Shown: positions 1 through 38,905 of the stretch, one piece after another
How the letters are laid out: every line of letters begins with the position of its first letter
Position numbering within the stretch: the first letter of the stretch is position 1
UHGV virus genome: UHGV-0112704
Length of the DNA stretch: 38,905 nucleotides
Origin: a virus
Strand: one strand, 5' to 3'
The notes under the pieces: generated by a model
Told to the model about the DNA's origin: nothing
The model's input: the letters and a program-made list of their open reading frames with translations, nothing else
The model's database searches: none
Program-made: the position numbers and the translations under genes

Positions 1-449
1 GAAGGCCACGGAACAGGGACACCAACAGGTAATGCAGAGCCTTCTCCCAAACCAAGGTTTGCGAGACCGTTTTTTGACGTTAATACAGGAGTCCATTTTG
101 CTGATGGCGGCTGGCTACCAATATTTGCATTTTGTAAGGACTGATAAGATTCACCGTTATGTGTGCAGATCGAACCGATATGATATTCCTGTTCTGCATG
201 CCACTCTGGAACCCCCATTTGGTGCTGATACGCAATGAACTGACTCATTGCATACATTGCCGCATTGAAGTCCTCAAGCGAGGGGTGTTCGGAAGCGCCA
301 ACAATGCCCCATCCGCGAAGGAAAGATGCCGTAATTTGCGAGGTCAGGTCATCCGCCTGATTTGTTCCACCAAACACGGTTCTTTCCATTCCCTGTGCAT
401 CAGAGGCAAAAGCCCGAACATCTCCCTGATATCGTACAATCTTAGACAT
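1..449 (-). CDS. putative tail fibre protein, 5' (N-terminal) portion; gene continues beyond window start
   Basis: ATG at 449-447 overlaps the stop of the upstream gene (ATGTCTAA). I hand-checked that this frame has no stop codon down to position 3. Sits where the fibre gene follows the gp48-like gene in a Mu-like baseplate block. Not in the ORF track because it is truncated. Confidence 0.45.
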   Translation of the reverse strand, partial: MSKIVRYQGDVRAFASDAQGMERTVFGGTNQADDLTSQITASFLRGWGIVGASEHPSLEDFNAAMYAMSQFIAYQHQMGVPEWHAEQEYHIGSICTHNGESYQSLQNANIGSQPPSAKWTPVLTSKNGLANLGLGEGSALPVGVPVPWP

Positions 450-1164
450 GGATTTTCCTCGAAAAAAAACCGCCCTGGTAGGCGGTATTAAACTTGCTGG
501 CGAATCCTCTGGCCGAAGGGTTTCGCGAGAAACCGAATGTCAGACCAGGAGTCACCTGATAAAAATAATCGTATCGAACGCCCGCAGGTTTCGGCAGCAG
601 GCCAAGCTTCACAATCAGGCGTAACTCTTCAACTGATACCCGCGGCGAAACGTTCAAAGCAAGCGTCATGTCTTTTCTGTCGGTCACGTAAGCTTCGCCG
701 TTGAAAGCCGTCTGTATAACATCCTGCAGGCTGACCCGATCGTCTGACGCTATCGTTGCACCTGCGGCGTTTCGCGCAATTTTGACCCGAAGGAACCTGC
801 GATACTCATTGTCAGCCAGTTGATAGTCACCATATGCCGGCGAAAACTTGCTGTAGAAAGGTGCGCCGACATACGCCGCATTAGATTTACTGTCGAAGCC
901 TGCGGTATTCAGATGTCCGTCAAACCCGAAAAATACACGGGCAATAACAGCAGGCACACTACGGTGAAGGCCGACTATCCGGCCAATGACATCAAGCCGG
1001 TATCCGGTAACCCGGTCGAGATCAAAGTTATCTGGGTTACGAATAAAATCGGCGATGATTTGCCAGTGCCTGAGCATGGCCTGTATCTCTGATCTTGCTT
1101 TTTTCTTTTCCCAATATTGTTTGATGAGCATTAGCGTGTAGCGGTTAATGATGTCGTCATTCAC
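442..1164 (-). CDS. baseplate/tail protein, DUF2313 (Mu gp48 / YmfQ-like)
   Basis: 240 aa ORF; N-terminal region recalled as DUF2313-like; position between the J-like baseplate gene and the fibre gene. Confidence 0.55.
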   Translation of the reverse strand: MNDDIINRYTLMLIKQYWEKKKARSEIQAMLRHWQIIADFIRNPDNFDLDRVTGYRLDVIGRIVGLHRSVPAVIARVFFGFDGHLNTAGFDSKSNAAYVGAPFYSKFSPAYGDYQLADNEYRRFLRVKIARNAAGATIASDDRVSLQDVIQTAFNGEAYVTDRKDMTLALNVSPRVSVEELRLIVKLGLLPKPAGVRYDYFYQVTPGLTFGFSRNPSARGFASKFNTAYQGGFFSRKIHV

Positions 1165-2342
1165 TGGACCACCTCGTTAACGTCTATATTTTCCACACTC
1201 AACGTGAACTTTCCCTGAAAGCCTGGCGATAACTCAGCATCGGTGTAATCTGCCCCATTACTGCTAATTTGCAGATTGGTCAGCACAAAATTTACCCGTC
1301 CTACCCCATACCCATTCTCATAAAATTCATTGGCATCCACAGACTCACCAATATGCATGGTGCGTGATGCAAGAGATTTTTTGAGAGTATCGATATCTAT
1401 CGGTTCGCTTTGAATCTTCCGGCGGGCATTAAGCCTGATATGAAGCGGCTTATAGATGGGCCGATCAAACTGAAGTTCATGGGCTATCAGAAATGAAGTG
1501 CCGTCAGGCCGAATCAGGGTCTCGGTAAAACGTCCGGTTATGCTGCCTTTCGTTCCCGTTCCACCGCCTTTCTGTTTAACCATCACCTCCACAATTTCTG
1601 AAATCGCTCCCCCCTCAACGACCAGCCATATTGAATTGGCCGGGATACCCGTCGTCGGATTATCAATTTTTGTGTCGTTCTCTCCGATATTCAGATCAAT
1701 TACACCTGTCAGTTGAGCAACTTTAGCGAAAACCGCCCCAGTGCTACCTGTTGCCGGGTTCTCAAGCGACCGGTTCCGGCGTTGCCTGAATTCTTCAGGC
1801 GTTTCCTCATCCCGACCGACCACAACCGCGGAATCAGAGATAATGCTCACAATCCCTGGTTCTGGTGTGAGTTGAGTGAAGGTGTCGTTCACAAGCCCAG
1901 TAACTTTCCCAAAGTTTTGAGCAAAAAAGGTGGCTGTTGTGACGCCCGCCGGAACGGTCACGTCCTGTCGGATAGCCCAGACCTGATTTGCCTGGTCCCG
2001 TATCTTGTACCCGCTATAGAGAAGCACCGGCCTGTCTGTTGTGACTTTAAGGTCACGCTGAGACCGGGAGCCGGGGCGAAGGAAAAGCCCGTGAAGTTTG
2101 GCGATAATCTGCTGCATATCACCAGTATTAAAATCGGGGTCCATTTGGGAATAAAGCCATTGCAGCGCGGCTTCAATATCTGCCCGAGCCTGAGCTTCGA
2201 TTGCCACGCGTTGACCGTCGGGAGATTCCTGGTCTAAATCGATATCCTGACCATAAATTCCCTTATATCCGTCGCTCAGTTCCTGAAATAACTCCCGGAG
2301 AGTGCTTGTCTCAAGGCCGTTGTCGCTAAACTGTAGTGCCAT
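1161..2342 (-). CDS. baseplate J-like protein (Mu gp47-like)
   Basis: 393 aa ORF, 4 bp overlap with the next gene; size and position typical of baseplate J in Mu-like tail modules. Confidence 0.5.
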   Translation of the reverse strand: MALQFSDNGLETSTLRELFQELSDGYKGIYGQDIDLDQESPDGQRVAIEAQARADIEAALQWLYSQMDPDFNTGDMQQIIAKLHGLFLRPGSRSQRDLKVTTDRPVLLYSGYKIRDQANQVWAIRQDVTVPAGVTTATFFAQNFGKVTGLVNDTFTQLTPEPGIVSIISDSAVVVGRDEETPEEFRQRRNRSLENPATGSTGAVFAKVAQLTGVIDLNIGENDTKIDNPTTGIPANSIWLVVEGGAISEIVEVMVKQKGGGTGTKGSITGRFTETLIRPDGTSFLIAHELQFDRPIYKPLHIRLNARRKIQSEPIDIDTLKKSLASRTMHIGESVDANEFYENGYGVGRVNFVLTNLQISSNGADYTDAELSPGFQGKFTLSVENIDVNEVVQ

Positions 2343-2706
2343 TCTTCAACGCTCCGTTGACCGGGAAGGTGATCGTCTGCTGGTCATAGACGGTCTCAAT
2401 GCTGAGTTCGATTTTTTGTGACCGGGTGGCCTTATTGACCTCCATCGCCAGAGCGGTAATGCGCATAACCCCATCCGTCGCCAGCGTCACGCGCTCTATC
2501 TCCCGCAGAATCTCCTGCTCGGTGTTTTTCTCTGATAACAGGTAAAGCCAGTCGATGTTGTCATCCATGTTGAGAGGATTATCGTTTTTGAACGAGCGGA
2601 TCCGGCATTTGGCTTTCTGCGCGATAGCAGCACCGCCAGTTATATAGTTTGCCTTCCCGCGCCCAAATCCCCAGTCGTCATTTTTATCAAGTGCTGAAAC
2701 AATCAT
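2326..2706 (-). CDS. baseplate protein (Mu gp46 / GPW-like)
   Basis: 126 aa ORF coupled between the spike-like and J-like genes. Confidence 0.45.
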   Translation of the reverse strand: MIVSALDKNDDWGFGRGKANYITGGAAIAQKAKCRIRSFKNDNPLNMDDNIDWLYLLSEKNTEQEILREIERVTLATDGVMRITALAMEVNKATRSQKIELSIETVYDQQTITFPVNGALKNGTTV

Positions 2707-3320
2707 GAGATCTCCGTGACAATACCGTTGGTAACTGTGATTGTTTTCCCGTCATCGCTTCGAAATGAACCAGACACCCCAGACTTACCGCCTGTCTTTA
2801 CCTGGGAATATTGAAGTACATTCAGAACATCGCATTCTTCCAGAGTCGTCTTACCATCTTTCTGGGTAATATTTCCTGTGAGGTTTAAATCACCCTCGTG
2901 GTCAGAATCCCCCTTCATCATCCTGTTCTTCTTAGGGATATTGATCGCGGTAGCCTGTGGGTTAACCCCACACAGAGCGAAGCCATCTGAATAATCGTGC
3001 ATACGCATTTCAAGTGGTGAAACAAAGTCGCTACCCGCATACCAAGCGTCATAACAACGCTCAGAGATAAGGACGAGGCAATAGTCACCAGCCGCAATTG
3101 GTTCGGCGATATAACTATCACCGCCTTGCAAAATTACCGGGGGGACTTCAATGAACTCTGGGAGTTGCTTGCTGCTCCCTTTCACAACCCGATTGATAAC
3201 GGGGACGCAACTGATTGTTTTGTCATTTACAGACGTTATTTTTGCGACAACAATGGTGTGAACATCGGCCAGAGCAAATTCAACACCCAGGCCGATAGTG
3301 TCGTGAAGTTCTTCGATCAT
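2703..3320 (-). CDS. baseplate assembly protein V / central spike (Mu gp45-like)
   Basis: 205 aa ORF; position and size typical of gpV-type spike proteins. Confidence 0.5.
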   Translation of the reverse strand: MIEELHDTIGLGVEFALADVHTIVVAKITSVNDKTISCVPVINRVVKGSSKQLPEFIEVPPVILQGGDSYIAEPIAAGDYCLVLISERCYDAWYAGSDFVSPLEMRMHDYSDGFALCGVNPQATAINIPKKNRMMKGDSDHEGDLNLTGNITQKDGKTTLEECDVLNVLQYSQVKTGGKSGVSGSFRSDDGKTITVTNGIVTEIS

Positions 3321-3435
3321 AAATTAAGCCCATAAAAAACCGCCAGAGTGGGTTCAATGGATGGCTAGATAAATACTCATACTAATCGCCGTAGAGCGAA
3401 CCTGCGCCAGCGTTTAATACTAAGGAGAGTCACTC

Positions 3436-3969
3436 ATGGGATTCAAATTCAGACAGCGCATCAAAATTGCACCAGGCATTCATATAAACATAGGTAAAAC
3501 AGGCATTACTAGCGCATCAATTGGTAAGGCTGGTGCTACCCTGAACGTTGGTAAAAAAGGGGTAAAGGCAACCGCAGGCATTCCCGGTACCGGTTTGTCT
3601 TACACGAGTGGAAACTTGCTCGCGGGTCAAAAGAGCTCCACCGGTAAACACGCTGAGAACGTAGAGGAACAAGCACCTGAGCGGCTTGGTTTCTTTTCGG
3701 ACTCAACGTTGTTAGAGGATGGTCAGGAAGATATTCAACCACCTCGCCCATTGGTCATGGTATTAACCCATAAGCAATTTAGAAAACTATCAACCGAGGA
3801 GAAAACGGCATTTAAAAATGCAGGTGGTAAGGTGAAGTTTTCAATAGGCGAGAAAATTTTTATTCTCACAGTCATTATTTTTGCTCTTGGCTGGCTTTCA
3901 GATCGTCACCCACCAGAAAAAACCAATTCCAGCGTAACGCAAGAAGTAAAATCTTCAGTTAACAACTGA
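3436..3969 (+). CDS. DUF4236-family protein with C-terminal transmembrane segment (moron)
   Basis: 177 aa; N-terminus MGFKFRQRIKIAPGIHINIGKTGITSASIGKAGATLNVGKKG...GTGLSYTSG matches my recollection of the DUF4236 signature; C-terminal hydrophobic stretch IFILTVIIFALGWL; AAGGAG Shine-Dalgarno before the ATG; opposite orientation to the surrounding tail genes. Confidence 0.55.
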   Translation: MGFKFRQRIKIAPGIHINIGKTGITSASIGKAGATLNVGKKGVKATAGIPGTGLSYTSGNLLAGQKSSTGKHAENVEEQAPERLGFFSDSTLLEDGQEDIQPPRPLVMVLTHKQFRKLSTEEKTAFKNAGGKVKFSIGEKIFILTVIIFALGWLSDRHPPEKTNSSVTQEVKSSVNN

Positions 3970-4902
3970 GTAATTTCCGGCAGGCTGGCATACCACCTTC
4001 TGATACCAGGCTGCCCCGTTGTTCTGCCCGCTGGTTTCAATCTGGTATATCTTATAAACCCCGTTTAACGCGGGGTTCGTCACGCTTTCAACAGCGCAAA
4101 GCCCACCGATCACCAGCATAGGATTCAGTTTCGTATCGAATACGATCTGCCCTTTCGAGGATTTGGCTAAGGTACTCGAGTCAGTATCTTTTTTGCCTGC
4201 CGGATCCGTATCAGGCTCATTGGTTGGCATCTTGGCTTTCTTCCCCCCGTCATCCTGTGCGCTAATCTTCGTTGCCTGAGGCGTATTTAGCAGACCGCTA
4301 CGCGCATTCACGACTGGAATGTTACCCGATGTAACCTCATTAGCCTTGAGGATGTGGACGCGCTCATCTTTGATGAAAAATGACTCGTCGGACGCAAGGG
4401 TATCGGTAAGAATTTTACTGGAGCTACCTACCAGAACCTTCGGCCTGATGAGTGCTTGTTGCTTCGTCACAGAGCCTTTTTTCGTGTTTGGCATATCCTG
4501 CAAGACAGAATCGACGACCTGATCTTTCCCGCGTACCGTGCGCGATGTGAAAGCGTTGATATAGTCGTGGCCACCGTCTTCACATTCCAGGCTGACGATG
4601 TGGATCGCCCCCTCACGCTTTACTGCTCCGCTTTTAACCGAACCCTGAAATACCTGGCGCAGCTTGCCGTCGTAACCAACCTCGAGTCGAACGGGGATAT
4701 ACTTCTCTTCATCTTCGGACTTGAGCAATTGCAGACGCGTGGAAGGCTTTAGCCCGTTGATGGACACACTCAGCTTGCCGAGTGACTTCTTGTCCACAGT
4801 TTCCAGCGCCTTGAATGACACGGTGATCGGTGGCTCGATAATCACTGCTTGATTGCCGATCCCCACCGTCAGCCGATAATCACGGTAAAAAGTATCCATC
4901 AC
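3955..4902 (-). CDS. tail/baseplate hub protein (Mu gp44-like position)
   Basis: 315 aa ORF in the baseplate block; assignment by position only. Confidence 0.35.
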   Translation of the reverse strand: MMDTFYRDYRLTVGIGNQAVIIEPPITVSFKALETVDKKSLGKLSVSINGLKPSTRLQLLKSEDEEKYIPVRLEVGYDGKLRQVFQGSVKSGAVKREGAIHIVSLECEDGGHDYINAFTSRTVRGKDQVVDSVLQDMPNTKKGSVTKQQALIRPKVLVGSSSKILTDTLASDESFFIKDERVHILKANEVTSGNIPVVNARSGLLNTPQATKISAQDDGGKKAKMPTNEPDTDPAGKKDTDSSTLAKSSKGQIVFDTKLNPMLVIGGLCAVESVTNPALNGVYKIYQIETSGQNNGAAWYQKVVCQPAGNYSVVN

Positions 4903-5234
4903 GGCACGTCTCCCCCGCGAATATCAATCATCTCTTCCGGCGTGACCAGATACATTTCGATGCGACCACTGGCGAAGTCGTCAGCCCGATATGGGTCAAT
5001 GCCGGAATTGTCAGCGCAAAGTAACACAACGTCGAAAGGCCAGTTCTTGTGCCGAAAATGTAGCGTCCCGAGGGACAGCTTCACGCCGTCGATGTAATCA
5101 CCGTTGTACTCCACGCGCATTTTCCACATTTCAACCGTAGGCAGATAACGAATAGTGACCACAGCCTCACCACGGTCAAAAATCAGAACATGCCGCTGGA
5201 TAGGTTCGTCAGTGATGTTGGTTATCGGATCCAT
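4899..5234 (-). CDS. tail protein
   Basis: 111 aa ORF, 4 bp overlap with the downstream gene, inside the tail module. Confidence 0.35.
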   Translation of the reverse strand: MDPITNITDEPIQRHVLIFDRGEAVVTIRYLPTVEMWKMRVEYNGDYIDGVKLSLGTLHFRHKNWPFDVVLLCADNSGIDPYRADDFASGRIEMYLVTPEEMIDIRGGDVP

Positions 5235-5246
5235 ACGTTGCTCTCA

Positions 5247-6053
5247 TTAGAATAAAGATTTCGCCGCCCCTTTTAACGAGGTCATGACTGATTTTGACTG
5301 GCTGGTCCCGTTACTTTTTTTAGAATTATCAGCGGGCGTCTGCGCCCCCTTATTAGCAACGCCCGCCGTTTTTGATTTAGCAGCTGCCGAGGGGGATTTG
5401 AAGTGCTGCTCAATCGGTGCGGTAGTCAGTTGCGTGAAGGTGATTTTTGTAAAACTGGCTTCAAACTTAGTTTCCATCGTTTGATTGTCGGTACTGATGG
5501 TCAGGCCGCTTAACGCCATATTTTCATGGGTGCGATAATCCACCTCCACGGAAATAAGCTGCTTGCCGTAGTACACCCCCTCAATGAAGTCGAGAAATTG
5601 CTCGCGTATACCTTTAGCGCCACCAGTAGACGGGTTGCCCACCAGCCCAAACAGGTCGGCTCCTTTATCAGCCAGGCGTTTTGCCTTTAAGATGGCCTGC
5701 TCTGCGCGGTCGGCAATCTCATTCATTTTTTGCAACTGCTGCTGCGTCTTTGCGGGGATGTACTCCAGCACCTCACCATACTTCGAATAATCTGGCATCA
5801 GGCTAAAAGAAGAGTTTGGTTTCGCATCGACAAAAATATCGGCAACAACACCGCTGATTTTTATCGTCAGCGGGCCATTGATAATGTCGTCTGACGCGTT
5901 ACTGCCATCCTCCAGCACGTCTACAGGAACCTGAGACGGGTATTCAGTAGCATCGCTCACTCGGGCAAACATTGAGAACCCGCCGATCCCTACCTTTTTA
6001 ACAGTATCTTTGCCAGAAGATTGCGCCTGCATGAGGCCGTCTAGAATCCCCAT
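5247..6053 (-). CDS. tail protein (Mu gp43 / DNA-circularisation-protein position)
   Basis: 268 aa ORF immediately downstream of the tape measure gene with a 1 nt overlap. Confidence 0.35.
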   Translation of the reverse strand: MGILDGLMQAQSSGKDTVKKVGIGGFSMFARVSDATEYPSQVPVDVLEDGSNASDDIINGPLTIKISGVVADIFVDAKPNSSFSLMPDYSKYGEVLEYIPAKTQQQLQKMNEIADRAEQAILKAKRLADKGADLFGLVGNPSTGGAKGIREQFLDFIEGVYYGKQLISVEVDYRTHENMALSGLTISTDNQTMETKFEASFTKITFTQLTTAPIEQHFKSPSAAAKSKTAGVANKGAQTPADNSKKSNGTSQSKSVMTSLKGAAKSLF

Positions 6054-7915
6054 TACCGACCTCCTCTGCCACTCAACCGGTTGGCATCCTTCATGTTTTG
6101 TTGCAGGCTATCTGCCGCAGTATTCCCGGCGACAACCGGATCGGATGTGTTGATGTGAATCGTGTTCTGCTGGCTGACGCTTGAATTGCTTGTCACGCCA
6201 CCACCACCGAGTCCCACCGCAGCATTCATGCCGTAAGGAATACCACCAGGACTCATGCCGCCGTTACCGCCGCCGGTTACTCCCTGCTGCTGTTCATCCT
6301 CACCGACCCCGAAGAATGACTTTGTCGCATTCCAGGCATTTGAAGCAGCGTTGCTGATAATATTGCTGATGTATTCCCCCAGCCCAGCAAAGATGTTTTT
6401 CGCCCAGTCAATAAAAGCCGTGAATGGTTTTTTCATCAGTTCGACGCCGTTATCGAAGATTTTTACCACATCCCCCCATGCACCTTCAAAATCGCCAGCG
6501 ACTAACTTCCATAGTGCTGAGAACATCAGCTTCGTGTTTTCGATGGCAGTAGTGAATACATCAACGACAAACGCGCCGGCATCGCCAAACACGTATTTAA
6601 TCGCATCACCAACGACACCAAATGCACCAGTGATAAACGCTATAAGAGAATCAAAGATATTCTGCGCATCCTTCATCGCACCCTGAAAATCACCCGTAAA
6701 CGCACCTGTGATGAGATGCCACACCATCCTGAACATGGAGGCAATCGCATCAGCAAGCGGTTTAAACACGCCAATAGCGTAGTTTATGAAAGCCATGAGC
6801 GACGCTTTCGCCTCTTTCAGTGCGGGAACAATATCTATTCCCCAGTTATCTTTGAAGAAATCAGCAATAACGCTTTGGCCACCTTCCATAGCCGTCAGCA
6901 AATCATCGATAACAAGAACGACAGCGATAATGGCGGCAGTGATCAGTACGACAGGAGAGAATATGGTTGCCAGCACCGCTCTAAGTCCTATAGCAGCAAT
7001 TTTCCAGGCTACAAATCCGGTGGTAATAAGACCAATAATCGGCAGGAAGCGACGGATCATACCCATAACGGAGAAGATAATTTCCCCAAGATGGGCCAGC
7101 CCGTTTTTGATGAGATCCTTATTAGCAATGAGAATGTCCGTAAACCCATCCACCAGGTCTTTCAGTACCGGCACAAATCCGACGGCAACCTGAAATTTGA
7201 TACCATCAAAGCCTTTCCCCAGCGTTGTCAGAGAATCGTTGTAGGCTGCAAACTGATCGGCCTGGTCTTGCGTGACAACACCAAGCGCCTCGGCCTTGTT
7301 CTGCAACGAAGATATTTCTTCGCCCGTCATGGATAGCAACTGCACCATGGAACGGTCGATACCCATCTTATCCAGAACAGAAAACTTCTCTGCCTGGCTC
7401 ATGCCGTGCAGTTTGTCGGCCAGTTCACGAAATATCACATCGGAGTTTTTTACCTGCCCGTTCATATCCTTGAACTGAAGGCCCAGCCTTTCCGCAACGT
7501 CTTTCGCCTCCCCCTCACCGGTGGAAACGAACTCCCCCACTCTTTTTGTCATCTCACCTAGCGAAGCCTGCAACGCATCAACACTTGAGCCATTTACAGA
7601 CGCCGCGTAACCCAGTGACTGAACGGTCTCGATCGCCACCCCCGTTTCCCGGGAGAACTGGACCAGCGGATCAATAGACTGCCTGACAGACGTCACCCAG
7701 CCAGCAACCCCCGCAGCCGAACCGGCGATAGCGGCTCCAAGCCCGGCAAGCAAACCAATAGATGCTTTCAGATTTGCATTGAAGGTTTCCTGCGGCGCCA
7801 GATTACCGATAAAACCGAATTTGGTAATAAGCTCGTTAACTATCGCCATTCCGCGCCTTCTCCATCTCGTAGTGTTGAATGTCTGCGCTGATATTCTCGA
7901 ACTCAAGCATGTCAA
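6053..7915 (-). CDS. tail tape measure protein
   Basis: 620 aa; long Ala/Gly-rich hydrophobic blocks in the middle, Gly-rich C-terminus (GVTGGGNGGMSPGGIPYGMNAAVGLGGGGV); follows the chaperone, tube and sheath genes. Confidence 0.7.
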   Translation of the reverse strand: MTCLSSRISAQTFNTTRWRRRGMAIVNELITKFGFIGNLAPQETFNANLKASIGLLAGLGAAIAGSAAGVAGWVTSVRQSIDPLVQFSRETGVAIETVQSLGYAASVNGSSVDALQASLGEMTKRVGEFVSTGEGEAKDVAERLGLQFKDMNGQVKNSDVIFRELADKLHGMSQAEKFSVLDKMGIDRSMVQLLSMTGEEISSLQNKAEALGVVTQDQADQFAAYNDSLTTLGKGFDGIKFQVAVGFVPVLKDLVDGFTDILIANKDLIKNGLAHLGEIIFSVMGMIRRFLPIIGLITTGFVAWKIAAIGLRAVLATIFSPVVLITAAIIAVVLVIDDLLTAMEGGQSVIADFFKDNWGIDIVPALKEAKASLMAFINYAIGVFKPLADAIASMFRMVWHLITGAFTGDFQGAMKDAQNIFDSLIAFITGAFGVVGDAIKYVFGDAGAFVVDVFTTAIENTKLMFSALWKLVAGDFEGAWGDVVKIFDNGVELMKKPFTAFIDWAKNIFAGLGEYISNIISNAASNAWNATKSFFGVGEDEQQQGVTGGGNGGMSPGGIPYGMNAAVGLGGGGVTSNSSVSQQNTIHINTSDPVVAGNTAADSLQQNMKDANRLSGRGGR

Positions 7916-8002
7916 ACAGCTCTGGTGTGTCTAATTTAACAAGTTCGTGATAGGGGCCGTATCCGGCCTTTGATAGCGCCAGATACATGCTCATGTCGTC
8001 GC

Positions 8003-8416
8003 TTATGTTCGAGGATTTAACGTAAATTTCTGAACGTCTGGAGCTTCTGAACGTGAGTTCATATTGCTCCCGCCCATAAAAGGCAGGCTGATAACCTGAA
8101 GCGCTGTTGTGATTAGCATGACGTAATCACCAGGGTAGGATTCGAAGTGTTCCGGCTGCTTAGACAGTTGCACACCGTCAAACAGAACGTAATCGAACAT
8201 CAGGCGTTCAATTTCCTCAAATCGCTCTGAGTCCAGAAACTCAAGAGACTGCCGCGATAACTCAGAGGCAATGCCTGTGAAGAAGGCAAAAACCTTGCGG
8301 CGTTTTTTGTGTGTCATCGCAGCAAAGTCGTAGCGGTTGCCGTTGATTTCAGCAAAACCGTCATCGTAGACCGCCTTGATCATCTCGAGTGCTTTTTTCT
8401 GCTGTTCTTTAGACAT
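8003..8416 (-). CDS. tail assembly chaperone
   Basis: 137 aa acidic ORF between the tube and tape measure genes; positional call. Confidence 0.4.
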   Translation of the reverse strand: MSKEQQKKALEMIKAVYDDGFAEINGNRYDFAAMTHKKRRKVFAFFTGIASELSRQSLEFLDSERFEEIERLMFDYVLFDGVQLSKQPEHFESYPGDYVMLITTALQVISLPFMGGSNMNSRSEAPDVQKFTLNPRT

Positions 8417-8424
8417 ATCTGACC

Positions 8425-8856
8425 TTATACATTACGCACGACATTGCGGTACTCAATGGTGTATTCCATCAGTGCGTTAACGTCCTGGTTGTTTTTGGTT
8501 TGCGTCGGTTGTGTGGTGATAGAACCGGCCTGAAGATCGTAGGTTTCCTTCAGTGCCGCGCCGTCGCGCACGAACGACTCTTTAACTGAGCCGTTAAAGA
8601 CAACGGGGATCGCGGCGGTACGCTGCTGGTTAAGCCAGATATCATCGTTAGAAAATTTCTGGACACGTATCACCATCACATGCACCCCGGCATCAACACG
8701 CCCCGAGATTGTGACGCCGTTATTCGCACTATTGGCGCGGCTTGTAAGCGGATTGGATGGCGTCAGCGTGACGTAGTCCCCCGCAGCGATATCCGTGATG
8801 ATTCGCCCATTCAGAACGATGGTCGCGGTATCTGCACTGATAACAATCTGAGACAT
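8425..8856 (-). CDS. tail tube protein
   Basis: 143 aa ORF directly downstream of the sheath gene. Confidence 0.5.
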   Translation of the reverse strand: MSQIVISADTATIVLNGRIITDIAAGDYVTLTPSNPLTSRANSANNGVTISGRVDAGVHVMVIRVQKFSNDDIWLNQQRTAAIPVVFNGSVKESFVRDGAALKETYDLQAGSITTQPTQTKNNQDVNALMEYTIEYRNVVRNV

Positions 8857-8866
8857 TTACCGCTCC

Positions 8867-10369
8867 TTATTTATTGAAATTGATGATGATATCGGCACTG
8901 TGAACAGCACCAGCATTCTTCACTGCTACCTGAACAACCGGGGATTTGCGTTCCTGCCTGTCTGCGGTTGACTGGTCTTTCAGGTCACCGGCCAGCACGT
9001 AATACCCGTTTTGCTCGATATTTCGCAGAAACATATCCCGATCCCCGAAGAAGTCAGGCAGCGTCCAGGTACCCGGATTGAACACCCCAGCCTTCACAAA
9101 CCCATGCGTGGTTTTCTCTACACAGTCCTCTAACTGATCAACGCCATAATAGGTTTGTGGGACTTTAGTCGGCGTGGTTTTAAGGAGGTTGAAGGAATCC
9201 GTCTGCACTGCGTCAACGTAGGCCATCAGGTTATAGACGTTGTCGACAAAATCATTAGCACCGCTCGACAGCACGCAGGGAACGTCTTTAATCGTGGTGT
9301 AGATGTCGAGACCTACACGCTTCGCTTTGTCGATCTCCGTCTGCTCATAACTTTCGGCCGGCACGTTCATCGTTTTGAGGTGCAAAGTGATTGCAGTGCG
9401 TTCTCCGTTGAAATTAACGGTATGCGTGCGCGCCATATAGCTAACACCAAATTTCCGGTTGCCTGTTTTGCTGTAGAGCATGCGGAAATTACTCTGGCTG
9501 GCGAGTGTTACCGCCCATGCCGGGTTAGTCGGATCAACTTCCAGAGCTGCCGAACCGGTAAATGTCTCATACACGATTACCGCGTTCGCTTTAGCCCATG
9601 AAGCGATCAACGGCACCTGCGCATCGAGAATTTTGTCGATGAAGGCCGCGCCTTTTACGTTGACCTGCGCTTTGAGTTTGCTGAGAGATTCCAGTTGTGT
9701 TTCCGGTGAAATCTCAGTTGATGCGCTACCGTTTACCAGCGAAGCGCCGGAACCCTCCGCAACCGCCAGCAGATCGCCAATAAAAGAGCCACCATCCAGC
9801 ACTGTCGGATAACCAACAACAGAGTTAGTCCCTGTCGATTTGTTGGTAATCGCTATACGGCTGCCATCAAAAACAACCGATGCAACATCTGGCGTAATTT
9901 TCGCCTGGATTTGGGCGATGACATCTGCCAGTGTCGTCGCCGTCATGCCATTAATTTCAGTCACATCGTGCTTAGTGCCGTCAATCTCAATACTGAATGA
10001 CCAGTCAGACTTCTCGCGTAACGCTGGCAGTACGACTGCCTGAGAAATCTCACCGCCACGCAGTACACCGCTGGTCGCAGGCAGCGTTTCCCCGGCAGCG
10101 TTCCAGTAACCGACGATCAGCGTGCCGCCCGCGGATACCGGGTTAGGACTGGTCCCGAAAAACACATTCGCAAAAGCTGCGGTGACTGAAGAAGCCCCCC
10201 AGTCCTGTTCGACAGCAGATGCGCTTTTGTATGAACGCCAGCGTTCAGCAGTGCTCAATACCCCCGTCTGGCTGGTCAGAATTGCGCAAACGTTGATGTT
10301 ATCTCGCGCCGCCGCCCGTCCCTCTTCGAGAAGCGTCACATTAATGACGTTATTAATTGATGCCGACAT
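8867..10369 (-). CDS. contractile tail sheath protein
   Basis: 500 aa ORF followed by the tube gene; size and order typical of myovirus-type sheath. Confidence 0.6.
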   Translation of the reverse strand: MSASINNVINVTLLEEGRAAARDNINVCAILTSQTGVLSTAERWRSYKSASAVEQDWGASSVTAAFANVFFGTSPNPVSAGGTLIVGYWNAAGETLPATSGVLRGGEISQAVVLPALREKSDWSFSIEIDGTKHDVTEINGMTATTLADVIAQIQAKITPDVASVVFDGSRIAITNKSTGTNSVVGYPTVLDGGSFIGDLLAVAEGSGASLVNGSASTEISPETQLESLSKLKAQVNVKGAAFIDKILDAQVPLIASWAKANAVIVYETFTGSAALEVDPTNPAWAVTLASQSNFRMLYSKTGNRKFGVSYMARTHTVNFNGERTAITLHLKTMNVPAESYEQTEIDKAKRVGLDIYTTIKDVPCVLSSGANDFVDNVYNLMAYVDAVQTDSFNLLKTTPTKVPQTYYGVDQLEDCVEKTTHGFVKAGVFNPGTWTLPDFFGDRDMFLRNIEQNGYYVLAGDLKDQSTADRQERKSPVVQVAVKNAGAVHSADIIINFNK

Positions 10370-10858
10370 TTACTTGTCCTCTAAAAATTGAAACTGCGGC
10401 GTATCGATGCGCAGTGTCTGCACGTCCCGCGCAGGGGCATACTGAACATTGAAACTCAGGTGAACACGATTACCGTGGGACTGCCCCAGGAGTTGCCCCA
10501 CATCGATGATGTTTGAGACGGCCATGATGGTGAGTGAATGCGTGCGGCGCAGTTCGTTCGCGTGCTGGCTTTCACTCAGCATCATGAAGCTTTCAGCGTT
10601 GACGTAAGCCTTATCCCCGTAAAACTCCAGGACAATCGCGTGGCTCACTGAGGCGCTATAAGTCATCACTTCCGCGTCACCATTAAAGCGCTGGCCACGG
10701 GCCAGCACTGATTGCGGTAGTGAGCCGTTTACCACGATATAACTGGTGGAAAAGTCGGACGCCTGCACGTTCCGACGGTCGAACTTGATCAGCTGTTCGT
10801 CGTAGTCCAGAAGGTCACGTACGAAACGCGCGACAGCTTTCAGATGGGGTTGTGTCAT
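10370..10858 (-). CDS. neck / tail completion protein
   Basis: 162 aa ORF between head and tail genes, coupled overlaps. Confidence 0.3.
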   Translation of the reverse strand: MTQPHLKAVARFVRDLLDYDEQLIKFDRRNVQASDFSTSYIVVNGSLPQSVLARGQRFNGDAEVMTYSASVSHAIVLEFYGDKAYVNAESFMMLSESQHANELRRTHSLTIMAVSNIIDVGQLLGQSHGNRVHLSFNVQYAPARDVQTLRIDTPQFQFLEDK

Positions 10859-11211
10859 GGCGTTGGCACCAGTAGCGGGAGCCGGGTTTCCTCGGCGATG
10901 ACAGCGCAGAATCCGTAATCCATAAAATCGGCCGGGGACACGACTTTGTAGTCCTTGCCTCCCTTCTCAATAAACTGACCGGTTTCAATTTTCAGCCGTG
11001 CATGAATCAGCAGATATTCTTTCGACCAGTCCAGGCTATCCAGCGTCAGATTCTCTTTGTTCGCACTTTGCACCACCGCCAGAATGTCCTGGCTGTTAAC
11101 AGTCACGACCGGTTCAAAATCGATGGTGGTTTCAGTGCGGGTTTTGAGTTTTACAGGCTGTTCCCAGCCGATTAACGCGTCGCTCATATCAAGGTCTGAT
11201 AAGTCGCTCAC
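10855..11211 (-). CDS. head-tail connector protein
   Basis: 118 aa ORF, positional. Confidence 0.3.
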   Translation of the reverse strand: MSDLSDLDMSDALIGWEQPVKLKTRTETTIDFEPVVTVNSQDILAVVQSANKENLTLDSLDWSKEYLLIHARLKIETGQFIEKGGKDYKVVSPADFMDYGFCAVIAEETRLPLLVPTP

Positions 11212-11789
11212 TTACGAACCTCCCACGTTATGGCACCACGCAGGGCGCCTGTATCAATTAACGGCGCAGACGATCCTTTAGCCTTTTTAGTTGCAGCAGT
11301 GATATCTGACCACGTGCCATACCCGGCAATCTCAAAGGCCTTCACGCTGATATTTCGCGCCGTCGCGCCTATCAAATTTAATGCGGTGTCAGCATCCATA
11401 CGCCCGGAGCCTACGGCTTCACAGGCCTTTTCGATTGCCCGGTTAATTTCCGACTTTTTGAGGGTGAAAGGAGCGCGAAGAAAGGATCGTTCAGGAATCG
11501 TTATCTTGTGAGCCGCTGTAAATCCGCTAACCGGACCCATGAAGGTCTTGCGGGTAAACGTAGCTTTTCCACCGGTTGCCATATACCCCGTCCCGCCAGG
11601 GTGATCGATTTCAGCACCGAACTCGTGAACCGCCCCGATCTCAATTATCGATGTTCCGTCATCGTGGGTTTTATTTCCCACCTTGCCCGCTGGCAAACCT
11701 ACGGCGACGTAATGGGTTTTCATCGCCTGAAGGTTCTTCAGATATTCCGTGGTTAGTCTTAAGGTTTCTTCTGGCGTCATGAGAAACAC
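11208..11789 (-). CDS. head-tail joining / virion morphogenesis protein
   Basis: 193 aa ORF, positional. Confidence 0.3.
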   Translation of the reverse strand: MFLMTPEETLRLTTEYLKNLQAMKTHYVAVGLPAGKVGNKTHDDGTSIIEIGAVHEFGAEIDHPGGTGYMATGGKATFTRKTFMGPVSGFTAAHKITIPERSFLRAPFTLKKSEINRAIEKACEAVGSGRMDADTALNLIGATARNISVKAFEIAGYGTWSDITAATKKAKGSSAPLIDTGALRGAITWEVRK

Positions 11790-11795
11790 TCCGCC

Positions 11796-12158
11796 CTAAC
11801 GAATCGCCAGCACGTGGACGCCCACCAGCTTACGTAACCTGATGTATTCCTGGCCGTAAGAACTGGAGGCATAACCATCGTGATTTGCACCAAACCCGGC
11901 ATCCGGGGCGGAATACCCTAAAGACAATCCAGCCACTGAACGACTGGTTATTGACTGGGCAGTTTTGCCGCTGGAATTTCCGGAAGGGGTTAACGCACCT
12001 GAGGCATAAAGAAGATGTGCCGCTAAAGCATGAAGCCCTTGCTCATAGAGCTTGTTCCATACTTTGCGGCTCATCTGGTTTGCTGCATCCTGTAGCGCCC
12101 CTTCTATTCGAGCAGGGGCAACACTGGCGAACTCGGGGTAACGAACGGTGAATTCCAT
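11796..12158 (-). CDS. head completion protein (start trimmed to internal ATG)
   Basis: The track ORF 11796-12263 overlaps the capsid gene by 90 nt. The ATG at 12158 (MEFTVRYPEF) is preceded by GGGGG and removes the overlap. Confidence 0.3.
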   Translation of the reverse strand: MEFTVRYPEFASVAPARIEGALQDAANQMSRKVWNKLYEQGLHALAAHLLYASGALTPSGNSSGKTAQSITSRSVAGLSLGYSAPDAGFGANHDGYASSSYGQEYIRLRKLVGVHVLAIR

Positions 12159-12172
12159 GCTACCCCCTGTGA

Positions 12173-13141
12173 TTACTCTGCCGGAGAGGATTTGTAATCC
12201 ACATACACCCCGGACTGCGGCTGTTTCCACATCGCGCCACCGAAGGCAGAGCGATAACCACACTCATAGGTCAGCAGATCACGCTGTCGTGCTGCCAGCA
12301 GTTCTGGCATATGCACTTCCATTTCGATGTAATCGGCTTCGTAGGTGTAGATTGCCAGGCGGGTTTTACCCGATTTGATACCTACCGCGTAATTGCTCGG
12401 GACTTTCACGAAAGTAATGTTGAAAGACTCATTACCAGAAGCCTTACGCAGCGCCGCCATAATGCGATCCATCGCCGCAATCGGGAGCAGGTCAGTACCC
12501 ACAACAATCGGATTCGGGTCGAATTTCTGCATGGCGAGCATAAAGTCGCTGGCGTCCATGGCGATATGCGTTGGCTGGATACGATAGCCGGATTTGCGCC
12601 ATGCCGCGTTATAAGCATCCAGCACCAGTTTCACGAACCCATCAGAGGTCATTTCGGCAATGGTTTTGCCTGACGTGTCGGTGATAAGCTGTACTTTCGT
12701 CCCTGTCAGCAACCCTTCCTGACCTTTAACGCCGCGATGGCCGACGTAACCGGCATACTGAATGGTAGCGAGGGCGTTGGCATACAGATCATCCTGCTTT
12801 TTGGTCTGCAGGTTGATGTTCAGACGTGCGATCTTCTCCAGTTCCTGCTGAGTCCAGGTTGCAGCTTTAGCCCACTGGCCAACAGGCGCTTTCAGCCATT
12901 CGATTTCACTATCAATGGTTTTCAGGCTGTTGGTTTTGTTACCAATGATGCCGTCTTTAACCGACCCGACCACTTCTGACACGCCGAAATCCACATATTC
13001 CAGAGAAAAATCCAGGCCGTCTTTAACCGGGAGGGCTTCACCGATGTTGATCTCTGGAAGTTCTTTTTCTTGCAACTGCATATCACGCTCAGTTAGCGCT
13101 TCCTGCAGCACTTCTTCGAAATCTGCTGATTCCATAGGCAT
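12173..13141 (-). CDS. major capsid protein
   Basis: 322 aa ORF downstream of the scaffold/protease-like gene; size and position typical of Mu-T-like major head protein. Confidence 0.55.
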   Translation of the reverse strand: MPMESADFEEVLQEALTERDMQLQEKELPEINIGEALPVKDGLDFSLEYVDFGVSEVVGSVKDGIIGNKTNSLKTIDSEIEWLKAPVGQWAKAATWTQQELEKIARLNINLQTKKQDDLYANALATIQYAGYVGHRGVKGQEGLLTGTKVQLITDTSGKTIAEMTSDGFVKLVLDAYNAAWRKSGYRIQPTHIAMDASDFMLAMQKFDPNPIVVGTDLLPIAAMDRIMAALRKASGNESFNITFVKVPSNYAVGIKSGKTRLAIYTYEADYIEMEVHMPELLAARQRDLLTYECGYRSAFGGAMWKQPQSGVYVDYKSSPAE

Positions 13142-13144
13142 TGG

Positions 13145-13636
13145 TTATGCTCCTTCCGTCTGCTGAACTGCCTGTTGTACGTAGCCCAGGGTGATAGCCA
13201 CGCAGTTATTACCCGCGCTCACATCTTCCACCCAGAAACCCAAATCAATATTTCCGGCTGCTTCTGTCGTCACCTTTCCGGCATCGGCACCCGTCGCCAC
13301 GATGTAAGCCGCCGCGCCACGAGTAAAATCAGCGTCATCGACTGTCAGCGCGCCGACGCAGTCGCCGTGAGAGAAATGCCCTACGTTGACCTGCTTGGTG
13401 TGCGGTGCACCTTCGCCGTAAATGTCGCGCACCACAATCCCGTGAATGCGTTTGCCAGCTGCGAGAGGCATCACGCCGCCGTCCGGGTTGACAGCTACGA
13501 ACGTGCCGTAGGGCAATTTCGTTTCGGTCAGGTTCTCTTCCCCCCAGACTTTATCGTTAGAGCTGGAGGCGCGTTTGATTGAACCTGGTTTAATAGTGCC
13601 GTCGGCACCATCCCAGTCAGTAAATCCGAAAGCCAT
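13145..13636 (-). CDS. head decoration / cement-like protein
   Basis: 163 aa Gly/Ala-rich ORF between the scaffold and capsid genes. Confidence 0.35.
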   Translation of the reverse strand: MAFGFTDWDGADGTIKPGSIKRASSSNDKVWGEENLTETKLPYGTFVAVNPDGGVMPLAAGKRIHGIVVRDIYGEGAPHTKQVNVGHFSHGDCVGALTVDDADFTRGAAAYIVATGADAGKVTTEAAGNIDLGFWVEDVSAGNNCVAITLGYVQQAVQQTEGA

Positions 13637-13638
13637 AG

Positions 13639-14784
13639 TTATTTACCCCCAAGGCGTTGAGTTGCGGTTTTAGTGCTTTTGTTCGCGGAGTCGTTAAACA
13701 GATGAGCACCGATTTCACTGCGTGGCTTCGAGGTGGCTTGAATAGCCGCATATGCCGCGCGGACTTCGCTGTCAGTCATTGCTTTGACCTCAGCATCGTT
13801 AAATGCTTTAGTGCTCACCAGTACGGCGGCACGCACGTCACGCGCTGATTTGGCATCATTGAAGCTGACTTTAGGGAAGCGGGCTTTCGCGTCTGCCAGT
13901 GTGGTGCTGGTTTCGTTGCCGGATTTCAGCTGCTCCAGTTCTTCTTCCAGCGCTTTAACCTTCGCTTTCAGATCGGCGTTTTCGGTTTCCAGCGCAGTGA
14001 TTTTCGCGTCCTTGTCGTCACCACCAGCGGCAGGATCTTCATCGTTCGGCGATGGTGCCCCCGTCATGCCTTCCAGTTGAGTTTTAAGGTCAGCGAGTTG
14101 CGCCAGCACTTCCTGAGCCTTTGCCGTCGCCTCGTCAGTCCCTTGCCCCTGGAGTTCTGCCAGTGCTTTTTCCAGCGCGGCGATCATGCCGACCAGTTCG
14201 TCAGGAGTTAGCGCTGCACCGTCCGCATCCTTCAGTTTTTTGCCCTTCAGGAAACTCAGGGCGTCAGTTAATGTTTTGAACATCGGCTTACCTTTTTTGT
14301 CGTTTAACTTACACTGAGGCCCGTAGCGCCCCTCTGCCACGCCCGCGACATGATTGCCGCGAATGTTGATGTGGTAATACTTACCGCCCCTTTCCTCGAG
14401 TTCAGCAGGCTCATATCCAACGGATACTTCACGAATCCCCGTTTCTTCCAGCGTCTTAATTGCAACGGCATCCGTCAGAAAAACGTCGCAGACCACCTCA
14501 CCACCCTCGATACGGGTATTGGCGATATGACCGGATGCTTTGTCTTTGTGGTCTGCTGCGGTGACTTCCCCGTCGTCGGGGTGCGTTATGGTGAACGGGA
14601 GGCCATTGAATGAAGCGAGTGTTTCAGGTTTTGATAATTCGTCGAGGGTGCGGACAACGGTGATTTTTTTGTTGGCATCGCTGCCAGTTAATCCCAGTTC
14701 GTGACCGTAATATTCAATCGGCCCTGCGCGGGTGATCGTCGCAGTGGTAATCACATACCCCTGCGGTGTTCGTTTCCACTTCAT
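13639..14784 (-). CDS. head scaffolding / maturation protein
   Basis: 381 aa; central Ala/Glu/Leu/Lys-rich coiled-coil stretch (ALEKALAELQGQGTDEATAKAQEVLAQLADLKTQLEG...ENADLKAKVKALEEELEQLK) typical of scaffolds. Confidence 0.5.
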   Translation of the reverse strand: MKWKRTPQGYVITTATITRAGPIEYYGHELGLTGSDANKKITVVRTLDELSKPETLASFNGLPFTITHPDDGEVTAADHKDKASGHIANTRIEGGEVVCDVFLTDAVAIKTLEETGIREVSVGYEPAELEERGGKYYHINIRGNHVAGVAEGRYGPQCKLNDKKGKPMFKTLTDALSFLKGKKLKDADGAALTPDELVGMIAALEKALAELQGQGTDEATAKAQEVLAQLADLKTQLEGMTGAPSPNDEDPAAGGDDKDAKITALETENADLKAKVKALEEELEQLKSGNETSTTLADAKARFPKVSFNDAKSARDVRAAVLVSTKAFNDAEVKAMTDSEVRAAYAAIQATSKPRSEIGAHLFNDSANKSTKTATQRLGGK

Positions 14785-14787
14785 TGA

Positions 14788-15639
14788 TTAATCCCATGAG
14801 ACGTAAGGGAGGGCCAGGCATCGGCATTGGTAATCCTCGCCGGGTTTACCGATGAATGCCCCGATGGTTGAGCGTTTCTTCCACGTTTTGCCGCCGTCGT
14901 CTGAGTAGACCGTCGGATCGGAGTATTTACAGAGCATGCCGTTTAACGCGGAATGACTGTCACGCTCCCGTTCGTCGCCAGTACCTCCCCACTCATACAG
15001 GTCAAGACCAAGAGCAACATTTCGCGCTTCAGTCAGGTCTGCGTTCAGTTTTGAGGTCTGGTCACGTGCGATTAGCCTGGCGCGGTTGCGGGTGACATTC
15101 CCGCGCTCCTTGATTATGTCGATCAGGTTTTCATGTCGGCCGCCGTCTTTCATGTTCTCGAAAACCTCCGCGCCGATATCGTGGATAAAGTCGGTATGGA
15201 TGGAGGTGATCAGGTCGACATTGTCATTAACCGCCTTTTCCATTTCTGGCTTTATCGCGCCATCGCCGAGCATCCCGGTCAGATCAATCCCAAAAGCCTG
15301 AGAGAAAGTGCGCTGAGTCTGCTCTTTGTTCTGCAGGTTTGCCCGCGTAACGAATCCGGCAGAGAGTCGGGCGGCGACCTCCTGAATTGAAATGCTCGCT
15401 AATCGCTGCATGACTGCCGCAAGGCGCGCTGTAATCGACAAAGGAGTGGTATCGGGCGCATCGGTGAGTGTGGGCTTGTCCAGCTCGTCCAGGAGTGTCT
15501 GAAGCATGCTATCGACAAACTCAATCAGCCTGTCTCGATACCAGACCTCTGCACGCTTGCTGGCGGTTGGTGGCCGCATCCGTCGGCGTCGTGGTTTAAG
15601 GCGCCCCTGTTTGCGCTCCAGCAGCTGTTTCAGGTCCAT
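14788..15639 (-). CDS. head morphogenesis protein (Mu F / SPP1 gp7 family)
   Basis: 283 aa ORF directly downstream of the portal gene, as in Mu-like head modules; basic N-terminus. Confidence 0.55.
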   Translation of the reverse strand: MDLKQLLERKQGRLKPRRRRMRPPTASKRAEVWYRDRLIEFVDSMLQTLLDELDKPTLTDAPDTTPLSITARLAAVMQRLASISIQEVAARLSAGFVTRANLQNKEQTQRTFSQAFGIDLTGMLGDGAIKPEMEKAVNDNVDLITSIHTDFIHDIGAEVFENMKDGGRHENLIDIIKERGNVTRNRARLIARDQTSKLNADLTEARNVALGLDLYEWGGTGDERERDSHSALNGMLCKYSDPTVYSDDGGKTWKKRSTIGAFIGKPGEDYQCRCLALPYVSWD

Positions 15640-16919
15640 GTGCCACCCCCTGCGACAATCGCCTTAATTTCTGCTTCGGTGACCGTCTTCAGTACGCCCC
15701 GGTTTATCATTTCCCTGATAGCAACTTCTTCCGTCAGGATTGAACCCGTTACCAGCGTATTAAATCCGGTGGCGTACTGGCTAAACCGGTTAGCTTCGTC
15801 AGCCTCATTAATACTGTCGATTGTCGGGTATTCGTAGGTAAGGCTTTCCGTTATGGCGAGTTTATCCAGCGTGAACTGGTCGGCGAAATCCTGCATTGGA
15901 CGAAGCCGGGACTCCTGAAGTCCGTTAATCGTCTCGTAATAGGATTTATTGTCTTCCTCTCCGCTGCTGAACCCGCTGGCAGACTCACCAAACAGAACCG
16001 TTATGGGCCTGTCCAGAGCACCGGCCAGTACAATCGCCATTTTGCTGATCACATCCGACAGTCCGGTAAATTGCGCGTTTTTCTGCTCATAGCGCCCTTG
16101 AGATGTTGTATCACCAGCGTCAATTAGCAGCAGCCCGGTTGAGGATTTAGTTTCCTTCATCACCCTGGCGTATTCGCGCACCTGCCCTTCCTGACCCGCT
16201 GCGATCTGGTTATTCATGCCGGGGATAAACAGCACATCGACGTTTGCCTCCTGTATGGTGTCTCCGGTGCTGAGGATTGCTGTGTCGAAGGTTTTGATAT
16301 GCTCATAGGGCGCCTGAAGGTCTGACGTGCCAAACTTTGCGCGATCCTTAATGCTGTGATTGCCCAGCTTTGTCCGGCAGCAGCGGGAATGATGAAACCT
16401 GAGTTGCTTCGTCCCGACATCAAGTTGATACGTCAGCGGCTCACCAAAACAGTCCGAACGTATGTCGGTGATGACATTACTGTCCGGCGTGTACTCCCCT
16501 TTACGGAACACCAGGAATTTAACGATATCTTCGCTCTGCAAATTGAGCGGCAAGGCTATCTGGTCATCAGCACAATCCGTGATAGCCACGATTAGCGAGT
16601 CACCCAACAGAGAGGCCCATCCCAGCGCGCTGTGAAAGACTGCGTTTAATTTCAGTTCTTTTTCAGCGTCAGCGATGCGTTTGGTTATGGAGCTATCGAC
16701 GTCGCCCGAAAATTTACGGGGCAACTTCAGCATGTCGTCGGCGGTTTTGTTGATGTACTTTTTCACCACCCACGATTTTTTATACATCGCGAGCAGCTCT
16801 TTATCAGGTACGTCAGGCTTACTGCTGCTATACCGCACTGCGCCAATCTTCTCGCCGAGCGAAGTCATTAAGCTAACCAGGCCATCATTCAGACGACCAA
16901 CGATATTTTTTCTCGTCAT
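15630..16919 (-). CDS. portal protein
   Basis: 429 aa ORF immediately downstream of the large terminase gene with an ATGA start/stop overlap. Confidence 0.65.
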   Translation of the reverse strand: MTRKNIVGRLNDGLVSLMTSLGEKIGAVRYSSSKPDVPDKELLAMYKKSWVVKKYINKTADDMLKLPRKFSGDVDSSITKRIADAEKELKLNAVFHSALGWASLLGDSLIVAITDCADDQIALPLNLQSEDIVKFLVFRKGEYTPDSNVITDIRSDCFGEPLTYQLDVGTKQLRFHHSRCCRTKLGNHSIKDRAKFGTSDLQAPYEHIKTFDTAILSTGDTIQEANVDVLFIPGMNNQIAAGQEGQVREYARVMKETKSSTGLLLIDAGDTTSQGRYEQKNAQFTGLSDVISKMAIVLAGALDRPITVLFGESASGFSSGEEDNKSYYETINGLQESRLRPMQDFADQFTLDKLAITESLTYEYPTIDSINEADEANRFSQYATGFNTLVTGSILTEEVAIREMINRGVLKTVTEAEIKAIVAGGGTWT

Positions 16920-18337
16920 TACATGATGTCCAGTGGGCTGAGTGTTTTTCTCTGATACAAATCGCGTAGTCCCTGTGTCATTGCATCGACAACGTCATCG
17001 TTCGCGCCGACAGGGAACGTGGTAATTTCCTCGACCGTCTCAGTGATCCACGGTGCGATGTCTTTATGGGGAAGGAAAACGTTACCTGCTTCCCATACAG
17101 CGGTGATCGCATGCGCCCGGGCGACTTTGCTGCCGTCCGGTTCAACGGGAACGAGTCCTGCTACGGTGCTTTTCAGTGAATCAATAACCGCCGGGCCGTT
17201 GGCTTTATCCTCCACCAGCTTGCGCAGGCCTTTGGGGTATTCGTCGGCCATGCGTTTAACGGCTTTGAGTGTTGCGGTAAAGCTCATGCGCGCGCGCACC
17301 TGGTGAAGCAGATAAGCATTGGCGCCTTTTTTCCCCCATACCTGCCCGACAACGTAGTCGGTGCCCTCGCTGTCTTTGAAGGTCATATCCCAGCTATGGA
17401 CGACAATATCGAAGTTGGTCGGCAAGTCTTTCGGGAGGTAATACTTGATCCACTCGTCTTTGAAGATTGAGCCGCCGGCCTGTTTTGGTGACTGCTGATA
17501 CATCGCAGACCAGAAGTAATCCCCGAGAATGGTTTTGGTTTCGAGCAGCTTTTCTTTCGGGTGCAGTTCAGGCACCAGCGCTTCACCCTGCTCGTTGATT
17601 GCAGGGAACGCCAGCACCTTAGCGCGCGGCGTGATTTCCACCACACGCCCGGATAAATCATCTGTCGCCCAGCGGGTCGCCATGATGATTTCGCCGCTGT
17701 TTTTCGACAGACGCGTTTTAAACGTGGAAACGTACCAGTTCCAGATAGATTTTTTGGTCGTCGGGCTGAGTGCTTCTTTGGCGTTTTTTATCGGGTCATC
17801 GATGATACCGAGATCGATTTTCTTACCTGTTAACGGGCCGCCTACGCCCGCACAGACATACGTTCCCTTATGGTTGGCTATACCGAATTCGTCAGTGTTA
17901 CGCTTTACGGCCACACCATCAGCCGGCTTATTTCCCAACCAGGCACCCGGAAATATGTTGCGGTATTCCGGCGTGGACATAATGCGCTGAACATCGGCGT
18001 TCATGTCCCCGGCAAGGTCAGCGGAGTACGACAAAGCGCCCACGCGCATTTCAGGATATTTTCCGAAGAAATACGCTGGCAGGTAACGCGAAACGATATC
18101 CGATTTACCATGCTGCGGCGGCGCACCGAGAATCAGTATCGGGCGCAGCCCGTTCATCATATCCAGCAGGAACTGATCCAGAGCGTCGCAGACCGTCTGA
18201 GAGAACTTGCTGGTGATGTATTCGGGATTAATGTACTGAATGAAGTCGTGGAGGCTTGCCCGCGCATTGCGTCGTTTGAGTAACTCGGCCGCTGCTTCCT
18301 GCTTACTTACCAGCGATAATTGCGGCGAGCTGCTCAT
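16919..18337 (-). CDS. terminase large subunit
   Basis: 472 aa; Walker A-like P-loop ILILGAPPQHGKSD; Walker B-like IDLGIIDDP; acidic nuclease-type C-terminal half. Confidence 0.8.
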   Translation of the reverse strand: MSSSPQLSLVSKQEAAAELLKRRNARASLHDFIQYINPEYITSKFSQTVCDALDQFLLDMMNGLRPILILGAPPQHGKSDIVSRYLPAYFFGKYPEMRVGALSYSADLAGDMNADVQRIMSTPEYRNIFPGAWLGNKPADGVAVKRNTDEFGIANHKGTYVCAGVGGPLTGKKIDLGIIDDPIKNAKEALSPTTKKSIWNWYVSTFKTRLSKNSGEIIMATRWATDDLSGRVVEITPRAKVLAFPAINEQGEALVPELHPKEKLLETKTILGDYFWSAMYQQSPKQAGGSIFKDEWIKYYLPKDLPTNFDIVVHSWDMTFKDSEGTDYVVGQVWGKKGANAYLLHQVRARMSFTATLKAVKRMADEYPKGLRKLVEDKANGPAVIDSLKSTVAGLVPVEPDGSKVARAHAITAVWEAGNVFLPHKDIAPWITETVEEITTFPVGANDDVVDAMTQGLRDLYQRKTLSPLDIM

Positions 18338-19301
18338 CAGTCAGATCCTCCGCGCTTACTGTGTGATTATGCTGTATGGGCTCACCATTCGGGCCGCTTA
18401 ACTCAGTTTTGGTTTTCAGCATGCCGAGGTGTTGTGCGACCATCTTCATAGCCTCATCCTGATTGCGGGTGATCATTTCAAGGCCAAATTTGCCCTCTTT
18501 AATCCCGGCAAAAAGGCGGCGTTCTGCGCCCTTCAAATCTCGTGTATCGTGGAAAACAGGACGGCTCAGACCAACGCCATTGCAGCGGGGGCAATCCGGG
18601 TTCGGGTCCAGTGTGCCGTCGTAGCCGTAGCCGCCCGTATCCTTAGGCTGCATGGCACCTTCCTTCCCCTTAACCTTTTCTTCTGCTTCCTCAAACTCAA
18701 CTGCATCGCGCCACTGGTAGTTAAAACCGAGTCCCCAGCAGTAACGGCAACAGCCGCGGTGATGTTCAGTAAGTTGCGTAGCGTCTGCCGTCGCAATGTC
18801 CCACCACCATTTCAACACTTCGTCCTGCGTTATCTTCACTCTTCGCGAGCGTTCGTCCAGCGCGTCGCGGATTGCCTGGCTGACCTTAGCATTTCTTAGC
18901 AGGCGCGAGGCGTTAACGTAAGCCGTATTTCCTTCACCTTTATAGCCAGCTCGCTTGTATGCAGCGGTCCTGTTCAGATCGAGAAGATACTCTTCGACAA
19001 ACCTGATCTGCATATCGTTAAGGCCGTAATTGCGCAGGTTGAAGGGTTGCGCACTTTCCTGTATATCGGTCTGCGCATCAGTTGAGGATTGCTCATACTG
19101 CGCAGTGGTAGGGGCTTGTTCAGTCTGCGCATTGCGCACTTTCTTCTGCGCATTTTTTTGCGCAGTTGGCTTTTTGATATAGCGCCGCGCAGATGTGTAA
19201 TTCAGCCCCCGCGCTTCACACCAGTCTTTGGGGGAAATACCGGATTTAGCATGCTCGGCGAGGAACTGGTGTTGCAGTGATCCCCAGTCCGGTTTTGCCA
19301 T
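18303..19301 (-). CDS. terminase small subunit
   Basis: 332 aa ORF directly upstream of and overlapping the large terminase gene; N-terminal DNA-binding-like region. Confidence 0.6.
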   Translation of the reverse strand: MAKPDWGSLQHQFLAEHAKSGISPKDWCEARGLNYTSARRYIKKPTAQKNAQKKVRNAQTEQAPTTAQYEQSSTDAQTDIQESAQPFNLRNYGLNDMQIRFVEEYLLDLNRTAAYKRAGYKGEGNTAYVNASRLLRNAKVSQAIRDALDERSRRVKITQDEVLKWWWDIATADATQLTEHHRGCCRYCWGLGFNYQWRDAVEFEEAEEKVKGKEGAMQPKDTGGYGYDGTLDPNPDCPRCNGVGLSRPVFHDTRDLKGAERRLFAGIKEGKFGLEMITRNQDEAMKMVAQHLGMLKTKTELSGPNGEPIQHNHTVSAEDLTDEQLAAIIAGK

Positions 19302-19388
19302 TTTAACCCTCAGTTTCTTGAAAACTATTTAATCAGATGTATCTTTGATAACGCAGTATCAACGCTCTATTAATTCAAGGAATTTAGA

Positions 19389-19949
19389 ATGAAATACTCA
19401 CAGCAAGAAAAACTACAGATCATGATGCTCAGTGATATTCACCGAGCATTAGAAATTGAAAACTCATTTGATCCTGACCTCATTGACGAAGCAGTGAGCA
19501 CGGATAACTACTGGGCTTTATCCTGGGAATACCCAGGCCTTCAAGATGAAGAAGAGGAGACCCCCTGGGAAGTCCAGCTTTTCGTTGATACCTATGATAT
19601 GTATGACATTCTCCAATACACATACGAACGATTCAGTGCGGAAGACAAAGCAGAGGTTGCCAAATCTATTCGTAATTTCGATGAGAAATTATCACTCACA
19701 TTCCCCGGATTTGACGGTAACAACGAATCAAAGTTTCTTTTGATTGGTAGTTTATTGAAACGAATGGGACGGTTTAGCGGCAAAGACGATCTCACCCGGA
19801 ACTCTCACATGCCCTCTGTTGCAATTTACCAACGTATGCTTGAAGTTTTCCTTCCTGCCAGAGCTAAGAATTGGGTTCACAATGTGGGCATTACTAAACA
19901 TGATTTTATCGATACACTCAACGCGAGAGTGCATCCAGAAAATCGTTAA
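19389..19949 (+). CDS. YfbU-family (UPF0304) protein
   Basis: 186 aa; C-terminal block YQRMLEVFLPARAKNWVHNVGITKHDFIDTLNA resembles E. coli YfbU as I recall it. AGGA before the ATG. Opposite strand to the flanking terminase and lysis genes. Confidence 0.6.
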   Translation: MKYSQQEKLQIMMLSDIHRALEIENSFDPDLIDEAVSTDNYWALSWEYPGLQDEEEETPWEVQLFVDTYDMYDILQYTYERFSAEDKAEVAKSIRNFDEKLSLTFPGFDGNNESKFLLIGSLLKRMGRFSGKDDLTRNSHMPSVAIYQRMLEVFLPARAKNWVHNVGITKHDFIDTLNARVHPENR

Positions 19950-19954
19950 ACGTT

Positions 19955-19976
19955 AATGCCCGCAAATGCGGGCATT
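19955..19976. terminator. perfect hairpin between convergent YfbU and Rz genes
   Basis: AATGCCCGC-AAAT-GCGGGCATT, 9 bp stem. Flanking U-tracts are weak, so terminator function is uncertain. Confidence 0.35.
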
Positions 19977-20502
19977 ATTCATCATGGCGCCTTATTACTT
20001 TGTCGTAGGTGCGCTCACAGGTATTTCCGGCGACATAACGCTCATCAGCCTCTTTTGCGAATTTTCCCGCCAGATCGTCAGCTTCGCTGAGCAACTGGGC
20101 GAGCAATATTCCGGCCTCGGCTTTTGCCTGGCTTGTTGCTGCAATTGCGGAAATTCTGCCTGTTTCACTTGTTGCGAGCTGCCGTTGTATTTCGGCGAGC
20201 TGCTGTTGCAACCCACTGCGAGCACGCTTAGCAGCGTTAGCATCAGCCTGTACTTTTGCCAGTTCTTCATCGGCTTTCTCTCGTTCTTCATCTACGGCCC
20301 GCTGGCGGCGCTGCTCTTCTGCTCTTTCGGTTACTTCACGCTGCAATGTAGTGGTCGCATCAGTAAGGTCACGTTGTGCCCACTGCAATTTCCAGGATGA
20401 GTCCGCCTCCTGATACCCGCGTGAATAACACCAGTACGCGACCGCGCATAACAAAAAAGCCACCAGCAGTATTTCTGCCAGCGGCTTCCAGTAAGCCCTC
20501 AC
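19975..20502 (-). CDS. Rz-like i-spanin
   Basis: Predicted N-terminal membrane anchor (LAEILLVAFLLCAVAYWCY) followed by a charged coiled-coil periplasmic domain. The track ORF begins at 20565 inside the endolysin gene; a GTG at 20502 overlaps the endolysin stop as GTGA and is the likelier start. Confidence 0.65.
   Translation of the reverse strand: MRAYWKPLAEILLVAFLLCAVAYWCYSRGYQEADSSWKLQWAQRDLTDATTTLQREVTERAEEQRRQRAVDEEREKADEELAKVQADANAAKRARSGLQQQLAEIQRQLATSETGRISAIAATSQAKAEAGILLAQLLSEADDLAGKFAKEADERYVAGNTCERTYDKVIRRHDE
19995..20270 (-). CDS. Rz1-like o-spanin lipoprotein, embedded in Rz in the +1 frame
   Basis: Open frame wholly inside Rz; from Met at 20270 it reads MKNWQKYRLMLTLLSVLAVGC: basic n-region, hydrophobic core and a lipobox-like AVGC; proline-containing mature part. 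Confidence 0.5.
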   Translation of the reverse strand: MKNWQKYRLMLTLLSVLAVGCNSSSPKYNGSSQQVKQAEFPQLQQQARQKPRPEYCSPSCSAKLTIWRENSQKRLMSVMSPEIPVSAPTTK

Positions 20503-21047
20503 TGGTCTATCCCCCAGCACGTTAACGCGCTTTCCTGGTCTCGTCGCTCTACCTGACCATAGCACCCATTTTTCTGGCCTTTGGTCAGACGACAGTCGCG
20601 GCCACCATCTTTAATCCACCAGCGAATAGCTTCACATGCGCCTTTACGGTCGCCAGCATTAATTCGCTTATAGAACGTAGACGGGAAACATTTCCCGGGG
20701 CCGATGTTATAGGGGCAGAAAGATGCGATCCCGGCTTTCTGTGGTTCGGTCAGTGGTACTTTGATATTTCGGTCAACCCACGCCAGCGCCTTGTCGCGTT
20801 CAATGGCATTCACCTGGGCACATTTCTCAGCTGACAACTTCATACCCTGAACTACCGGCTTGCCATCAACCATCGTGGCGCCACGGCAAATCGTCCAGAG
20901 CCCACCGCCGTCTCGATACGCCTGCTCGCTATTACCCTCCTTCTCATCCAGAAACTGATCGAGAATAACTGGCGCGGATGCCCCGGCAAGAATCAAACCA
21001 ACGACCGCTGCGCTCAGCTTATTCCTCAGCTTTGGTGGCATACCCAT
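20499..21047 (-). CDS. SAR endolysin (phage lysozyme, P21 R-like)
   Basis: 182 aa; N-terminal signal-anchor-release segment LSAAVVGLILAGASAPVIL; catalytic Glu-Asp-Thr spacing in EGNSEQAYRDGGGLWTICRGAT; RINAGDRKGACEAIRWW block resembles P21 R. Confidence 0.8.
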   Translation of the reverse strand: MGMPPKLRNKLSAAVVGLILAGASAPVILDQFLDEKEGNSEQAYRDGGGLWTICRGATMVDGKPVVQGMKLSAEKCAQVNAIERDKALAWVDRNIKVPLTEPQKAGIASFCPYNIGPGKCFPSTFYKRINAGDRKGACEAIRWWIKDGGRDCRLTKGQKNGCYGQVERRDQESALTCWGIDQ

Positions 21048-21297
21048 TGCGCCGATCCTCCCGTTCTTTCCAGCGGAAATACCAGTTCACTGCACAGGTG
21101 ATTACCGTACATGCGATACCGACAATAATTGCCCAGTCGCTCAGGCTTAACCCTGCAATTCTGTCGGCCAACATCCAGGACACCTCTTTTGCTGTTTTAG
21201 CTGTTTCGGCATATGCCTTCGCTGATACACCGCAGCCGGTCAGCGTGGTTCCTGTTCCATATGAAAGTCTGCTGTAAATGGTGCTCATTCTGGTCAT
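21019..21297 (-). CDS. pinholin (P21 S-like holin), dual-start motif
   Basis: C-terminus NWYFRWKEREDRRNGYA resembles P21 S (NLYFKIREDRRKAARGE). Membrane segment LSLSDWAIIVGIACTVITCAV. The ATG at 21297 is preceded by GGAGGTGA and begins MTRM, i.e. two Met codons separated by a basic residue as in holin/antiholin dual starts. The track ORF starts further upstream at a GTG (21354). Confidence 0.75.
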   Translation of the reverse strand: MTRMSTIYSRLSYGTGTTLTGCGVSAKAYAETAKTAKEVSWMLADRIAGLSLSDWAIIVGIACTVITCAVNWYFRWKEREDRRNGYATKAEE

Positions 21298-21576
21298 AGC
21301 CTCACCTCCGATTTTTCGGATGGCGCTGTGTGTGATGATAAGGTCAGGCTTCACGGGCTGGATTTATCAACAAAGCACGTAGTAATTGATTCCCGTGAGC
21401 CTGAAATGAAAAAGGCCACCAGTTGGCAGCCTCGAAGTGAGTTAACTTGTTTATATAGGTGGAGCGAGAGGTCCTTCTAAAACTTCCGCTTCACCGTTAT
21501 GGCAAATGTCATCACCTATGGTCAGACGCCTGTGGTTGTGATGGCCGTTTAAGATTGAGCCAGCACTGTAGTTGCA

Positions 21577-22368
21577 TCAATTACCCAATGGCTTATGTAG
21601 TTTAAATGGGTTAAGTGATTCTTCATTTTTCAGGCTTATCTTTAAATTCACAGCAATCAGTGAATGATCGTCAGTTGGTCCAGCGCGCTGTATCCGCTTA
21701 AAAAGATTGGTTGAAAAGTTAGTAGCATTCTTCAATGTATTGGGAGAAAAACGCGGGCGGCGTTCCCAGAAGTGATGGGCTCCATCGGACATCAGAAAAA
21801 GAGAAACAACACCGTCATGGTCCATCAAATCTGACAGGGGTAACGAAATATGCTGAAATTTTATTGGCAGGACTTTAGAAATAGCTGCAGTAAGCATGTT
21901 CTTTCCTGGTAAGTCTTCCAATTCCCTTTTCGTATATAACCCATCGTCGAGCAACTCTTGATGCTGTGAGTGATCTTTCGTTAGTAGTTTTAATTTGTTA
22001 TCAATTTTTACATACACCCGAGTATCGCCTACATGGATTACATTAAGTAACTCACCATGTACAACACAGTAGGATAATGTTGTTGCGGCCTTGCGCTTCT
22101 CTGAATCGAACTGAGATAGTTCAGATATTTTGTCTTTTGCACCACTAAGTATCGCATCAGGATCAGAACTGGCTTTCAGTTTATGAGTTGCGACATAGTC
22201 TACTGCAGCTTGCGCTGCTTCTTTAGCACCAGCATAAGACCCGACACCATCAGCAATAGCAAAAATGAAGCCATCATCACATTGTTGCGGGAGTAGTAAC
22301 GCATCTTGGTTTTCACGACCATGATCTTTGGGGCATGAAAATGCACCACAGCTCAACAACTCAATCAT
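21577..22368 (-). CDS. PP2C-family (PPM) Ser/Thr protein phosphatase
   Basis: 263 aa; PPM motifs RENQDA, FAIADGVGSYAGA, HVGDTRVY, LMSDGAHH, TDDHS; start overlaps the kinase stop (ATGA); about 39% GC. Confidence 0.8.
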   Translation of the reverse strand: MIELLSCGAFSCPKDHGRENQDALLLPQQCDDGFIFAIADGVGSYAGAKEAAQAAVDYVATHKLKASSDPDAILSGAKDKISELSQFDSEKRKAATTLSYCVVHGELLNVIHVGDTRVYVKIDNKLKLLTKDHSQHQELLDDGLYTKRELEDLPGKNMLTAAISKVLPIKFQHISLPLSDLMDHDGVVSLFLMSDGAHHFWERRPRFSPNTLKNATNFSTNLFKRIQRAGPTDDHSLIAVNLKISLKNEESLNPFKLHKPLGN

Positions 22369-23147
22369 TTGCCTCTCCTTGCTGCAACAATATCATCAAG
22401 AATGTCTATCATCTCAGTGACAGAATCGTACCTTGAACGAGGCGTAAATGCCGCTGATTTATCGATTAATGTCGTTATACCGTCAATATGAGATAGATTC
22501 ATTTCACTAGTAATAACACCTAGCGCGTAAATATCTGATTTCTGTGTATATACTCCGCGTTTAGCCTCGTCAGACATGTACTTAGCAGTGCCAATACCCA
22601 TTTTTTTGTTTTGAAGTACACCTGACAAAAAATCAGATTGGGCTTTCGAATCCATACTTTTGATTAGGCCGAAATCGGAAATTTTGTAACAGCCTCCTTC
22701 AAACTTGAGGATATTCTCAGGTTTCAGATCCCTGTGAAGCAACCCAGCGTCATGGATATACTTAACGCCTTCAAACACCATCTTCAGGGCTAACAGCTTT
22801 TCATCATCAGAAAGAACGCCCGCTTTTAGTTCGCTTCTTAGGTCTGTTTCTGCCAACTCCATCACAAACCAAGGGTTTTCTATGCTTAAATGATGTATGC
22901 AAATTCTTACAACATGATCATGATTGCACTTGGCTTGGTAGTCGACTTCACGCTTAAACCGACGCTTCCAGTCATCTACACTAAAATATTCATTTAATAA
23001 CGCAGGATTAACTGAAAGAACTTTCCTTGCATACTCACCACAAAGATGGCTATCGGTGTTATATACCTCAACCTTTTCCACACGACCAAAAGCACCAAAA
23101 CCTAGATCTCTCAATGGTTTTATAAGGTAATTACCCCTGGGTTCCAT
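22365..23147 (-). CDS. Hanks-type (eukaryotic-like) Ser/Thr protein kinase, minimal catalytic domain
   Basis: 260 aa; glycine loop LGFGAFGRV; Lys in YARKV; catalytic loop HRDLKPENI; DFG in ISDFGL; subdomain IX-like SDIYALG. About 39% GC against about 51% in the flanking structural genes. Confidence 0.85.
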   Translation of the reverse strand: MEPRGNYLIKPLRDLGFGAFGRVEKVEVYNTDSHLCGEYARKVLSVNPALLNEYFSVDDWKRRFKREVDYQAKCNHDHVVRICIHHLSIENPWFVMELAETDLRSELKAGVLSDDEKLLALKMVFEGVKYIHDAGLLHRDLKPENILKFEGGCYKISDFGLIKSMDSKAQSDFLSGVLQNKKMGIGTAKYMSDEAKRGVYTQKSDIYALGVITSEMNLSHIDGITTLIDKSAAFTPRSRYDSVTEMIDILDDIVAARRGK

Positions 23148-23280
23148 AGCTTACTCACATAAAATTCTCATGAGCAAAATCTACACCCAAAAGAAAAACC
23201 ACACCATATCAATAGGTTTAATTTTCCAAAGAAATCTATCTACACCCTGCAGCAGCTTAAATACACCTCAAAAAAGAAAA

Positions 23281-23310
23281 CCCGCTCATCGGCGGGTTAT
23301 TAATTTTTAT
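23281..23310 (-). terminator. intrinsic terminator (hairpin with U-tracts on both strands)
   Basis: AACCCGC-TCATCG-GCGGGTT at 23281-23300, preceded by AAAAAAGAA (U-rich on the minus transcript) and followed by ATTAATTTTT. Confidence 0.5.
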
Positions 23311-23533
23311 CTATCGCTGCGGGTGTAACTTCGCGAGCATAGCTGAATTCAAGCAATCCCCGCGCAACTTTGCAACCGGAATCGATCAGCTTTTTTATCA
23401 AATACATCACACATTGGTAAGTACAGCATGGCTTCTGCCATCTGCAACCAGACATCAATTCGACTTTCGCAGGTACGTAGGCACCATTCCGGGTGACGAG
23501 TATTCAGTTCTCTTGCCGCCCATCTTCACGAAG

Positions 23534-23561
23534 CCCAGCCATGTGCTGGGTTTTCTTTTTT
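23534..23561 (+). terminator. intrinsic terminator, plus strand
   Basis: CCCAGC-CATGT-GCTGGG followed by TTTTCTTTTTT. No annotated plus-strand gene upstream, which suggests a small transcript. Confidence 0.55.
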
Positions 23562-23640
23562 GAAGCGCACTAATCACCGTAGCCACAGATATTCAGCAAT
23601 GAGTTGGTTGGGTCTGGTTCTTGGTGGTAATGCGCTTTAA

Positions 23641-23664
23641 AAAAGCCAGCGGCGATGCTGGCAA
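23641..23664 (-). terminator. intrinsic terminator, minus strand
   Basis: On the minus transcript GCCAGC-AUCGCC-GCUGGC followed by UUUUUU (plus-strand AAAAAA at 23641-23646). Confidence 0.45.
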
Positions 23665-23875
23665 GATGAGGGTAGTGCGTTGAGCTTTCGCTCTTATGGT
23701 CCTGGTAGGTATTTGAGATAGTGGTGTCTGGTGGCTAATTCCAGATTACGCCTAACATCACGTCCTCTGACTTTACAATTCACCACAACGGAAAGAGCAC
23801 TCACGTCTCGCGTGTCGGCACGAATACCCACCCAGAGAGTCGAACTCTGAAAATGCCCTTACCTGTTGTGCAGAT

Positions 23876-23935
23876 ATAAAAAAGCCCGGAGCCATTATGC
23901 AGATACTAACTATTGTCTGCGAACGGGGCCGGGCT
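23876..23935 (-). terminator. tR'-like compound terminator about 230 nt downstream of the pR'-like promoter
   Basis: On the minus transcript AGCCCGG...CCGGGCU (7 bp) enclosing an inner GCAGA/UCUGC stem, followed by UUUUUUAUAU. Confidence 0.35.
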
Positions 23936-24116
23936 ATTGAATGACAACGCCATCATCCAGATGGCGGCCTGATTACTCAGGTCTTGGAGAACCTCTCAGC
24001 TCTCTACGGTTGGAGTACCAGACGATGCGCCGAAGATACCAACTAGGCGGTTCAGTGGTGAGAGCCGCCTCTTTTGCCTCACCGCCAACGAAGTCAGTAA
24101 CCCATCGTTAGAATCG

Positions 24117-24145
24117 AGATTAAACAAAAATCGCCACTTTGTAAA
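24117..24145 (-). promoter_or_regulatory. pR'-like late promoter just downstream of the Q-like gene
   Basis: On the minus strand TTTACA, 17 bp spacer, TAATCT, located 45-70 nt after the Q-like stop codon. Confidence 0.35.
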
Positions 24146-24187
24146 GTGTAGTTTTCTAGATAAATCCTATTTCATAGAAAACATTCA

Positions 24188-25048
24188 CTATCGCGTGACT
24201 TTGTTCAACATCTGGTTTGCGTACTCTTCCTGCTTGATGCACTCACCTACCAGACTTTCGAAAAAATCCTTGTAAGACCTGCGCCACGTGGTTTCAGGTA
24301 TATCCATCACCGTTACGCAGATGTATTTACGGACGCTATCAGGTAGCAATCTGGCATAACCACGCCCATTGCAGCGCGTACAGGTTTTATATGCAGGAAC
24401 GCCGCGCTGTAGAATAGTTTTCTCTTTGTCTAATACTGTTCCTTTGCCATTGCACTGGCATGCGTTGGTCAGAGCACCCTTCCCTTTGCATTTGTGGCAA
24501 AGCACCTTAACCATCTCTCTTTTTTCGCTAAGGTGTGGCTGTCCGATATGCTTCATCGTCATTACTTCAGCTTCGACAAACTTATTTCCATGGCAGCAGT
24601 CGCACGTTCTGGTGCTGGCCGCACTCCGGGAGTAATCAGCAAAGGCGAAAGTTGCGAGAACTTGCATTACCTTTGGCTTAACATCACTCTCAAGCTTGCG
24701 TAAGGCAGCAACCTTATCGCAGTGCTCAATTGCATATTTTGTCAGCAAATCAATCGCTCGCTCGCGATCGTAATCACTGATATCCATCTTTCCTAGGAAT
24801 GCACTGAACCCGAGAGCAGCACGGCTCTGTGTCATTCCGATCGCCGCCATAATGTCAGTGCCGGTTAATGAGTCAGATGCTGTCGCGCGTGGAGCGTCGC
24901 TAATCATCGTTGACTTCGCGAAGTGGTATTTCACTGTGTTTTCAAGGTTCATAGCGCTTCTCCAGCATAAGTTTTCACGTAATTCTTCAGTATCCGGTAG
25001 TCCGTTAGCACAGAGCCGGGAAAGTGGTATAAGCGCAATCGTTGCCAA
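24188..25048 (-). CDS. late-gene antiterminator Q-like protein with Cys-rich zinc-finger repeats
   Basis: 286 aa ORF immediately upstream of the promoter/terminator leader and the lysis genes; four CxxC-type clusters (CDCCHGNK, CHKCKGKG, CQCNGKG, CTRCNGRG); directly downstream of NinG as in lambdoid phages. Confidence 0.55.
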   Translation of the reverse strand: MATIALIPLSRLCANGLPDTEELRENLCWRSAMNLENTVKYHFAKSTMISDAPRATASDSLTGTDIMAAIGMTQSRAALGFSAFLGKMDISDYDRERAIDLLTKYAIEHCDKVAALRKLESDVKPKVMQVLATFAFADYSRSAASTRTCDCCHGNKFVEAEVMTMKHIGQPHLSEKREMVKVLCHKCKGKGALTNACQCNGKGTVLDKEKTILQRGVPAYKTCTRCNGRGYARLLPDSVRKYICVTVMDIPETTWRRSYKDFFESLVGECIKQEEYANQMLNKVTR

Positions 25049-25085
25049 CGAACGCGGAGGTGATCGGCAAAATAGGATTCAAATG

Positions 25086-25694
25086 TCATGCGGCCTCCCT
25101 GCTCTTAATTAATCCACGACGAAGTGCGCTGTAGCGCTTCCTGATAGCTTCGAGTTCTTCTATTGTGTATCGGTGCGGAACGTTATTGTTTTCGAGCGCC
25201 TCGACGCGCTCAGCCCCTATTTTCTCTATAAGGCCAAGGCGGTACTGCTGCTGATTGCCCGACAACTGAACGTTACAGTGGTGGCACTGTTTACTGATAT
25301 TGTCCTCGTGATAGCGAAGATGTGATGCCTTACCGCGTGAGCGGTAGTGACCTGCTTCCCACTGGACGGTTTCGAACGTCCCGCAACTGATGCATGGCAA
25401 ATAATGGTCACGCTCGCGAATATAGTCATTGACTACACGCTGCGTTAAATCTTCCCAGTGCTTCAGCGGCTTAAACGCAGCTTTACGCTGGCGCCAAGCG
25501 GCTCGCTCTTTTTTCTCAGTGGCGCGCTTTTTGGCAGACTCCTTGCGTTGTGCCGCCTCCCTGACCTTTCTGGTCTGCTCTTTTCCAACCGCGCTGGCGC
25601 ACTCATAACCGCAGACAGTCTGCGTATCGCGAACAGGGTGGAACCACTGGCGGCATTCTTTGTTGGCGCACTTACGGCGCGGTAGCTTAGCCAT
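25086..25694 (-). CDS. ninG: NinG / Rap recombination-associated protein
   Basis: Starts MAKLPRRKC, like lambda NinG as I recall it; conserved LPCISCGT and AGHYRS blocks and Cys clusters. The ATG at 25694 is preferred over the upstream GTG at 25706. Confidence 0.8.
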   Translation of the reverse strand: MAKLPRRKCANKECRQWFHPVRDTQTVCGYECASAVGKEQTRKVREAAQRKESAKKRATEKKERAAWRQRKAAFKPLKHWEDLTQRVVNDYIRERDHYLPCISCGTFETVQWEAGHYRSRGKASHLRYHEDNISKQCHHCNVQLSGNQQQYRLGLIEKIGAERVEALENNNVPHRYTIEELEAIRKRYSALRRGLIKSREAA

Positions 25695-25696
25695 GC

Positions 25697-25903
25697 TCAA
25701 CCCCACGCCCTGTTTTGCCAGACCTTACTCGGGCGCGGCGCTTTCTCGCTTTCCGGCAGCTGAACGCTGACGGTCCAGGTGATGTTGTCGCGGTTCAGGC
25801 TGCGTTCTACTGTGGCGCCACGACGGCGATAACTCGCCACCAGCTCGTTTGCCTGTTCGGTTGTGCATTCGTGATGGTGGAACCAGGAATATTTCATCGC
25901 CAT
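25697..25903 (-). CDS. small nin-region protein (68 aa)
   Basis: The ATG at 25903 overlaps the DUF1367-like stop as TGATG; the track ORF is extended upstream to 25987 within that overlap. Confidence 0.4.
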   Translation of the reverse strand: MAMKYSWFHHHECTTEQANELVASYRRRGATVERSLNRDNITWTVSVQLPESEKAPRPSKVWQNRAWG

Positions 25904-26502
25904 CACCCCGCAAAGCTCATGAGCTGCGATGCGGCGTTTTCCGCTTCTCGCTGAGTCTTGAATGCCCGGGACAATACCCAGCGCCACAGAACATCGAGCG
26001 CGGCTTTGTACAGTTGCTGGAACTCGGTTTCGTCCATGTTAGCGAAGGCAATACTGCGGGGATGTTTGCGAAGTGTTCCGTCAGGAAGCTGAATAGCGTC
26101 ATAGTGACCAGACTCGACGATCACCCAGGCGCGATAAGCATCATAGGATTTGCAGATGCTGATGCTACCGGCGCGCTTATCGGCGATGCGGTCCAGATAT
26201 TGCTCGGCAGCATCCAGCAGTGCGCCTTCGTTTCCACCAAATGCCGCGAGGAATTTAGCATAACCATTTACGAGCTTACGCTCATTGCTGGATATCGCCC
26301 CTCCAGTAGGTTCCCAGTATTCAAACCCGAGATTCAGGAGCGCAAAAAAACGGCGATGGAATGCGGGATTCCTCACCTGGCGAAATTCGGCTACCAGCAC
26401 GGCGCCGAGTTTGATTTTTGATTGCAGAATATCGCTGGTCTCCGGCGTCGCGGGGATCAGGATTCCTGATGACTGCTTGATGAGTTGTAGTTCGTGCGCC
26501 AT
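25903..26502 (-). CDS. DUF1367-like nin-region protein
   Basis: 199 aa ORF upstream of NinG; family assignment from memory of prophage nin regions. Confidence 0.45.
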   Translation of the reverse strand: MAHELQLIKQSSGILIPATPETSDILQSKIKLGAVLVAEFRQVRNPAFHRRFFALLNLGFEYWEPTGGAISSNERKLVNGYAKFLAAFGGNEGALLDAAEQYLDRIADKRAGSISICKSYDAYRAWVIVESGHYDAIQLPDGTLRKHPRSIAFANMDETEFQQLYKAALDVLWRWVLSRAFKTQREAENAASQLMSFAG

Positions 26503-26536
26503 GGTTTCTCTCCGTGGCGCAGTAGGTTACGGTTGT

Positions 26537-26785
26537 TCAGACCGTTGATTTCATATTATCAGAAGGTTGGGTTACCCGGTAGCCGAGACGGTTAATAAAC
26601 TGCATAAAACCATTAGGAGTAAAGACCTCTTCATCATCCAGCAAAGGCCGCATAGAAACCATGCCATTGACGCGATAAATTAGATGCCTGCCCGATGAAG
26701 GAAAGCTAAACACCACGCAGCCGTCAGACCTTCTTACAATGTCATACCAGTTGTCTTCTGACGTTTGCAAAGCTGAATCACTCAC
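26537..26785 (-). CDS. hypothetical protein (82 aa)
   Basis: ORF in the co-oriented early-right gene string. Confidence 0.35.
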   Translation of the reverse strand: MSDSALQTSEDNWYDIVRRSDGCVVFSFPSSGRHLIYRVNGMVSMRPLLDDEEVFTPNGFMQFINRLGYRVTQPSDNMKSTV

Positions 26786-26902
26786 ATTTATGTTCTCCCT
26801 TCGAGCGACTAACAGACGCGATTAAAGATTGTCGGCAGCAGCATCAGAGGGTTACGCAAATTGCGGTATTCTGAAAAATGCGCGCCAGCCTTAAGCGCAA
26901 TT

Positions 26903-27136
26903 CTAATAAAACCAGTCGTCAGCGCTTTCCCAGGTATCCTGGAGGATTGATTCAATTTTCTTTTTATCGTCCTTGTCACCACCAAAAACACTTAACCCAT
27001 CGGCCCCGGCACGGCGGATTGTGAGCCTGCAATTGTCATAGTGATCATTCAGGCGCTTAAGCAGTTCTTTCTCCAGTGCTGGTACTGCGCCTTTAGGAAG
27101 TTCTTTCATGCGATCAATGGTTAATTCAACTTTCAT
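26903..27136 (-). CDS. DinI-like protein
   Basis: MKVELTIDRMKELPKGAVPALEKEL...KKKIESILQDTWESADDWFY resembles E. coli DinI (…ISEILQETWESADDWF…). The ATG at 27136 has a perfect GGAGG spacing and is preferred over the track start at 27148. Confidence 0.75.
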   Translation of the reverse strand: MKVELTIDRMKELPKGAVPALEKELLKRLNDHYDNCRLTIRRAGADGLSVFGGDKDDKKKIESILQDTWESADDWFY

Positions 27137-27246
27137 AATGGCCTCCATTGCATGTACTGTGTTTTTATACAGTATACCTATGCGCGGAAATGATCAACGT
27201 TTTAAGAGCACAAATTGTCAATTTTCTGTCAGTAGTAAAAAAAGAA

Positions 27247-27264
27247 AACCCGCCGTAGCGGGTT
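27247..27264 (-). terminator. hairpin terminator upstream of the DinI-like gene
   Basis: AACCCGC-CGTA-GCGGGTT, with a U-rich tract on the minus transcript (plus-strand AAAAAAAGAAA at 27237-27247). Confidence 0.4.
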
Positions 27265-27627
27265 GAATTAGCAGTGTTATATTAAGCGGCAATTTCTTTC
27301 TGCCGGCACAATCCCGAGAGATTCGCCCTCTGTATCGCATCATCAATGAGCACCTGTATGACCATGAGGCAAAGCGTTATCCAACTTGCATTCATCTTTT
27401 TCAATCAGCAAAGGAGTGGTTAGTGCTGTGAGTGGGCTTTGTTCACTTCATGGTAGATAAATCAGCTATGGATAAGTGATAAGAGGTGAAATCAATCCGA
27501 ATTAACAACCTGAAGCACATTAATCGGAACACAGATATTAAAATCCTAAAGTCTAGTAACAAATAGCCGATATGAGATATTGCTTATCAGTTTAAAAATA
27601 ATCTATTGAAAAAATGGGGGGGAGGCG

Positions 27628-28191
27628 TTGAAGCGAGTAGAGCGCGATTTTATCTGTCTGTTTAATTGTGTGTGGTATCAAGATTTCCCTGTGTTCAAAG
27701 GTGAATATATCAACCGTTCCAACTGGACCATTCATGTTGGCCTGGTCATGCGCGAGTGTGCAAAGTTAATGGGCGCAAGAACATTTTTTGAACAAGGCGG
27801 GCGTACCGATGCGGTCCTACAATATCCAGACAATCAAATTTTAACCTATGTTGAGTGGGAGTATAATCAGGCAGACAGAGATAGCGTTAACGAGTTAGAC
27901 AAACTGCTTGAAAAAAACGACAAGTGCTATTTCTCCACATTCATCTCATATTGTCAGCATGAAAACATCAATATTGTTATTGAAAAAGCAAGTAGAATAT
28001 GGAGTGAAGCAAGCAGGCCTTTGATTTTTTTTCTTATCACCTATGAGCCTCAAACGAAAAAACGCCGCCATTTTTTAGAACTCAGAACTTATTTTTTCTC
28101 AAACGGCAAAAGAAAACTAGTTCGCAAACAACCTGCGCTTCCATGGGATATTGAGCAACGAAAATACAATGTCGAAGAAGATGCAGGATAG
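27628..28191 (+). CDS. hypothetical protein (187 aa), AT-rich moron on the opposite strand
   Basis: Track ORF starts at a TTG; an out-of-frame ATG and a G7 tract sit immediately upstream (27614-27622). About 35% GC. No recognisable motif. Confidence 0.45.
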   Translation: MKRVERDFICLFNCVWYQDFPVFKGEYINRSNWTIHVGLVMRECAKLMGARTFFEQGGRTDAVLQYPDNQILTYVEWEYNQADRDSVNELDKLLEKNDKCYFSTFISYCQHENINIVIEKASRIWSEASRPLIFFLITYEPQTKKRRHFLELRTYFFSNGKRKLVRKQPALPWDIEQRKYNVEEDAG

Positions 28192-28230
28192 AAGAGACAT
28201 AAGGTTTTCACGACAGTCTCGTTTCGAGCC

Positions 28231-28612
28231 CTAACTAAAATATTCTGTTCGGAGCAACCAAATAGCTCTGGCTTTGCTGTGACCATGTTCGCGGTACCAA
28301 CGCCTCTCTAGGTCCGCTTCTCGCTCATGGTGGACCAAAATCAAATCTAAAATGACGTGGCTAAGCGGGAGTACATAGTGAATGACAGGATGCTCCGGGC
28401 AGCACCATACTAATTCAGTTCCCGTCAGAGGTAGGCGTTGCTTCATGATGGGATGAGCGCTCCCTCCAGACAATCCATGCGACAGCCGCCTCCCATGATA
28501 TATATCCATTACCGCCATTTTTCGCTCTGCGGAGATTAACTGCATTACCAAACCTTTCAATGATGAATTTTTCAAATTCTATGCGTTTTTCTTCGTCGAT
28601 TGTTGAATCCAT
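28231..28612 (-). pseudogene. two overlapping ORF fragments, possibly one frameshift-disrupted gene
   Basis: Track ORFs 28415-28612 and 28231-28575 overlap in different frames. Confidence 0.2.
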
Positions 28613-28891
28613 ACCTTCCCCAGAAGAGTCCTACGAATCGCTCTTATTGCATAAAAAATAGCATATACAATAGAGAGTGAAAAACCGACGTAGCGGGTTA
28701 ACTTTATGTTACTCATGAGTCTTGTCTCGCTGCGACTTAAAAGCGGAACATTCTCGCGCAAGTTGCGTTGCTAAAGCTACGGGGTTGAATGGCTCTCCAT
28801 GCCCATTTAAGAAGGCATGCGGTGTGTAGTTGAACGTTATTTAAAACACAGATAGAATCAAGAAAAATCCTAAATAAATGGAATATTGTTT

Positions 28892-29272
28892 ATGGCTAAG
28901 AAAATCGCATTACTGGGCTTTTCTGCTCTTTTTGTTGCAAGTGTTGCTTTTGCTGAAACGACAAGTAACTGGGTTGAGGTTACTACAGCTGATGATGGCA
29001 TTTTTTCAGCAAAAAAAGGCACATTTAGAAATGTAAAAGGTGATTCATCTGCCTTGTTCATGTATCAAACAAAAAATAAAAAAGTAGAGTACTACAAAGT
29101 TAGTATTAAAGATGCCGACTGTGATAGTGGATATGGGGAGATAAGATTCTTCTATATGGATGGGAAATTAGCTTTCAAAGGTGATTATGTTGCTGATGGG
29201 AACAGTGTTGGCGCAGGTATTGGTGATTTTATGTGTGGGGTCAGAATTGGACTTAACACACAAAAAAGTTAA
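28892..29272 (+). CDS. secreted/periplasmic protein with cleavable signal peptide (moron)
   Basis: MAKKIALLGFSALFVASVAFA then ETT: basic n-region, hydrophobic core, AxA cleavage site, no lipobox Cys; about 35% GC. The ATG at 28892 is preferred over the TTG at 28886. Confidence 0.55.
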   Translation: MAKKIALLGFSALFVASVAFAETTSNWVEVTTADDGIFSAKKGTFRNVKGDSSALFMYQTKNKKVEYYKVSIKDADCDSGYGEIRFFYMDGKLAFKGDYVADGNSVGAGIGDFMCGVRIGLNTQKS

Positions 29273-29312
29273 ATGAGGGGCATTTGTTAAAAAACAATAG
29301 CCCCACATTAGA

Positions 29313-29514
29313 TCAATATTGGCTCCGGCATTTCTGGATAAAAGCTTCTATGCTACGGCGCTCATAGCGAACAATCTTAGCGCTGAACTTTACACGGGGC
29401 CAATGTAGACCGGTGTCGGTGTTCTGTATTCCATTTACATAATGTTTTTTGCGTAATTCCCAGCTTCTGGCATACCTCGCCCGGAGTGAGGAGATCATCA
29501 GGTTGCTCAGTCAT
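29313..29514 (-). pseudogene. AlpA/excisionase-family HTH regulator, disrupted by a frameshift
   Basis: Frame A from the ATG at 29514 reads MTEQPDDLLTPGEVCQKLGITQKTLCKWNTEH then stops at 29378. The track ORF 29313-29498 (frame B) contains the expected C-terminal part (LHWPRVKFSAKIVRYERRSIEAFIQ). The frames must join near 29414-29420. Confidence 0.45.
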
Positions 29515-29686
29515 GTTATGCCTCGCTGTTATCTGGGGTGATGATTAGCAGCTTCCAGATGGCTGAGACATACATAGCCTGATGTTTCGCATCGACTAGG
29601 GCATTATGCATGTCACCTTCAAACGGCATGTCCCGAGTTCTCCCTTTTCGCCGCTTTCGCGTCGCATATTCTCCAAACGGTATTTA

Positions 29687-30244
29687 TCAATCATTACTGT
29701 TATCCTCGCAGTAGTAGTGCCGTCCCTCTGGGTCAGTAGATACATGTCCGCAGATATCGCATTCAATTCCAGGAAGCACCGATTCTGACTGCGCTTTGAT
29801 ATGCAGTCGCGGTTCACCGTCTTTCGGCTCTGGCCACTGGCGGTTTTTGTTAACCGCCAGCTTTTCTACCATCGCCAGGGTAATCTGCTTATCACTGATA
29901 CCGGCACGACATTGCGCATCCCATAACAGGAATTGCATGTCAGCCCATTCGCTCATCTCGTCTGGTTCCGCAGCAGCCTCGATAGCTTCTTTGGAAAGGT
30001 GCTTCAGCGGACCAACTGGACCGACATCGCCGAATGTTTCATCTGACCATGCTGCATGTTCACAGCGTACCTGCTCACGGGCTATCGACTCCAGAACCCC
30101 ATCAATCACCTTCACTGCATCAGCCATTGCGTAGCCGAGATTACCGCCGTCGCTTTGTGCTGCTGCTTTGCTGAGTATTTCGCGTATCTGGTGCAAGCGA
30201 TCAAGTGATACAGGACCGTGCGCCGGGTGGTTGTTAGTTGTCAT
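29687..30244 (-). CDS. hypothetical protein, possibly MazG-like / DUF550-type
   Basis: 185 aa; acidic helical block EAIEAAAEPDEMSEWADMQFLLWD; C-terminal CDICGH...C cluster. Family assignment is weak. Confidence 0.3.
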   Translation of the reverse strand: MTTNNHPAHGPVSLDRLHQIREILSKAAAQSDGGNLGYAMADAVKVIDGVLESIAREQVRCEHAAWSDETFGDVGPVGPLKHLSKEAIEAAAEPDEMSEWADMQFLLWDAQCRAGISDKQITLAMVEKLAVNKNRQWPEPKDGEPRLHIKAQSESVLPGIECDICGHVSTDPEGRHYYCEDNSND

Positions 30245-30247
30245 GGG

Positions 30248-30448
30248 TTAGTCCTCTACCTTGTTTCCGCAATGCGGGCAGTAATTGAACTTATGGGCGA
30301 ATCCAGGATGCGGAACGGCAAAGCGTTTGGTTTTCTCGTTCCAGTCAGCAATTACGATTTCAAAATTTACGACCGCATTAGCCCAGTCACTGGAAAGAAC
30401 TGGCTGCGACCCAATCAGGCCGACTATACAGCGATTACATTTTTCCAC
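30248..30448 (-). CDS. small zinc-ribbon protein (66 aa)
   Basis: CNRC near the N-terminus and CPHC near the C-terminus. Confidence 0.35.
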   Translation of the reverse strand: MEKCNRCIVGLIGSQPVLSSDWANAVVNFEIVIADWNEKTKRFAVPHPGFAHKFNYCPHCGNKVED

Positions 30449-30452
30449 TGAC

Positions 30453-30647
30453 TCACACCCCCTTCACGCCAATGCCAGCAGTAAATCGCGACGGTGACCA
30501 ATCGCAATATGTGTTCGACTCCGTGTGTCCAAAAATTGCTTTACAACGATGGATATGGTGGCAATTACCACATGTTATGCCAGCCGGTAATCGCATCTTG
30601 TCGGGATCGGCTGGGTCATAATTCAACGCCAGTTTTTCGGTTGTCAT
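30453..30647 (-). CDS. small Cys/His-rich protein (64 aa)
   Basis: CGNCHHIHRC and YCDW motifs; coupled to neighbouring genes. Confidence 0.3.
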   Translation of the reverse strand: MTTEKLALNYDPADPDKMRLPAGITCGNCHHIHRCKAIFGHTESNTYCDWSPSRFTAGIGVKGV

Positions 30648-30982
30648 GCTGGCATCCTCCCCACGATATCTATAACCCGACGCATAACCGCACTTCCCCG
30701 AAAATCTGCTGGTAACTCAATCAGAGGCTTACTCGAACCGTATGAGAATCGTTGGAGATCGAAATCAATTACAGCCTTTGGGTCCCTGAACAAATCTAGA
30801 CGACCGTAACGAATGAGTTCGCCGCGTTCGGCTGCTACGCGGAAATACTTCTCAGCAGTCTGACGATGCAGCGACAACATCTGTGATGCCTCGCTAACGG
30901 TTAAGCGTCCACGGATTTTCACCTCTTCGATGATCACCCGGATAAGTGCCGCCTGCTCTTCTGGTGTATTTGGTCTTGGCAT
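30644..30982 (-). CDS. hypothetical protein at the lambda P/ren position
   Basis: 112 aa ORF immediately downstream of the O-like gene; too small to be a P, DnaC-like or DnaB-like protein. Confidence 0.35.
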   Translation of the reverse strand: MPRPNTPEEQAALIRVIIEEVKIRGRLTVSEASQMLSLHRQTAEKYFRVAAERGELIRYGRLDLFRDPKAVIDFDLQRFSYGSSKPLIELPADFRGSAVMRRVIDIVGRMPA

Positions 30983-30984
30983 GC

Positions 30985-31896
30985 TTACCCCCTGAATCCG
31001 GGTGGGATTGTTTTGTCTGGCTCAGAAATGCGGTTCACATCCCTGCCCGTTTTGCGAGCGTTGAGAGCGAACTTCGGTTTAAACAGTCCCTGGTACCCGT
31101 TGGCGATACTGGTGTTGATCACATCAACGGGGTCATGCCCAGCGTCCAGGCAAGCCTTGAGCAACTTGAATGCTTTGGTGACCGTCATTTCGGTCTTGAT
31201 GGCTTTGCCAGACTGTTGGCGGTAGGCCACCCACTCACTCCAGGACACAGAATCAAGCCACTCAGGAACGGGAATCGTCAGCGGGTCAAACTTACCCTTC
31301 CCCTTTGGGGGATTAGAGGGGGTTAGATCTGTATTTATATTTGTATTTGGAAGAATGTCTTTGGTGTTCCCTGTTTTCAGGGATACCTCTCCCTGTTTTT
31401 GGGGATGGTTATCCCCGTTTTCAGGGATGATTGAAGGGGTAAAATTGCTATCCCTGAATTCAGGGATGGTAATAACCCATGTGACAACTTCAGCAGCAGG
31501 AAACACCGCTGGACACTTCATGCAATTTGGCTTGGTATACGCCCATTTATCCAGGCTGGTATTAATCCCTATGTATCTGGTTTGCCCAATGCGGCGCAGG
31601 ATGATGATGTTCCGATAGGCAAGGCTCAACACGGCTTCAGAGACGTGTTTCACCTTCAGCGTCGTTTTATCTGCAATGAGGCTATTGGCGATGCGGTCAG
31701 AACTCTTAGACCAGCCATAGGTCAGACGAACGATAGCATTCAGCACCCGGAACTCGCGCCCGGATAGTTCGACGATACACAGGGCATCCTGAATCTGGTT
31801 GGCCAGGCGCAAATAGCCTTTCTCCAGTTCAGCCATGCTGCTCTCCTGTTTCCCCTGCTGTGTGGGGAATTTGAATATTTCAGCGGTATTTGACAT
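30985..31896 (-). CDS. replication initiator, lambda O-like
   Basis: MSNTAEIFKF...LRLANQ...FRVLNAIVRLTYGWSK resembles the lambda O N-terminal domain as I recall it. Iterons and an AT-rich stretch lie inside the gene. The ATG at 31896 (GGAG 7 nt upstream) is preferred over the track start at 31929. Confidence 0.8.
   Translation of the reverse strand: MSNTAEIFKFPTQQGKQESSMAELEKGYLRLANQIQDALCIVELSGREFRVLNAIVRLTYGWSKSSDRIANSLIADKTTLKVKHVSEAVLSLAYRNIIILRRIGQTRYIGINTSLDKWAYTKPNCMKCPAVFPAAEVVTWVITIPEFRDSNFTPSIIPENGDNHPQKQGEVSLKTGNTKDILPNTNINTDLTPSNPPKGKGKFDPLTIPVPEWLDSVSWSEWVAYRQQSGKAIKTEMTVTKAFKLLKACLDAGHDPVDVINTSIANGYQGLFKPKFALNARKTGRDVNRISEPDKTIPPGFRG
31368..31467. repeat. replication origin iterons (four copies) with adjacent AT-rich region 31331-31360
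   Basis: TCCCTGTTTTCAGGGAT (31368-31384), TCCCTGTTTTTGGGGAT (31390-31406), ATCCCCGTTTTCAGGGAT (31411-31428), ATCCCTGAATTCAGGGAT (31450-31467), each an inverted repeat, inside the O-like gene; AT-rich stretch GTATTTATATTTGTATTTGG on the downstream side. Confidence 0.75.
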
Positions 31897-31980
31897 ACTG
31901 TTCTCCGCAATTACGCACAGTTTTTGCACCTGAAAGCCGTTGGTGTTCGAGCACCGCGGCTTTCGCCATTTCTGAGCCCG

Positions 31981-32538
31981 TCATAGCGCACCACCCAGCA
32001 TCGTTGTAACCATCGCCATAATGGGCGCCACAGAATCAGGTCCGTCCAGGTAGAGCTTGGCTACGATGCTCTCGCTGATTTCCTTCATCCGTTCGTGTCT
32101 GGGGGCTTTGAGGACGACAGCCTGTATCGCCTCAGCGTCTTCTTTCACCGACCTGGCGACACGAACCGCAAAGCAGTCGTGCTTAATCACGCGATCCCGG
32201 TACGCCAGCGGCAGAACCGAAATTATTACCGGCGCCAGCTGCTCGACGTTCGCCCGGTAGGCCGGTGATTTCTCGTGGTTGTCCAGCCAGCGAAACAGCT
32301 TCACGTTCCACACATCGGCGCTGCCGGTCATGTCAATGCTGTCAAGCTCGGCCTGTTCGGCAGCCTCTTTAATCGCCAGAGCGACCGCCACGCGGCCCTC
32401 TGCCGCCGCCCAGGCGCGGACGGCAGAACAGATAGCCCGGTGATCGACCGGCTGGCCTTCAGCCTCACTGTGTTGATACTGGAATTTCAGGTGCTCTGAT
32501 GGCGCTCTGTTATTCTGTTGAAAAGAAAGTGTTTGCAT
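31981..32538 (-). CDS. YdaT-like protein (cII-position)
   Basis: 185 aa; central region resembles the Rac prophage YdaT pattern as I recall it; AGGAG before the ATG; directly downstream of the Cro/YdaS-like gene. Confidence 0.5.
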   Translation of the reverse strand: MQTLSFQQNNRAPSEHLKFQYQHSEAEGQPVDHRAICSAVRAWAAAEGRVAVALAIKEAAEQAELDSIDMTGSADVWNVKLFRWLDNHEKSPAYRANVEQLAPVIISVLPLAYRDRVIKHDCFAVRVARSVKEDAEAIQAVVLKAPRHERMKEISESIVAKLYLDGPDSVAPIMAMVTTMLGGAL

Positions 32539-32549
32539 TGTCAGTGCTC

Positions 32550-32768
32550 CTACTTTGGTAATCCGTCAGTGGGATTTGGATAGAGATCAGGGCGCAGCTC
32601 GTGGGGGGTTACGCCTGTCATTTTGAAAATCGGGAAGATATAGCTTGGCGGGACGATCCCTTGGTCACGATTCTTCCAATGACTTACAGACATACTCGTC
32701 ACACCAAGCGCGATGCTGAGCTTTCTGGCAGAGCCAGCGGCTTTAATTGCTTTATCGAGTGCGGACAT
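32550..32768 (-). CDS. Cro-like HTH regulator (YdaS family)
   Basis: 72 aa; HTH LSIALGVTSMSVSHWKN; divergent from the repressor gene across an operator-containing intergenic region. Confidence 0.7.
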   Translation of the reverse strand: MSALDKAIKAAGSARKLSIALGVTSMSVSHWKNRDQGIVPPSYIFPIFKMTGVTPHELRPDLYPNPTDGLPK

Positions 32769-32870
32769 GTGCTTCTCCTGCTTATTGATAGCAGAAGTAA
32801 ACCACAGATTTATACTTCATGCAAACTTTGGATTTATTGCGTGCATAAACCAAATATTTACAATGACCAT
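32769..32870. promoter_or_regulatory. divergent promoter/operator region between the Cro-like and repressor genes
   Basis: 15 bp sites TAAACCACAGATTTA (32798-32812) and TAAACCAAATATTTA (32846-32860), plus inverted repeat TTTGGATTTAT/ATAAACCAAA (32827-32854); the same site type recurs at 34274-34288. Confidence 0.45.
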
Positions 32871-33260
32871 ATGAGAAAAGAAGAACCCAACCTCGTTCTG
32901 GTGGAGCGCCTTACTGAGATCACTGATCGCGGCGTTACCAAAGCAGACATGGCAAGAATAGCTGGAGTCACCCCTCAGGCCGTAAACGGCTGGTTCAAAA
33001 AAGGCGTGATTAGTAAGAAATCGGCACTGGCCATAGCCGACGCTGTTGGTATTTCTGTCGCCTGGCTACTCGGTGAAGACGTTGGGGAGAAAGACGGTCT
33101 CAAACCGGACGAACAGCGTTTGCTCGAGCTCTACCGCCAGTTACCGGAAGAAGAGCAGCAGAACATGCTCCGCATTTTTGCGCTTCGCCTGAAAGAGTTA
33201 GATGAGCTGTACGAGAAGTACATGAAGGGTCGGATTCGATCGCAAGGTGAGCAAACCTAA
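32871..33260 (+). CDS. cI-like immunity repressor (XRE-type HTH, no S24 peptidase domain)
   Basis: 129 aa from the ATG at 32871; HTH ADMARIAGVTPQAVNGWFKKG; helical C-terminus. The track ORF 32601-33260 carries an implausible upstream extension. Confidence 0.7.
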   Translation: MRKEEPNLVLVERLTEITDRGVTKADMARIAGVTPQAVNGWFKKGVISKKSALAIADAVGISVAWLLGEDVGEKDGLKPDEQRLLELYRQLPEEEQQNMLRIFALRLKELDELYEKYMKGRIRSQGEQT

Positions 33261-33324
33261 ACCAGTAGTATCTAATTCCATGTAATAAAAATATTTCAAG
33301 ATTTAATATCTTCTGGAGGATTCG

Positions 33325-33606
33325 GTGTCTAAAGAAACAACCGTCGAACTTATGCATCTTAATGATGTAATCGAAGCGAAAAATTTCATCGAGACCAATG
33401 CTGACGGTGTCGTAACAATCGGCACACAAAATGCCGGTTACGAAGTTTACAATTTTGTGTTCCTGAATAGCAGCCCGATCATCGGTACGGATAATGCGGA
33501 TATAGTCGTCAAGGGCATGCAGCGAACCAAAGTTGTGTCTGTGACTTTAAGCAAACAAAAGGCTTATGATTTTTATCAATCCTTAAAAAGTATGTTTGAG
33601 GAATAA
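33325..33606 (+). CDS. hypothetical protein (93 aa), first gene of the immunity-linked cassette
   Basis: GTG start with GGAGGA 4 nt upstream; 65 nt after the repressor stop; about 40% GC. Confidence 0.5.
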   Translation: MSKETTVELMHLNDVIEAKNFIETNADGVVTIGTQNAGYEVYNFVFLNSSPIIGTDNADIVVKGMQRTKVVSVTLSKQKAYDFYQSLKSMFEE

Positions 33607-33612
33607 TAATTG

Positions 33613-34134
33613 ATGGATGCGGCTCAATCATCTCTTGGTGAAGGGAAGTTATTGATTGCATATTCAGACCATAGCGGAGCTACAGTAGGCTTAGAGTTTT
33701 CATCAGTAGCTTCGAGCCAAGCAACCTTCCTTATGGGTGCTTGTAGTTTTGCCGCTTCGGATAAACAAAAACGGATTGTCACATCAGTTGCTATGGATGA
33801 TACTGAAATCATTCATACGTCAACTGAAGATGGAGGTGACGACATGGAAAAGAGATTGGCTATTCTTGAGGTTGAAGTTGCCCACATCAAGAAAGATGTT
33901 GCCGAGATAAAAAACACAGTTTCAAAAGTTGATACGACAGTGAATTCACTGGACAAAAATATGGCTGTAGTTTTGGAGAGGCTGTCTAGTATCAAAGAGT
34001 CTGTAGACAAAAAGCCCTCATCAGACACAGTGGACAAGAAAATCTCTGATGCTAAATTGGCGATTCTCTTAGGTGTCCCTGCGATTATCGCCATTGGTAC
34101 AGGGCTGTACAAAGCTTTTATGCACTTCTTTTAG
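33613..34134 (+). CDS. coiled-coil protein with C-terminal transmembrane anchor, second gene of the cassette
   Basis: 173 aa from the ATG at 33613 (track start is a TTG at 33610); heptad-like stretch EKRLAILEVEVAHIKKDVAEIKNTVSKVDTTVNSLDKNMAVVLERLSSIKE; C-terminal helix LAILLGVPAIIAIGTGLY; begins 7 nt after the upstream stop. Confidence 0.55.
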   Translation: MDAAQSSLGEGKLLIAYSDHSGATVGLEFSSVASSQATFLMGACSFAASDKQKRIVTSVAMDDTEIIHTSTEDGGDDMEKRLAILEVEVAHIKKDVAEIKNTVSKVDTTVNSLDKNMAVVLERLSSIKESVDKKPSSDTVDKKISDAKLAILLGVPAIIAIGTGLYKAFMHFF

Positions 34135-34206
34135 TCAGATTTGGTCAATACGCCTGAGTTATAAGGCTCTCAGCTACTAACTCTGTCGCCTTCCCCGAAC
34201 CTTCTC

Positions 34207-34235
34207 ATCCCGACCACGCGTCGGGATTTTTTTTG
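34207..34235 (+). terminator. strong intrinsic terminator ending the repressor operon
   Basis: CCCGAC-CACGC-GTCGGG followed by ATTTTTTTTG. Confidence 0.7.
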
Positions 34236-34273
34236 CCTGCGATTCTGCAGACGTGTCACAAAACCCAGCCACA

Positions 34274-34337
34274 TAAACCTCAGATTTACAATTAACACCA
34301 ACCTTAAGTTGACATATATATAAACCAGTGATTTAAT
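34274..34337 (+). promoter_or_regulatory. pL-like early promoter with upstream operator-type site
   Basis: TTGACA (34309-34314), 17 bp spacer, TTTAAT (34332-34337); operator-like TAAACCTCAGATTTA at 34274-34288. Confidence 0.45.
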
Positions 34338-34589
34338 CTAACTCACCAAGACGCACCACGAACCACCCAGGCATGGAGCCCACGAAGTAGCCGTCCGGGG
34401 CATACGAAAACCGGAATGAGGTGGTGAGATTAACGCGCAGTAGGTTTGAAACGTTCCGCCAGCCTGGCGACAAGGGCAAAGCACAGAGTGAGCTTCGCGG
34501 TGGTGAATTGCAGAGTTAAAACGCTCAACCGTGAAGATCAGCGCCGCGGCACCACCAGCGAAGTTCACTCAGAAAAACTGGAGAACATC

Positions 34590-34796
34590 ATGGTTCATCA
34601 GCACTACGGTACACAGACAGTAAACCGCGGCGCAGTTCAGCCGGGGATGCTCGTCAAACACAAAGACTCAACCTGGACGGCATCAGCTAACGCTCGCGGA
34701 CGTTTGTATCTGCATCGCGGCGTAGAAATGACTTACACCAAGGATTTGCTGGTTGAAGTTTATCTGAACGGTCTGGGGCATGGACTCAGCCACTAG
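34590..34796 (+). CDS. small early protein (68 aa)
   Basis: ATG at 34590 with GGAG 7 nt upstream; the track ORF 34446-34796 is extended upstream. Confidence 0.4.
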   Translation: MVHQHYGTQTVNRGAVQPGMLVKHKDSTWTASANARGRLYLHRGVEMTYTKDLLVEVYLNGLGHGLSH

Positions 34797-34807
34797 CGGA
34801 GGATGTC

Positions 34808-34969
34808 ATGTTAGACAAGAAATGCGGATATTGCGGCAAGCCGGTTAAAACGGAGGAAGTAATCAAGAGCACCCTTCTCTATCGCAACGGCTCACAGCTG
34901 GCGCGCAAAGAAAAAGAGTATTGCTCCAAACGTTGCGCTTCGCACGACCAGATGGCTCACGAAGGCTAA
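34808..34969 (+). CDS. small zinc-binding protein (53 aa)
   Basis: Not in the ORF track (under 60 aa). GGAGG 5 nt before the ATG; MLDKKCGYCGKPV...YCSKRCASHDQ gives a CxxC...CxxxC arrangement. Confidence 0.4.
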   Translation: MLDKKCGYCGKPVKTEEVIKSTLLYRNGSQLARKEKEYCSKRCASHDQMAHEG

Positions 34970-35107
34970 CGTAAAACCCGCGCAAGGCGGGATTCACGTC
35001 CGGTGCCACCGACCAAAGTTACACCGGAATTTATACCAAACCAAAAAACATCCAATGGGCGCTATCTCTGGCCCGGGGATTCTAACACTCAAAAAAGAGG
35101 ATCTCAC

Positions 35108-37771
35108 ATGGAATTTTTCCATCTGATAAAAGCCAGTCAGAAGTCTGGCAAGAAAGATGCAGTGATTTGGTTCACTGCGAAAAGTGTAGCGCGCGCCAAT
35201 CTCCAACTCGATGTGGCACTGGAAGAAGCCGGAATTGAAGAAACTGGCCGCGGTAAAGATTATGCCAAACCAATCCGCACCGATTTCCCGGTATATGACG
35301 ACCTGCCGGAAGAAGGCGCAGTGGATTACACCTGGTGCAAACGCTACGAACTGCAGAACGATGACCGCACCTGGCTGCCAAAAGTCACAGCTGAAAACTC
35401 TGACGAGAAAACGGCTCAGACCGTTGATAGTCACATAACTACTGAGTCAACGCTGCCAGAAACCGCTGGCATCACGCTGGACGAACACGACGACGACTCA
35501 ACCCTCTACCCGGTAGTGCAGATGCCGTTTCGTAAGCAACTGCTTTCCCAGTTCACCGCCGACGAACTGCGCCACCACGTAACCCGCGAAGAGTACGAAG
35601 CTATCGGCGCGCTGGAGATGGACACTGATAACAGTTACGTCCAGAACTTGCTGTTAGCTGCTGAGAACTGCCCGGAAGTGAAGGGTTACGACACCAAAGA
35701 CCTGTGGCGCTACACCGATGCCATTCGCAAAGTGTTCAGCCAGGACAAGCGTCACGAACTCGCGCTGGTACTCCGTTTCACCAGAATGTGGGCGGCGACT
35801 GATTACATTGACCGTGGCATCCTGGCGCGTGAATGGGCTGCCGGTAATCACATCAGTAGTGTTCAGCGTACTGATTCCGGAACCAATGCCAACGGCGGTT
35901 ATGTCACTGACCGTGGACCTGATGCATACCATACCCTTGACACTCTCGATTTAGAGATTGCATGTGCCCTTCTGCCTATGGACTTCAACCATCTGGAAAT
36001 CCCGGGCAGCATCCACCGCCGCGCCAAGGAGATTGTCGCGAACAAAGAAGAACCATGGAAATCATGGAGCAAAATCCTGCGCAACCAGCCCGGCGTTCTG
36101 GCTGTTAACCGCGCGGCCATCTTCAACCTGGTGCGCATCGCGCCTGAGAATATCCACCTAACGCCGGTTGCTCATCTGGAGTTCGTAAACCAGACGATGA
36201 CGGCTGAATTTAATGCTGCGACTGAGTTGCTGCCTATTTATGGCAATAGCGAGCATAAGCAGGAAGTAGTTACCCAGGAAATGGTAGATGCGGCATGGCA
36301 GAAGGTTGATGAAGTGTTGGAAGAGTTTCATGGCGAGTTGAACGCCGGTGAACAAAAACGACCTGAACCTGCGCTTTCTGTTGTGGATCTGATGCGCCAG
36401 CGCGCTGCTGATGAAAGGCTTCACCCAGCAAACATTGAAGCAACCTCCACTGATAGCCAGCCTCAGGTCGCTAACCTCGGCGGCGGCATGTTCTCCATTG
36501 ATGGCCTGATGAGCGAAAAACAACCACAAACAGATGACCGTTCACCGGTTACAGAGGAGACCACCAGCGATGTGCAGATGGAAGAGACTGACCCGGCGGA
36601 AGGAGAAACTGGTAACACGGTTCCACCAGGCGAAAGCTCTGATGCAGCTGATCCGCAAACAGCTTCCCTGACCCCGGCTGAGGTTCTGGCTGCCGTGGCG
36701 CCGGAGCTGGCGAACGACTCACAGCCGGAAATGACCACCGAAGCACCGGAGGAAATCGCCAGCACGCCGGAATACCCTGCCTATTTCGAACCGGGCCGCT
36801 ATGAAGGCCTGCCGAACAACATTTACCACGCAGCGAACGGGATCAGCAGCACCCAGTTGAAAGATGCGCGCGTTAGCCTGATGTTCTATCACGGTCGCCA
36901 CGTGACCAAGACAATCCGTCGCGAGAGCAGCGAGGCGCTGACGTTCGGTAGCCTGTCTCACACGATGGCACTGGAACCGGAAAAGCTTCACGAAGAGTTC
37001 GCGGTGTTCCCGGGCGTTCCGGAGGGAGCATTTACCACTACCGACTCCATGAAGGCGTTCATCCGCGAATTTAATGCGGATAAGCCAAAGGCCGAGCAAC
37101 TGAAGCTCACAGGCAAGAAAGAGGAACTGCAGGCGGCGATCCGCGCGGTGAATCCGGATGCCATTTTCGCTGATGAGTTCGAGCAGGAATGGCGAGATAG
37201 CGTTGCCGGGAAAACCATCCTGTCCAGTGAGCAGTTGGCGCTGGCCACGGCAATTCAGCAGGCCCTGCTTAACCATGAATCGGCCGGAAAACTACTGCGC
37301 CACCCTTCCCGTTCAGTCGAAACCAGTTACTTCGGTATGGACGACGAAACTGGCCTTGAAGTCCGTGTACGCCCGGACCTTGAGGTTGAAATAAACGGCG
37401 TTCGTATCGGCGTTGACCTGAAAACGATCAGCATGGGCCGCGTTAAGCAGGAAGGCCTGCGCGCCAAGCTGCACCGGGAAATCATCGACCGCGATTACCA
37501 CCTCAGCGCGGGCATGTACTGCAGCGTCGCTGACTTTGATCAGTTCTTCTGGATCTTCGTTAACAAAGACGAGGGTTACCACTGGGTTGCGGTCATTGAG
37601 GCTTCGGAGGAACTGCTGGCGCTTGGCCGAGAGGAATATCAGAAAACCATGCGCGCCCTGGCTAAGGCTTATGACACCAACTGCTGGCCTGCGCCGATCA
37701 CCGAAGACTACACCGACGAACTGAACGACTTCGACCTGCGCCGCCTTGAAGCGCTGCGTACTCAGGCATAA
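35108..37771 (+). CDS. recE: exodeoxyribonuclease VIII (RecE-like)
   Basis: 887 aa from the ATG at 35108 (AAGAGGA upstream); blocks TDFPVYDDLPEEGAVDYTWCKRYEL and DYIDRGILAREWAAGNHISSVQRTDSGTNANGGYVTDRG resemble E. coli RecE as I recall it; acidic Pro/Glu-rich linker; C-terminal nuclease-like domain; followed by an annealing-protein gene. Confidence 0.7.
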   Translation: MEFFHLIKASQKSGKKDAVIWFTAKSVARANLQLDVALEEAGIEETGRGKDYAKPIRTDFPVYDDLPEEGAVDYTWCKRYELQNDDRTWLPKVTAENSDEKTAQTVDSHITTESTLPETAGITLDEHDDDSTLYPVVQMPFRKQLLSQFTADELRHHVTREEYEAIGALEMDTDNSYVQNLLLAAENCPEVKGYDTKDLWRYTDAIRKVFSQDKRHELALVLRFTRMWAATDYIDRGILAREWAAGNHISSVQRTDSGTNANGGYVTDRGPDAYHTLDTLDLEIACALLPMDFNHLEIPGSIHRRAKEIVANKEEPWKSWSKILRNQPGVLAVNRAAIFNLVRIAPENIHLTPVAHLEFVNQTMTAEFNAATELLPIYGNSEHKQEVVTQEMVDAAWQKVDEVLEEFHGELNAGEQKRPEPALSVVDLMRQRAADERLHPANIEATSTDSQPQVANLGGGMFSIDGLMSEKQPQTDDRSPVTEETTSDVQMEETDPAEGETGNTVPPGESSDAADPQTASLTPAEVLAAVAPELANDSQPEMTTEAPEEIASTPEYPAYFEPGRYEGLPNNIYHAANGISSTQLKDARVSLMFYHGRHVTKTIRRESSEALTFGSLSHTMALEPEKLHEEFAVFPGVPEGAFTTTDSMKAFIREFNADKPKAEQLKLTGKKEELQAAIRAVNPDAIFADEFEQEWRDSVAGKTILSSEQLALATAIQQALLNHESAGKLLRHPSRSVETSYFGMDDETGLEVRVRPDLEVEINGVRIGVDLKTISMGRVKQEGLRAKLHREIIDRDYHLSAGMYCSVADFDQFFWIFVNKDEGYHWVAVIEASEELLALGREEYQKTMRALAKAYDTNCWPAPITEDYTDELNDFDLRRLEALRTQA

Positions 37772-37776
37772 GGGGA

Positions 37777-38898
37777 ATGACGATGGAAAACATGAATATC
37801 GTAAATGCGGAGCAGCAGGCTCCAAACACTATCTCTGCCAGCAACGCCATCTTCAATGTGCAGGCGTTAACCCAGCTGCAGGCAGTTGCCGGTTTGATGG
37901 CGCAGGCCGCCGTAACGGTCCCTGAACATCTTCGCGGCAACCCAGCTGACTGCATGGCCATCATCATGCAGGCTATGCAGTGGGGCATGAACCCGTACGC
38001 GGTGGCGCAGAAAACGCACCTGGTCAACGGCGTGCTGGGGTACGAAGCGCAACTGGTGAACGCGGTGATCTCCAGCTCTAACGCCATTGTGGGCCGCTTC
38101 CATTATGAGTACGAGGGTGACTGGTCGAAATGCGCCAGCAGCCGCGAAGAGATAGTGAAGAAGCCAGCAAAAGGCGGCGGGACGTACGACAAGAAAGAAA
38201 TGGTACGCGGCTGGACCAGCGCCGACGAGCAAGGCCTGTCGGTTCGTGTGGGTGCCGTCATTCGCGGCGAAAGCGAAATCACCTGGGGCGAACCGGTGTT
38301 CCTCTCCAGTGTGATTACGCGTAACTCTCCGCTGTGGATTTCGAATCCGAAGCAGCAGATCGCGTATCTGGCCCTCAAATACTGGGCGCGCCTGTACTGC
38401 CCAGCAGTTGTTCTGGGCGTGTACACACCTGATGAAGTGGAGCAGCGCACCGAGAAGGAGATTAACCCGGCCCCCGCCCAGCGCGTAAGCCTGTCTGATA
38501 TCAAAAGTGACAGCGTAACAACAACGCACAGCGCGCAGGAATCGGCGGCAAACATTGACGCTATGGCCGATGAGTTCCGGGATCGTATTGAAGCGACGCA
38601 GGACGTGGATAACGCCAAAGCAGTTCGGGCCGACATCGAAAGCGCCAAGAACACCTTGGGCTCTGCACTGTATACCGAGCTGAAAAATAAGGCCGTGAAG
38701 CGTTACCACTTGGTGGATGCGTATAACCGGGTCGAGGCAGCAATCAACTCCCTGCCGCAGCCCGGCGAACCGGATGGTGCCGAGCGCTTCGAGGAAGTCG
38801 AGCGCGTGCTGGCGTCAGCCAAACGTCACTTGGGCGATGAGCTGCACGATAAGTTCAGCATCACCCTGGCGGATATGAAACCGGAATACGTGGCCTGA
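37777..38898 (+). CDS. RecT/Red-beta-family single-strand annealing protein
   Basis: Block ADCMAIIMQAMQWGMNPYAVAQKTHLVNGVLGYEAQL resembles the conserved annealing-protein core; partner position after RecE. Start may be the ATG at 37783 (AAGGGG 7 nt upstream). Longer than E. coli RecT, with a C-terminal extension. Confidence 0.55.
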   Translation: MTMENMNIVNAEQQAPNTISASNAIFNVQALTQLQAVAGLMAQAAVTVPEHLRGNPADCMAIIMQAMQWGMNPYAVAQKTHLVNGVLGYEAQLVNAVISSSNAIVGRFHYEYEGDWSKCASSREEIVKKPAKGGGTYDKKEMVRGWTSADEQGLSVRVGAVIRGESEITWGEPVFLSSVITRNSPLWISNPKQQIAYLALKYWARLYCPAVVLGVYTPDEVEQRTEKEINPAPAQRVSLSDIKSDSVTTTHSAQESAANIDAMADEFRDRIEATQDVDNAKAVRADIESAKNTLGSALYTELKNKAVKRYHLVDAYNRVEAAINSLPQPGEPDGAERFEEVERVLASAKRHLGDELHDKFSITLADMKPEYVA

Positions 38899-38905
38899 CG
38901 AGACC

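Follow-up and report, generated by a model that had tools for sequence, protein, structure and literature searches.

The stretch of DNA analysed here (the window, 38,905 nt of the virus genome UHGV-0112704) carries on its minus strand a series of otherwise tightly packed tail genes, which is opened by a gap of 634 nt between the genes for the baseplate hub and the membrane-puncturing spike. This gap houses an open reading frame that is antisense to the baseplate genes and encodes a protein with an N-terminal DUF4236 domain, hereafter referred to as the cargo gene and the cargo protein (Table 1). As described in the initial annotation, it is an antisense gene of 177 aa within the baseplate module, with a ribosome-binding site of its own. 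This site reads AAGGAG and precedes the ATG by seven nucleotides, and the flanking genes are all on the minus strand. The tail itself had been labelled Mu-like, a designation that has to be replaced: the families matched (Dit_like, Pam3_gp18, E217_GP41, Gp138_N, Sheath_initiator, Baseplate_J, DUF2612 and the DUF3383/E217_gp31 sheath) identify an E217/Pam3-type contractile tail, and the antiterminator Q, the CI-like repressor, replication protein O and RecE/RecT assign it to a lambdoid temperate prophage of E. coli.

Regions 99.5-100% identical are present in five complete E. coli chromosomes; in TUM9803 the prophage adjoins tonB/yciI, and NADC1036 likewise has the identical region. The cargo cassette is found in 5 of 5,426 complete E. 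coli genomes. In these identical prophages the cargo protein is annotated in RefSeq as a "DUF4236 domain-containing protein" (WP_000505900.1). A megablast search of the region against 50,697 phage records gave no match, and the element is known only as a prophage.

Table 1. Coordinates of the cargo gene, its signals and protein segments, and the surrounding prophage genes in the 38,905-nt window.
Feature	Position	Strand	Evidence or remark
DUF2612 wedge	442..1164	-	
Baseplate J	1161..2342	-	
Sheath initiator	2326..2706	-	
Gp138_N-type membrane-puncturing spike, right slot border	2703..3320	-	PF18352, E=1.3e-17; RefSeq name
Putative sigma-70-like match TTTACA-17-AACAAT, inside spike CDS	3226..3254	+	Scan, 9/12 match; unproven
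Divergent intergenic region, spike start to cargo start	3321..3435	.	115 nt
Ribosome-binding site AAGGAG	3423..3428	+	Read directly from sequence
DUF4236 cargo gene CDS	3436..3969	+	ATG start, 177 aa, stop included; ORF list, Pfam and PHROG matches
DUF4236 domain (residues 3-57)	3442..3606	+	PF14020, E=4.9e-19
Acidic, poorly conserved linker, predicted disordered (residues 63-108)	3622..3759	+	pLDDT 40-53
Basic juxtamembrane module (residues 109-138)	3760..3849	+	Invariant alignment columns; motif LTxKQFRKLSxEEKxAFKxAGGKVKFS
Single predicted transmembrane helix, C-terminal tail anchor (residues ~137-157)	3844..3906	+	Kyte-Doolittle, AlphaFold2
Short polar C-terminal tail, putatively periplasmic (residues 158-177)	3907..3966	+	Follows the transmembrane helix
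Convergent overlap of cargo and hub gene 3' ends	3955..3969	.	15 nt
Baseplate hub, E217 gp41-like, left slot border	3955..4902	-	PF22759, E=2.7e-9; phrog_196, E=3e-51
Plug, Pam3 gp18-like	4899..5234	-	
Dit-like protein	5247..6053	-	
Tape measure	6053..7915	-	
Antiterminator Q	24188..25048	-	
CI-like HTH protein (repressor)	32601..33260	+	

Other long antisense open reading frames are common in the window, such as 1713..2237 (174 aa) inside the baseplate J gene. A spurious reading frame was rejected here on the basis of purifying selection and the match to the DUF4236 family. Its own 634-nt gap, its ribosome-binding site, the strong family match and a pN far below pS all set the reading frame at 3436..3969 apart from chance, and it is a real gene under selection. 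An AGGAG/AGCAG motif is retained upstream of the orthologues in the alignment, and the protein matches phrog_18347 with E=2e-78.

At its 3' end the cargo gene converges on the hub gene, whose stop codon is the complement of 3955-3957 while that of the cargo gene lies at 3967-3969, giving the 15-nt overlap that had been reported initially. The extent of this overlap varies among orthologues, from 15 nt (L008) and 8 nt (L005) to a gap of 24 nt in a Yersinia enterocolitica prophage (L003), and some loci, that of Kluyvera included, have a second gene between cargo and hub.

Since the cargo gene is antisense to the minus-strand late operon, which is run from Q, it requires a separate promoter. No consensus sigma-70 promoter is present in the 115-nt intergenic region; the corresponding upstream regions of the orthologues are 52-130 nt long and unconserved, with no alignment beyond close relatives. 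The only sigma-70-like match able to drive the gene lies within the spike coding sequence, and such matches are in no excess over shuffled sequences. Its TTTACA is shared by 48 of 51 distinct relatives and its AACAAT by 41, with GACAAT in a further 9, and this conservation was rejected as promoter evidence because it is equal where the slot is empty or its cargo lies on the sense strand; it may reflect coding constraint on the spike. A simple scan of positions 3000-4500, of a kind that misses weak or Rho-dependent terminators, detected no intrinsic-terminator-like site, and neither the intergenic region nor the 3' end of the cargo gene contains significant RNA structure when compared with shuffles. 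A hairpin with a T-run upstream of the spike start was also considered, and is no different from shuffles.

Domain architecture and divergence of the DUF4236 protein

DUF4236 (PF14020) is a large Pfam family with neither an assigned function nor a solved structure. In the literature it turned up only once, in passing, for a remnant prophage of Salmonella, the other matches being Plasmodium gene identifiers, and a sequence search of the PDB with the family profile gave no match. The cargo protein covers the entire profile (positions 1-55 of 55; 69 bits against a gathering score of 27), so that the DUF4236-like N-terminus first proposed from the sequence is confirmed by profile search. Residues 1-62 are glycine-rich and strongly basic, with 9 K/R and zero D/E. 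The AlphaFold2 model, built from a 66-sequence alignment and with a mean pLDDT of 68 and a pTM of 0.31 trustworthy for local features only, displays this region as a six-strand antiparallel beta meander with strands within residues 7-59 (pLDDT 72-86). The linker that follows is acidic (9 D/E vs 4 K/R), variable in length and gapped in the orthologue alignment. The juxtamembrane module is predicted to be helical (helices within residues 112-128), and is also found without DUF4236 in some relatives (L055 and L079).

The single hydrophobic helix noted initially near the C-terminus was recovered both by hydropathy, as the only hydrophobic segment (best Kyte-Doolittle 19-mer 1.87, at residues 133-155), and in the model, as a helix at residues 137-157. 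On its N-terminal side the helix is flanked by 3 K/R and no acidic residues, on its C-terminal side the net charge is zero, and the protein has no signal peptide. In some orthologues (P0009-P0011 and P0019) the short C-terminal tail is replaced by a two-cysteine domain some 90 aa long, and other members of the DUF4236 family carry an SH3_3 domain after the transmembrane helix. Based on the charge flanks, the lack of a signal peptide and the domains that follow the helix in relatives, the cargo protein is predicted to be a tail-anchored, single-pass inner-membrane protein of N-in, C-out topology, in which the DUF4236 domain would face the cytoplasm.

Most of the DUF4236 family members found have the domain at the extreme N-terminus followed by a hydrophobic helix, and in 74 of 89 homologues, a set biased towards proteins sharing words with the query, the domain is followed by a hydrophobic 17-mer. 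DUF4236 is distributed widely among bacteria and has many different C-terminal partners; the linker, juxtamembrane module and transmembrane helix of the cargo protein occur only in a small lineage of enterobacterial prophages. A word-indexed homologue search with the last 78 residues as query gave no match, and an exhaustive phmmer search among 1.84 billion representatives gave only six hits, so that this C-terminal module is lineage-specific and uninformative.

Full-length orthologues of the cargo protein, with 53-91% identity, occur in Kluyvera, Salmonella, Pantoea, Yersinia and metagenomes. Codon comparison with these orthologues gives the DUF4236 domain the lowest pN of the protein (0.10-0.15, where pS is 0.7-0.9 and saturated), followed by the C-terminal part (0.23-0.37) and the linker (0.34-0.53, nearing pS), values that point clearly to purifying selection on the gene. 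The cargo protein nevertheless diverges faster than its neighbours: identity amounts to 53-61% for the cargo protein where it is 81-93% for the hub and 67-83% for the spike, and dN is 3-7 times as high as in the hub. The gene also differs in base composition from its surroundings, with a G+C content of 43.8% and a GC3 of 39%, compared to 46.8-51.8% and 47-64% in the flanks. Atypical G+C content and faster divergence, combined with the variability of the slot described below, indicate that the tail can do without the cargo gene and that the gene is subject to horizontal exchange.

Contents of the hub-spike slot in related prophages

Related loci were retrieved through the hub protein from 71 viral contigs and 2 genomes, providing 68 usable loci in which the content of the slot, between hub stop and spike start, was classified. 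Among the compared prophages the hubs are 74-100% and the spikes 69-100% identical to those of the window. An antisense DUF4236 gene occupies the slot in 28 of the 68 loci, accompanied in 13 of these by a gene for a 120-aa secreted protein, and in three others an antisense gene encodes the same juxtamembrane and transmembrane core joined to a periplasmic domain, without DUF4236. The 120-aa signal-peptide protein is encoded alone, again antisense, in 23 loci. Three further cargos are found on the sense strand: a "membrane-flanked domain" bPH_2 protein with two transmembrane segments (PF03703; phrog_3707, category "moron"; seven loci), a DUF7424 lipoprotein (five loci), and a secreted tRNA_anti-like protein (one locus) that matches phrog_8545, labelled "superinfection exclusion Sie-like", with E=8e-14. 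The slot of the remaining locus (L075) is empty, being reduced to a gap of 35 nt.

The DUF4236 gene is thus absent or replaced in 40 of the 68 loci, and at least six unrelated cassettes, or nothing, occupy the hub-spike slot of related prophages; four different cargos occur among prophages that share 95% or more of spike identity with the window. In Yersinia phage fEV-1, whose hub is 46% identical, the hub and spike genes overlap and there is no slot. Three E. coli genomes that match the window only up to the spike start appeared to be candidates for an empty slot; they are IS1-truncated prophage remnants, whose slot had carried the gene for the 120-aa secreted protein. All orthologues of the cargo gene whose context was looked up lie antisense between spike and hub, in a set that was found via the cargo protein itself and is biased accordingly. 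The alternative cargos are unrelated in sequence to the DUF4236 protein, and like it they are all envelope-targeted, by a signal peptide, a lipobox or transmembrane helices. A Sie-type annotation is attached to only one of them, as a PHROG family label and not as a test.

A structural component would be conserved across related tail modules and encoded on the sense strand, and neither applies to the cargo gene. Close relatives whose hub and spike are almost the same do without the gene or have an unrelated cargo in its place, so that it is not needed for tail assembly. The initial annotation had suggested a cargo insertion, and the comparison upholds this: the slot is variable or empty, and the gene is also atypical in G+C content. 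The DUF4236 match is present, and the reading frame is not conserved as a structural gene. Morons, in the sense of Juhala, Hendrix and Cumby et al., are defined as extra DNA that is absent from close relatives at the same position, has a different base composition and its own promoter and terminator, and is expressed from the repressed prophage (PMC3594210). Two of these properties are seen in the cargo gene, namely presence or absence at the same position and a base composition unlike that of its neighbours, and a terminator of its own was not detected in the simple scan. We conclude that the cargo gene is very probably an accessory cassette of the moron type and not a structural gene.

The Yersinia enterocolitica prophage L003, whose hub and cargo protein are 84% and 58% identical to those of the window, has a more elaborate slot, arranged as hub, DUF4236 <- mnt-like, arc-like -> ant, spike. 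Directly upstream of its DUF4236 gene, and on the same strand, lies a gene for an 82-aa Mnt-like ribbon-helix-helix protein, with no terminator between the two. Diverging from this unit are genes for a 48-aa Arc-like protein and a P22_AR_N antirepressor, and overlapping divergent promoter-like sites are located between the two units. The layout resembles that of the P22 immI region (gene 16, sieA <- orf59a <- mnt, arc -> ant, gene 9), with DUF4236 at the position of sieA. The P22 prophage expresses both mnt and sieA (PMC10883804). By this analogy, and from its antisense orientation, the cargo gene would most likely be transcribed from the repressed prophage.

DUF4236 genes in other phages and resemblance to known exclusion genes

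DUF4236 genes are also found in the tail modules of more distant phages. The temperate Klebsiella phages GZ7 and RCIP0034 encode a 105-aa DUF4236 protein with a C-terminal transmembrane helix, antisense, just upstream of the Gp138_N spike gene and after the hub gene. In Pasteurella phage Pmp2 a sense-strand DUF4236 gene, encoding a protein without a transmembrane helix, follows the hub gene and is in turn followed by a gene for a TM2-domain membrane protein. The remaining examples are likewise on the sense strand: C. difficile phage phiCD146 (between the Phage_Gp15 chaperone and tape-measure genes; no transmembrane helix), Acinetobacter phage Ab11510-phi (between an AntA antirepressor gene and the tape-measure gene; C-terminal transmembrane helix) and the Acinetobacter prophage L095 (C-terminal hydrophobic segment), where DUF4236 lies two genes upstream of a 941-aa gene that by position and size, with no Pfam hit, is probably the tape measure. 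With about nine contexts inspected, this association with tail modules is a lead and not a statistic. Matches to DUF4236 were also detected by tblastn in Klebsiella phages of 137-149 kb and Brevundimonas phages of 313-357 kb, with the gene elsewhere in the genome.

In Aliivibrio a gene with the order DUF4236, transmembrane helix and SH3_3 lies in a cassette array together with CcdAB, Abi_alpha and TacA/GNAT toxin-antitoxin genes.

The position and predicted topology of the cargo protein invite comparison with two known superinfection exclusion (Sie) proteins. Like P22 sieA, which adjoins the ejection-protein gene 16, the cargo gene runs against the late operon and has genes of the injection apparatus on both sides, and like SieA its product is a small predicted inner-membrane protein. 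SieA is predicted to have three transmembrane segments (PMC10883804), whereas the cargo protein has one at the C-terminus and the bulk of the protein on the cytoplasmic side. Exclusion has been demonstrated for SieA and is a proposal for the cargo protein. A BLASTP comparison of the two gave E=0.034 over 21 residues only, which does not amount to homology; SieA types themselves diverge strongly among each other (PMC10883804). The Sie protein gp15 of HK97, with which the morons were founded as a class, is likewise an extra gene in a tail operon with a G+C content unlike that of its neighbours, and encodes a small single-pass inner-membrane protein (PMC3594210). Both genes are neighbours of a gene for a protein that crosses the inner membrane. 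HK97 gp15 differs in being only 62 aa long, with an N-terminal transmembrane helix, and in being encoded on the sense strand with an annotated terminator, while the cargo gene is antisense with no terminator found; the two proteins do not align. The gp15 gene is located between the tail chaperone and tape-measure genes, the position shared by the DUF4236 genes of phiCD146 and the Acinetobacter prophages. Scans of the cargo protein against PADLOC and NCBIfam gave no match.

Candidate functions of the cargo gene

The reading that we favour, tentatively and at somewhat less than even confidence, is that the cargo protein is expressed in the lysogen and acts in superinfection exclusion, blocking DNA delivery at the inner membrane. 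It draws on the accessory nature and antisense orientation of the gene, the envelope-type proteins (one with a Sie-like label) that replace it, the sieA-like layout of the Yersinia locus, and the precedent of Sie morons encoded beside the apparatus that they block. According to this proposal, the gene would be transcribed separately, most likely in the repressed prophage, and its product would be held in the membrane by the basic juxtamembrane helix and the single transmembrane helix. The basic, glycine-rich beta-sheet of DUF4236 and the flexible acidic linker would be located on the cytoplasmic side and some 20 residues in the periplasm. The protein might then interfere with the channel, or with the DNA end, delivered by the tail tip of an incoming phage (spike, hub, tape measure), and the lysogen would thereby be shielded from superinfecting phages, which would make the protein a functional analogue of P22 SieA and HK97 gp15. 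The mostly cytoplasmic orientation of the cargo protein is atypical for known Sie proteins.

That same orientation suits intracellular sensing better than periplasmic blocking, and the evidence for prophage cargo applies equally to a membrane effector of another kind, either an Abi- or toxin-like protein, in which DUF4236 would sense phage or stress and the transmembrane helix would perturb the membrane, or a host-fitness factor of lysogenic conversion. The broad bacterial distribution of DUF4236 with its varied C-terminal partners, and the toxin-antitoxin/Abi_alpha surroundings of the Aliivibrio gene, are compatible with such a role. However, there is no PADLOC match and no consistently linked partner gene, and the repeated occurrence of DUF4236 alongside the genes for tape measure, hub and spike, across several lineages of phages, suggests a connection to injection or the tail in preference to a generic membrane function; we regard an effector of this kind as unlikely.

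The link with the tail could also be explained by a role in the lytic cycle, with the protein serving as a helper of baseplate or spike assembly, or as a late factor that stops progeny or sister phages from injecting the infected cell. Divergent phages have DUF4236 next to the genes for the hub, the spike or the tape measure, its sense-strand copies in Pmp2, phiCD146 and the Acinetobacter phages would be co-expressed with the tail genes, and within the enterobacterial lineage it is always the same slot that is occupied. Yet in the window the gene is antisense, so that Q-dependent late transcription cannot express it, and relatives with near-identical hub and spike do without it or carry an unrelated cargo; versions of the protein devoid of DUF4236 occupy the slot as well. 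A lytic function is accordingly rather improbable. Regulation at the RNA level, by which a plus-strand transcript, finding no terminator beyond the 15-nt convergent overlap, would run antisense into the hub gene and damp leaky late expression in the lysogen, the protein being secondary, is very improbable in view of the strong protein-level constraint, the unconserved overlap (a gap in Yersinia, an interposed gene in Kluyvera and other loci) and the sense orientation of several alternative cargos.

Extended to the family, superinfection exclusion at the inner membrane would make DUF4236 a widespread class of phage-borne, cytoplasm-facing, tail-anchored proteins that block or control DNA delivery at the inner membrane. 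In temperate phages of both Proteobacteria and Firmicutes, their genes would repeatedly be placed next to those for the DNA conduit (tape measure, hub, spike), with the hub-spike junction as a dedicated exchange site for envelope defence. We consider this generalization possible but doubtful.

The cargo gene adds a new, clearly bounded case to the morons known from tail operons, and the comparison identifies the hub-spike junction as a site of cassette exchange. For the DUF4236 family, which has been without a function, the locus provides a concrete and testable context as an optional, fast-evolving and membrane-anchored cassette. Should exclusion prove not to be its role, the gene would still be an ordinary and cleanly documented moron. 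If the cargo protein does act in exclusion, DUF4236 would represent a new and common family of phage-exclusion proteins, unusual in lying almost wholly on the cytoplasmic side, and further defence cargo could then be sought at the hub-spike junction.

Membrane and secreted proteins of the baseplate slot

Three related loci (L055, L073 and L079) encode in the slot between hub and spike, antisense, proteins of 147-157 aa that have the same juxtamembrane motif and transmembrane (TM) helix as the DUF4236 cargo, lack the DUF4236 domain, and possess an extra periplasmic domain of approximately 90 aa with two cysteines. Since the juxtamembrane/TM core is thus present without DUF4236, the membrane-protein family of the slot has a modular build, with DUF4236 as an N-terminal module that members may have or lack.

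Among the alternative or companion cargos of the slot, the most frequent is a protein of 120 aa that carries a signal peptide (MKKL...AHAGP) and is conserved at its C-terminus (...YVATxCLDMK). In loci that also have a DUF4236 gene, the two genes form a two-gene antisense unit. Searches for Pfam and PHROG matches to this protein found none, and it therefore represents an unnamed family. The slot of locus L048 encodes, on the sense strand, a 245-aa secreted protein matching Pfam tRNA_anti-like (E=3e-12) and phrog_8545, "superinfection exclusion Sie-like" (E=8e-14).

In three E. coli genomes (strain 1506 and the matches H39 and H40) the similarity to the window ends at the spike start. In strain 1506, the one inspected among the three, what matches is a prophage remnant (L002 9043-9941), in which IS1 is inserted in the gene for the slot's 120-aa secreted protein and everything from the hub through the recombination genes is deleted.

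An immI-like unit and a promoter-like site

The slot of the Yersinia enterocolitica loci L003/L004 holds a unit (4481-6504) that resembles immI of phage P22: one strand carries genes for Ant (P22_AR_N) and a 48-aa Arc-like protein, the opposite strand an 82-aa Mnt-like gene together with the DUF4236 gene. At 5623-5669 there are divergent, overlapping promoter-like sites, and AGGTATGTA motifs recur around them.

A promoter-like site within the window's spike gene is kept in most related prophages whatever the content of the slot: of 51 distinct sequences, 48 have TTTACA and 41 have AACAAT. The site may be a promoter fixed in the backbone, or its retention may reflect coding constraint only.

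Features of the slot, of other tail modules and of the late region
Feature	Location	Strand	Remarks
120-aa signal-peptide protein gene	L025, L054, L066 and 20 more loci
120-aa protein gene in tandem with DUF4236 gene	L006, L010, L028-L038, L052, L062
TTTACA-17-AACAAT promoter-like site	window 3226-3254	+	within spike gene, antisense to it
DUF4236 gene	L092 (phiCD146) 4001-4642		tail module
DUF4236 gene	L090 (Ab11510-phi) 4001-4324		tail module
DUF4236 gene	L095 7001-7390		tail module
DUF4236 gene	L088/L091 (Klebsiella RCIP0034/GZ7)		tail module
DUF4236 gene	L089 (Pasteurella Pmp2) 3974-4303		tail module
YfbU-domain protein gene, 186-aa	within window 19389-20400	+	YfbU-domain match E=5.5e-12
144-aa protein gene	within window 19389-20400	+	no Pfam match
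PP2C-type protein phosphatase gene	window 21577-22368	-	PF13672, E=5.7e-15

DUF4236 genes elsewhere and other genes of the window

Unrelated phages, too, repeatedly carry a DUF4236 gene in the tail module, beside tape-measure, hub or spike genes, a position resembling that of the HK97 gp15 moron; in two cases antirepressor genes are found nearby. A cassette-like array of Aliivibrio fischeri contains CcdAB, Abi_alpha, a TacA/GNAT toxin-antitoxin pair and also a DUF4236-TM-SH3_3 gene (L094 7001-7504).

In the window itself, the PP2C-type phosphatase gene is located between the Q antiterminator gene (24188..25048) and the packaging genes. Two further genes, antisense to the late operon and adjoining the small terminase gene (18303..19301 -), encode the YfbU-domain and 144-aa proteins, and this pair looks like a second cargo slot of the late region.

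Follow-up and report, generated by a model that had tools for sequence, protein, structure and literature searches.

The window, a 38,905-nucleotide stretch representing the virus genome UHGV-0112704, a lambda-like prophage, carries on its minus strand a Hanks-type protein kinase gene and a PP2C phosphatase gene that form an obligate, translationally coupled pair. Together they make up a self-contained, horizontally mobile two-gene unit that travels as accessory cargo of temperate phages and is intact in the window copy. We propose, with about an even chance of being right, that the pair acts as a minimal exclusion module of type VII-like design, in which the kinase would be the toxin and the phosphatase its antidote.

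The kinase gene (22365..23147, minus strand, 783 bp) is minimal, with an open reading frame of 260 residues of which 12-217 match Pfam Pkinase (E = 2.9e-32; 112.6 bits against a cut-off of 31.7). It also matches PHROG 2361, annotated 'serine-threonine kinase' (E = 7e-70), and these scores assign the protein to the Hanks-type (eukaryote-like) Ser/Thr protein kinase superfamily, the catalytic loop HRDLKPEN being of the Ser/Thr type. In Pfam searches it is a bare catalytic domain, with sensor and accessory domains absent. The kinase signature is complete, comprising GxGxxG, the VAIK lysine, the αC glutamate, HRDxKxxN, DFG, the APE glutamate, the subdomain IX aspartate and the subdomain XI arginine. 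Among 28 family kinases G16/G18/G21, K42, E67, H138-R139-D140, K142, N145, D158-F159-G160, D205 and R239 are invariant, and E194, which here sits in SDE and not APE, is nearly so. The AlphaFold2 model (pLDDT 88.4, pTM 0.87) shows the canonical two-lobed kinase fold, in which the activation loop (167-183) is disordered, and Foldseek matches it with probability 1.0 to many kinases, PknB included.

The adjoining PP2C/PPM phosphatase gene (21577..22368, minus strand) encodes 263 residues, of which approximately 1-244 form the catalytic domain. The assignment to the PPM/PP2C metal-dependent phosphatases is indicated by matches to PP2C_2 (PF13672; E = 5.7e-15, 55.9 bits, cut-off 24), PF00481 (22.6 bits, cut-off 20.3), the NCBIfam Stp1/IreP PP2C model (E = 1.1e-24) and phrog_5650 (E = 1.6e-45). 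Residues of the metal site, N20-Q-D22, D40-G41-V-G43, G114-D115-T-R117, S194-D195-G196 and D233-D234, are invariant in 34 family PP2Cs, and the first three of these blocks align to tPphA and Stp1; the family in addition carries an invariant block of its own, FWExRPRFSxNT. The AlphaFold2 model (pLDDT 91.5, low from about residue 245) is a β-sandwich whose best Foldseek matches are PstP, tPphA and Stp1, at target-normalised TM-scores of 0.78-0.82. The 33 aligned homologues are 234-256 residues long, against 263 here, and the C-terminal ~18 residues (about 245-263) are unique to the window, lying past the end of the conserved cassette and beyond the last strand of the modelled fold. An identical 263-residue protein (P0121) is present in ENA, in a cluster of 18 member sequences. 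Fold searches with the two models returned generic kinase and bacterial PP2C matches alone, and no unexpected fold.

Both enzymes therefore look catalytically competent, as the sequence-only reading had judged from the hallmarks of an active Hanks-type kinase and the PPM metal-binding motifs. Both domains score above the curated Pfam cut-offs, each protein modelled singly gives a confident and canonical structure, and no catalytic lysine, aspartate or metal-binding residue is missing from either.

At the coupling junction (22365..22379, minus strand) an AGGAG Shine-Dalgarno sequence (22379..22375) lies inside the 3' end of the kinase gene, 6 nt ahead of the PP2C ATG, and is followed by the ATGA start/stop overlap (22368..22365); the sequence-only reading had already described this overlap, and it and the two reading frames agree with that description to the nucleotide. 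The arrangement is a property of the family. Of the 62 related loci in which both genes can be delimited, 47 have a 4-nt overlap, down to about 35% protein identity, and in every one of the 63 viral or phage loci with a family kinase the PP2C gene lies directly 3' of it on the same strand. The divergences of the two proteins are tightly correlated (r = 0.84, a value reached in none of 2000 permutations), and no third gene is conserved with the pair across the family loci. Where the pair has decayed it is the kinase that is broken and the PP2C that is intact, by a stop at W93 in one locus (L014) and by truncation in another (L060); the single apparent converse case consists of two homopolymer frameshifts, which may be sequencing errors. 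This pattern, from a small sample, fits a toxin and its antidote.

Comparison by blastn with the closest relatives, which reside in different phage backbones, delimits a conserved mobile cassette (21634..23237, minus strand) whose upstream limit is about 85 nt ahead of the kinase ATG and whose downstream limit falls within the 3' end of the PP2C gene. Window positions 23237->21640 align at 80% to a locus of Pectobacterium versatile (L084) and 23226->21634 at 79% to a second relative (L004), with non-homologous flanks in both. The upstream junction is marked by a terminator-like hairpin with a T-run, AACCCGCCGATGAGCGGGTT (23269..23298, minus strand), which comes after the remnant of a DUF1133 gene and directly upstream of the cassette, whose homology starts just downstream of it. 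A further terminator-like hairpin with a T-run (21412..21433, minus strand), between the PP2C and holin genes, is part of the phage backbone and not of the cassette: it falls inside a block (21530->20499) shared at 88.5% identity with L008, a related phage whose corresponding slot has no kinase pair. Both L084 and L004 have their own hairpin and T-run directly after the PP2C stop, and across the family such a hairpin follows that stop within 150 nt in 26 of 36 representative loci, whereas random windows have one in 10% of cases. The window copy lacks this terminator, which was lost at the junction inside the PP2C gene where the PP2C tail was replaced, and the cassette here stands inside the late operon, behind several terminators.

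The conserved leader of the cassette (23148..23237, minus strand) contains a -10-like TAGATT (23183..23178), preceded by a weak -35-like TGGTGT (23206..23201) at 17-nt spacing and by TTGATA (23212..23207) at 23-nt spacing, and a weak hairpin whose 3' arm covers the GAG right before the AUG. Fifteen diverse cassette leaders, taken from three different slots, can be aligned and have invariant G-T-A-n-n-n-T and T-n-G boxes, making the leader a candidate for the cassette's own promoter and for an element of translational control. A scan of the leader against the sigma-70 consensus found no promoter, and over 34 leaders the best-match promoter scores equal those of shuffled sequences (7.65 vs 7.57), so that only the positional conservation argues for an own promoter. 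Occlusion of the ribosome-binding site by the hairpin is not significant across the family (z-scores -1.2 to -2.8).

The upstream neighbour is a Q-type late antiterminator gene (24188..25048, minus strand; PF03589 Antiterm, E = 8e-44). Its tblastn matches begin at residues 32-35, and because homologues align from about residue 32 its true start is likely to be near 24952. The stretch between Q and the kinase gene, approximately 1 kb long, is non-coding or remnant sequence. Downstream, on the same strand, are a holin gene (21019..21354; PF16080/PF04971) followed by lysozyme (20499..21047; PF00959) and Rz-like spanin (19975..20565; PF10721) genes. The pair has a GC content of 0.408, against 0.506 in the rest of the window, and the same holds in the wider family, whose cassettes are below their flanks in GC in all 35 loci compared (mean gap 10 points). 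As the related phage L008 shares both the Q region and the holin-lysozyme block with the window and has no kinase pair between them, the cassette separates genes that are neighbours in that phage and differs from them in base composition, as is characteristic of a moron. The location between a Q-like antiterminator and a holin, the marked AT-richness of the pair and its nature as cargo of foreign composition had all been anticipated by the sequence-only reading and are borne out. Stx phages carry a tRNA cluster in the Q-stx region; a search for tRNAs and Rfam families found none anywhere in the window, so a cluster of that type is absent here.

We surveyed the neighbourhoods of homologues in IMG/VR, which is biased to viral contigs, and through eight look-ups of individual proteins. 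Lambdoid phages carry the cassette in at least four positions, namely between Q and holin, between Rz and terminase, downstream of cI (the position of rexAB in lambda), and antisense upstream of Q, in backbones that differ in Q family and lysis genes and have two types of terminase. In about 18 of the 36 family clusters the pair adjoins the lysis cassette, be it on one side or the other, and the Q-to-lysis slot is used by at least five clusters besides that of Cronobacter phage phiES15. In four clusters a CI-type repressor gene is directly followed on the same strand by the kinase and PP2C genes, divergent from Cro/YdaS-YdaT; of the two such loci scanned for terminators, neither has one separating repressor from kinase, and both have a strong one after PP2C. 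The cassette is also present at the end of an inovirus-like (filamentous) Vibrio prophage and in chromosomal islets, where it adjoins a SymE toxin and a NACHT/STAND NTPase in Xanthomonas and MazE-PIN in Actinobacillus, lies beside dusB-fis in Pectobacterium, and occupies a small islet in Aeromonas. Homologues are thus found in prophage slots and islets, and are not limited to genes of the chromosome with housekeeping roles. The nearest relatives of the window cassette are in Pectobacterium and Klebsiella. Its DNA has no match in 5,426 complete E. coli genomes and 50,697 phage records except a 123-nt DUF1133 remnant; the family pair of Escherichia phage Flotzy is likewise absent from complete E. 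coli genomes by megablast, and no close DNA relative of the remainder of the window was found among deposited phages. Given the occurrences beside cI, in antisense orientation, in a filamentous prophage and in islets, the core function of the cassette cannot depend on Q-driven late expression.

Of the readings put forward from sequence, a phosphorylation-based defence in which the phosphatase provides a reset is the one best supported by this comparative context. In such an exclusion module a single mRNA would yield both enzymes, in linked quantities. As long as the lysogen is undisturbed, the PP2C would keep reversing the phosphorylation carried out by the kinase, including that of the kinase's own activation loop, and the net phosphorylation of cell proteins would as a result stay low. 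An infecting phage or other insult would tip the balance, possibly through inhibition or titration of the PP2C, activation of the kinase, or a stop in synthesis of the less stable partner. The freed kinase would then phosphorylate host and/or phage proteins and block growth of the phage or the cell, the outcome being abortive infection or superinfection exclusion, and the phosphatase would render the kinase-induced state reversible. Being downstream of Q, the window cassette would, after induction, also be part of the late operon's transcript. We infer the enzymatic activity, the toxicity, the antidote role, the trigger, the targets and expression in the lysogen. The proposal draws on the use by the cassette of slots for exclusion or lysogenic-conversion genes, on its occurrence without a lambdoid lytic programme in the inovirus-like prophage and the islets, and, by analogy, on the precedents of KKP, 933W Stk, Stk2 and a kinase from an E. 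coli defence screen. The lack of a sensor domain in the kinase counts against it, as does a window copy that is without its own terminator and has a promoter represented only by a conserved box. A more specific form of the proposal is tentative, and we hold it to be somewhat doubtful: the bare kinase and PP2C would constitute a minimal immune or toxin-antidote switch, distinct from KKP, in which the PP2C is the sensor inactivated by a protein of the invading phage, and may be a substrate of the kinase through FWExRPRFSxNT, the 1.6-kb unit being exchanged among lambdoid phages, filamentous phages and islets of Gammaproteobacteria.

An alternative that we think rather unlikely is that the pair is a regulatory module between prophage and host, whose balance tunes phosphorylation of a host regulator, for example a nucleoid-associated silencer, and so controls prophage maintenance or induction or the physiology of the lysogen (lysogenic conversion), with the cell neither killed nor arrested. 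It has a precedent in KKP, which controls Pf lysogeny through phosphorylation of MvaU (PMC11341870), and another in Shewanella, where phosphorylation of H-NS is reported to govern the silencing of prophage CP4So (PMC8034616). The position next to the cI repressor in four clusters would suit such a role, and the cassette is AT-rich, as is typical of H-NS-bound DNA, which hints at a link to H-NS. Pairs in phage-free islets beside toxin-antitoxin or STAND-NTPase genes speak against it, there being no prophage there to regulate, and regulation would in any case not exclude an exclusion module, since the two roles coexist in KKP. It is distinctly unlikely that the pair serves a late lytic function, expressed by Q antitermination, in which the kinase would reshape host proteins or set the timing of lysis, a host takeover of the T7 gp0.7 style, with the phosphatase limiting the damage. 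The window copy does lie on the late strand in the Q-holin slot, past terminators that only Q-modified polymerase should pass, and around half of the family clusters flank lysis genes; but the Q-S and Rz-terminase intervals are general cargo hot spots, co-translated stoichiometric antagonists would be a poor design for takeover, and most cassettes have a terminator of their own, for which a purely late gene has no need. It also sits badly with the occurrences in a repressor operon, on the strand antisense to late genes, within an inovirus and in islets that hold no phage, and the late host-takeover alternative in the sequence-only reading accordingly fares poorly.

Purely selfish addiction, in which the pair would stabilise its carrier by post-segregational arrest with no anti-phage benefit, is very unlikely in our view. 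Tight coupling of two genes, mobility, decay that begins with the kinase and the presence of other toxin-antitoxin pairs as neighbours are all what it would predict, yet the classical argument for addiction has little force where prophages and islets are integrated in the chromosome, and many of the toxin-antitoxin modules from the same prophage slots have proved to be anti-phage. KKP is an example (PMC11341870). Most improbable of all is that the window copy is a decaying, non-functional remnant. That the downstream junction falls within the PP2C gene, with loss of the native C-terminus and own terminator, and that a gene remnant and extra terminators lie upstream would be compatible with decay, but both reading frames are full length and retain all invariant catalytic residues, the replaced PP2C tail starts past the last strand of the fold, and the identical PP2C is represented in the ENA cluster of 18. 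A role as secreted effectors was set aside on context alone, the cassette occupying prophage slots and small islets with no secretion-system genes recognised nearby.

Should the pair prove to be a working toxin/antidote or exclusion switch, no simpler one based on phosphorylation would be known: it consists of two small genes with no sensor domains that are easily cloned and mutated. Direct tests could then address by what means the balance of a bare kinase and phosphatase detects infection, what proteins of bacterium or phage are targeted to lethal or protective effect, and why temperate phages put such modules in the cargo positions of rexAB, Stx and bor. Catalogues of defence systems would gain a new recognisable family, present in Enterobacterales, Vibrio, Aeromonas, Xanthomonas and Pasteurellaceae. 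If a physiological regulator instead, the pair would give prophages a hitherto unrecognised way of rewiring the signalling of their host.

The closest counterparts in named phages are gp21/gp22 of phiES15, which form the same pair between Q and lysis genes (73%/58% identity) and are annotated in the record as a serine-threonine kinase and a PP2C-domain protein, and CDS 8/9 of Flotzy (about 52%/53%), located between the spanin and small terminase genes. Both pairs have the gene order and 4-nt overlap of the window pair, and their PP2Cs are of the standard length of about 246 residues where that of the window has 263. A literature search for functional study of either pair returned none, both being known from annotation. 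The sequence-only reading had recognised no minimal kinase with a cognate PP2C at this position, which was overstated given the phiES15 pair and the further clusters in the same slot.

Among characterised systems the nearest is KKP (PfpC-PfkB-PfkA), a prophage-borne module of kinases and PP2C found in Pf6, P2, P4 and Mu-like prophages. It is a tripartite phosphorylation-based toxin-antitoxin and defence system, set off when a phage protein inhibits the phosphatase (Guo et al. 2024, PMC11341870). In this respect too the earlier suggestion of novelty was overstated, a prophage kinase/PP2C module for toxin-antitoxin function and defence being already known. Our literature searches for a two-gene module of this kind in phages found KKP only. 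As in KKP, a PP2C of PF13672 is combined with a Hanks-type Ser/Thr kinase on a prophage, the Vibrio family member likewise uses the end of a filamentous prophage, and the model proposed here, of a toxic kinase neutralised by a phosphatase, is by analogy the same. KKP differs in having the order PP2C, kinase, kinase, with genes of 900-1300 bp each, and its toxicity needs both PfkA, which has a cold-shock domain, and PfkB, which has an FHA domain (PMC11341870). The window pair has two genes, kinase then PP2C, with a single 783-bp kinase in which Pfam recognises Pkinase only and neither CSD nor FHA domain, and its family is carried mainly by lambdoid phages. By its architecture the pair falls outside KKP as defined, and may be either a reduced form of it or a lineage of its own. 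A relaxed tblastn search of phage records with the PP2C (E <= 1) found no P2-like or Pf-like phage.

Other kinases provide precedents for exclusion. Stk of prophage 933W, described as a tyrosine kinase, excludes HK97 (PMC3681748), and the anti-phage kinases also include Stk2 and a Ser/Thr kinase that came out of a defence screen in E. coli (PMC9519451). The window kinase resembles 933W Stk, staphylococcal Stk2 and PD-T4-6, which exclude phages when active upon infection, in being eukaryote-like, and 933W Stk also in being encoded by a prophage, but those three are larger, have extra regions and lack a cognate phosphatase gene. The PADLOC models for PD-T4-6 and Stk2 match its kinase domain, coverage being partial (positions 153-357 of 500 for Stk2, and 53-249 of 659 for mad6); membership of PD-T4-6, Stk2 or MADS was rejected, as these matches are to a generic kinase domain and no better than Pfam Pkinase. 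The PP2C matches the candidate defence model PDC-M21C weakly (E = 1e-4). No Stx-phage record is among the tblastn matches at E <= 1e-5.

A Hanks kinase and a PP2C in one operon are also the arrangement of the housekeeping Stk1/Stp1 group (PknB/PstP, PrkC/PrpC), to which the closest solved structures belong by sequence and fold. The kinases of that group are membrane-bound and carry sensor domains, PASTA or other; they are encoded in the chromosomal core and usually preceded by the phosphatase gene, in all of which the window pair differs; its scores against the corresponding models are far below the cut-offs (NF033483, 100 bits vs 450; NF033484, 87 bits vs 230), and a housekeeping identity was rejected. 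In position, foreign composition and the usual possession of its own terminator the cassette is instead like the morons of the lambda rexAB, bor, lom and Stx type, whose proteins are unrelated to the kinase and PP2C, its own promoter being a candidate. The likeness extends to gene order, as the clusters in which repressor, kinase and PP2C follow one another reproduce the cI-rexA-rexB arrangement of lambda.

The two ORFs proposed from the sequence alone are both present on the minus strand exactly where they had been placed, a kinase ORF of 260 residues (22365..23147) and a PP2C phosphatase ORF of 263 residues (21577..22368), the kinase stop overlapping the phosphatase start in an ATGA (22368..22365) and an AGGAG lying 6 nt 5' of the phosphatase ATG. 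The kinase matches Pfam Pkinase at 112.6 bits (cut-off 31.7) and the phosphatase PP2C_2 (PF13672) at 55.9 bits (cut-off 24), with PHROGs assignments to phrog_2361 ('serine-threonine kinase') and phrog_5650, respectively. The kinase hallmarks and PPM metal motifs claimed earlier are complete. Across 28 aligned homologues all residues of the Hanks signature are invariant or nearly so, namely the glycine loop G16-x-G18-x-x-G21, K42, E67, a Ser/Thr-type catalytic loop (H138-R-D140-L-K142-P-E-N145), D158-F-G160, E194, D205 and R239. The phosphatase motifs N20/D22, D40-G41-x-G43, G114-D115-x-R117, S194-D195-G196 and D233-D234 are invariant in 34 homologues, the first three blocks aligning with the matching motifs of tPphA and Stp1. 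AlphaFold gives confident models (pLDDT 88.4 for the kinase, 91.5 for the PP2C), one showing the canonical bilobal kinase fold, its activation loop disordered, and the other a PP2C fold with a target-normalised TM-score of about 0.8 against PstP, tPphA and Stp1. The two proteins are a genuine Hanks kinase and PPM phosphatase. Between the SDG and DD metal motifs the PP2C family alignment contains an invariant, family-specific stretch, FWExRPRFSxNT (residues 200-211; window ~21735..21770, minus strand), whose basic R-x-R-x-S context allows the speculation that it is an interaction/docking or phosphorylation site.

The pair belongs to a tight, strictly paired family. In the protein databases the kinase is 90% identical to a Pectobacterium versatile protein and the PP2C 80% identical to one from Klebsiella pneumoniae, with remoter relatives in Enterobacterales, Vibrio, Aeromonas, Xanthomonas, Acinetobacter and Pasteurellaceae. 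Of the deposited phages, two carry both genes by tblastn, Cronobacter phage phiES15 (73% and 58% identity, between Q and the lysis genes) and Escherichia phage Flotzy (~52% and 53%, between the spanin and small terminase genes). The family-specific PP2C clade is small, comprising ~25 clusters (50% identity) above ~170 bits among 45,809 PP2C-like matches when 1.84 billion representative proteins were searched with a profile. Scanning IMG/VR with the kinase alignment yielded 62 loci, which with a Buttiauxella locus make 63 distinct loci, and in all 63 a PP2C gene lies immediately 3' of the kinase on the same strand. The 4-nt overlap is kept, down to ~35% identity, in 47 of the 62 records in which both genes could be delimited (phiES15 included twice). 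Pairwise divergences of kinase and PP2C are correlated (r = 0.84; none of 2000 permutations as high), so the two genes move together; neighbour scans of the family loci found no conserved third gene. Two more distant IMG/VR relatives, L062 and L063, encode a PP2C behind a longer, C-terminally extended kinase of 438-443 residues and may represent a sensor-bearing version. Distant homologues (23-33% identity) are also adjacent, in the reversed order PP2C then kinase, in four uncultured gut phage contigs from human faeces (MT835987, MT837907, MT836046 and MT835527), so kinase/phosphatase pairs may be phage cargo well beyond Proteobacteria.

As described earlier, the window's pair is flanked upstream by a Q antiterminator (PF03589) and downstream by the holin, followed by lysozyme, an Rz-like spanin and the small and large terminases. 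Assigning slots to 36 clusters (90% identity) with a reference-protein panel and Pfam scans showed that the family is not limited to the Q-to-lysis position. That arrangement is seen in five clusters (phiES15 and four others) and in the separately fetched P. versatile locus, L084; ~11 of the 36 place the pair between holin-lysozyme-Rz and terminase, at least three carry it antisense upstream of Q, and the clusters outside the four slot groups are unclassified. In the remaining group (4 of 36) it follows a CI-type repressor on the same strand, with Cro-like YdaS and YdaT running divergently, the arrangement of cI-rexA-rexB in lambda; two such loci that were scanned have a strong terminator directly after the PP2C and none between repressor and kinase. 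Outside lambdoid phages, Vibrio vulnificus (L090, 7001-8537) carries the pair at the accessory end of an inovirus-like prophage, behind Rep_trans, DUF1293 and Zot genes, echoing the position of the PfpC-PfkB-PfkA kinase-kinase-phosphatase module (KKP) in filamentous phage Pf6. In Xanthomonas arboricola (L089, 5148-10646) the pair is flanked, in a chromosomal islet, by genes for a SymE toxin and a 654-residue NACHT/STAND NTPase, which looks like a defence-island context. Other copies lie 3' of rpoBC adjoining MazE-PIN (Actinobacillus), beside dusB-fis (Pectobacterium) and in an islet with a DUF4760 gene (Aeromonas). The module therefore works without any lambdoid late programme.

The pair forms a mobile cassette whose edges are visible in the window. 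The reported AT-richness holds (GC 0.408 against 0.506 for the remainder of the window) and is general, all 35 loci with enough flank being AT-richer than their surroundings by a mean of 10 points. DNA homology to the two closest relatives, on different backbones, runs from 23237/23226 to 21640/21634, so that the cassette begins ~85 nt 5' of the kinase ATG and ends within the 3' end of the PP2C gene. Because this downstream edge falls inside the gene, the PP2C is longer (263 residues) than its aligned homologues (234-256); its tail (residues ~245-263; 21577..21634, minus strand) is junction-derived, window-only and low-confidence in the model. ENA assemblies nevertheless contain the identical 263-residue protein (P0121; cluster with 18 members). 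The same two relatives, L084 and L004, have their own hairpin and T-run directly 3' of the PP2C stop, absent from the window's copy, where the next terminator-like hairpin (21433..21412) falls in a block 88.5% identical to L008. This related phage has the Q-region and holin-lysozyme blocks in common with the window, lacks the pair in that slot and carries another subtype, 54% identical, 3' of its Rz gene. A terminator-like hairpin follows the PP2C stop within 150 nt in 26 of the 36 representative loci, compared with 10% of random windows. At its upstream edge the window's cassette meets a hairpin and T-run (23298..23279) at the 3' end of a DUF1133-family gene remnant (~23277..23493, minus strand, including a 52-residue ORF at 23300..23458), which over 123 nt matches E. 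coli genes labelled 'DUF1133 family protein' at 96.8% identity and is ~70% identical to compared locus L019; it is a scar of earlier rearrangement at this slot. In the closest relative, from P. versatile, Q belongs to another family (PF06530), there is an additional Endonuclease_NS gene and the holins differ, and one Enterobacter kinase adjoins two unrelated terminase types.

Near the lysis genes, an AT-rich 186-residue ORF with a YfbU domain (PF03887, E = 5.5e-12; 19389..19949, plus strand) lies between, and opposite to, the Rz-like and small terminase genes, a slot held by the kinase-PP2C pair in related phages; another locus, L017, has a YfbU-like ORF just 3' of its own pair, and the window's ORF is probably another piece of cargo. 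A 98-residue ORF (19995..20291, minus strand) lies out of frame inside the Rz-like (DUF2514) gene (19975..20565), and its lipoprotein-like N-terminus (…LLSVLAVGC…) makes it the probable o-spanin (Rz1) partner.

The 1.04 kb from the Q stop (24188) to the kinase ATG (23147), at 23148..24187 on the minus strand, contain no long ORFs, and scans there found no tRNA or Rfam match. Terminator-like hairpins occur on the minus strand at 23966..23948, 23662..23645 and 23298..23279, with a long imperfect hairpin and T6 around 23935..23880, and the late promoter, with its terminator(s), probably lies in this gap. In lambdoid phages, Q-modified polymerase reads through terminators after induction; here it should pass those of the gap and transcribe the pair with the lysis genes. 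Fifteen aligned leaders from three different slots have in common an invariant G-T-A-n-n-n-T box (in the window TAGATT, 23183..23178) and, 17 nt upstream, a T-n-G box. Such a pattern would be expected of a cassette-borne sigma-70 promoter that might also express the pair in the lysogen, a candidate with weak hexamers; a consensus scan of the leader reports no promoter and best-match scores equal those of shuffles. The closest relatives have a small hairpin over the GAG before the kinase AUG, which is not significant family-wide.

The most economical reading is that this minimal kinase/phosphatase antagonist pair would act as a toxin/antidote-type exclusion or abortive-infection switch, with activity, toxicity, trigger and targets all predicted. 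Support for this reading comes from the pairing, obligate and coupled, the mobility, the cargo slots chosen, especially the rexAB-like position, the nearby toxin-antitoxin and STAND genes, and published precedents. KKP, a prophage PP2C (PF13672) with two kinases, is a tripartite phospho toxin-antitoxin system that defends against lytic phages once a phage protein inhibits the phosphatase (PMC11341870), 933W Stk excludes HK97 (PMC3681748), and other precedents are Stk2 and a Ser/Thr kinase recovered in an E. coli selection (PMC9519451). A small asymmetry in decay points the same way, two loci having a broken kinase and an intact PP2C against one converse case that a homopolymer sequencing error may explain. 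As the kinase lacks a sensor domain, the trigger would have to be sensed by the phosphatase or the kinase core, or through differences in stability or synthesis.

The phosphorylation-based defence module of the sequence-only reading thus agrees with pairing, mobility, slots and precedents, its function being predicted. The late host-takeover pair offered as its alternative, or any late lytic function, is disfavoured by the non-late and phage-free contexts, and the ORFs and catalytic residues, all intact, speak against a dead copy in the window. A regulator of physiology or lysogeny would agree with the second role of KKP, which also tunes lysogeny (PMC11341870); a purely selfish addiction module is a further rival to the exclusion switch.

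The pair is distinct from the systems it most resembles. KKP by definition comprises three genes, a PP2C followed by two kinases, with CSD and FHA fusions, and the two-gene form falls outside it. Housekeeping Stk1/Stp1 is likewise rejected, as the Stk1-like and Stp1-like NCBIfam domains are matched with scores far below equivalog cut-offs, and the kinase is not a specific relative of PD-T4-6, Stk2 or 933W Stk. The sequence-only reading had not recognised such a pair at the Q-to-lysis position, but phiES15 was already annotated with one there ('serine-threonine kinase' and 'protein phosphatase 2C domain-containing protein'), and annotations of the two genes in phage genomes go back to that record; no functional study of the two-gene form emerged from literature searches. 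Prophage-borne kinase/phosphatase modules are already known, and neither the concept nor this gene pair is new; the pair is a widespread, compact candidate that lends itself to experiment.

Follow-up and report, generated by a model that had tools for sequence, protein, structure and literature searches.

The gene-free kilobase downstream of Q in a lambdoid phage genome: a probable late-operon control region with a predicted 6S-like leader and the relic of a second antiterminator module

The closest described system to the locus considered here is the late region of phage lambda (Q, pR', qut, 6S RNA and tR'; 44552-44805), in which pR' is constitutive and yields 6S RNA in lysogens, similar short RNAs being made by phages 21, phi80, 82 and P22 (PMC7547250), and in which the 6S RNA is bound by Hfq, processed to about 121 nt and has partners in RIL-seq (bioRxiv 10.1101/2024.10.31.621285). 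StxS is an RNA of the pR'-tR' type that is able to act as a regulator (PMC7547250), and convergent small RNAs of the AsxR/AgvB type are documented downstream of pR' in EHEC prophages, at the moron site (PMC4104026). Among the P22-like phages, HK620 has pR', qut and tQ annotated in a gap of 1021 bp with the layout described below. Late promoter/terminator modules with a Q of the DUF1133 type (PF06530, Q21-like) are present in an E. coli prophage (WP_487320628) and in Klebsiella phages; in the prophage a promoter-like element overlaps the stop codon of the gene, and a terminator follows. The slot between Q and the lysis genes is one for which morons have been described (Juhala et al. 2000), and the stx genes of the Stx phages are toxin cargo.

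Layout of the control region

The window, by which we mean the whole stretch of DNA analysed, is a virus genome of 38,905 nt (UHGV-0112704) whose late genes run on the minus strand, and the kilobase at 23148-24187, bounded by the start of a kinase gene (23147) and the stop of Q (24188), very probably controls the late operon of a temperate lambdoid phage. As a preliminary description had stated and an ORF check bore out, this kilobase lacks ORFs of 60 codons or more on both strands. No other such gap in the whole window is as long (the runner-up is 479 bp). That description also called the gap unusual in a phage, which is true against average phage coding density only, lambdoid Q-to-holin gaps of like size being normal (676 bp in lambda, 705 bp in SI5, 1021 bp in HK620); because sequence shuffles yield still longer ORF-free gaps, it is notable against the coding density of the window itself and not against chance. 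A plus-strand ORF of 22 codons (23430-23498), already considered unconvincing, is spurious and lies antisense within a DUF1133 gene remnant. Terminator-like sites, on the other hand, exceed the number expected from dinucleotide shuffles, with 7 found in 22900-24500 against 1.4 ± 1.2.

The anatomy, homologies and structural conservation of the region are direct observations, and the anatomy is that of a mosaic (Table 1). From 24187 to about 23509 the DNA is a lambda/P22-type Q-to-holin leader, the Q-proximal 680 bp being homologous to the Q-to-holin region of lambda and P22-like phages; from about 23517 to 23277 it is the relic of a second late-control module, joined cleanly to the leader at about 23509-23517; and 23226-23148 belongs to a moron. 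The preliminary description had read the whole as one Q-dependent multi-terminator leader, and its elements were found much as it had placed them: a promoter-like element expected 45-70 nt after the Q stop (at 43-71 nt, with hexamers that align with lambda pR'), a compound terminator about 230 nt downstream (23935-23878, about 231 nt from the predicted start), two more minus-strand terminators ahead of the kinase (23662-23645 with T6 and 23298-23279 with a T-run) and a strong plus-strand terminator at 23534-23561. Direct homology to lambda upholds its pR'-to-tR' core, but the region is not one leader, as the second part is the relic of another module, to which the last terminator (23298-23270) belongs, and the last 80 nt are those of the kinase/PP2C moron. 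A degraded protein-coding gene across the region, which it had named as what would count against its reading, is present as a truncated gene of 168 nt that makes up just 16% of the region. Its suggestion of one or two small transcripts seems reasonable by analogy, lambda 6S RNA being a real and abundant transcript (PMC7547250; bioRxiv 10.1101/2024.10.31.621285). In kind the control region is ordinary, and the conserved RNA fold in its leader is the part that goes beyond the earlier account.

Table 1. Features of the control region and its surroundings, in window coordinates
Feature	Coordinates	Strand	Details
Q antiterminator gene, Q-lambda family, 254 aa	24188-24952	-	Pfam PF03589, E 8e-44
Late promoter pR'	24117-24145	-	-35 TTTACA 24145-24140, 17-nt spacer, -10 TAATCT 24122-24117
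AACGAT, putative -10-like sigma70-dependent pause element	24104-24109	-	At predicted transcription start, +1 = 24109
Predicted 6S-like leader RNA, ~231 nt	23878-24109	-	Lambda homology and fold energy
Conserved structured core of leader	23987-24086	-	Covariation among homologues
Core stem A	24086-24078 with 24062-24054	-	
Core stem B	24070-24065 with 24050-24045	-	Interleaves with stem A: H-type pseudoknot or alternative hairpins
Core stem E	24043-24039 with 24013-24009	-	
Core hairpin C	24031-24021	-	
Core hairpin D	24004-23987	-	Near-invariant loop CUGAGAGGU
tR', compound intrinsic terminator	23878-23935	-	Outer stem around inner hairpin, then U6
Conserved island GTGCTCTTTCCGTTGTGGTGAAT	23778-23800	-	Contains TGCTCTTT, resembling rrn boxA sequence
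Second intrinsic terminator, tQ-like	23639-23662	-	Hairpin 23662-23645 and T6; -11.6 kcal/mol, z -3.2
Conserved block	23509-23644	-	Precedes holin gene in P22-like phages; here cut at recombination junction
Terminator against late transcription	23530-23561	+	Hairpin 23530-23554, T-run to 23561 on plus strand only
Remnant of second antiterminator gene (DUF1133 / PF06530, Q21-like)	23349-23516	-	Last 55 codons and stop
Orphan late-promoter-like element	23336-23375	-	-35 TTGCAA 23375-23370, 17-nt spacer, -10 TTGAAT 23352-23347, -10-like TATGCT 23341-23336
Orphan-module terminator	23270-23298	-	Hairpin 23298-23279 and T-run; -11.1 kcal/mol, z -2.9
Conserved 80-nt block upstream of kinase/PP2C moron	23148-23226	-	Possible extended -10 TGATATGGT 23211-23203 and ribosome-binding region

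The Q protein, which also matches PDB 7UBM and 4MO1, is of the same family as lambda Q but only 36% identical to it over the full length and with a 47-aa insertion; its start was set by homology at ATG 24952, instead of at the TTG at 25048 of the ORF list. The promoter is as far from the Q stop as in lambda, TTTACA-17-TAATCT aligns hexamer for hexamer with TTGACT-17-TAAATT, and AACGATGGGTTA is identical at the start of the lambda pR' transcript, with 24109 aligning with lambda 44587. SI5, ES18 and an E. coli prophage, all with the same Q type, have a nearly identical pR', and the promoter spacer AAGTGGCGATTTTTGTT, the presumed Q-binding element, is kept in SI5 and ES18 and is unrelated to that of lambda. 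As the -10 matches at only 3/6 positions (8/12 for the promoter as a whole), pR' was missed by a simple consensus scan. AACGAT is identical to lambda positions +1 to +6, and we take its putative function in pausing to carry over from established lambda work.

The tR' terminator (-24.2 kcal/mol, z -3.9; stems 23935-23883, U-run 23883-23878) has the compound architecture of lambda tR', to which it is 86% identical, and the tR' regions of Stx phages match it as well, at about 90% similarity. Beyond the leader a conserved GTGCTCTTTCCGTTGTG island is present in lambda as in the window; the island of Table 1 is common to lambda and HK620 and recurs in 37 of the 97 leaders, its flanks varying on either side. 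The second terminator stands at the tQ position of HK620, where the aligned hairpin is of different sequence and annotated as a late terminator, and is nearly identical in SI5. The conserved block that follows is 96% identical to SI5, 87% to HK620 and 76% to ES18, and contains the plus-strand terminator (-14.7 kcal/mol, z -2.6), which is the same element, in the same place and antisense orientation, in all three. Identity to SI5 is 96% over 23509-23715, but in place of the lambda-type tR' and 23716-23981 of the window, SI5 carries another first terminator and a tRNA-like gene. Homology to the P22-like phages (HK620, the Salmonella phages SI5/SI8 and ES18) stops at 23509, well before their holin gene, and where the S gene follows the late region in lambda, the relic and the moron follow in the window. 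Neither phage records nor complete E. coli genomes covered as much as 80% of the region; in IMG/VR there was an identical locus and another of 98.7% identity, and the genome contigs scanned with the kinase yielded only one distant Buttiauxella MAG.

A conserved structured core in the leader RNA

The predicted leader corresponds to lambda 6S RNA plus tR' (44587-44805), with 76% identity to 44587-44715 (24109-23984) and 86% to 44733-44805 (23924-23852), and its fold energy is -85.1 kcal/mol (z -2.2). An insert of some 50 nt at 23981-23948, folding into two small hairpins, makes it longer than the 194 nt of lambda. Transcribed constitutively from the late promoter and ended at tR' as a side product of control by Q, it would be a short RNA like StxS, IsrK and the short RNAs of phages 21, 82, phi80 and P22, although StxS, at 74 nt, is reported without sequence shared with lambda 6S RNA, to which the leader of the window is homologous.

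Within the leader lies a core whose pairing is supported by 48 distinct homologues. In these, 93.5% of cells pair, compared with 26-49% when the partners are slid, and changes on both sides are seen in 18 of the 30 pairs; compensatory cells number 192 against 64 ± 6 in shuffles, none of 500 shuffles reaching 192, with the reservation that shared ancestry of related sequences inflates these shuffle statistics. The invariance of stem E is partly imposed, as the search patterns fixed it. The window itself makes all 30 consensus pairs or a G-U equivalent, bar one position of stem A. The core occurs in at least 120 viral contigs, behind Q genes of two or more unrelated families and promoter/qut elements of several unrelated types, also in GC-rich phages, and usually has a terminator within tens to a couple of hundred nucleotides 3' of it, the terminator counts being lower bounds since a crude finder misses long compound terminators such as that of lambda.

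The core is one of a family of structured RNAs with covariation support, and it matches no Rfam family. Covariance-model and tRNA scans, which the preliminary description had called for, gave nothing in Rfam at gathering thresholds across the whole window, no tRNA gene with ARAGORN (0 in the window) and no tRNA match in Rfam at E up to 10. Relaxing the Rfam scan to that E value brought up only two matches, each on a terminator: AsxR, at 17.1 bits (threshold 63), and Trp_leader, at 23 bits (threshold 41). The known prophage small RNA families (AsxR, AgvB, STnc100, IsrK and others) all fall under their gathering thresholds, the sub-threshold matches being terminator look-alikes. AsxR and AgvB (Rfam RF02703, RF02702) lie downstream of pR' in lambdoid prophages, and the 3' part of AsxR is weakly like tR' of the window (17 bits); this score is far under the 63-bit gathering threshold, orientation and position differ, and a match to AgvB is absent.

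The truncated DUF1133 gene and the kinase/PP2C moron

A coding sequence running across the region was rejected, as tblastn with a DUF1133 protein and the phiES15 Q protein yielded only the 55-codon remnant. This remnant is residues 138-192 of the E. coli prophage DUF1133 protein (100% amino-acid identity, E 3e-38), which Pfam and PDB matches assign to DUF1133 / PF06530; lacking the 137 N-terminal codons and preceded at once by a stop in the same frame, it is a fragment and not a full-length ORF of about 190 aa. The homology to the donor, at 97% nucleotide identity, covers 23277-23517, that is the 3' end of the gene and the downstream 72 bp. As in intact modules, a promoter-like element and a terminator are present, the orphan -10 TTGAAT overlapping the stop codon, but with only the last 55 codons of the gene left, the phage of the window has no Q cognate to the module. 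A Klebsiella phage whose Q is of the DUF1133 type shows conservation of the orphan element, which also aligns with SfV TTGCAT-17-TAAGAT, then AACGATGGG; TATGCTCGG likewise stands after the promoters of further Q genes of DUF1133-like type. The orphan element is the putative late promoter of the lost Q. The terminator of the module is homologous to one annotated downstream of SfV Q, could serve in the plus-strand direction too (both orientations being called in the scan) and is a third block between pR' and the kinase; a leader from the orphan promoter would stop there after about 70 nt.

Downstream, homology between kinase/PP2C modules starts at 23225-23226 whatever stands upstream and ends near 21634, and the modules are found behind three different Q families and, in phage Flotzy, after the lysis genes. 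The insert is a moron in that it recurs in differing contexts with sharp homology boundaries. Like the morons described for the slot between Q and lysis, it lies between the late leader and the lysis genes, is flanked by terminators (a further one lies at 21433-21412), has its own conserved upstream block and recurs at the same slot elsewhere; in related phages the module directly follows Q genes, with a terminator ahead of each. Whereas the cargo of Stx phages is a toxin, that of the window is a Ser/Thr kinase, resembling the PD-T4-6 defence kinases, and a PP2C phosphatase, with the extended -10, kept in 4 of 6 homologues, as the only candidate for a promoter of its own; the scan found no two-hexamer or canonical sigma70 promoter for the moron. 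A structured 5' UTR of the kinase was considered and rejected, the RNAalifold covariation term being positive (penalising) and compensatory changes few.

Proposed mechanism and alternative readings

We propose a model in which the kilobase is, very probably, a minus-strand late-operon control region made up of pR', a 6S-like leader of about 231 nt and terminators overridden by Q, joined to the DUF1133 relic. Constitutive promoter activity, pausing, Q loading and read-through are steps that we infer from lambda. Sigma70 RNA polymerase would start constitutively at pR', with +1 near 24109, and would pause a few nucleotides downstream as sigma re-binds the -10-like AACGAT. The Q-lambda-family protein encoded upstream would bind its DNA site in the promoter and load onto the paused polymerase. 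When Q is absent, transcription would stop at tR', releasing the leader RNA. When Q is present, the polymerase would ignore tR' as well as the terminators at 23662-23639, 23298-23270 and 21433-21412, and would go on to transcribe the kinase/PP2C moron, the lysis genes and the morphogenesis genes. Against this model stand the weak -10 that the scan did not call, the promoter spacer that differs from that of lambda, a plus-strand terminator without an explained role, and the negative search for a canonical sigma70 promoter of the moron; the second and third terminators, judged from their sequence, may matter or be merely inherited.

In our estimation the odds are even that the leader has a function of its own and is not just a side product of antitermination. 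A functional RNA could act in trans, by base-pairing or protein binding in lysogens, or in cis on termination, antitermination or processing, and the strong covariation of the core, both interleaved stems included, argues for such a role, as do the variety of Q families, promoter/qut types and GC-rich phages in which it is found, the usual presence of a terminator nearby, the Hfq binding and RIL-seq partners of lambda 6S RNA (bioRxiv 10.1101/2024.10.31.621285) and the regulatory precedent of StxS (PMC7547250). The reservations on stem E and on the shuffles weigh on the other side, together with the short leaders that lack the core in phages with functional Q systems (L014, the DUF1133 donor and ES18), by reason of which the core is dispensable for Q action. 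To our knowledge no function has been found for lambda 6S RNA in 50 years, the question having been open since 1971, which also speaks against one. That the plus-strand terminator is the 3' end of an antisense small RNA, comparable to the convergent pairs of the AsxR/AgvB type, is improbable. The terminator does converge on the one at 23662-23639, is retained in HK620, SI5 and ES18, and has documented counterparts at the moron site (PMC4104026), but no plus-strand promoter was found upstream of it in the window, HK620 or SI5, the upstream plus-strand DNA of the window has been replaced by the DUF1133 remnant, and the sole AsxR match falls on tR' and not on 23530-23561.

That the orphan module (23375-23270) serves as a sensor, through which the DUF1133-type Q of a co-resident or superinfecting phage drives read-through into the kinase/PP2C and lysis genes, is quite improbable: its promoter-like element, TATGCT and terminator are intact and the kinase downstream is of a defence-like type, but the near-perfect identity to the E. 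coli prophage points to a recent recombination scar and not to a selected element, the junction is carried by only two near-identical contigs, and the orphan promoter matches the consensus at just 8/12 positions. It is scarcely credible that decay of coding sequence, or of a tRNA island like those that follow Q in Stx phages and SI5, accounts for all of the kilobase. The truncated gene, the tRNA-like gene in the equivalent slot of SI5 and a T-loop-like hairpin at 23849-23833 speak for it, but against it neither ARAGORN nor Rfam at E up to 10 found a tRNA or another family there beyond the terminator matches given above, the rest of the region aligns with the non-coding leaders of lambda, HK620, SI5 and ES18, and the ATG of lambda orf-64 is absent from the window. 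The control-region model remains our preferred reading of the kilobase.

For annotation, blank space or small spurious ORFs are unsuitable for 23148-24187, which can be labelled with confidence as pR', qut, 6S-like leader, tR', tQ-like terminator, truncated Q21-like gene with orphan promoter and terminator, and moron promoter region. For mosaic evolution the locus is a clean and datable case, in which a lambda/P22-type Q module has been joined inside a different Q gene, upstream of mobile kinase/phosphatase cargo. On the boldest reading, for which we put the odds at even, the conserved core of lambda 6S RNA and that of the window form one widespread family of structured RNAs, not yet classified, with four helices that covary, of which two interleave in what may be an H-type pseudoknot, and a loop, CUGAGAGGU, that hardly varies; its upkeep behind unrelated Q families and promoter types, and also in GC-rich phages, would imply a function beyond that of a spacer between pR' and tR'. 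If this is true, the core could act in trans or bind protein in lysogens, or could tune termination, antitermination or processing in cis. A covariation-supported fold found in more than 100 phages, whatever their Q type, offers specific stems and loops with which the function of 6S RNA becomes directly testable.

Late control region between Q and the kinase

The gap at 23148-24187 is a lambdoid late control region of a well-known kind, lying on the minus strand in the order NinG, Q (24188-24952), gap, Ser/Thr kinase (22365-23147), PP2C phosphatase (21577-22368), holin and lysozyme. As the preliminary description had claimed, no ORF on either strand reaches 60 codons there, and all elements listed in that description were recovered in place. 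No other stretch of the window lacking such ORFs is as long, the runner-up being 27149-27627 at 479 bp. Our scan of 22900-24500 found seven terminator-like sites, compared to 1.4 ± 1.2 in shuffles. Such a gap had been called unusual in a phage, which is true only against average phage coding density. The Q-to-S gap of HK620, with pR', qut and tQ annotated within it, measures 1021 bp, so a gene-free kilobase in this position is ordinary among these phages. No tRNA genes were called by ARAGORN and the Rfam scan gave nothing at gathering thresholds. The overall interpretation as a Q-dependent multi-terminator leader is essentially right, the homology being to the lambda/P22-type late leader, which makes up the Q-proximal two thirds of the gap.

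Features in and around the gap, with window coordinates
Feature	Coordinates	Strand	Remarks
pR' promoter	-35 TTTACA 24145-24140, 17 nt, -10 TAATCT 24122-24117	minus	aligned over lambda pR' TTGACT-17-TAAATT
tR', lambda-type compound terminator, then U6	23935-23883	minus	-24.2 kcal/mol, z -3.9
23-nt island GTGCTCTTTCCGTTGTGGTGAAT, includes TGCTCTTT	23800-23778	minus	alignment with relatives
Second terminator	23662-23639	minus	position of HK620's annotated late terminator tQ
Terminator facing against late transcription	23530-23561	plus	also in HK620, SI5, ES18
DUF1133 remnant, residues 138-192 and stop of 192-aa protein	23349-23516	minus	100% identity
Third terminator	23298-23270	minus	homologous to annotated terminator after SfV Q
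80-nt conserved block	23148-23226	minus	conserved equally or better than coding sequence
Terminator after moron	21433-21412	minus	follows kinase/PP2C module

Q is an antiterminator of the Q-lambda family, matching PF03589 and PDB 7UBM; it aligns end to end with lambda Q at 36% identity and carries an insertion of 47 aa. Its start lies at ATG 24952 (254 aa) by homology to lambda Q and to Salmonella phage SI5; a mechanical ORF list gives TTG 25048 (286 aa). When the late leaders of the window, lambda, HK620, SI5 and ES18 are aligned, AACGATGGGTTA falls over the opening bases of the lambda pR' transcript and window 24109 pairs with lambda 44587. Lambda Q binds the spacer between the promoter hexamers; the lambda spacer is unrelated to that of the window, whereas SI5, ES18 and an E. 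coli prophage with the same Q type have a near-identical one. From +1, lambda 44587-44715 is 76% identical to the window, and lambda 44733-44805 is 86% identical. The predicted RNA is ~231 nt, compared to 194 nt for lambda 6S RNA, because of a ~50-nt insert, also present in other leaders, that forms two small hairpins (23981-23948). Within the tR' region (23879-23958, minus) there is a weak likeness to the conserved 3' portion of AsxR, an anti-sRNA (17 bits against a gathering score of 63), a hint that AsxR-type sRNA terminators and tR' share ancestry.

From tR' to the kinase/PP2C moron

Downstream of tR' the window retains blocks common to lambda, HK620, SI5 and ES18. The 23-nt island, in which TGCTCTTT resembles rrn boxA, is present in 37 of 97 related leaders, where the sequence to its left takes at least six different forms and that to its right three. 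Such variety suggests that the island is a functional element, possibly a NusB/NusE site, or else marks a recombination boundary. A nearby hairpin, CAGAG-TTCGACT-CTCTG (23833-23849, minus), resembles a tRNA T-arm. Eight other leaders have a version of it in the corresponding position whose outer pairs differ in a compensatory way (GTAGAG...CTCTAC); no tRNA was called here by ARAGORN or Rfam. In SI5 (L002), a tRNA-Gln(CTG)-like gene missing from the annotation is called by ARAGORN at 4211-4283. This slot corresponds to 23716-23981, where the window instead has the lambda-type tR' and other sequence. The second terminator differs from HK620's tQ in stem sequence but keeps its position, which argues for function. 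SI5 is 96% identical to the 135-nt block at 23644-23509. In HK620, SI5 and ES18 the plus-strand terminator has counterparts in the stretch from the late terminator to the holin gene (e.g. comparison loci L004 1292-1318 and L002 4025-4049), and it goes unmentioned in the HK620 annotation. No plus-strand promoter able to feed it was found in the window or in the phages sharing it, and it may provide insulation against antisense transcription or form the 3' end of an antisense RNA that has lost its start here.

Two details are visible only through homology: the relic left by a second Q module, and the limit of the moron. SI5 homology stops at 23509 and E. coli prophage homology starts at 23517. 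For the 192-aa DUF1133 protein there is also a match to PF06530 and a weak one to the solved Q21 structure, so that the remnant, with an in-frame stop immediately upstream, is the 3' end of another antiterminator gene, unrelated to the first. It holds TTGCAA-17-TTGAAT, overlapping the stop codon, then TATGCT, a layout kept in a Klebsiella phage. The SfV promoter with AACGATGGG aligns with this promoter-like element, and TATGCTCGG is also found downstream of promoters at other DUF1133-like Q genes. With this element upstream and its SfV homology, the third terminator belongs to an orphan promoter-leader-terminator unit that has lost its Q. The two further minus-strand terminators proposed before the kinase are both present, the last of them within the relic. 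Nucleotide identity of 97% suggests that the recombination was recent, and only two contigs in IMG/VR carry the junction.

Judged by its sharp homology limits, the kinase and PP2C pair (21577-23226, minus) behaves as a mobile moron. Such modules occur in four other IMG/VR contigs, Cronobacter phage phiES15 and a Buttiauxella MAG, and, in those whose upstream gene was identified, directly follow a Q gene belonging to one of three Pfam families (PF03589, PF06530, PF06323); in phage Flotzy the module lies behind the lysis genes. Across the four IMG/VR contigs compared, homology begins at 23225-23226, with a different terminator closely upstream in each. The 80-nt block contains GGTGTAGATT and an extended -10 candidate (TGATATGGT / TTGATATGGT, 23211-23203) kept in four of six homologues; no two-hexamer promoter was found in the block, and RNA structure conservation there was unsupported. 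The kinase scores against the PD-T4-6 (PADLOC), Stk2 and mad6 defence models. The pair is a typical moron, in the slot that holds the toxin genes of Stx phages. The PP2C 3' end (21577-21633) is 15-18 codons longer than its homologues in comparison loci L013 and L014, nucleotide homology to those modules ending near 21634.

A conserved fold in the leader RNA

Two independent sequence anchors each recovered at least 120 viral contigs with the same leader core (24086-23987 in the window) and very different promoters upstream. The genes upstream include Q-lambda family and DUF1133/PF06530-like proteins, and two of the carriers are GC-rich contigs. The structure, tested on 48 distinct aligned sequences, consists of stem A, stem B interleaved with it, stem E around hairpin C, and hairpin D with loop CUGAGAGGU. 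Standard pairs fill 93.5% of cells, compared to 26-49% once the 3' partners are slid, and 18 of 30 pairs are changed on both sides. Compensatory cells number 192 against 64 ± 6 in shuffles, with 0 of 500 reaching 192, statistics that relatedness among the sequences inflates. Stem E is invariant, in part fixed by the search patterns, and stem B has only two covarying pairs. The core has no Rfam match even at E up to 10, and no description of it was found in the literature searched, though this does not prove it new.

Some working Q systems have no core, and it is therefore not needed for Q action itself. Directly upstream of other core-bearing leaders, the Q position holds ~205-aa proteins (comparison locus L112 1778-2401, similarly L045, L097, L140, L157 and L178) with no Pfam match or DUF1133 below threshold only; these are probably divergent Q21-like antiterminators. 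Lambda pR' is constitutive, and lambda 6S RNA, whose function is not known, is plentiful in lysogens, Hfq-bound and processed to ~121 nt; phages 21, phi80, 82 and P22 make comparable RNAs, and StxS, the Stx-phage equivalent, acts as a regulator (PMC7547250; bioRxiv 10.1101/2024.10.31.621285). The conserved leader fold bears on the old question of the role of lambda 6S RNA.

Follow-up and report, generated by a model that had tools for sequence, protein, structure and literature searches.

A patchwork of prophage and chromosomal pieces in an AT-rich slot of a lambdoid prophage, with junctions on short structured sequences

Why is the minus-strand early-right operon of this prophage interrupted, next to dinI, by about 2.5 kb of AT-rich DNA with genes on the plus strand? 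We analyzed this stretch (27149–29686) in the context of the window, the whole 38,905 nucleotides of virus genome UHGV-0112704 under study. A sequence-only reading had cited foreign composition, a change of orientation and gene decay, all of which proved real, and had proposed either a secondarily acquired cargo island or what is left of a small integrated element. Comparison with related prophages points instead to material collected over time at a cargo hot spot of a Rac/Qin/mEp237-like lambdoid prophage, a reading to which we assign a probability of roughly 0.8.

The composition of the window is not uniform, as sliding-window GC and third-position GC (GC3) both indicate. GC is 0.415 in the stretch against 0.502 over the entire window, making it the most AT-rich 2.5-kb stretch present; equally low values were found in 1.2% of 2538-bp windows, every one overlapping it. 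The two plus-strand genes, orf187 and orf126, have a GC of 0.40 and 0.37 (window, 0.50) and a GC3 of 0.40 and 0.27, lower than the 0.50–0.63 of backbone genes. Another low-GC patch lies at about 21.3–23.5 kb, so low GC is not peculiar to the stretch.

Secondary acquisition is borne out by distribution. The complete content was found in 3 of 5426 complete E. coli genomes and in seven IMG/VR contigs, whereas the dinI/ninB flank is common, and prophages sharing that flank carry quite different DNA at the slot position. A native origin, in which the stretch is old in the phage lineage and its AT-richness reflects regulatory or intergenic function, could appeal to the AT-rich intergenic DNA, terminators and small ORFs of lambdoid nin regions and to the further low-GC patches of the window. 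Set against its rarity, the 86–94% identity of its pieces to DNA from unrelated contexts and its five truncated or frameshifted remnants, such an origin has next to no probability, and we discarded it on the comparative data (distribution and unrelated-context identity).

A cargo hot spot would account for the variety seen at this position, which lies between replication/DUF977/DUF550 genes and a terminator-led, SOS-controlled dinI cassette. In relatives the slot holds a Dcm pseudogene alone, ImmA/IrrE with DUF550 and Ead genes, an ars operon, or a different 126-aa ORF with an IS3 remnant. A study of P2-like phages and P4-like satellites describes hot spots for anti-phage systems (Rousset et al. 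2022, PMC9122126); like those, the present slot is a fixed temperate-phage position between conserved genes with highly variable cargo. It differs from the hot spots described there in belonging to the lambdoid family, in running from replication/DUF977 to dinI/ninB or hokD, in carrying no recognized defence system by PADLOC, and in also gathering gene debris.

Pieces with different closest relatives

Alignment resolved the stretch into at least four pieces that differ in their closest relatives and break off at separate points, and every junction truncated earlier content (Table 1). The comparison with relatives thereby located the insertion boundaries, and the content was not conserved across them. 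Their closest relatives are an mEp237-like backbone, a Pantoea-like chromosome, an orf65 cassette found in other prophages and, in a Citrobacter-type lambdoid prophage, the end that carries int, xis and exo. Five remnants are present (the Dcm, integrase and exonuclease stubs, the xis-like gene with its frameshift and the decayed terminator). The only intact imports on the plus strand are orf187 and orf126, the two genes that had been proposed there, both with conserved full-length homologues. The analysis added to the earlier feature list the three 3' stubs, the hairpin downstream of orf126 and the two palindromic sequences.

Table 1. Features of the AT-rich stretch and its flanks (window coordinates)
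Feature	Position	Strand	Basis or remark
dinI	26903–27148	−	PF06183 DinI, E 4e-26; left flank of the slot
Presumed LexA box TACTG-N10-CAGTA	27155–27174		dinI promoter region; sequence read directly
Terminator hairpin T1, AACCCGCTACGGCGGGTT then U-run	27247–27264	−	Terminator scan; heads dinI cassette
C5-cytosine DNA methyltransferase (Dcm) 3' stub, about 14 codons	27285–27326	−	Translation match to relatives' pseudogenes
Captured segment	27423–28336	+	blastn, 86% to Pantoea-like chromosomal loci L018/L019/L020
A-type palindrome, degenerate half, GTGCTGTGAGTGGGC	27424–27438	+	Left junction of captured segment
orf187, intact solitary gene, predicted BamHI-like PD-(D/E)xK fold	27628–28191	+	Full-length homologues; structure model
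114-aa ORF	28231–28575	−	Spans junction 28336/28337
B-type 24-nt palindrome GTCCGCTTCTCGCTCATGGTGGAC	28312–28335	+	Right junction of captured segment
orf65, intact 65-aa gene, weakly YfdT/SfV-orf28-like	28415–28612	−	Homologues; phrog_660, E 1e-4
T2, decayed T1 copy	28680–28699 (whole repeat, 28679–28704)	−	22/26 identical to T1; heads orf65 cassette
Tyrosine integrase 3' stub, 15 codons and stop	28741–28788	+	KRNILAQVALLKLRG-stop vs ERSILAQVALLRRRS-stop
Predicted sigma-70-like promoter TTGAAC-17-TAGAAT	28830–28858	+	Promoter scan; consensus match; ahead of orf126
orf126, intact gene, predicted secreted/periplasmic protein with protein-E-like fold	28892–29272	+	Homologues; signal peptide; model
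Strong stem-loop	29272–29309		Between convergent orf126 and xis-like genes
xis/AlpA-like HTH gene, +1 frameshift, extra base 29395	29313–29514	−	Alignment to intact 66-aa HTH_17 gene, L014
Rv2179c-like 3'-5' exonuclease 3' stub, 37 codons	29516–29629	−	PF16473, profile positions 153–177 of 177
DUF550/dATP-dGTP pyrophosphohydrolase-like gene, mosaic right flank	29687–30244	−	PF04447, E 4e-40

On the dinI side, the window is 97–98% identical to phage mEp237 as far as 27303, and the match of mEp237 and about 50 E. coli prophages stops at 27303–27330. Inside this backbone lies a site that we take to be a LexA box from its likeness to the E. coli SOS-box consensus. T1 is predicted to be a good minus-strand intrinsic terminator (dG −12.8 kcal/mol, z −4.6). 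Its 20-mer occurs in one to three copies per locus in related prophages, always ahead of a small gene, and this terminator, T, leads every cassette there (dinI, orf65, orf85). The translated Dcm stub, ending in RANLSGLCRQKEIAA and a stop, matches the RANLPELCQQKQIAA end of the relatives' annotated Dcm pseudogenes; the truncations are nested, with 55 or 32 codons kept in relatives and 14 here.

The piece at 28312–28705 matches orf65-bearing prophages at 83–92% identity. Full-length homologues of orf65 (80–98%) were present in 21 IMG/VR loci, and in loci L073–L081 the gene sits between the terminator and ninB, replacing dinI; it also shares 44–47% identity with YfdT/SfV orf28 over the C-terminal half of the latter. 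Of the two overlapping ORFs previously called fragments, this one is therefore intact and conserved. The other, the 114-aa ORF, is almost certainly spurious because it spans the junction of differently derived pieces, and it had no family match in Pfam, PHROGs, PADLOC or NCBIfam. A blastn search of 28300–28760 against GenBank phages returned nothing; the source of this piece was found solely through the IMG/VR scan. At T2, where relatives keep an intact terminator, backbone homology stops at 28699–28706, and the repeat no longer folds (dG −1.8, z +0.9). T1 and T2 are the window's only two copies of the hairpin sequence. The two hairpin elements noted from the letters are thus present, but as copies of a terminator heading small gene cassettes in this phage group rather than as relics of an element.

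The piece at about 28741–29635 shares 93.6% identity with Citrobacter prophages at their int/orf126/xis/exo end. The integrase stub, whose reading frame was derived by hand from the sequence, aligns with the C-terminus of a 465-aa integrase in Citrobacter prophage loci, and the promoter-like site ahead of orf126 is about 97% conserved with the Citrobacter prophage. The stem-loop after orf126 folds on both strands (dG −16.5 and −17.1 kcal/mol, z about −5). The frameshifted AlpA-type regulator was confirmed, with one extra base relative to the intact Citrobacter homologue; its N-terminal ORF matches phrog_4745 (E 7e-13) and, weakly, PF12728 and TIGR01764, and the intact homologue has PF12728. 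This is not the intact frame beside an integrase by which an excisionase would be recognized, given the frameshift and the 15 codons of int. The exonuclease stub is a pseudogene in RefSeq, and its homology to the 190-aa gene of L014, a Citrobacter prophage locus, stops at 29635.

The grouping at 28741–29514 of a cargo gene with the integrase stub and the xis/AlpA-like gene is what one small integrative element (integrase, excisionase, cargo) might leave after inserting in the nin region and decaying, and in Klebsiella and E. coli relatives of orf126 do occur near tRNA-Thr, in small integrase or resolvase islets. The best match, however, is the int-proximal, early-left end of a full-size lambdoid prophage, colinear through the exonuclease into the 5' end of the next gene, and the int/xis material is therefore unlike a small element. 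Moreover, the left 1.4 kb of the stretch comes from two other unrelated sources, int is reduced to 15 codons, and a search for direct repeats at the edges found only short ones at chance level, so the idea of an att-flanked element was dropped. With at least four pieces and separate breakpoints, descent from a single island or element is very improbable.

The right flank is mosaic as well. Across the DUF550 gene, 29796–30254 is 90% identical to the slot gene of E. coli ET881, and 30097–30245 matches L014 at 95%, in the 5' end of a 280-aa gene located next after the exonuclease. A weak match to an EaA gene (81%) covers 29738–29795, within 29636–29795. The assignments leave gaps over the rest of that interval and at 27327–27422 (96 bp) and 28706–28740 (35 bp).

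Junctions on a terminator and on 24-nt palindromes

Three of the breakpoints fall, by alignment, on short structured sequences, namely the cassette terminator T, an A-type half palindrome and a B-type palindrome. The palindromes have the form GTCCGCT-N10-AGCGGAC (24 nt), with loop classes A (yTGTGCCArn) and B (nnTCGCTCAw). At the left junction, backbone homology stops at 27426 and Pantoea-like homology begins at 27423; in a three-way alignment, the L068/L071 phage backbones and Pantoea-like L018 share GTGCCAnnAGCGGAC only. At the right junction, Pantoea-like homology stops at 28336 and the prophage backbones L068/L070/L071/L072 begin at 28312–28313, so that the B palindrome is the exact overlap of both homologies. 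The segment between (GC 0.406) is also 83% identical to Pantoea wallisii L023 by blastn.

The same arrangement recurs elsewhere. In Pantoea chromosomes, A and B bracket orf187, and the outer flanks share nothing with the phages. Many Rac/Qin-like prophages, compared with one another, lose homology at A and regain it at B, with unrelated cargo between, and an asymmetry of flank diversity was seen around the palindromes. The IMG/VR sample comprised at least 120 loci, with perfect stems required, and the loop classes were enriched (76 of 131 matches, among the matches listed). The A-type element is present in 41% of E. coli genomes, at one to four sites in each, and the inspected examples lie in prophages. 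Both chromosomal and prophage palindromes fold as weakly stable hairpins (z −0.7 to −3.6). Scanning the island and the palindrome loci against Rfam gave no palindrome family, the only real matches being sok and a tRNA.

To our knowledge, none of nut/boxA-boxB, put RNA, attC, dif/pdif or IS200/IS605 ends fits the palindromes in sequence or geometry. They resemble integron cassettes with attC sites, pdif modules and REP/BIME elements in being short imperfect palindromes at exact cassette borders that form doublets where borders meet. They differ from attC in having neither the GTTRRRY core nor a linked integrase, from pdif in lacking the 11-6-11 Xer layout, and from the dispersed, high-copy REP/BIME in numbering one to four rather than hundreds per E. 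coli genome.

How the slot was assembled can be sketched only conditionally. Serial recombination between co-resident prophages, and of a prophage with a chromosome, would have built it, the short conserved hairpin and palindrome linkers serving as crossover points. The route may have been short-homology recombination, as the phage carries a RecE-type recombinase gene (35003–37771) although no RecT partner was seen, or some site-specific activity. One version of the latter holds that the orf187 segment and the slot cargo move by dedicated recombination at A and B as two heterospecific sites, a natural cassette exchange. Two spacer classes with identical 7-bp inverted arms, a constant A(+)...B(+) orientation, nucleotide-exact breakpoints between prophages with unrelated cargo, B-A doublets resembling empty or joined sites, and the bracketing of orf187 in a chromosome with no further sequence in common with the phages would all fit. 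However, the sites have no associated recombinase, their 7+10+7 geometry is unusual for the core sites on which known tyrosine or serine recombinases act, A in the window is reduced to a half-site, and a shared backbone (two large flank clusters) explains much of the A/B conservation. The 24 nt are also near the minimum for RecA- or RecET-type homologous exchange, from which the same pattern is expected. We regard dedicated recombination as unlikely. Slightly less probable again is the composite proposal that A and B are sites of an unrecognized exchange of cassettes between prophages and chromosomes, one cassette being the orf187 segment with a solitary BamHI-fold anti-phage nuclease.

Morons and mosaic variability of the nin region are known in the lambdoid phages HK97, HK022 and lambda, and such mosaicism is ordinary; what is new here is the palindrome-bounded cassettes and two unannotated protein families. 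The slot shares with lambdoid mosaicism its sharp homology breakpoints, its gene stubs and a RecE-type recombinase gene. It departs from it in that three junctions lie on repeated structured sequences (the cassette-heading terminator and two classes of 24-nt palindrome) and in that a bacterial chromosome has the cargo gene bracketed by these palindromes too. De Paepe et al. (2014, PMC3945230) describe a relaxed form of homologous recombination that joins temperate phages with defective prophages. A search of the published literature found nothing relevant on the palindrome motif or on a "BamHI-like" prophage defence.

The gain and exchange of cargo in temperate phages (defence, virulence, resistance) is usually credited to unspecified "illegitimate recombination". 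Here the breakpoints are located with single-nucleotide precision, on short structured sequences that can be reused, and the palindromes delimit cargo in a slot of about 40% of E. coli genomes, including toxin-antitoxin-like and hydrolase genes and an arsenic-resistance operon. Were the palindromes active recombination targets, they would supply a simple rule for finding prophage cargo and a testable exchange mechanism.

The two intact plus-strand genes

The unannotated families are a solitary protein with a predicted BamHI fold (orf187) and a predicted periplasmic enterobacterial protein found beside recombinase genes (orf126). PADLOC and NCBIfam gave no match for either gene or for orf65, and profile searches of PDB sequences with orf187 and orf126 gave none.

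The confident structure model of orf187 matches nuclease folds and contains the restriction-endonuclease core. Residues E55, D61, E76 and E78 are invariant across phyla, and the model places D61 at the start of strand 2 and E76-W-E78 (ExE) within strand 3. On this model, the most probable identity of orf187 is that of a Mg2+-dependent DNA nuclease, structurally of the BamHI/BglII/BstYI type. Its similarity to these enzymes, to OkrAI and to NucC/HamA comes from the predicted fold, whereas Pfam at E<0.1 returned no match for orf187 or distant family members. Unlike type II restriction endonucleases, CBASS and Hachiman, it had no adjacent methyltransferase or system partner in any context seen. 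Among 31 loci, its conserved neighbors were antisense shadow ORFs only, and we abandoned the hypothesis of a two-gene system or a methyltransferase partner; the sole methyltransferase trace in the window is the Dcm stub. Always lacking such a partner, the nuclease would have to be restrained otherwise, by being modification-dependent, structure-specific or in need of activation.

Its most likely role would be to shield the lysogen against other phages or foreign DNA. A credible though less favored possibility is that orf187 serves housekeeping or repair, or is a catalytically different PD-(D/E)xK-fold protein, and is a neutral hitch-hiker in the phage. In Pseudomonas chromosomes its homologues are stable, syntenic single genes within species groups, outside recognizable defence islands, which together with the negative PADLOC result makes a housekeeping or repair role possible; homologues in Dehalococcoidia adjoin metabolic genes, neighbors in host loci generally are metabolic or regulatory, and as phage cargo the gene is confined to this prophage lineage. 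Against this, orf187 has a higher AT content than the DNA around it in 10 of the 11 host loci checked, the family is patchy across distant phyla from Proteobacteria to Dehalococcoidia, the Pantoea copy is bracketed by the palindromes that bound prophage cargo, and the gene is still intact here beside five decayed remnants. Separately, "viral" contigs with distant homologues (L088, L090–L092) proved to be host flank or chromosomal context rather than phage cargo.

Both genes resemble lambdoid morons, which form transcription units of their own and often run antisense to the phage operon, in being extra genes absent from close relatives at the slot and of a composition unlike the backbone. Because they are antisense to a repressed early operon and insulated by hairpins, they may, like morons, be open to expression in a lysogen. 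For orf126, the promoter-like site and the strong downstream hairpin would suit such a unit. A promoter scan found no promoter-like site upstream of orf187, and the B palindrome downstream of it has no U-run.

The predicted signal peptide of orf126 ends in ...SVAFA|ETTS, of the signal-peptidase-I type, and the protein has conserved cysteines. Its model has an antiparallel sheet with a packing C-terminal helix, as in the protein E fold. Relative to Haemophilus influenzae protein E and "surface-adhesin protein E", the identity is 3–13%, a remote likeness in a simple fold, and orf126 had no Pfam match. Unlike protein E, a surface lipoprotein, it has no cysteine before residue 77 to serve as a lipobox cysteine and would be soluble in the periplasm. 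The most likely role is that of an exported periplasmic protein acting on the envelope, either in the exclusion of incoming phages or in a surface or host-interaction function. Relatives of orf126 recur beside recombinase genes at the edges of elements.

The AT-rich region within the early-right genes

The window is a lambdoid prophage whose early-right genes lie on the minus strand throughout, from a YdaT-type cII-like gene to the lysis genes, in an order that agrees with the RefSeq annotation of a near-identical prophage in E. coli PSJ-22. The region between dinI and the DUF550 gene (27149-29686) has a GC content of 0.415 versus 0.502 for the window, bearing out the AT-richer stretch seen in the sequence-only reading. 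At a scale of 2.5 kb it is the AT-richest part of the window; 1.2% of segments of equal size reach so low a GC content, and each of them overlaps it. The two plus-strand genes described there are present (orf187 and orf126), together with a minus-strand pair of overlapping ORFs (orf65, 28415-28612, and a 114-aa ORF, 28231-28575) and a split HTH gene.

Features of the AT-rich region and its flanking genes
Feature	Coordinates	Strand	Remark
YdaT-type cII-like gene		-	first of early-right order
Replication gene	30985-31929	-	
DUF977 gene	30644-30982	-	two small ORFs come next, before DUF550
DUF550 gene	29687-30244	-	directly before AT-rich region
Exonuclease 3' stub			last 37-39 codons; PF16473 positions 153-177 of 177
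Split HTH gene	29313-29514		in AT-rich region
Strong stem-loop	29272-29309		dG about -17, z -5
orf126	28892-29272	+	126 aa
Promoter-like site	28830-28858		conserved
Integrase 3' stub	28741-28788		last 15 codons
orf187	27628-28191	+	187 aa
C5-cytosine methyltransferase stub	27285-27326		14 codons
Candidate LexA box	27155-27174		read from sequence; between first terminator hairpin and dinI
dinI	26903-27148	-	after AT-rich region
orf82 (82 aa)		-	between dinI and ninB
ninB	25903-26502	-	then rusA, Q, lysis genes

Of 5426 complete E. coli genomes, 3 contain the entire stretch, as do seven IMG/VR contigs; its dinI/ninB flank is far commoner among genomes. Matches at 91–98% to phage mEp237 and some 50 E. 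coli prophages go no further than 27303-27330. Beyond this breakpoint, mEp237 carries a small ORF and a DNA methyltransferase gene, WEM25 only a Dcm pseudogene followed by gene P, and ET881 a Dcm stub with ImmA/IrrE, DUF550 and Ead/Ea22-like genes. Because these relatives carry other DNA here, the gene content is not conserved across related phages, which favors secondary acquisition. The proposal of acquired cargo therefore stands, but that of one island or one decayed element does not, as the pieces have different closest relatives. The phenomenon is lambdoid mosaicism with morons, already known; what is unusual here is that the boundary sequences are structured, exact and reusable, and that two of the protein families lack annotation.

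Elsewhere in the window, a second low-GC patch (about 0.40–0.43; 21577-23147, minus strand) sits between Q and the lysis genes and encodes a Ser/Thr protein kinase (PF00069, E 3e-32), then a PP2C phosphatase (PF13672, E 6e-15), a pair similar to the kinase-based exclusion systems of prophages, of which 933W Stk is an example. A YfbU-domain gene (PF03887; 19389-19949, plus strand), in a short low-GC patch (0.41) amid minus-strand late genes, looks like another opposite-strand insert.

Pieces with different closest relatives

The segment 27423-28336 holds orf187, some 200 bp upstream of the gene and 145 bp downstream of it; its identity is 86% to the Pantoea-like chromosomal loci L018-L020 and 83% to Pantoea wallisii. 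On its left, an unassigned 96 bp separate it from the methyltransferase stub; relatives retain 55 or 32 codons of this same pseudogene. The orf187 family is small (34 clusters at 90% identity, 183 at 50%), and its members, of about 186 aa, showed no Pfam domain. Homologues occur in Pantoea (95% identity) and Pseudomonas (50–60%), and at 31–37% in Dehalococcoidia/Chloroflexota and one Bathyarchaeia MAG. A search across 31 loci for a conserved neighbour found none, the gene being always solitary, and in 10 of the 11 host loci checked it was AT-richer than its surroundings. The homologue in Pseudomonas sp. GM84 (L040 5001-5560) is interrupted by six stop codons and that in one Dehalococcoidia MAG (L054 1098-1652) by one, which suggests occasional pseudogenisation. 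In a 1950-aa protein (P0135), 15 separate stretches match positions 44–80 of the family profile; this may be a protein made of repeats of the family's E/D-motif segment, or an artefact. The chromosomal orf187 copy adjoins an integration hot spot, since a P4-like element (integrase, AlpA, Ash, primase) lies about 4 kb from it in one Pantoea-like contig (L019 464-4063) and a tRNA gene occupies the corresponding position of another (L018 4995-5068).

Searching with the orf126 protein pointed to Citrobacter prophages integrated beside acpS (L014-L017), with the order integrase (465 aa, plus strand), orf126 (plus), a 66-aa HTH_17 gene (minus), a 190-aa Rv2179c-like exonuclease (minus), a 280-aa gene (minus), Ead/Ea22 and further genes. 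Prophage DNA of this type shares 93.6% identity with 28742-29635, a piece that takes in the integrase stub, the promoter-like site, orf126, the stem-loop, the HTH gene and the exonuclease stub. The frameshift ascribed to the AlpA-type HTH gene is real, consisting of one extra base at 29395 relative to the Citrobacter homologue. Colinearity runs on past the island: 30097-30245, the DUF550 gene's 5' end, shares 95% identity with the start of the 280-aa gene that comes after the exonuclease (L014 7896-8044). Being colinear with a full-size prophage in this way, the DNA is unlikely to stem from a small integrated element. Some 50 codons at the start of the DUF550 gene form an N-terminal module that it has in common with the otherwise different Citrobacter 280-aa gene, and this module could act as a homology patch for recombination.

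Between these two pieces lies a third, 28312-28705, with orf65 (65 aa), which had been read as a fragment; it is an intact gene, with full-length homologues at 80–98% in 21 IMG/VR loci. It is weakly similar to YfdT/SfV orf28, which is the final early-left gene ahead of xis, in the C-terminal half of that protein. The 114-aa ORF is treated as spurious because it spans the 28336/28337 junction and has no homologues. In prophage contigs L073-L081 a Dcm 3' end is followed by the hairpin, orf65 and ninB, so that terminator-orf65 replaces the window's terminator-dinI-orf82. A mismatch-tolerant search found 1–3 copies of the 20-mer AACCCGCTACGGCGGGTTTT at each locus of these relatives, every copy lying on the operon strand and shortly 5' of a small gene (dinI, orf65 or that of an 85-aa secreted cysteine-rich peptide). 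The two hairpins first described are the window's only copies of one sequence (27244-27269 and 28679-28704; 22 of 26 positions identical); the first makes a convincing intrinsic terminator on the minus strand (dG -12.8, z -4.6), and the second has lost its fold (dG -1.8). Since AACCCGCTACGGCGGGTTTT always heads small genes in relatives, both hairpins are copies of a cassette-heading terminator. The window carries the dinI and orf65 cassettes in tandem, with the upstream terminator copy decayed. A third terminator-led mini-cassette was seen at about 2700-2877 of L068-L072, duplicated in L071 (4040-4214); it encodes, as an 85-aa precursor, a small cysteine-rich peptide that is secreted (…ANKPCSGKKGGISHCSGEKFVCNDGSISKSKKVCQK).

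Palindromes at the cargo borders

Backbones without orf187 (prophage contigs L068, L070, L071 and L072) match the window rightwards from 28312-28313, and L068 and L071 also match it leftwards from 27426. Given these end points, the Pantoea-like and backbone homologies overlap on 28312-28336. This right overlap is the 24-nt palindrome GTCCGCTTCTCGCTCATGGTGGAC; the left overlap is a 15-nt remnant, GTGCTGTGAGTGGGC, at 27424-27438. In Pantoea, palindromes of this kind also flank orf187, with ..TCCGCTCTGTGCCATAAGCGGAC on the left and GTCCATTTTTTGCTCATAGTGGAC on the right, then GTCCGCTCTGTGCCAGTAGCGGAC 14 nt later; the flanks outside have no sequence in common with the phages. Between the two points that bracket orf187 in the window, L068 and L071 carry a 126-aa ORF, and L070 and L072 an arsRBC operon.

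We scanned IMG/VR for GTCCGCT-N10-AGCGGAC. The results rest on at least 120 loci and comprise at least 131 sites; among those listed, 76 of 131 fall in two loop classes, A (yTGTGCCArn) and B (nnTCGCTCAw), each with a chance expectation, estimated by hand from the number of fixed loop positions, of well under 1% of sites. The palindromes thus scanned form a genuine family, and their sites are oriented: among those listed, the sequence upstream of A is conserved (13 clusters/55) and that downstream diverse (32 clusters/53), with the reverse pattern for B. In Rac/Qin-like prophages, A lies just past the DUF977 gene and B just before sok/hokD; pairwise homology ends at the last base of A (at most 8 nt beyond in L213 pairs) and restarts 0–9 nt from the first base of B, with 0.5–5 kb of unrelated cargo between. 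In at least three unrelated backbones the palindromes coincide exactly with the borders of cargo, and they may act there either through short-homology crossover or as true site-specific sites. As hairpins they have modest stability only. An Rfam scan gave no family for them, and a literature search returned no paper on them. The A element with its left flank occurs, unannotated, in 2241 of 5426 E. coli genomes at 1–4 copies each, unlike REP elements, whose copy number is far higher.

The 126-aa ORF (MDMTLFEECK...) in the slot of L068 (3370-4098) and L071 (3370-3750) differs from orf126; the L068 slot also contains another palindrome (3806-3829) and the remnant of an IS3-family orfA (3907-4030), interrupted by stops. 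The arsR-arsB-arsC arsenic-resistance operon (L070 3345-5437, and L072), its genes recognised from translations, lies on the opposite strand directly after the B palindrome. In the Qin prophage of E. coli K-12 (L215), a degenerate A-type palindrome, GTCCGCTTTGTGCCAGGAGCAGCC, and a B-like one, TTCCGCTTCTTGCTCTTAGCGGAC (9982-10005 and 10973-10996), bracket flxA on the strand opposite to that of the Qin early operon, an inversion also seen in the window.

What the first reader, a model, noticed from the sequence alone, without database searches (positions are those of the whole stretch)
27614..28191. Orphan 187 aa gene whose start is entangled with a G7 homopolymer
The ORF in the track starts at a TTG. 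Immediately upstream is ATG followed by seven G, and that ATG is out of frame by one nucleotide: with eight G it would read M-G-G-E-A-L-K-R-V-E-R in frame with the ORF. So either the gene is switched by slippage at the G tract (phase variation), or it is inactivated, or the tract is miscounted in the sequence. The protein has no motif I recognise. A single-gene AT-rich cargo with switchable expression fits an exclusion or abortive-infection protein.
Basis: partly seen in the sequence, partly recalled or inferred. Interest (0 to 1): 0.55.

Follow-up and report, generated by a model that had tools for sequence, protein, structure and literature searches.

The report
Prophage nuclease gene with slippery RBS
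This is an intact, conserved gene for a small BamHI-like nuclease carried by prophages and other mobile elements; the run of G in front of it is its ribosome-binding site, which varies between 6 and 8 G among strains but cannot switch the reading frame off, and the gene seems to be driven by the flagellar sigma factor.

Summary
The sequence observation is correct: ATG 27614-16, a G7 run 27616-22 that includes the G of that ATG, and TTG 27628. G7 gives MGGRR-stop; G8 would fuse the ATG in frame.

The gene is not an orphan. It belongs to a rare, unannotated family of about 187 aa in Pantoea, Pseudomonas and Dehalococcoidia. Almost all members begin MKR[VI]ERDF at the codon that is TTG here.

The six closest relatives also start at TTG, behind an ordinary AAGGA(G) Shine-Dalgarno, with no G tract and no upstream ATG. 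So the G run plus AGG is the ribosome-binding site.

The tract does vary in nature. G6, G7 and G8 occur in otherwise identical 1.5-kb haplotypes, and the G8-fused 192-aa product is on 70 contigs against 721 for the 187-aa product. No length touches the TTG frame, and a rough initiation model predicts a difference of 1 kcal/mol or less. I read it as an ordinary homopolymer hot spot, not an on/off switch.

A near-consensus sigma-28 (FliA) promoter at 27547-27573 is conserved upstream in enterobacterial homologues. That was unexpected.

The parts
27547..27573 (+). Predicted sigma-28 (FliA) promoter: TAAAGTCT-N11-GCCGATAT. The inferred transcription start is near 27581, giving a 5' UTR of about 47 nt.
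   Evidence: It matches the consensus TAAAGTTT-n11-GCCGATAA (PMC2859248) at 14 of 16 positions. It is the only site with 3 or fewer mismatches in the window. Both blocks and the 11-nt spacing, but not the spacer sequence, are conserved 35-55 nt upstream of 9 of 10 enterobacterial homologues. Of the 9 sites scoring >=13/16 in 209 kb of those loci, 8 sit at this position. No sigma-70-like site lies upstream.
27614..27631 (+). Five-codon upstream mini-ORF (MGGRR*) created by the ATG in the G7 state. Its TGA overlaps the TTG start.
   Evidence: In G6 copies it becomes a 16-codon out-of-frame uORF. In G8 copies it fuses to the gene. The ATG has no Shine-Dalgarno upstream; the model gives about +10 kcal/mol.
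27616..27625 (+). G7 run (27616-27622) plus AGG: the Shine-Dalgarno region of the gene and a length-polymorphic homopolymer.
   Evidence: Duplex energy with the anti-SD is -10 to -11.3 kcal/mol in several registers, against -12.2 for AAGGAGG in the Pantoea orthologue. It sits where AAGGA(G) sits in homologues. G6, G7 and G8 alleles are seen. There are 4-5 independent length changes on the tree.
27628..28191 (+). CDS of 187 aa with a TTG start: a solitary BamHI-like PD-(D/E)xK-fold protein from a family with no Pfam, NCBIfam, PHROG or PADLOC model.
27790..27903 (+). Putative catalytic core: E55 (27790-92), D61 (27808-10), E76 (27853-55), E78 (27859-61) and K92 (27901-03).
   Evidence: E55, E76 and E78 are invariant, and D61 and K92 are at least 90% conserved, in 73 members of 19-60% identity. 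D61 sits at the start of strand 62-65 and E76/E78 lie in strand 71-81. hhalign pairs D61, E76, E78 and K92 with BamHI D94, E111, E113 and K126, but weakly (E 0.019, probability 2.4%).
28025..28032 (+). T8 run inside the gene: a second slippage site that truncates the protein in some natural copies.
   Evidence: One search lists the run. P0186 (149 aa, 13 E. coli contigs) diverges exactly here...LIFFLSPMSLKRKNAAIF.

Best explanation
Window 27628-28191 is a functional gene for a small (187 aa) Mg-dependent nuclease of the restriction-endonuclease (PD-(D/E)xK) fold. It is of the BamHI type, in which the third catalytic residue is Glu. The gene travels as a self-contained, single-gene cassette in lambdoid prophages of Citrobacter and E. 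coli, in ICEs and megaplasmids of Pantoea and Pseudomonas, and in chromosomal islets.

Translation starts at the TTG, which is the conserved family N-terminus. The G run plus AGG is the Shine-Dalgarno element. The out-of-frame ATG is a by-product that lies inside the 5' UTR and has no ribosome-binding site of its own.

The G run is an ordinary replication-slippage hot spot, so natural copies carry G6, G7 or G8. Because it lies upstream of the start codon, none of these states interrupts the ORF. G8 merely allows a minor 192-aa isoform. The expected effect on expression is small.

Transcription is most likely from a sigma-28 (FliA) promoter. If so, the nuclease would be made only in cells that are building flagella, and at a low level because the weak TTG start is conserved.

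Shown: gene reality, start position, tract polymorphism, fold, conserved acidic residues, conserved promoter-like element. Inferred: nuclease activity, FliA dependence, low expression. The biological role (most plausibly protection of the lysogen against incoming DNA or phage) is not established.
For: Start and ribosome-binding site:
- 32 of 33 homologues align from the TTG codon, at lengths of 185-191 aa.
- The closest relatives read aaggaggttccgTTG, aaaggattacttTTG, aaaggagttattTTG and gaaggattttgttTTG. More distant ones use ATG or GTG at the same codon. None has a G tract or an upstream ATG.
- Anti-SD pairing of the G run is -10 to -11 kcal/mol.
- The model gives the UUG start +0.4, -0.6 and -0.3 kcal/mol for G6, G7 and G8, against about +10 for the AUG.
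- PGAP calls the TTG.

Gene is real: dN/dS is 0.03-0.06. The exact product occurs on 721 contigs.

Tract is a hot spot:
- G6/G7/G8 alleles are seen.
- L002 and L050 (G7) are identical over 1.5 kb to L057 and L061 (G8).
- The tract changes 4-5 times on the tree, which is 130-280 times the per-site rate.
- Runs of 7-8 G:C are known indel hot spots in E. coli (PMC8510543).

Solitary: there is no conserved neighbour, and no methyltransferase family among the ORFs scanned across window 18-39 kb.

Promoter: with the consensus and bona fide FliA promoters from PMC2859248 and PMC4183435.
Against: - GGAGG itself lies only 2 nt from the TTG. Initiation must therefore use the G run, with G:U wobble, as the Shine-Dalgarno. 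This is untested.
- G8 copies make up about 12% of contigs and occur on at least 3 haplotype backgrounds and 2 protein alleles. That could also reflect selection for an ATG-started form.
- No nuclease assay exists. The sequence-level link to BamHI is weak (hhalign probability 2.4%). Foldseek against the PDB gives only low TM-scores (0.37-0.43) and ranks YaeQ and nitrilases first.
- In Dehalococcoidia the homologue is followed, in three loci, by a CoA-transferase gene that begins at or a few bases past its stop. That context does not look like defence.
- The sigma-28 assignment rests on sequence only, and fluorescens-group Pseudomonas loci lack the motif.
Confidence: 0.6

Rival explanations
1. 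Translational phase variation by choice of start codon. On this view the ATG is the efficient start. G8 cells make much more nuclease (ON or high), while G6 and G7 cells make little or none from the weak TTG (OFF or low). Slippage would then stochastically set the dose of a costly or toxic nuclease in the lysogen population.
For: - The tract length is polymorphic, with recurrent G7-to-G8 changes in identical haplotypes.
- The G8-fused product is on 70 and 35 contigs on two protein alleles.
- ATG is intrinsically a far better start codon than TTG (established knowledge).
- Switching between alternative translational starts is a recognised mode of SSR control in Neisseria (PMC5084427).
- In the same study, tracts of 8 or more were the ones predominantly found variable (PMC5084427).
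Against: - The ATG has no Shine-Dalgarno; the model gives about +10 kcal/mol against about 0 for the UUG.
- About 88% of copies are G6 or G7, yet they keep an intact ORF.
- Orthologues under strong purifying selection use TTG with no ATG or tract, so TTG-started protein is evidently sufficient.
- G6-G8 is short for a contingency locus.
- The tract is absent from all other family members.
- The observed number of changes is what a neutral 7-8 G:C run would give.
Confidence: 0.2
2. uORF-mediated tuning. Ribosomes that start at the ATG translate a mini-ORF whose end depends on tract length. At G7 it stops on the TTG (UUGA overlap), allowing termination-reinitiation coupling. At G6 it runs 16 codons across the start in another frame and could occlude it. 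The three tract lengths would therefore give three graded expression levels.
For: The geometry is exact: MGGRR* with TGA overlapping TTG at G7, a 16-codon overlapping uORF at G6, and fusion at G8.
Against: It needs appreciable initiation at an ATG without a Shine-Dalgarno. No homologue has a comparable uORF. There are no expression data.
Confidence: 0.1
3. Artefact or decay: the G7 count is a sequencing or assembly error, or the gene is a frameshifted pseudogene.
For: Homopolymers are error-prone in some sequencing technologies. NCTC11023 shows a 1-base deletion elsewhere in the gene. Truncated alleles exist (P0186).
Against: The same length recurs in independent assemblies and follows haplotype groups. 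The TTG ORF is complete. dN/dS is 0.03-0.06.
Confidence: 0.03
4. A different role for the protein. It may not be an anti-phage nuclease. It could be (a) a Type II or Type IV-like restriction enzyme whose protective methylation, or lack of target, is provided elsewhere in the host. Or it could be (b) a structure-specific recombination or repair nuclease, or a motility-linked factor of the flagellar regulon.
For: (a) The fold and size are BamHI-like. Alternative cargo in the same prophage slot includes DNA methyltransferase genes or remnants.

(b) In pQBR57-type megaplasmids the gene lies beside recA and an ERCC4 nuclease gene. The sigma-28 promoter is conserved. The neighbours in Dehalococcoidia are metabolic genes.
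Against: There is no linked methyltransferase in any locus, no added DNA-modification reader domain in 187 aa, and no flagellar genes nearby. None of these roles was tested.
Confidence: 0.3

Closest known systems
BamHI / OkrAI / BstYI / BglII Type IIP restriction endonucleases
   Different: There is no significant sequence homology (no Pfam hit; hhalign probability 2.4%). No adjacent methyltransferase is present. The gene is carried as a lone prophage, ICE or plasmid gene. Specificity and activity are unknown.
NucC (cyclic-trinucleotide-activated nuclease of CBASS and type III CRISPR)
   Different: NucC is about 240 aa and is always linked to a cyclase or CRISPR system. Here there is no such neighbour and no PADLOC match.
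flxA of the E. coli Qin prophage and other non-flagellar FliA-dependent genes
   Same: flxA is a prophage-borne gene of unknown function with a FliA-dependent promoter. Its ChIP-seq-confirmed site TAAAGATT-N11-GCCGATAG matches the consensus at 14 of 16 positions, like the site here (PMC4183435).
   Different: The proteins are unrelated (from memory, FlxA is about 110 aa). FliA dependence of the present gene is predicted, not measured.
Simple-sequence-repeat contingency loci (Neisseria, Haemophilus, Campylobacter; the Bifidobacterium breve pilus G tract)
   Same: A G/C homopolymer at the 5' end of a gene varies in length between strains. Alternative-start switching is a described mode (PMC5084427), and G-tract slippage switches are known (PMC9187656).
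   Different: Here the tract is short (6-8) and lies upstream of the conserved start codon, so no length disrupts the ORF. It is not conserved in homologues. The host genera are not known for SSR-based phase variation. Within-culture switching is untested.
Lambdoid-prophage 'morons' (autonomously transcribed accessory genes)
   Same: It is an opposite-strand, AT-rich gene with its own promoter, inserted in a variable slot between the replication genes and DinI/nin.
   Different: Most characterised morons use sigma-70 promoters. This one carries a sigma-28-type promoter that moves with the gene across element types.

Membership tests
PD-(D/E)xK (restriction-endonuclease-like) superfamily | Core alpha-beta-beta-beta-alpha-beta fold. 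| tested here: met
PD-(D/E)xK (restriction-endonuclease-like) superfamily | Conserved acidic residues at the start of strand 2 and within strand 3 (D...(D/E)xK or a variant). | tested here: met
   D61 precedes strand 62-65, and E76-W-E78 lies in strand 71-81. E55, E76 and E78 are invariant and D61 is at least 90% conserved in 73 diverse members. The third position is E, as in BamHI.
PD-(D/E)xK (restriction-endonuclease-like) superfamily | Metal-dependent phosphodiester cleavage. | not testable with these tools
   Needs purified protein.
BamHI-like Type II restriction-modification systems | Detectable sequence homology to BamHI, OkrAI or BstYI. | tested here: inconclusive
   There is no Pfam or PDB sequence hit. 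hhalign finds only a 51-column local match at E 0.019 and probability 2.4%, but it is in active-site register.
BamHI-like Type II restriction-modification systems | Adjacent cognate DNA methyltransferase. | tested here: not met
   No conserved neighbour in 32 loci. No methyltransferase within 6 kb in annotated copies. No methyltransferase Pfam among the ORFs scanned across window 18-39 kb.
SSR-mediated phase-variable (contingency) locus | Repeat tract whose length varies between closely related strains. | tested here: met
   G6, G7 and G8 occur in near-identical copies. Identical haplotypes differ only in the tract. There are 4-5 changes on the tree.
SSR-mediated phase-variable (contingency) locus | A change in tract length switches expression on or off, through reading frame or promoter spacing. 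| tested here: not met
   The tract lies upstream of the conserved TTG start, so the ORF is intact in all states. It lies downstream of the predicted promoter. The model predicts 1 kcal/mol or less difference. A quantitative effect is not excluded.
SSR-mediated phase-variable (contingency) locus | High-frequency, reversible switching within a clonal culture. | not testable with these tools
   Needs raw reads or deep amplicon sequencing.
Sigma-28 (FliA) regulon, class 3-type promoter | Match to TAAAGTTT-N11-GCCGATAA at a suitable distance upstream of the gene. | tested here: met
   14 of 16 positions at 27547-27573. Homologues score 12-14 of 16 with exact spacing. Of 9 sites scoring >=13/16 in 209 kb, 8 lie upstream of this family. 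The consensus is from PMC2859248 and bona fide sites of equal quality are in PMC4183435.
Sigma-28 (FliA) regulon, class 3-type promoter | FliA-dependent transcription in vivo. | not testable with these tools
   Needs a 5' end map and a comparison of fliA and flgM mutants.
Catalogued anti-phage defence systems | Match to a defence-protein model. | tested here: not met
   PADLOC-DB v2.0.0 gives 0 families at E<=1. No informative PHROG hit.

The most novel reading that the evidence does not exclude
A methylase-less BamHI-like nuclease would be a mobile, single-gene defence or exclusion module wired into the host flagellar regulon through a sigma-28 promoter that travels with it. It would therefore be armed only in motile cells, for example against flagellotropic phages or DNA met while swimming. 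Its dose would be kept low by a conserved TTG start. In the Citrobacter/E. coli prophage lineage, slippage in a poly-G Shine-Dalgarno (G6/G7/G8, with G8 unlocking an ATG-started isoform) would additionally make that dose heritably heterogeneous.
Probability: 0.12. Interest if true: 0.7.

Novelty: new member of a known kind. Interest (0 to 1): 0.42.

Why it matters
The phase-variation reading that drew attention is largely deflated. The G tract is a ribosome-binding site that happens to be a slippage hot spot, which is a useful caution for scans that flag every 'ATG plus homopolymer, one base out of frame'.

What remains of value is threefold.
- A rare, widely scattered and entirely unannotated family of small restriction-endonuclease-fold proteins is carried as lone genes on prophages, ICEs and megaplasmids. 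This raises the question of how a methylase-less nuclease is tolerated.
- A flagellar sigma-28 promoter appears to be part of the mobile cassette. That would be an unusual coupling of mobile-element cargo to host motility, and it is directly testable.
- There is a documented natural allelic series (G6, G7, G8) at a translation-initiation region that could be used to measure how homopolymer Shine-Dalgarno length affects expression.

Tried and rejected
Searches that found nothing useful:
- Pfam, PHROGs, PADLOC and NCBIfam scans of the protein gave nothing usable. A Pfam scan of 73 diverse members gave only scattered single chance hits.
- Profile searches of PDB sequences with A2 and A3 gave nothing.
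- tblastn against 50,697 phage records gave no match.
- Foldseek against the PDB gave low TM-scores, with YaeQ and nitrilases on top, so it was not relied on. Foldseek against BFVD gave nothing at E<=1e-3. afdb50 was unavailable.
- The sigma-70 promoter scan found no site upstream of the gene, and no + strand terminator after it.
- Rfam found no RNA family in 27100-28700.
- A literature search for the protein accession gave no paper.

Ideas tested and dropped:
- Conserved-neighbour search across 32 loci: the only large 'conserved' clusters are the gene itself and shadow ORFs on its other strand; the rest are clade-specific neighbours in 2-6 loci. So there is no family-wide partner, immunity gene or methylase.
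- In-frame G5 and G11 products: neither is in the 15-billion-protein collection.
- P0097, a 1950-aa 'homologue' with 15 matched stretches, is a translated tandem repeat and therefore spurious.
- NucC-like or CBASS effector: rejected for lack of any cyclase or CRISPR neighbour.
- Miscounted tract or pseudogene: rejected.

Full report
**1. The observation**

The sequence is as described. It reads ...ctattgaaaaaATGGGGGGGAGGCGTTGAAGCGA..., with ATG at 27614-16. The G run spans 27616-22, which is seven G if the G of the ATG is counted. TTG is at 27628.

The ATG frame reads MGGRR-stop, and its TGA overlaps the TTG. One additional G gives MGGEALKRVERDF... in frame. The TTG is the first possible start in its frame, because an in-frame TGA lies at 27607-09.

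The locus is AT-rich, with GC 0.38-0.40 against 0.50 for the window. A single G/C run of 7 or more in 38.9 kb is not more than chance; a first-order Markov model expects 2.3.

**2. Setting**

The window is a lambdoid prophage read on the minus strand. Its genes include antiterminator Q, NinG, DUF1367/NinB, DinI, a dATP/dGTP pyrophosphohydrolase, DUF977, replication O, YdaT, RecT and a RecE-like protein. The target gene is on the opposite strand.

Only 3 of 5,426 complete E. coli genomes carry it. Fifty others share the DinI side, but homology stops at window ~27303-27330. Other cargo, or none, follows there, including methyltransferase genes or remnants. The gene therefore sits in a variable cargo slot.

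The exact protein is nevertheless common in draft assemblies. It occurs on 721 contigs, mostly from the Citrobacter freundii complex and E. coli.

**3. Not an orphan, and the start is the TTG**

A search of 5.8 billion proteins gave 34 relatives from Pantoea and Pseudomonas, mostly 185-191 aa. An exhaustive profile search gave 183 cluster representatives at E<=1e-3 out of 1.84 billion. One of them, P0097, is a spurious repeat translation. A genome scan added Dehalococcoidia, Chloroflexota and Bathyarchaeia MAGs.

In the alignment, almost every member begins MKR[VI]ERDF at the column of the window's TTG, and residues 1-22 are nearly invariant.

The DNA upstream of the homologues settles the start:
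- Pantoea wallisii (95% identical) reads gaaaaggaggttccgTTG.
- Ca. P. deserta reads gcaaaggattacttTTG.
- Three metagenomic relatives (86, 82 and 79% identical) read aaaggagttattTTG, ataaggacgtagttTTG and gaaggattttgttTTG.
- More distant members use ATG or GTG at the same codon, behind AAGGA.

None has a G tract or an upstream ATG. The window's GGGGGGGAGG lies where the Shine-Dalgarno lies in all relatives.

The G run pairs with the 16S 3' end at -10 to -11.3 kcal/mol in several registers, against -12.2 for AAGGAGG.

A rough Salis-type initiation model gives the UUG start +0.4, -0.6 and -0.3 kcal/mol for G6, G7 and G8. It gives about +10 kcal/mol for the upstream AUG, which has no Shine-Dalgarno. 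This model is crude and should be taken as an indication only.

The gene is under strong purifying selection. dN/dS is 0.03-0.06 against the TTG-started orthologues.

**4. The tract really is polymorphic**

I looked up the hypothetical G8 product (192 aa) by exact sequence. It exists on 70 contigs. On a second protein allele (A121T) the fused form is on 35 contigs, against 50 for the unfused form. In-frame G5 and G11 products do not exist in the collection.

The DNA of 20 contigs fetched through the two products shows G6 (6 contigs), G7 (4) and G8 (10). Pattern scans that are not conditioned on the protein give:
- IMG/VR: G6 x5, G7 x1, G8 x1.
- Metagenomes: G7 x5, G6 x1.
- Complete E. coli genomes: G7 x3.

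Over window 27160-28650, 27 copies fall into 19 haplotypes. One haplotype is shared, without a single difference, by two G7 copies (L002, L050) and two G8 copies (L057, L061). L052 (G7) and L053 (G8) are sisters. G6 copies share the G allele at the SNP at 27795 but are spread over three branches of the tree.

Parsimony needs 4-5 tract changes, against 0.018-0.032 changes per ordinary site. That is 130-280 times the per-site rate. This is the behaviour expected of a 7-8 bp G:C run, since such runs are recognised indel hot spots in E. coli (PMC8510543). It does not by itself require selection.

The length is not a miscount, because it is reproducible and follows haplotype groups.

**5. What the lengths do**

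G6 gives a 16-codon out-of-frame uORF across the start. G7 gives MGGRR* ending on the TTG. G8 puts the ATG in frame.

In all three the TTG ORF and its Shine-Dalgarno persist, so frame-based on/off switching is excluded. A quantitative effect remains possible: an ATG-started isoform at G8, or uORF coupling or occlusion. I keep these as rivals at 0.2 and 0.1.

Alternative-start switching is a known SSR mode in Neisseria, where tracts of 8 or more are the ones predominantly found variable (PMC5084427).

The TTG start is conserved across six enterobacterial lineages at dS above 0.5. This suggests that low translation is selected, as might be expected for a hazardous enzyme. That is inference.

**6. 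The protein**

There is no hit in Pfam, NCBIfam, PHROGs or PADLOC, nor for 73 diverse members, nor to PDB sequences.

In 73 members of 19-60% identity, E55, E76 and E78 are invariant. D61, H36, T34, W77, E89 and K92 are at least 90% conserved. D61 sits at the start of strand 2, and E76-W-E78 lies in strand 3. That is the canonical placement, with Glu in the third position as in BamHI.

hhalign of the family against BamHI plus OkrAI gives only a weak local match (E 0.019, probability 2.4%). However, it pairs D61 with D94, E76 with E111, E78 with E113 and K92 with K126.

I therefore file the protein in the PD-(D/E)xK superfamily, BamHI-like in architecture. I do not file it as a member of the BamHI family or of an R-M system:
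- No neighbour is conserved across 32 loci.
- No methyltransferase is near it in any annotated copy.
- No methyltransferase family appears among the ORFs scanned across window 18-39 kb.

Contexts of the homologues are as follows:
- Lambdoid prophages.
- An ICE on a Pantoea plasmid.
- pQBR57-type megaplasmids, next to recA and an ERCC4 nuclease gene.
- Small chromosomal islets in Pseudomonas.
- In Dehalococcoidia, three loci in which a CoA-transferase gene follows directly.

Natural knock-outs exist. One is a frameshift at the internal T8 run (P0186, 13 contigs). Another is a 1-base deletion in NCTC11023.

**7. An unexpected promoter**

Aligning the upstream regions of enterobacterial homologues showed two conserved blocks with a fixed spacing and a variable spacer. 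In the window they read TAAAGTCT-N11-GCCGATAT at 27547-27573.

The published sigma-28 consensus is TAAAGTTT-n11-GCCGATAA (PMC2859248). ChIP-seq-confirmed FliA promoters are no closer to it: motA is TAAACTTT...GCCGATAT, flxA is TAAAGATT...GCCGATAG and fliC is TAAAGGTT...GACGATAA (PMC4183435).

The window site is the only one with 3 or fewer mismatches in 38.9 kb. That alone is weak, since 25% of shuffles have one. The comparative evidence is much stronger:
- Nine of ten enterobacterial homologues, in unrelated contexts, score 12-14 of 16 at 35-55 nt upstream of the start.
- In 209 kb of those loci (both strands) only nine sites reach 13/16, and eight of them are at this position.
- Four P. putida-group loci have TCAAnnTT-N11-GCCG(A/T)(A/T)AA at the same place. 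Fluorescens-group loci do not.
- No sigma-70-like promoter lies upstream.

I infer that the cassette carries its own FliA-dependent promoter, with a start near 27581. The ATG and the G run would then lie inside a 47-nt leader. This is a prediction from sequence. flxA of the Qin prophage is a precedent for a FliA-dependent prophage gene (PMC4183435).

**8. Verdict**

Slippage does occur, but it acts on a ribosome-binding site upstream of a conserved TTG start. The gene is neither inactivated nor frame-switched.

The object is an intact, solitary, BamHI-like nuclease-fold gene of an undescribed family. It is mobile, is probably transcribed by sigma-28 RNA polymerase and is weakly translated. Its biological role is unknown. 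Defence or exclusion is the most plausible reading, but it is untested.

It is a new member of a known kind. Interest is moderate and comes mainly from the promoter and the methylase-less nuclease, not from the G tract.

Noticed in passing
window 27547-27573 (+); also L004 5939-5965, L005 5936-5962, L013 5938-5964, L040 5926-5952, L078 154-180, L080 243-269, L081 957-983: A near-consensus sigma-28 (FliA) flagellar promoter, TAA[A/T]GT..-N11-[G/T]CCGATA[A/T], is conserved upstream of the nuclease gene in unrelated mobile-element contexts. This implies co-regulation with motility.
   Followed up: partly
L078 about 1081-1107, minus strand: The only other site in 209 kb of related loci that scores >=13/16 for sigma-28 (TAAAGCTT-N11-GCCGATAA, 15/16) lies on the opposite strand of the same short contig. 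It is upstream of, or inside the 5' end of, the neighbouring 102-aa ORF.
   Followed up: no
window 21577-23147 (-): A eukaryotic-type Ser/Thr protein kinase (Pkinase, 2.9e-32) and a PP2C phosphatase (5.7e-15) are encoded as overlapping genes between antiterminator Q and the lysis genes. This is a kinase/phosphatase cargo pair in the late-operon moron position.
   Followed up: no
window 28025-28032 (T8) and 28161; P0186, L003: Two further natural frameshift alleles of the gene exist. One is slippage at the internal T8 run, giving a 149-aa truncation on 13 E. coli contigs. The other is A4 to A3 in NCTC11023, giving a 201-aa annotated product. They suggest occasional loss of function.
   Followed up: partly
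window 28886-29272 (+): A second opposite-strand, very AT-rich (GC 0.35-0.38) cargo gene encodes a 128-aa protein with an N-terminal signal-peptide-like segment (MFMAKKIALLGFSALFVASVAFA...). It has no Pfam hit and is present in all prophage copies examined.
   Followed up: no
window ~27303-27330 (boundary); L070, L071: Homology to about 50 other E. coli prophages ends just past the DinI terminator. The slot between replication P and DinI holds different cargo in different phages, including DNA cytosine methyltransferase remnants, or almost nothing.
   Followed up: partly
L024 3106-4823, L030 3703-5447, L033 1274-3018: In Dehalococcoidia MAGs the homologue is followed directly by a family III CoA-transferase gene; from the coordinates the two reading frames overlap by about 4 bases. 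A radical-SAM and an NfeD gene lie upstream. This looks like a stable, non-mobile context and is at odds with a defence role.
   Followed up: no
window 27600: An A/C SNP lies in the 5' leader (aaaaatAatc against aaaaatCatc). The A allele is seen only in G7 copies. It is the only other variable position in the leader, between the predicted promoter and the start codon.
   Followed up: no
P0097 (one search hit list): A 1950-aa 'protein' that matched the profile in 15 stretches is a translated tandem DNA repeat (GRTDIVLSYPDE... units). It is a false positive in the representative library.
   Followed up: yes
window 35003-37771 (+) and 37777-38898 (+): A RecE-like 922-aa protein (Exonuc_VIII plus a PDDEXK DUF3799 domain) lies at 35003-37771; a RecT-family hit in the set is probably the adjacent 373-aa ORF. 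A YfbU-domain ORF lies at 19389-19949 (+).
   Followed up: no

What the first reader, a model, noticed from the sequence alone, without database searches (positions are those of the whole stretch)
33325..34235. Two-gene AT-rich cassette co-transcribed with the repressor
Immediately downstream of the repressor gene, on the same strand and before a strong terminator, are a 93 aa protein and a 173 aa protein with a long coiled coil and a single C-terminal membrane anchor. This is the slot and operon structure lambda uses for rexA/rexB, so the pair should be expressed constitutively in the lysogen. Neither protein resembles Rex or SieB as far as I can tell, and composition is about 40% GC. I regard it as a candidate undescribed lysogen-expressed exclusion or abortive-infection module, probably acting at the membrane.
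Basis: partly seen in the sequence, partly recalled or inferred. Interest (0 to 1): 0.75.

Follow-up and report, generated by a model that had tools for sequence, protein, structure and literature searches.

The report
Unstudied gene pair in lambda's rex slot
Right behind the repressor of this E. coli prophage, where phage lambda keeps its rexA/rexB exclusion genes, sits a mobile, conserved pair of genes of untested function (a small soluble protein and a membrane-anchored coiled-coil protein), and it is a good but unproven candidate for a new prophage defence against other phages.

Summary
Between the repressor (32871-33260) and a strong terminator (34207-34235) lie two translationally coupled genes. 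orfA encodes a 93 aa soluble, acidic protein. orfB encodes a 173 aa protein with a small N-terminal head, a Gly hinge, a roughly 60-residue unbroken heptad coiled coil and a C-terminal TM helix. The cassette is 41% GC against 50% for the window. It lies inside the immunity region, between two OR-type and two OL-type copies of one 16-nt operator-like repeat.

The pair is a discrete swappable module. The same flanks elsewhere carry other cargo, including the PADLOC candidate PDC-M63. Relatives sit directly downstream of at least six different CI-type repressors across Enterobacterales. They also replace rexA/rexB exactly in lambda-immunity phage HK544, and occur in Stx1 prophage Sp15/CP-933V as ECs2991/2 = Z3359/60. 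Z3360 protein was detected in uninduced O157 cells.

orfA always travels with the orfB head. The stalk/TM module recombines independently and pairs with at least six unrelated partner families. No Pfam, PADLOC, NCBIfam, PDB or fold match identifies a function.

My best reading is a Rex-like two-component exclusion or abortive-infection module with a membrane effector. This rests on position and architecture and is untested. The genes were already catalogued as hypothetical proteins.

The parts
32797..32860 (.). OR-side operator-like repeats: two copies of a 16-nt TAAACCnnnnnATTTA motif at 32797-32812 and 32845-32860, between the divergent cro-like (YdaS) gene and the repressor gene
   Evidence: family D1, four copies, spacing 48 / 1428 / 47
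32871..33260 (+). Prophage repressor, HTH only (DicA/RacR-like, no S24 domain), 129 aa from ATG 32871. RefSeq starts it at GTG 32841, which would overlap an operator copy.
33251..34217 (+). The exchangeable cassette. Homology to related prophages that carry other cargo stops at about 33250 and resumes at about 34218-34228. GC is 0.41.
33325..33606 (+). orfA: 93 aa, soluble, acidic (pI 4.9), predicted beta-rich with a C-terminal helix. PHROG 12039. Always paired with the orfB head domain.
33613..33828 (+). orfB residues 1-72: small beta-beta-alpha-beta head domain plus an acidic/Ser-Thr linker. It co-varies with orfA.
33838..34017 (+). orfB residues 76-135: Gly-rich hinge, then an uninterrupted heptad coiled coil (stalk) ending at the conserved KKPS motif
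34051..34110 (+). orfB residues 147-166: conserved C-terminal transmembrane helix (AKLAILLGVPAIIAIGTGLYK), followed by only 7 residues (tail anchor)
34207..34235 (+). Intrinsic terminator of the repressor-orfA-orfB transcript (counterpart of lambda Timm)
   Evidence: compare the annotated Timm in HK544
34273..34337 (+). OL-side operator-like repeats (34273-34288 and 34320-34335) overlapping a pL-like promoter (TTGACA 34309-34314, 17-nt spacer, TTTAAT 34332-34337) that reads into the kilR/ydaE/recE genes
   Evidence: sequence read; gene content

Best explanation
The cassette is a mobile accessory module ('moron') in the repressor-distal slot of the immunity region. It is transcribed with the repressor in the lysogen.

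OrfB is a tail-anchored inner-membrane protein. An oligomeric cytoplasmic stalk about 9 nm long carries small head domains at its tip, and its C-terminal helices form a conserved TM bundle. OrfA is a soluble partner that docks on the head.

The most likely role is exclusion of superinfecting phages by Rex-like two-component logic. The OrfA/head unit recognises a phage cue in the cytoplasm at the membrane. The change is passed along the stalk. The TM module then compromises membrane integrity or energetics, giving abortive infection.

Shown: gene reality; operon and slot; mobility; modular co-variation of orfA with the head; protein architecture; expression of a homologue in uninduced cells.

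Inferred: OrfA-head binding, oligomeric state, N-in topology, and the whole defence function and its membrane mechanism.
For: Slot:
- The cassette lies between OR-like and OL-like operator repeats, with no terminator before orfA and a strong one after orfB.
- HK544, which has lambda cI and operators, carries homologues exactly between cI and Timm.

Conserved position:
- The pair follows HTH-only, CI_repr and several S24 repressors in E. coli, Citrobacter, Klebsiella, Enterobacter, Cronobacter, Rosenbergiella, Phaseolibacter and Erwiniaceae.

Hotspot behaviour:
- The same flanks carry PDC-M63A/B (a PADLOC defence candidate), a 467-aa orphan, or a Zn-ribbon protein plus two membrane proteins.
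- The literature calls the cI-N interval a mosaic hotspot that holds rexAB and bstA (PMC8585504; PMC7067206).

Two-component unit:
- Partner-orfB gaps of -4 to +12 nt are conserved across partner families.
- orfA identity tracks head identity, while the stalk/TM identity is uncoupled. The coupling holds down to about 35% identity.

Conflict-system-like modularity:
- One stalk/TM type pairs with at least six partner families unrelated by BLAST/PHROG, and one orfA/head pairs with three stalk/TM types.

Other points:
- The TM helix is more conserved than a passive anchor would need (V155 invariant; L152, L153, G154, P156, I158, T163, Y166, K167 at >=90%).
- Z3360 was detected (APEXi 858) in uninduced strain 86-24, where only 13-16% of prophage proteins were seen. 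That strain carries the cassette.
- The cassette has low GC.
Against: - No phenotype is known. No homology to any characterised defence protein was found: PADLOC 2023, Pfam and NCBIfam gave only coiled-coil noise.
- There is no enzymatic or recognisable sensor domain anywhere in the family. All roughly 40 clusters with the full module are 88-185 aa.
- Orphan stalk/TM genes without a partner sit next to an AraC-type regulator in a non-phage context in four Pantoea genomes. The membrane module can therefore persist alone and is probably not intrinsically toxic.
- A Rahnella copy is not next to a recognisable repressor.
- Structure models were too poor to test binding or pore formation (pLDDT 62 and 47).
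- Guilt by position is weak evidence, because this slot could also hold non-defence morons.
Confidence: 0.4

Rival explanations
1. Superinfection exclusion by blocking genome entry (Sie-type, non-abortive). OrfB sits at the cytoplasmic face of the inner membrane, and with OrfA it binds or obstructs the entry machinery, ejected proteins or incoming DNA of other phages, so infected cells survive.
For: The slot and expression evidence is the same as for the main reading. In one Serratia prophage the pair sits as a moron inside the tail-gene cluster. From my own knowledge, HK97 keeps its injection-blocking moron gp15 in that kind of site. The stalk holds variable heads about 9 nm below the membrane, where DNA enters. 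A membrane-bound defence acting during injection has precedent in SNIPE (PMC13190303).
Against: Only about 7 residues lie outside the membrane on the periplasmic side, so there is no periplasmic blocking surface like those of known Sie proteins. There is no similarity to SieA, SieB, Imm or Sp. Several phages that carry the cassette also carry sieB.
Confidence: 0.15
2. Not a defence module. It is a lysogen-expressed accessory pair serving the prophage or host in another way. It could tune the prophage's own lysis timing or holin triggering (the stalk/TM module has the architecture of XhlA-type holin-associated proteins). It could modulate the lysis-lysogeny switch, as RexA also does. Or it could alter envelope physiology, like the tail-anchored ElaB/YqjD proteins.
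For: There are weak architecture-level matches to PHROG 937 ('hemolysin', XhlA-like; E 1.4e-5, residues 77-133) and to SlyX (24.5 bits, below the cutoff of 30). Orphan chromosomal copies conserved at one locus in several Pantoea species suggest a host-level function independent of a partner or a prophage. No defence domain is present.
Against: The matches are within coiled-coil noise, and Pfam XhlA and DUF883 do not hit at all. The genes sit in the immunity operon, not the lysis cassette. Rapid shuffling of partners and modules, and replacement by other cargo at identical breakpoints, is more typical of conflict genes.
Confidence: 0.25
3. A toxin-antitoxin-like addiction pair that stabilises the prophage. 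OrfB would be a membrane toxin held in check by the acidic OrfA bound to its head.
For: The pair is two small, translationally coupled genes, with the acidic soluble protein first and the membrane protein second. The cognate co-variation of orfA with the orfB head is what antitoxin-toxin pairs show.
Against: Partner-less, head-less stalk/TM genes persist in Pantoea chromosomes and as 99-100 aa forms, which argues against an intrinsically toxic membrane module. Many family members have almost no head for an antitoxin to bind. A TA pair of this kind would in any case probably act as an abortive-infection system, so this reading overlaps the main one.
Confidence: 0.08

Closest known systems
Phage lambda RexA/RexB
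   Same: The genomic slot is identical: downstream of cI, inside the immunity region, before Timm and pL. It is co-transcribed with the repressor. It is a two-gene unit of a soluble protein followed by an inner-membrane protein. In HK544 the pair physically replaces rexA/rexB behind a lambda-type cI.
   Different: There is no sequence similarity (no Pfam or PADLOC Rex hits). From my own knowledge, RexA is 279 aa and RexB is a 4-TM protein. Here the soluble partner is 93 aa, and the membrane protein has a single C-terminal TM helix under a long coiled coil. The phenotype is unknown.
HK544c104/HK544c103, ECs2991/ECs2992 (Sp15, VT1-Sakai), Z3359/Z3360 (CP-933V); PHROGs 12039, 12602, 3556
   Same: This is the same family. 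orfA is 75% identical and the orfB head 79% identical, with the same order and the same slot.
   Different: These relatives carry a different stalk/TM module (35% identity, 183 aa). All are annotated only as hypothetical or 'putative membrane protein', and I found no functional study.
BstA (Salmonella BTP1) and other repressor-linked prophage defences
   Same: It is encoded directly downstream of the prophage repressor, presumably shares its promoter, and is followed by its own terminator. The position is conserved across many prophages (PMC8585504).
   Different: BstA is a single cytoplasmic DNA-associated protein, with no homology to this pair. This pair is a membrane-anchored two-component unit.
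Mycobacteriophage Sbash gp30/gp31 and similar 'Rex-like' prophage pairs
   Same: From my own knowledge, only the title and abstract having been seen here: these are lysogen-expressed pairs of a soluble and a membrane protein that act like RexAB without sequence similarity.
   Different: The hosts and proteins are unrelated. From my own knowledge, their membrane partner is multi-pass, not a tail-anchored coiled coil.
XhlA-type holin-associated proteins (PHROG 937) and tail-anchored ElaB/YqjD
   Same: They share the architecture of the stalk/TM module: a short cytoplasmic coiled coil ending in a single C-terminal TM helix.
   Different: The only match is a weak coiled-coil-level one to PHROG 937 (E 1.4e-5). 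Pfam XhlA and DUF883 are not hit. The genomic context also differs (lysis cassette or chromosome, against the immunity operon).

Membership tests
Lambda RexAB | RexA homologue (Pfam RexA family) | tested here: not met
   No Pfam hit for orfA at E<=1 except DUF4313 noise. No PADLOC hit at E<=10.
Lambda RexAB | RexB homologue (multi-pass inner-membrane protein) | tested here: not met
   orfB has one hydrophobic segment, at its C-terminus, and no Rex hit in Pfam or PADLOC.
Lambda RexAB | Location between cI and Timm inside the immunity region, co-transcribed with cI | tested here: met
   Operator repeats lie on both sides, there is no internal terminator, and a terminator follows orfB. HK544 homologues sit between lambda-type cI and the annotated Timm.
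Lambda RexAB | Exclusion of T4 rII and other phages with loss of membrane potential | not testable with these tools
   Needs plaque assays and membrane-potential measurements.
SieB | SieB family domain (PF14163) | tested here: not met
   No hit. Related phages carry a separate sieB gene next to N.
Known or candidate defence systems in PADLOC-DB v2.0.0 | A significant match of either protein to any model | tested here: not met
   orfA has no hits. orfB has only coiled-coil-region matches to LmuB, DruC and JetA at E 1e-3 to 1e-2. The partners of related cassettes also have no hits.
XhlA / holin-associated tail-anchored proteins | Sequence membership (Pfam XhlA) and location in a lysis cassette | tested here: not met
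   No Pfam XhlA hit in orfB or in 29 relatives. PHROG 937 gives only E 1.4e-5 over the coiled coil. The location is the immunity operon.
Bacterial lipoproteins (suggested for Z3360 in PMC3210124) | N-terminal signal peptide with a lipobox Cys | tested here: not met
   The Cys is at position 44 with no preceding hydrophobic segment; the paper itself notes 'no hydr LS', and the maximum KD19 is at residues 147-165. Cys44 is not among the >=90% conserved head positions.
PHROG 12039 / PHROG 12602 / PHROG 3556 (uncharacterised phage protein families) | Full-length profile match | tested here: met
   orfA matches 1-93 of 93 at E 1.6e-47. orfB matches 1-147 of 183 at E 2.7e-54 (PHROG 12602) and its residues 63-173 at E 3.2e-28 (PHROG 3556).
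Type II toxin-antitoxin pairs | Toxicity of one product, neutralised by the cognate partner | not testable with these tools
   Only indirect evidence is available: the genes are coupled and co-vary, but partner-less membrane modules persist.

The most novel reading that the evidence does not exclude
The stalk/TM protein and its exchangeable heads and partners form an unrecognised, modular family of prophage immune systems. In this family a tail-anchored coiled coil relays a cytoplasmic recognition event to a single-helix membrane effector. The family is carried by roughly 6% of complete E. coli genomes, including the Stx1 prophage of O157:H7, and it is the natural alternative to RexAB in lambda-immunity phages.
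Probability: 0.3. Interest if true: 0.7.

Novelty: new variant of a known kind. Interest (0 to 1): 0.55.

Why it matters
How RexAB works has stayed unclear for decades (PMC8585504). An unrelated pair that is much smaller (93 + 173 aa) and occupies the same slot, literally swapped for rexAB behind lambda cI in HK544, offers a compact natural comparison for asking what that slot is selected to do.

The family is common in pathogenic E. coli. The three variants I counted occur in 12-13, 93 and 205 of 5426 complete genomes, and one sits in the Stx1 prophage of O157:H7. Its shuffling of heads and partners against stalk/TM modules gives ready-made specificity-swap experiments.

If the pair is a defence system, it adds a new effector architecture: a tail-anchored coiled coil with a single TM helix. 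If it is not, it shows that the repressor-linked hotspot also carries other lysogen functions.

Tried and rejected
- **Structure.** AlphaFold2 of orfB without an alignment gave pLDDT 62, and orfA with a 13-sequence alignment gave pLDDT 47. This is enough for secondary structure only. Foldseek of the orfB model against BFVD found nothing at E<=0.001. I did not search with the orfA model because it is unreliable.
- **Sequence and profile searches.** Pfam, NCBIfam and PADLOC gave only coiled-coil noise such as SlyX, IcmG and LmuB. PDB profile searches gave trimeric coiled-coil noise for the stalk, nothing for orfA, and WD40-repeat noise for the head. hhalign of orfA against the orfB head showed no relationship (probability 0.6%), so the two are not paralogues.
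- **Family breadth.** A profile search of 1.84 billion representatives found only about 40 clusters with the full module. All are 88-185 aa, with no informative domain fusions. A profile search with orfA added essentially nothing.
- **RNA.** Rfam and tRNA scans of the window were empty.
- **Literature.** No paper mentions the RefSeq accessions or PHROG ids. ECs2991/2 and Z3359/60 appear only in a CGH table and a proteome table. Degnan et al. 2007 and Brenes & Laub 2025 are not held, so I could not check whether either tested this pair.
- **Rejected readings.** The lipoprotein reading of Z3360 is rejected (see the membership test). An i-spanin-like reading is rejected because the TM helix is C-terminal and there is no signal sequence.

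Full report
**What is there.** The window is part of an E. coli lambdoid prophage with a Rac-type early region.
- Leftward genes are a YdaS-type cro (32550-32768, minus strand), a YdaT/CII-like gene (31981-32538, minus strand) and replication genes.
- Rightward genes are an HTH-only repressor (32871-33260), then kilR/ydaE homologues, RecE and RecT.
- Between the repressor and a hairpin-plus-U8 terminator (34207-34235; dG -12.6 kcal/mol, z -2.55) lie orfA (33325-33606, 93 aa) and orfB (33613-34134, 173 aa).
- The 64-nt repressor-orfA spacer has no terminator-like structure.
- The last codons of orfA (GAGGAATAA) supply the Shine-Dalgarno sequence for orfB, 6 nt away.
- The cassette is 41% GC, against 50% for the window.

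**The genes are real.** Both are under purifying selection, with dN/dS of 0.06-0.32 against four diverged copies. RefSeq calls orfA from an internal ATG (84 aa). The 93-aa form has a GGAGG site, matches PHROG 12039 end to end, and is the length of nearly all homologues.

**The slot.**
- A 16-nt motif, TAAACCnnnnnATTTA, occurs twice between cro and the repressor gene (32797-32812, 32845-32860). It occurs twice again just after the terminator (34273-34288, 34320-34335).
- There it overlaps a pL-like promoter: TTGACA at 34309-34314, a 17-nt spacer, and TTTAAT at 34332-34337 (read).
- The cassette is therefore inside the immunity region, between OR-type and OL-type operators, as cI-rexA-rexB is in lambda.
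- Phage HK544 has a lambda-type cI and annotated lambda-like oR/oL, pRM, pL and Timm. It carries homologues of both genes (HK544c104 and HK544c103) exactly between cI and Timm.
- The same pair is in the Stx1 prophage of O157:H7, as VT1-Sakai/Sp15 ECs2991/ECs2992 and as CP-933V Z3359/Z3360.

**It is a mobile unit in a hotspot.**
- Homology to related prophages stops at about 33250, the last codons of the repressor gene, and resumes at about 34218-34228, inside the terminator.
- Between the same breakpoints, other E. coli prophages carry different cargo:
  - a 467-aa orphan;
  - DUF6932 plus a 310-aa protein that match the PADLOC candidate system PDC-M63A/B at E 1e-40 to 1e-44;
  - in phage PHB10, a Zn-ribbon protein plus two membrane proteins.
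- Published work already describes the cI-N interval as a mosaic hotspot that houses rexAB and bstA (PMC8585504; PMC7067206).

**Conserved position.**
- In every lambdoid context I fetched, a relative of orfB is the second gene of a tight pair directly downstream of the repressor and on its strand. The repressors are of at least six types: HTH-only, CI_repr, and several S24 architectures.
- The hosts are E. coli, Citrobacter, Klebsiella, Enterobacter, Cronobacter, Rosenbergiella, Phaseolibacter, an Erwiniaceae genome and, as a frameshifted copy, Symbiopectobacterium.
- There are exceptions:
  - In Serratia grimesii the pair is a moron inside the tail-gene cluster.
  - A Rahnella copy follows a DUF3024 gene.
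  - Four Pantoea genomes have a partner-less stalk/TM gene beside an AraC-type regulator in an apparently non-phage context, once as a tandem pair.
- Among 5426 complete E. coli genomes, the window variant is in 12-13, the O157 variant in 93 and an 87+147-aa variant in 205.

**Protein anatomy.**
- OrfA is soluble and acidic (pI 4.9), predicted beta-rich with a C-terminal helix.
- OrfB has four parts:
  - a beta-beta-alpha-beta head of about 60 residues;
  - a Gly-rich hinge;
  - a roughly 60-residue coiled coil with one unbroken heptad register (16 of 17 a/d positions hydrophobic, mostly Val, Ile and Leu), ending at a conserved KKPS motif;
  - a short helix and a conserved TM helix (residues 147-166), followed by only 7 residues.
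- With no signal sequence and more positive charge before the helix, this reads as a tail-anchored protein with its bulk in the cytoplasm. That topology is an inference.
- A one-heptad indel separates subfamilies, as expected for a genuine coiled coil.
- The TM helix is unusually conserved: V155 is invariant, and L152, L153, G154, P156, I158, T163, Y166 and K167 are at 90% or more.

**Modularity.**
- orfA always co-occurs with the 'GKLLIAYSD' head.
- Pairwise, orfA identity tracks head identity (0.58-0.84 against 0.47-0.85). The stalk/TM part is uncoupled, at 0.32-0.44 where orfA is 0.65-0.84.
- The linkage holds in Rahnella and Erwiniaceae, where both orfA and the head have drifted to about 35% or less.
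- The same orfA/head unit is joined to three different stalk/TM types.
- Conversely, the window-type stalk/TM is joined to short, unrelated N-termini. These pair with unrelated upstream partners of 87, 109-119 (Zn ribbon), 139, 144 and 145 aa, assigned to PHROGs 4231, 4293 and 5893 or to none.
- Partner-orfB junctions are -4 to +12 nt in all of them.
- I read this as a soluble partner docking on the head of a membrane-anchored stalk, with recombination at the Gly hinge. That is inference from co-variation, not a tested interaction.

**What it is not, as far as tools can tell.**
- Neither protein, nor 29 diverse relatives, hits any Pfam, NCBIfam or PADLOC model beyond coiled-coil noise.
- No relative has a solved structure, and the fold search was empty.
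- orfA and the head are not detectably related to each other.
- An exhaustive profile search found only about 40 clusters with the full module. All are small proteins with no enzymatic fusions.
- The lipoprotein suggestion made for Z3360 does not hold, because there is no signal peptide and the Cys is not conserved.

**Expression.** The operon structure predicts transcription from the repressor promoter. Independently, shotgun proteomics of uninduced O157:H7 strain 86-24 (LB stationary phase and piglet gut) detected only 13-16% of prophage proteins. It still listed Z3360 at APEXi 858, in the range the paper reports for Opp and Sdh membrane subunits (PMC3210124). Strain 86-24 carries the cassette.

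**Interpretation.**

| Reading | Confidence |
|---|---|
| Rex-like two-component exclusion or abortive-infection module with a membrane effector | about 0.4 |
| Sie-type block of genome entry | 0.15 |
| Non-defence lysogen function (lysis timing, switch modulation, envelope physiology) | 0.25 |
| Addiction-type toxin-antitoxin pair | 0.08 |

- For the main reading, the OrfA/head unit would recognise a phage cue and the stalk would relay it to the TM bundle.
- The Pantoea orphans argue that the membrane module is not toxic on its own. That favours activation by the partner (RexA-like) over release from inhibition.
- All functional statements are inference. No phenotype exists in the sources I could reach. 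Two potentially relevant papers, Degnan 2007 and Brenes & Laub 2025, were not available.

**Verdict.** The genes are not new to databases, but I found no functional characterisation of them. As a candidate it is well above average: mobile, conserved, modular, expressed, and present in important pathogens. Candidate defence cassettes in this known hotspot are not in themselves surprising, so I score interest at 0.55.

Noticed in passing
window 32841-32871: RefSeq starts the repressor at GTG 32841 (139 aa). That start lies inside an operator-like repeat (32845-32860), so the ATG at 32871 (129 aa) is the more plausible start.
   Followed up: partly
window 33325-33352: RefSeq annotates orfA 9 codons short (84 aa from ATG 33352). 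The GTG at 33325 has a GGAGG site, and the 93-aa length is conserved across the family.
   Followed up: yes
L016:4581-5983 (E. coli 210205630), same slot as window 33251-34217: A closely related prophage carries DUF6932 plus a 310-aa protein in the identical slot. These match the PADLOC candidate defence system PDC-M63A/B at E 1e-40 to 1e-44.
   Followed up: partly
L017:4534-5660 (phage PHB10), same slot: PHB10 carries a Zn-ribbon protein (weakly PHROG 4293, the same family as some orfB partners) followed by two multi-TM proteins. The theme of a small soluble protein plus membrane protein(s) therefore recurs in this slot with unrelated membrane parts.
   Followed up: partly
L026-L029 (Pantoea spp.), about 3400-3800: Partner-less stalk/TM genes (100-159 aa) are conserved next to an AraC-family regulator and EamA/FNT transporter genes, with no phage genes nearby. 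L026 has two tandem coiled-coil/TM genes with different TM types.
   Followed up: partly
L024:3056-3800 (Serratia grimesii): The pair (a 119-aa Zn-ribbon partner plus a 137-aa orfB-like gene, overlapping by 11 nt) is inserted in a tail-gene cluster right after a DUF6246 gene. This is a second moron site for the same cassette.
   Followed up: partly
L030:3300-3847 (Symbiopectobacterium MAG): The orfB homologue downstream of an S24 repressor is split by a frameshift into 127-aa and 60-aa pieces, so it is probably a pseudogene in a degrading symbiont genome.
   Followed up: no
window 1-31864 against 31865-38905: Only the part from 31865 onward is 99.9% identical to the ECCWS199 prophage that carries the identical cassette. 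The replication, late and structural regions differ, matching in patches at 93-95% or not at all. The immunity/left-arm block is therefore shared among otherwise different prophages.
   Followed up: partly
window 33421-33463: A 12-nt inverted repeat (GGCACACAAAAT / ATTTTGTGTTCC, 92% complementary, 19 nt apart) lies inside orfA. I did not examine its significance.
   Followed up: no
L002:5552-5749, L010:4411-4614, L012:4553-4756, L018:4845-5189, L020:5025-5234: Several related loci have a small gene (65-114 aa) called on the opposite strand just downstream of the pair. No convincing counterpart is seen in the window, where the minus-strand ORFs at 34170-34568 look non-coding.
   Followed up: no
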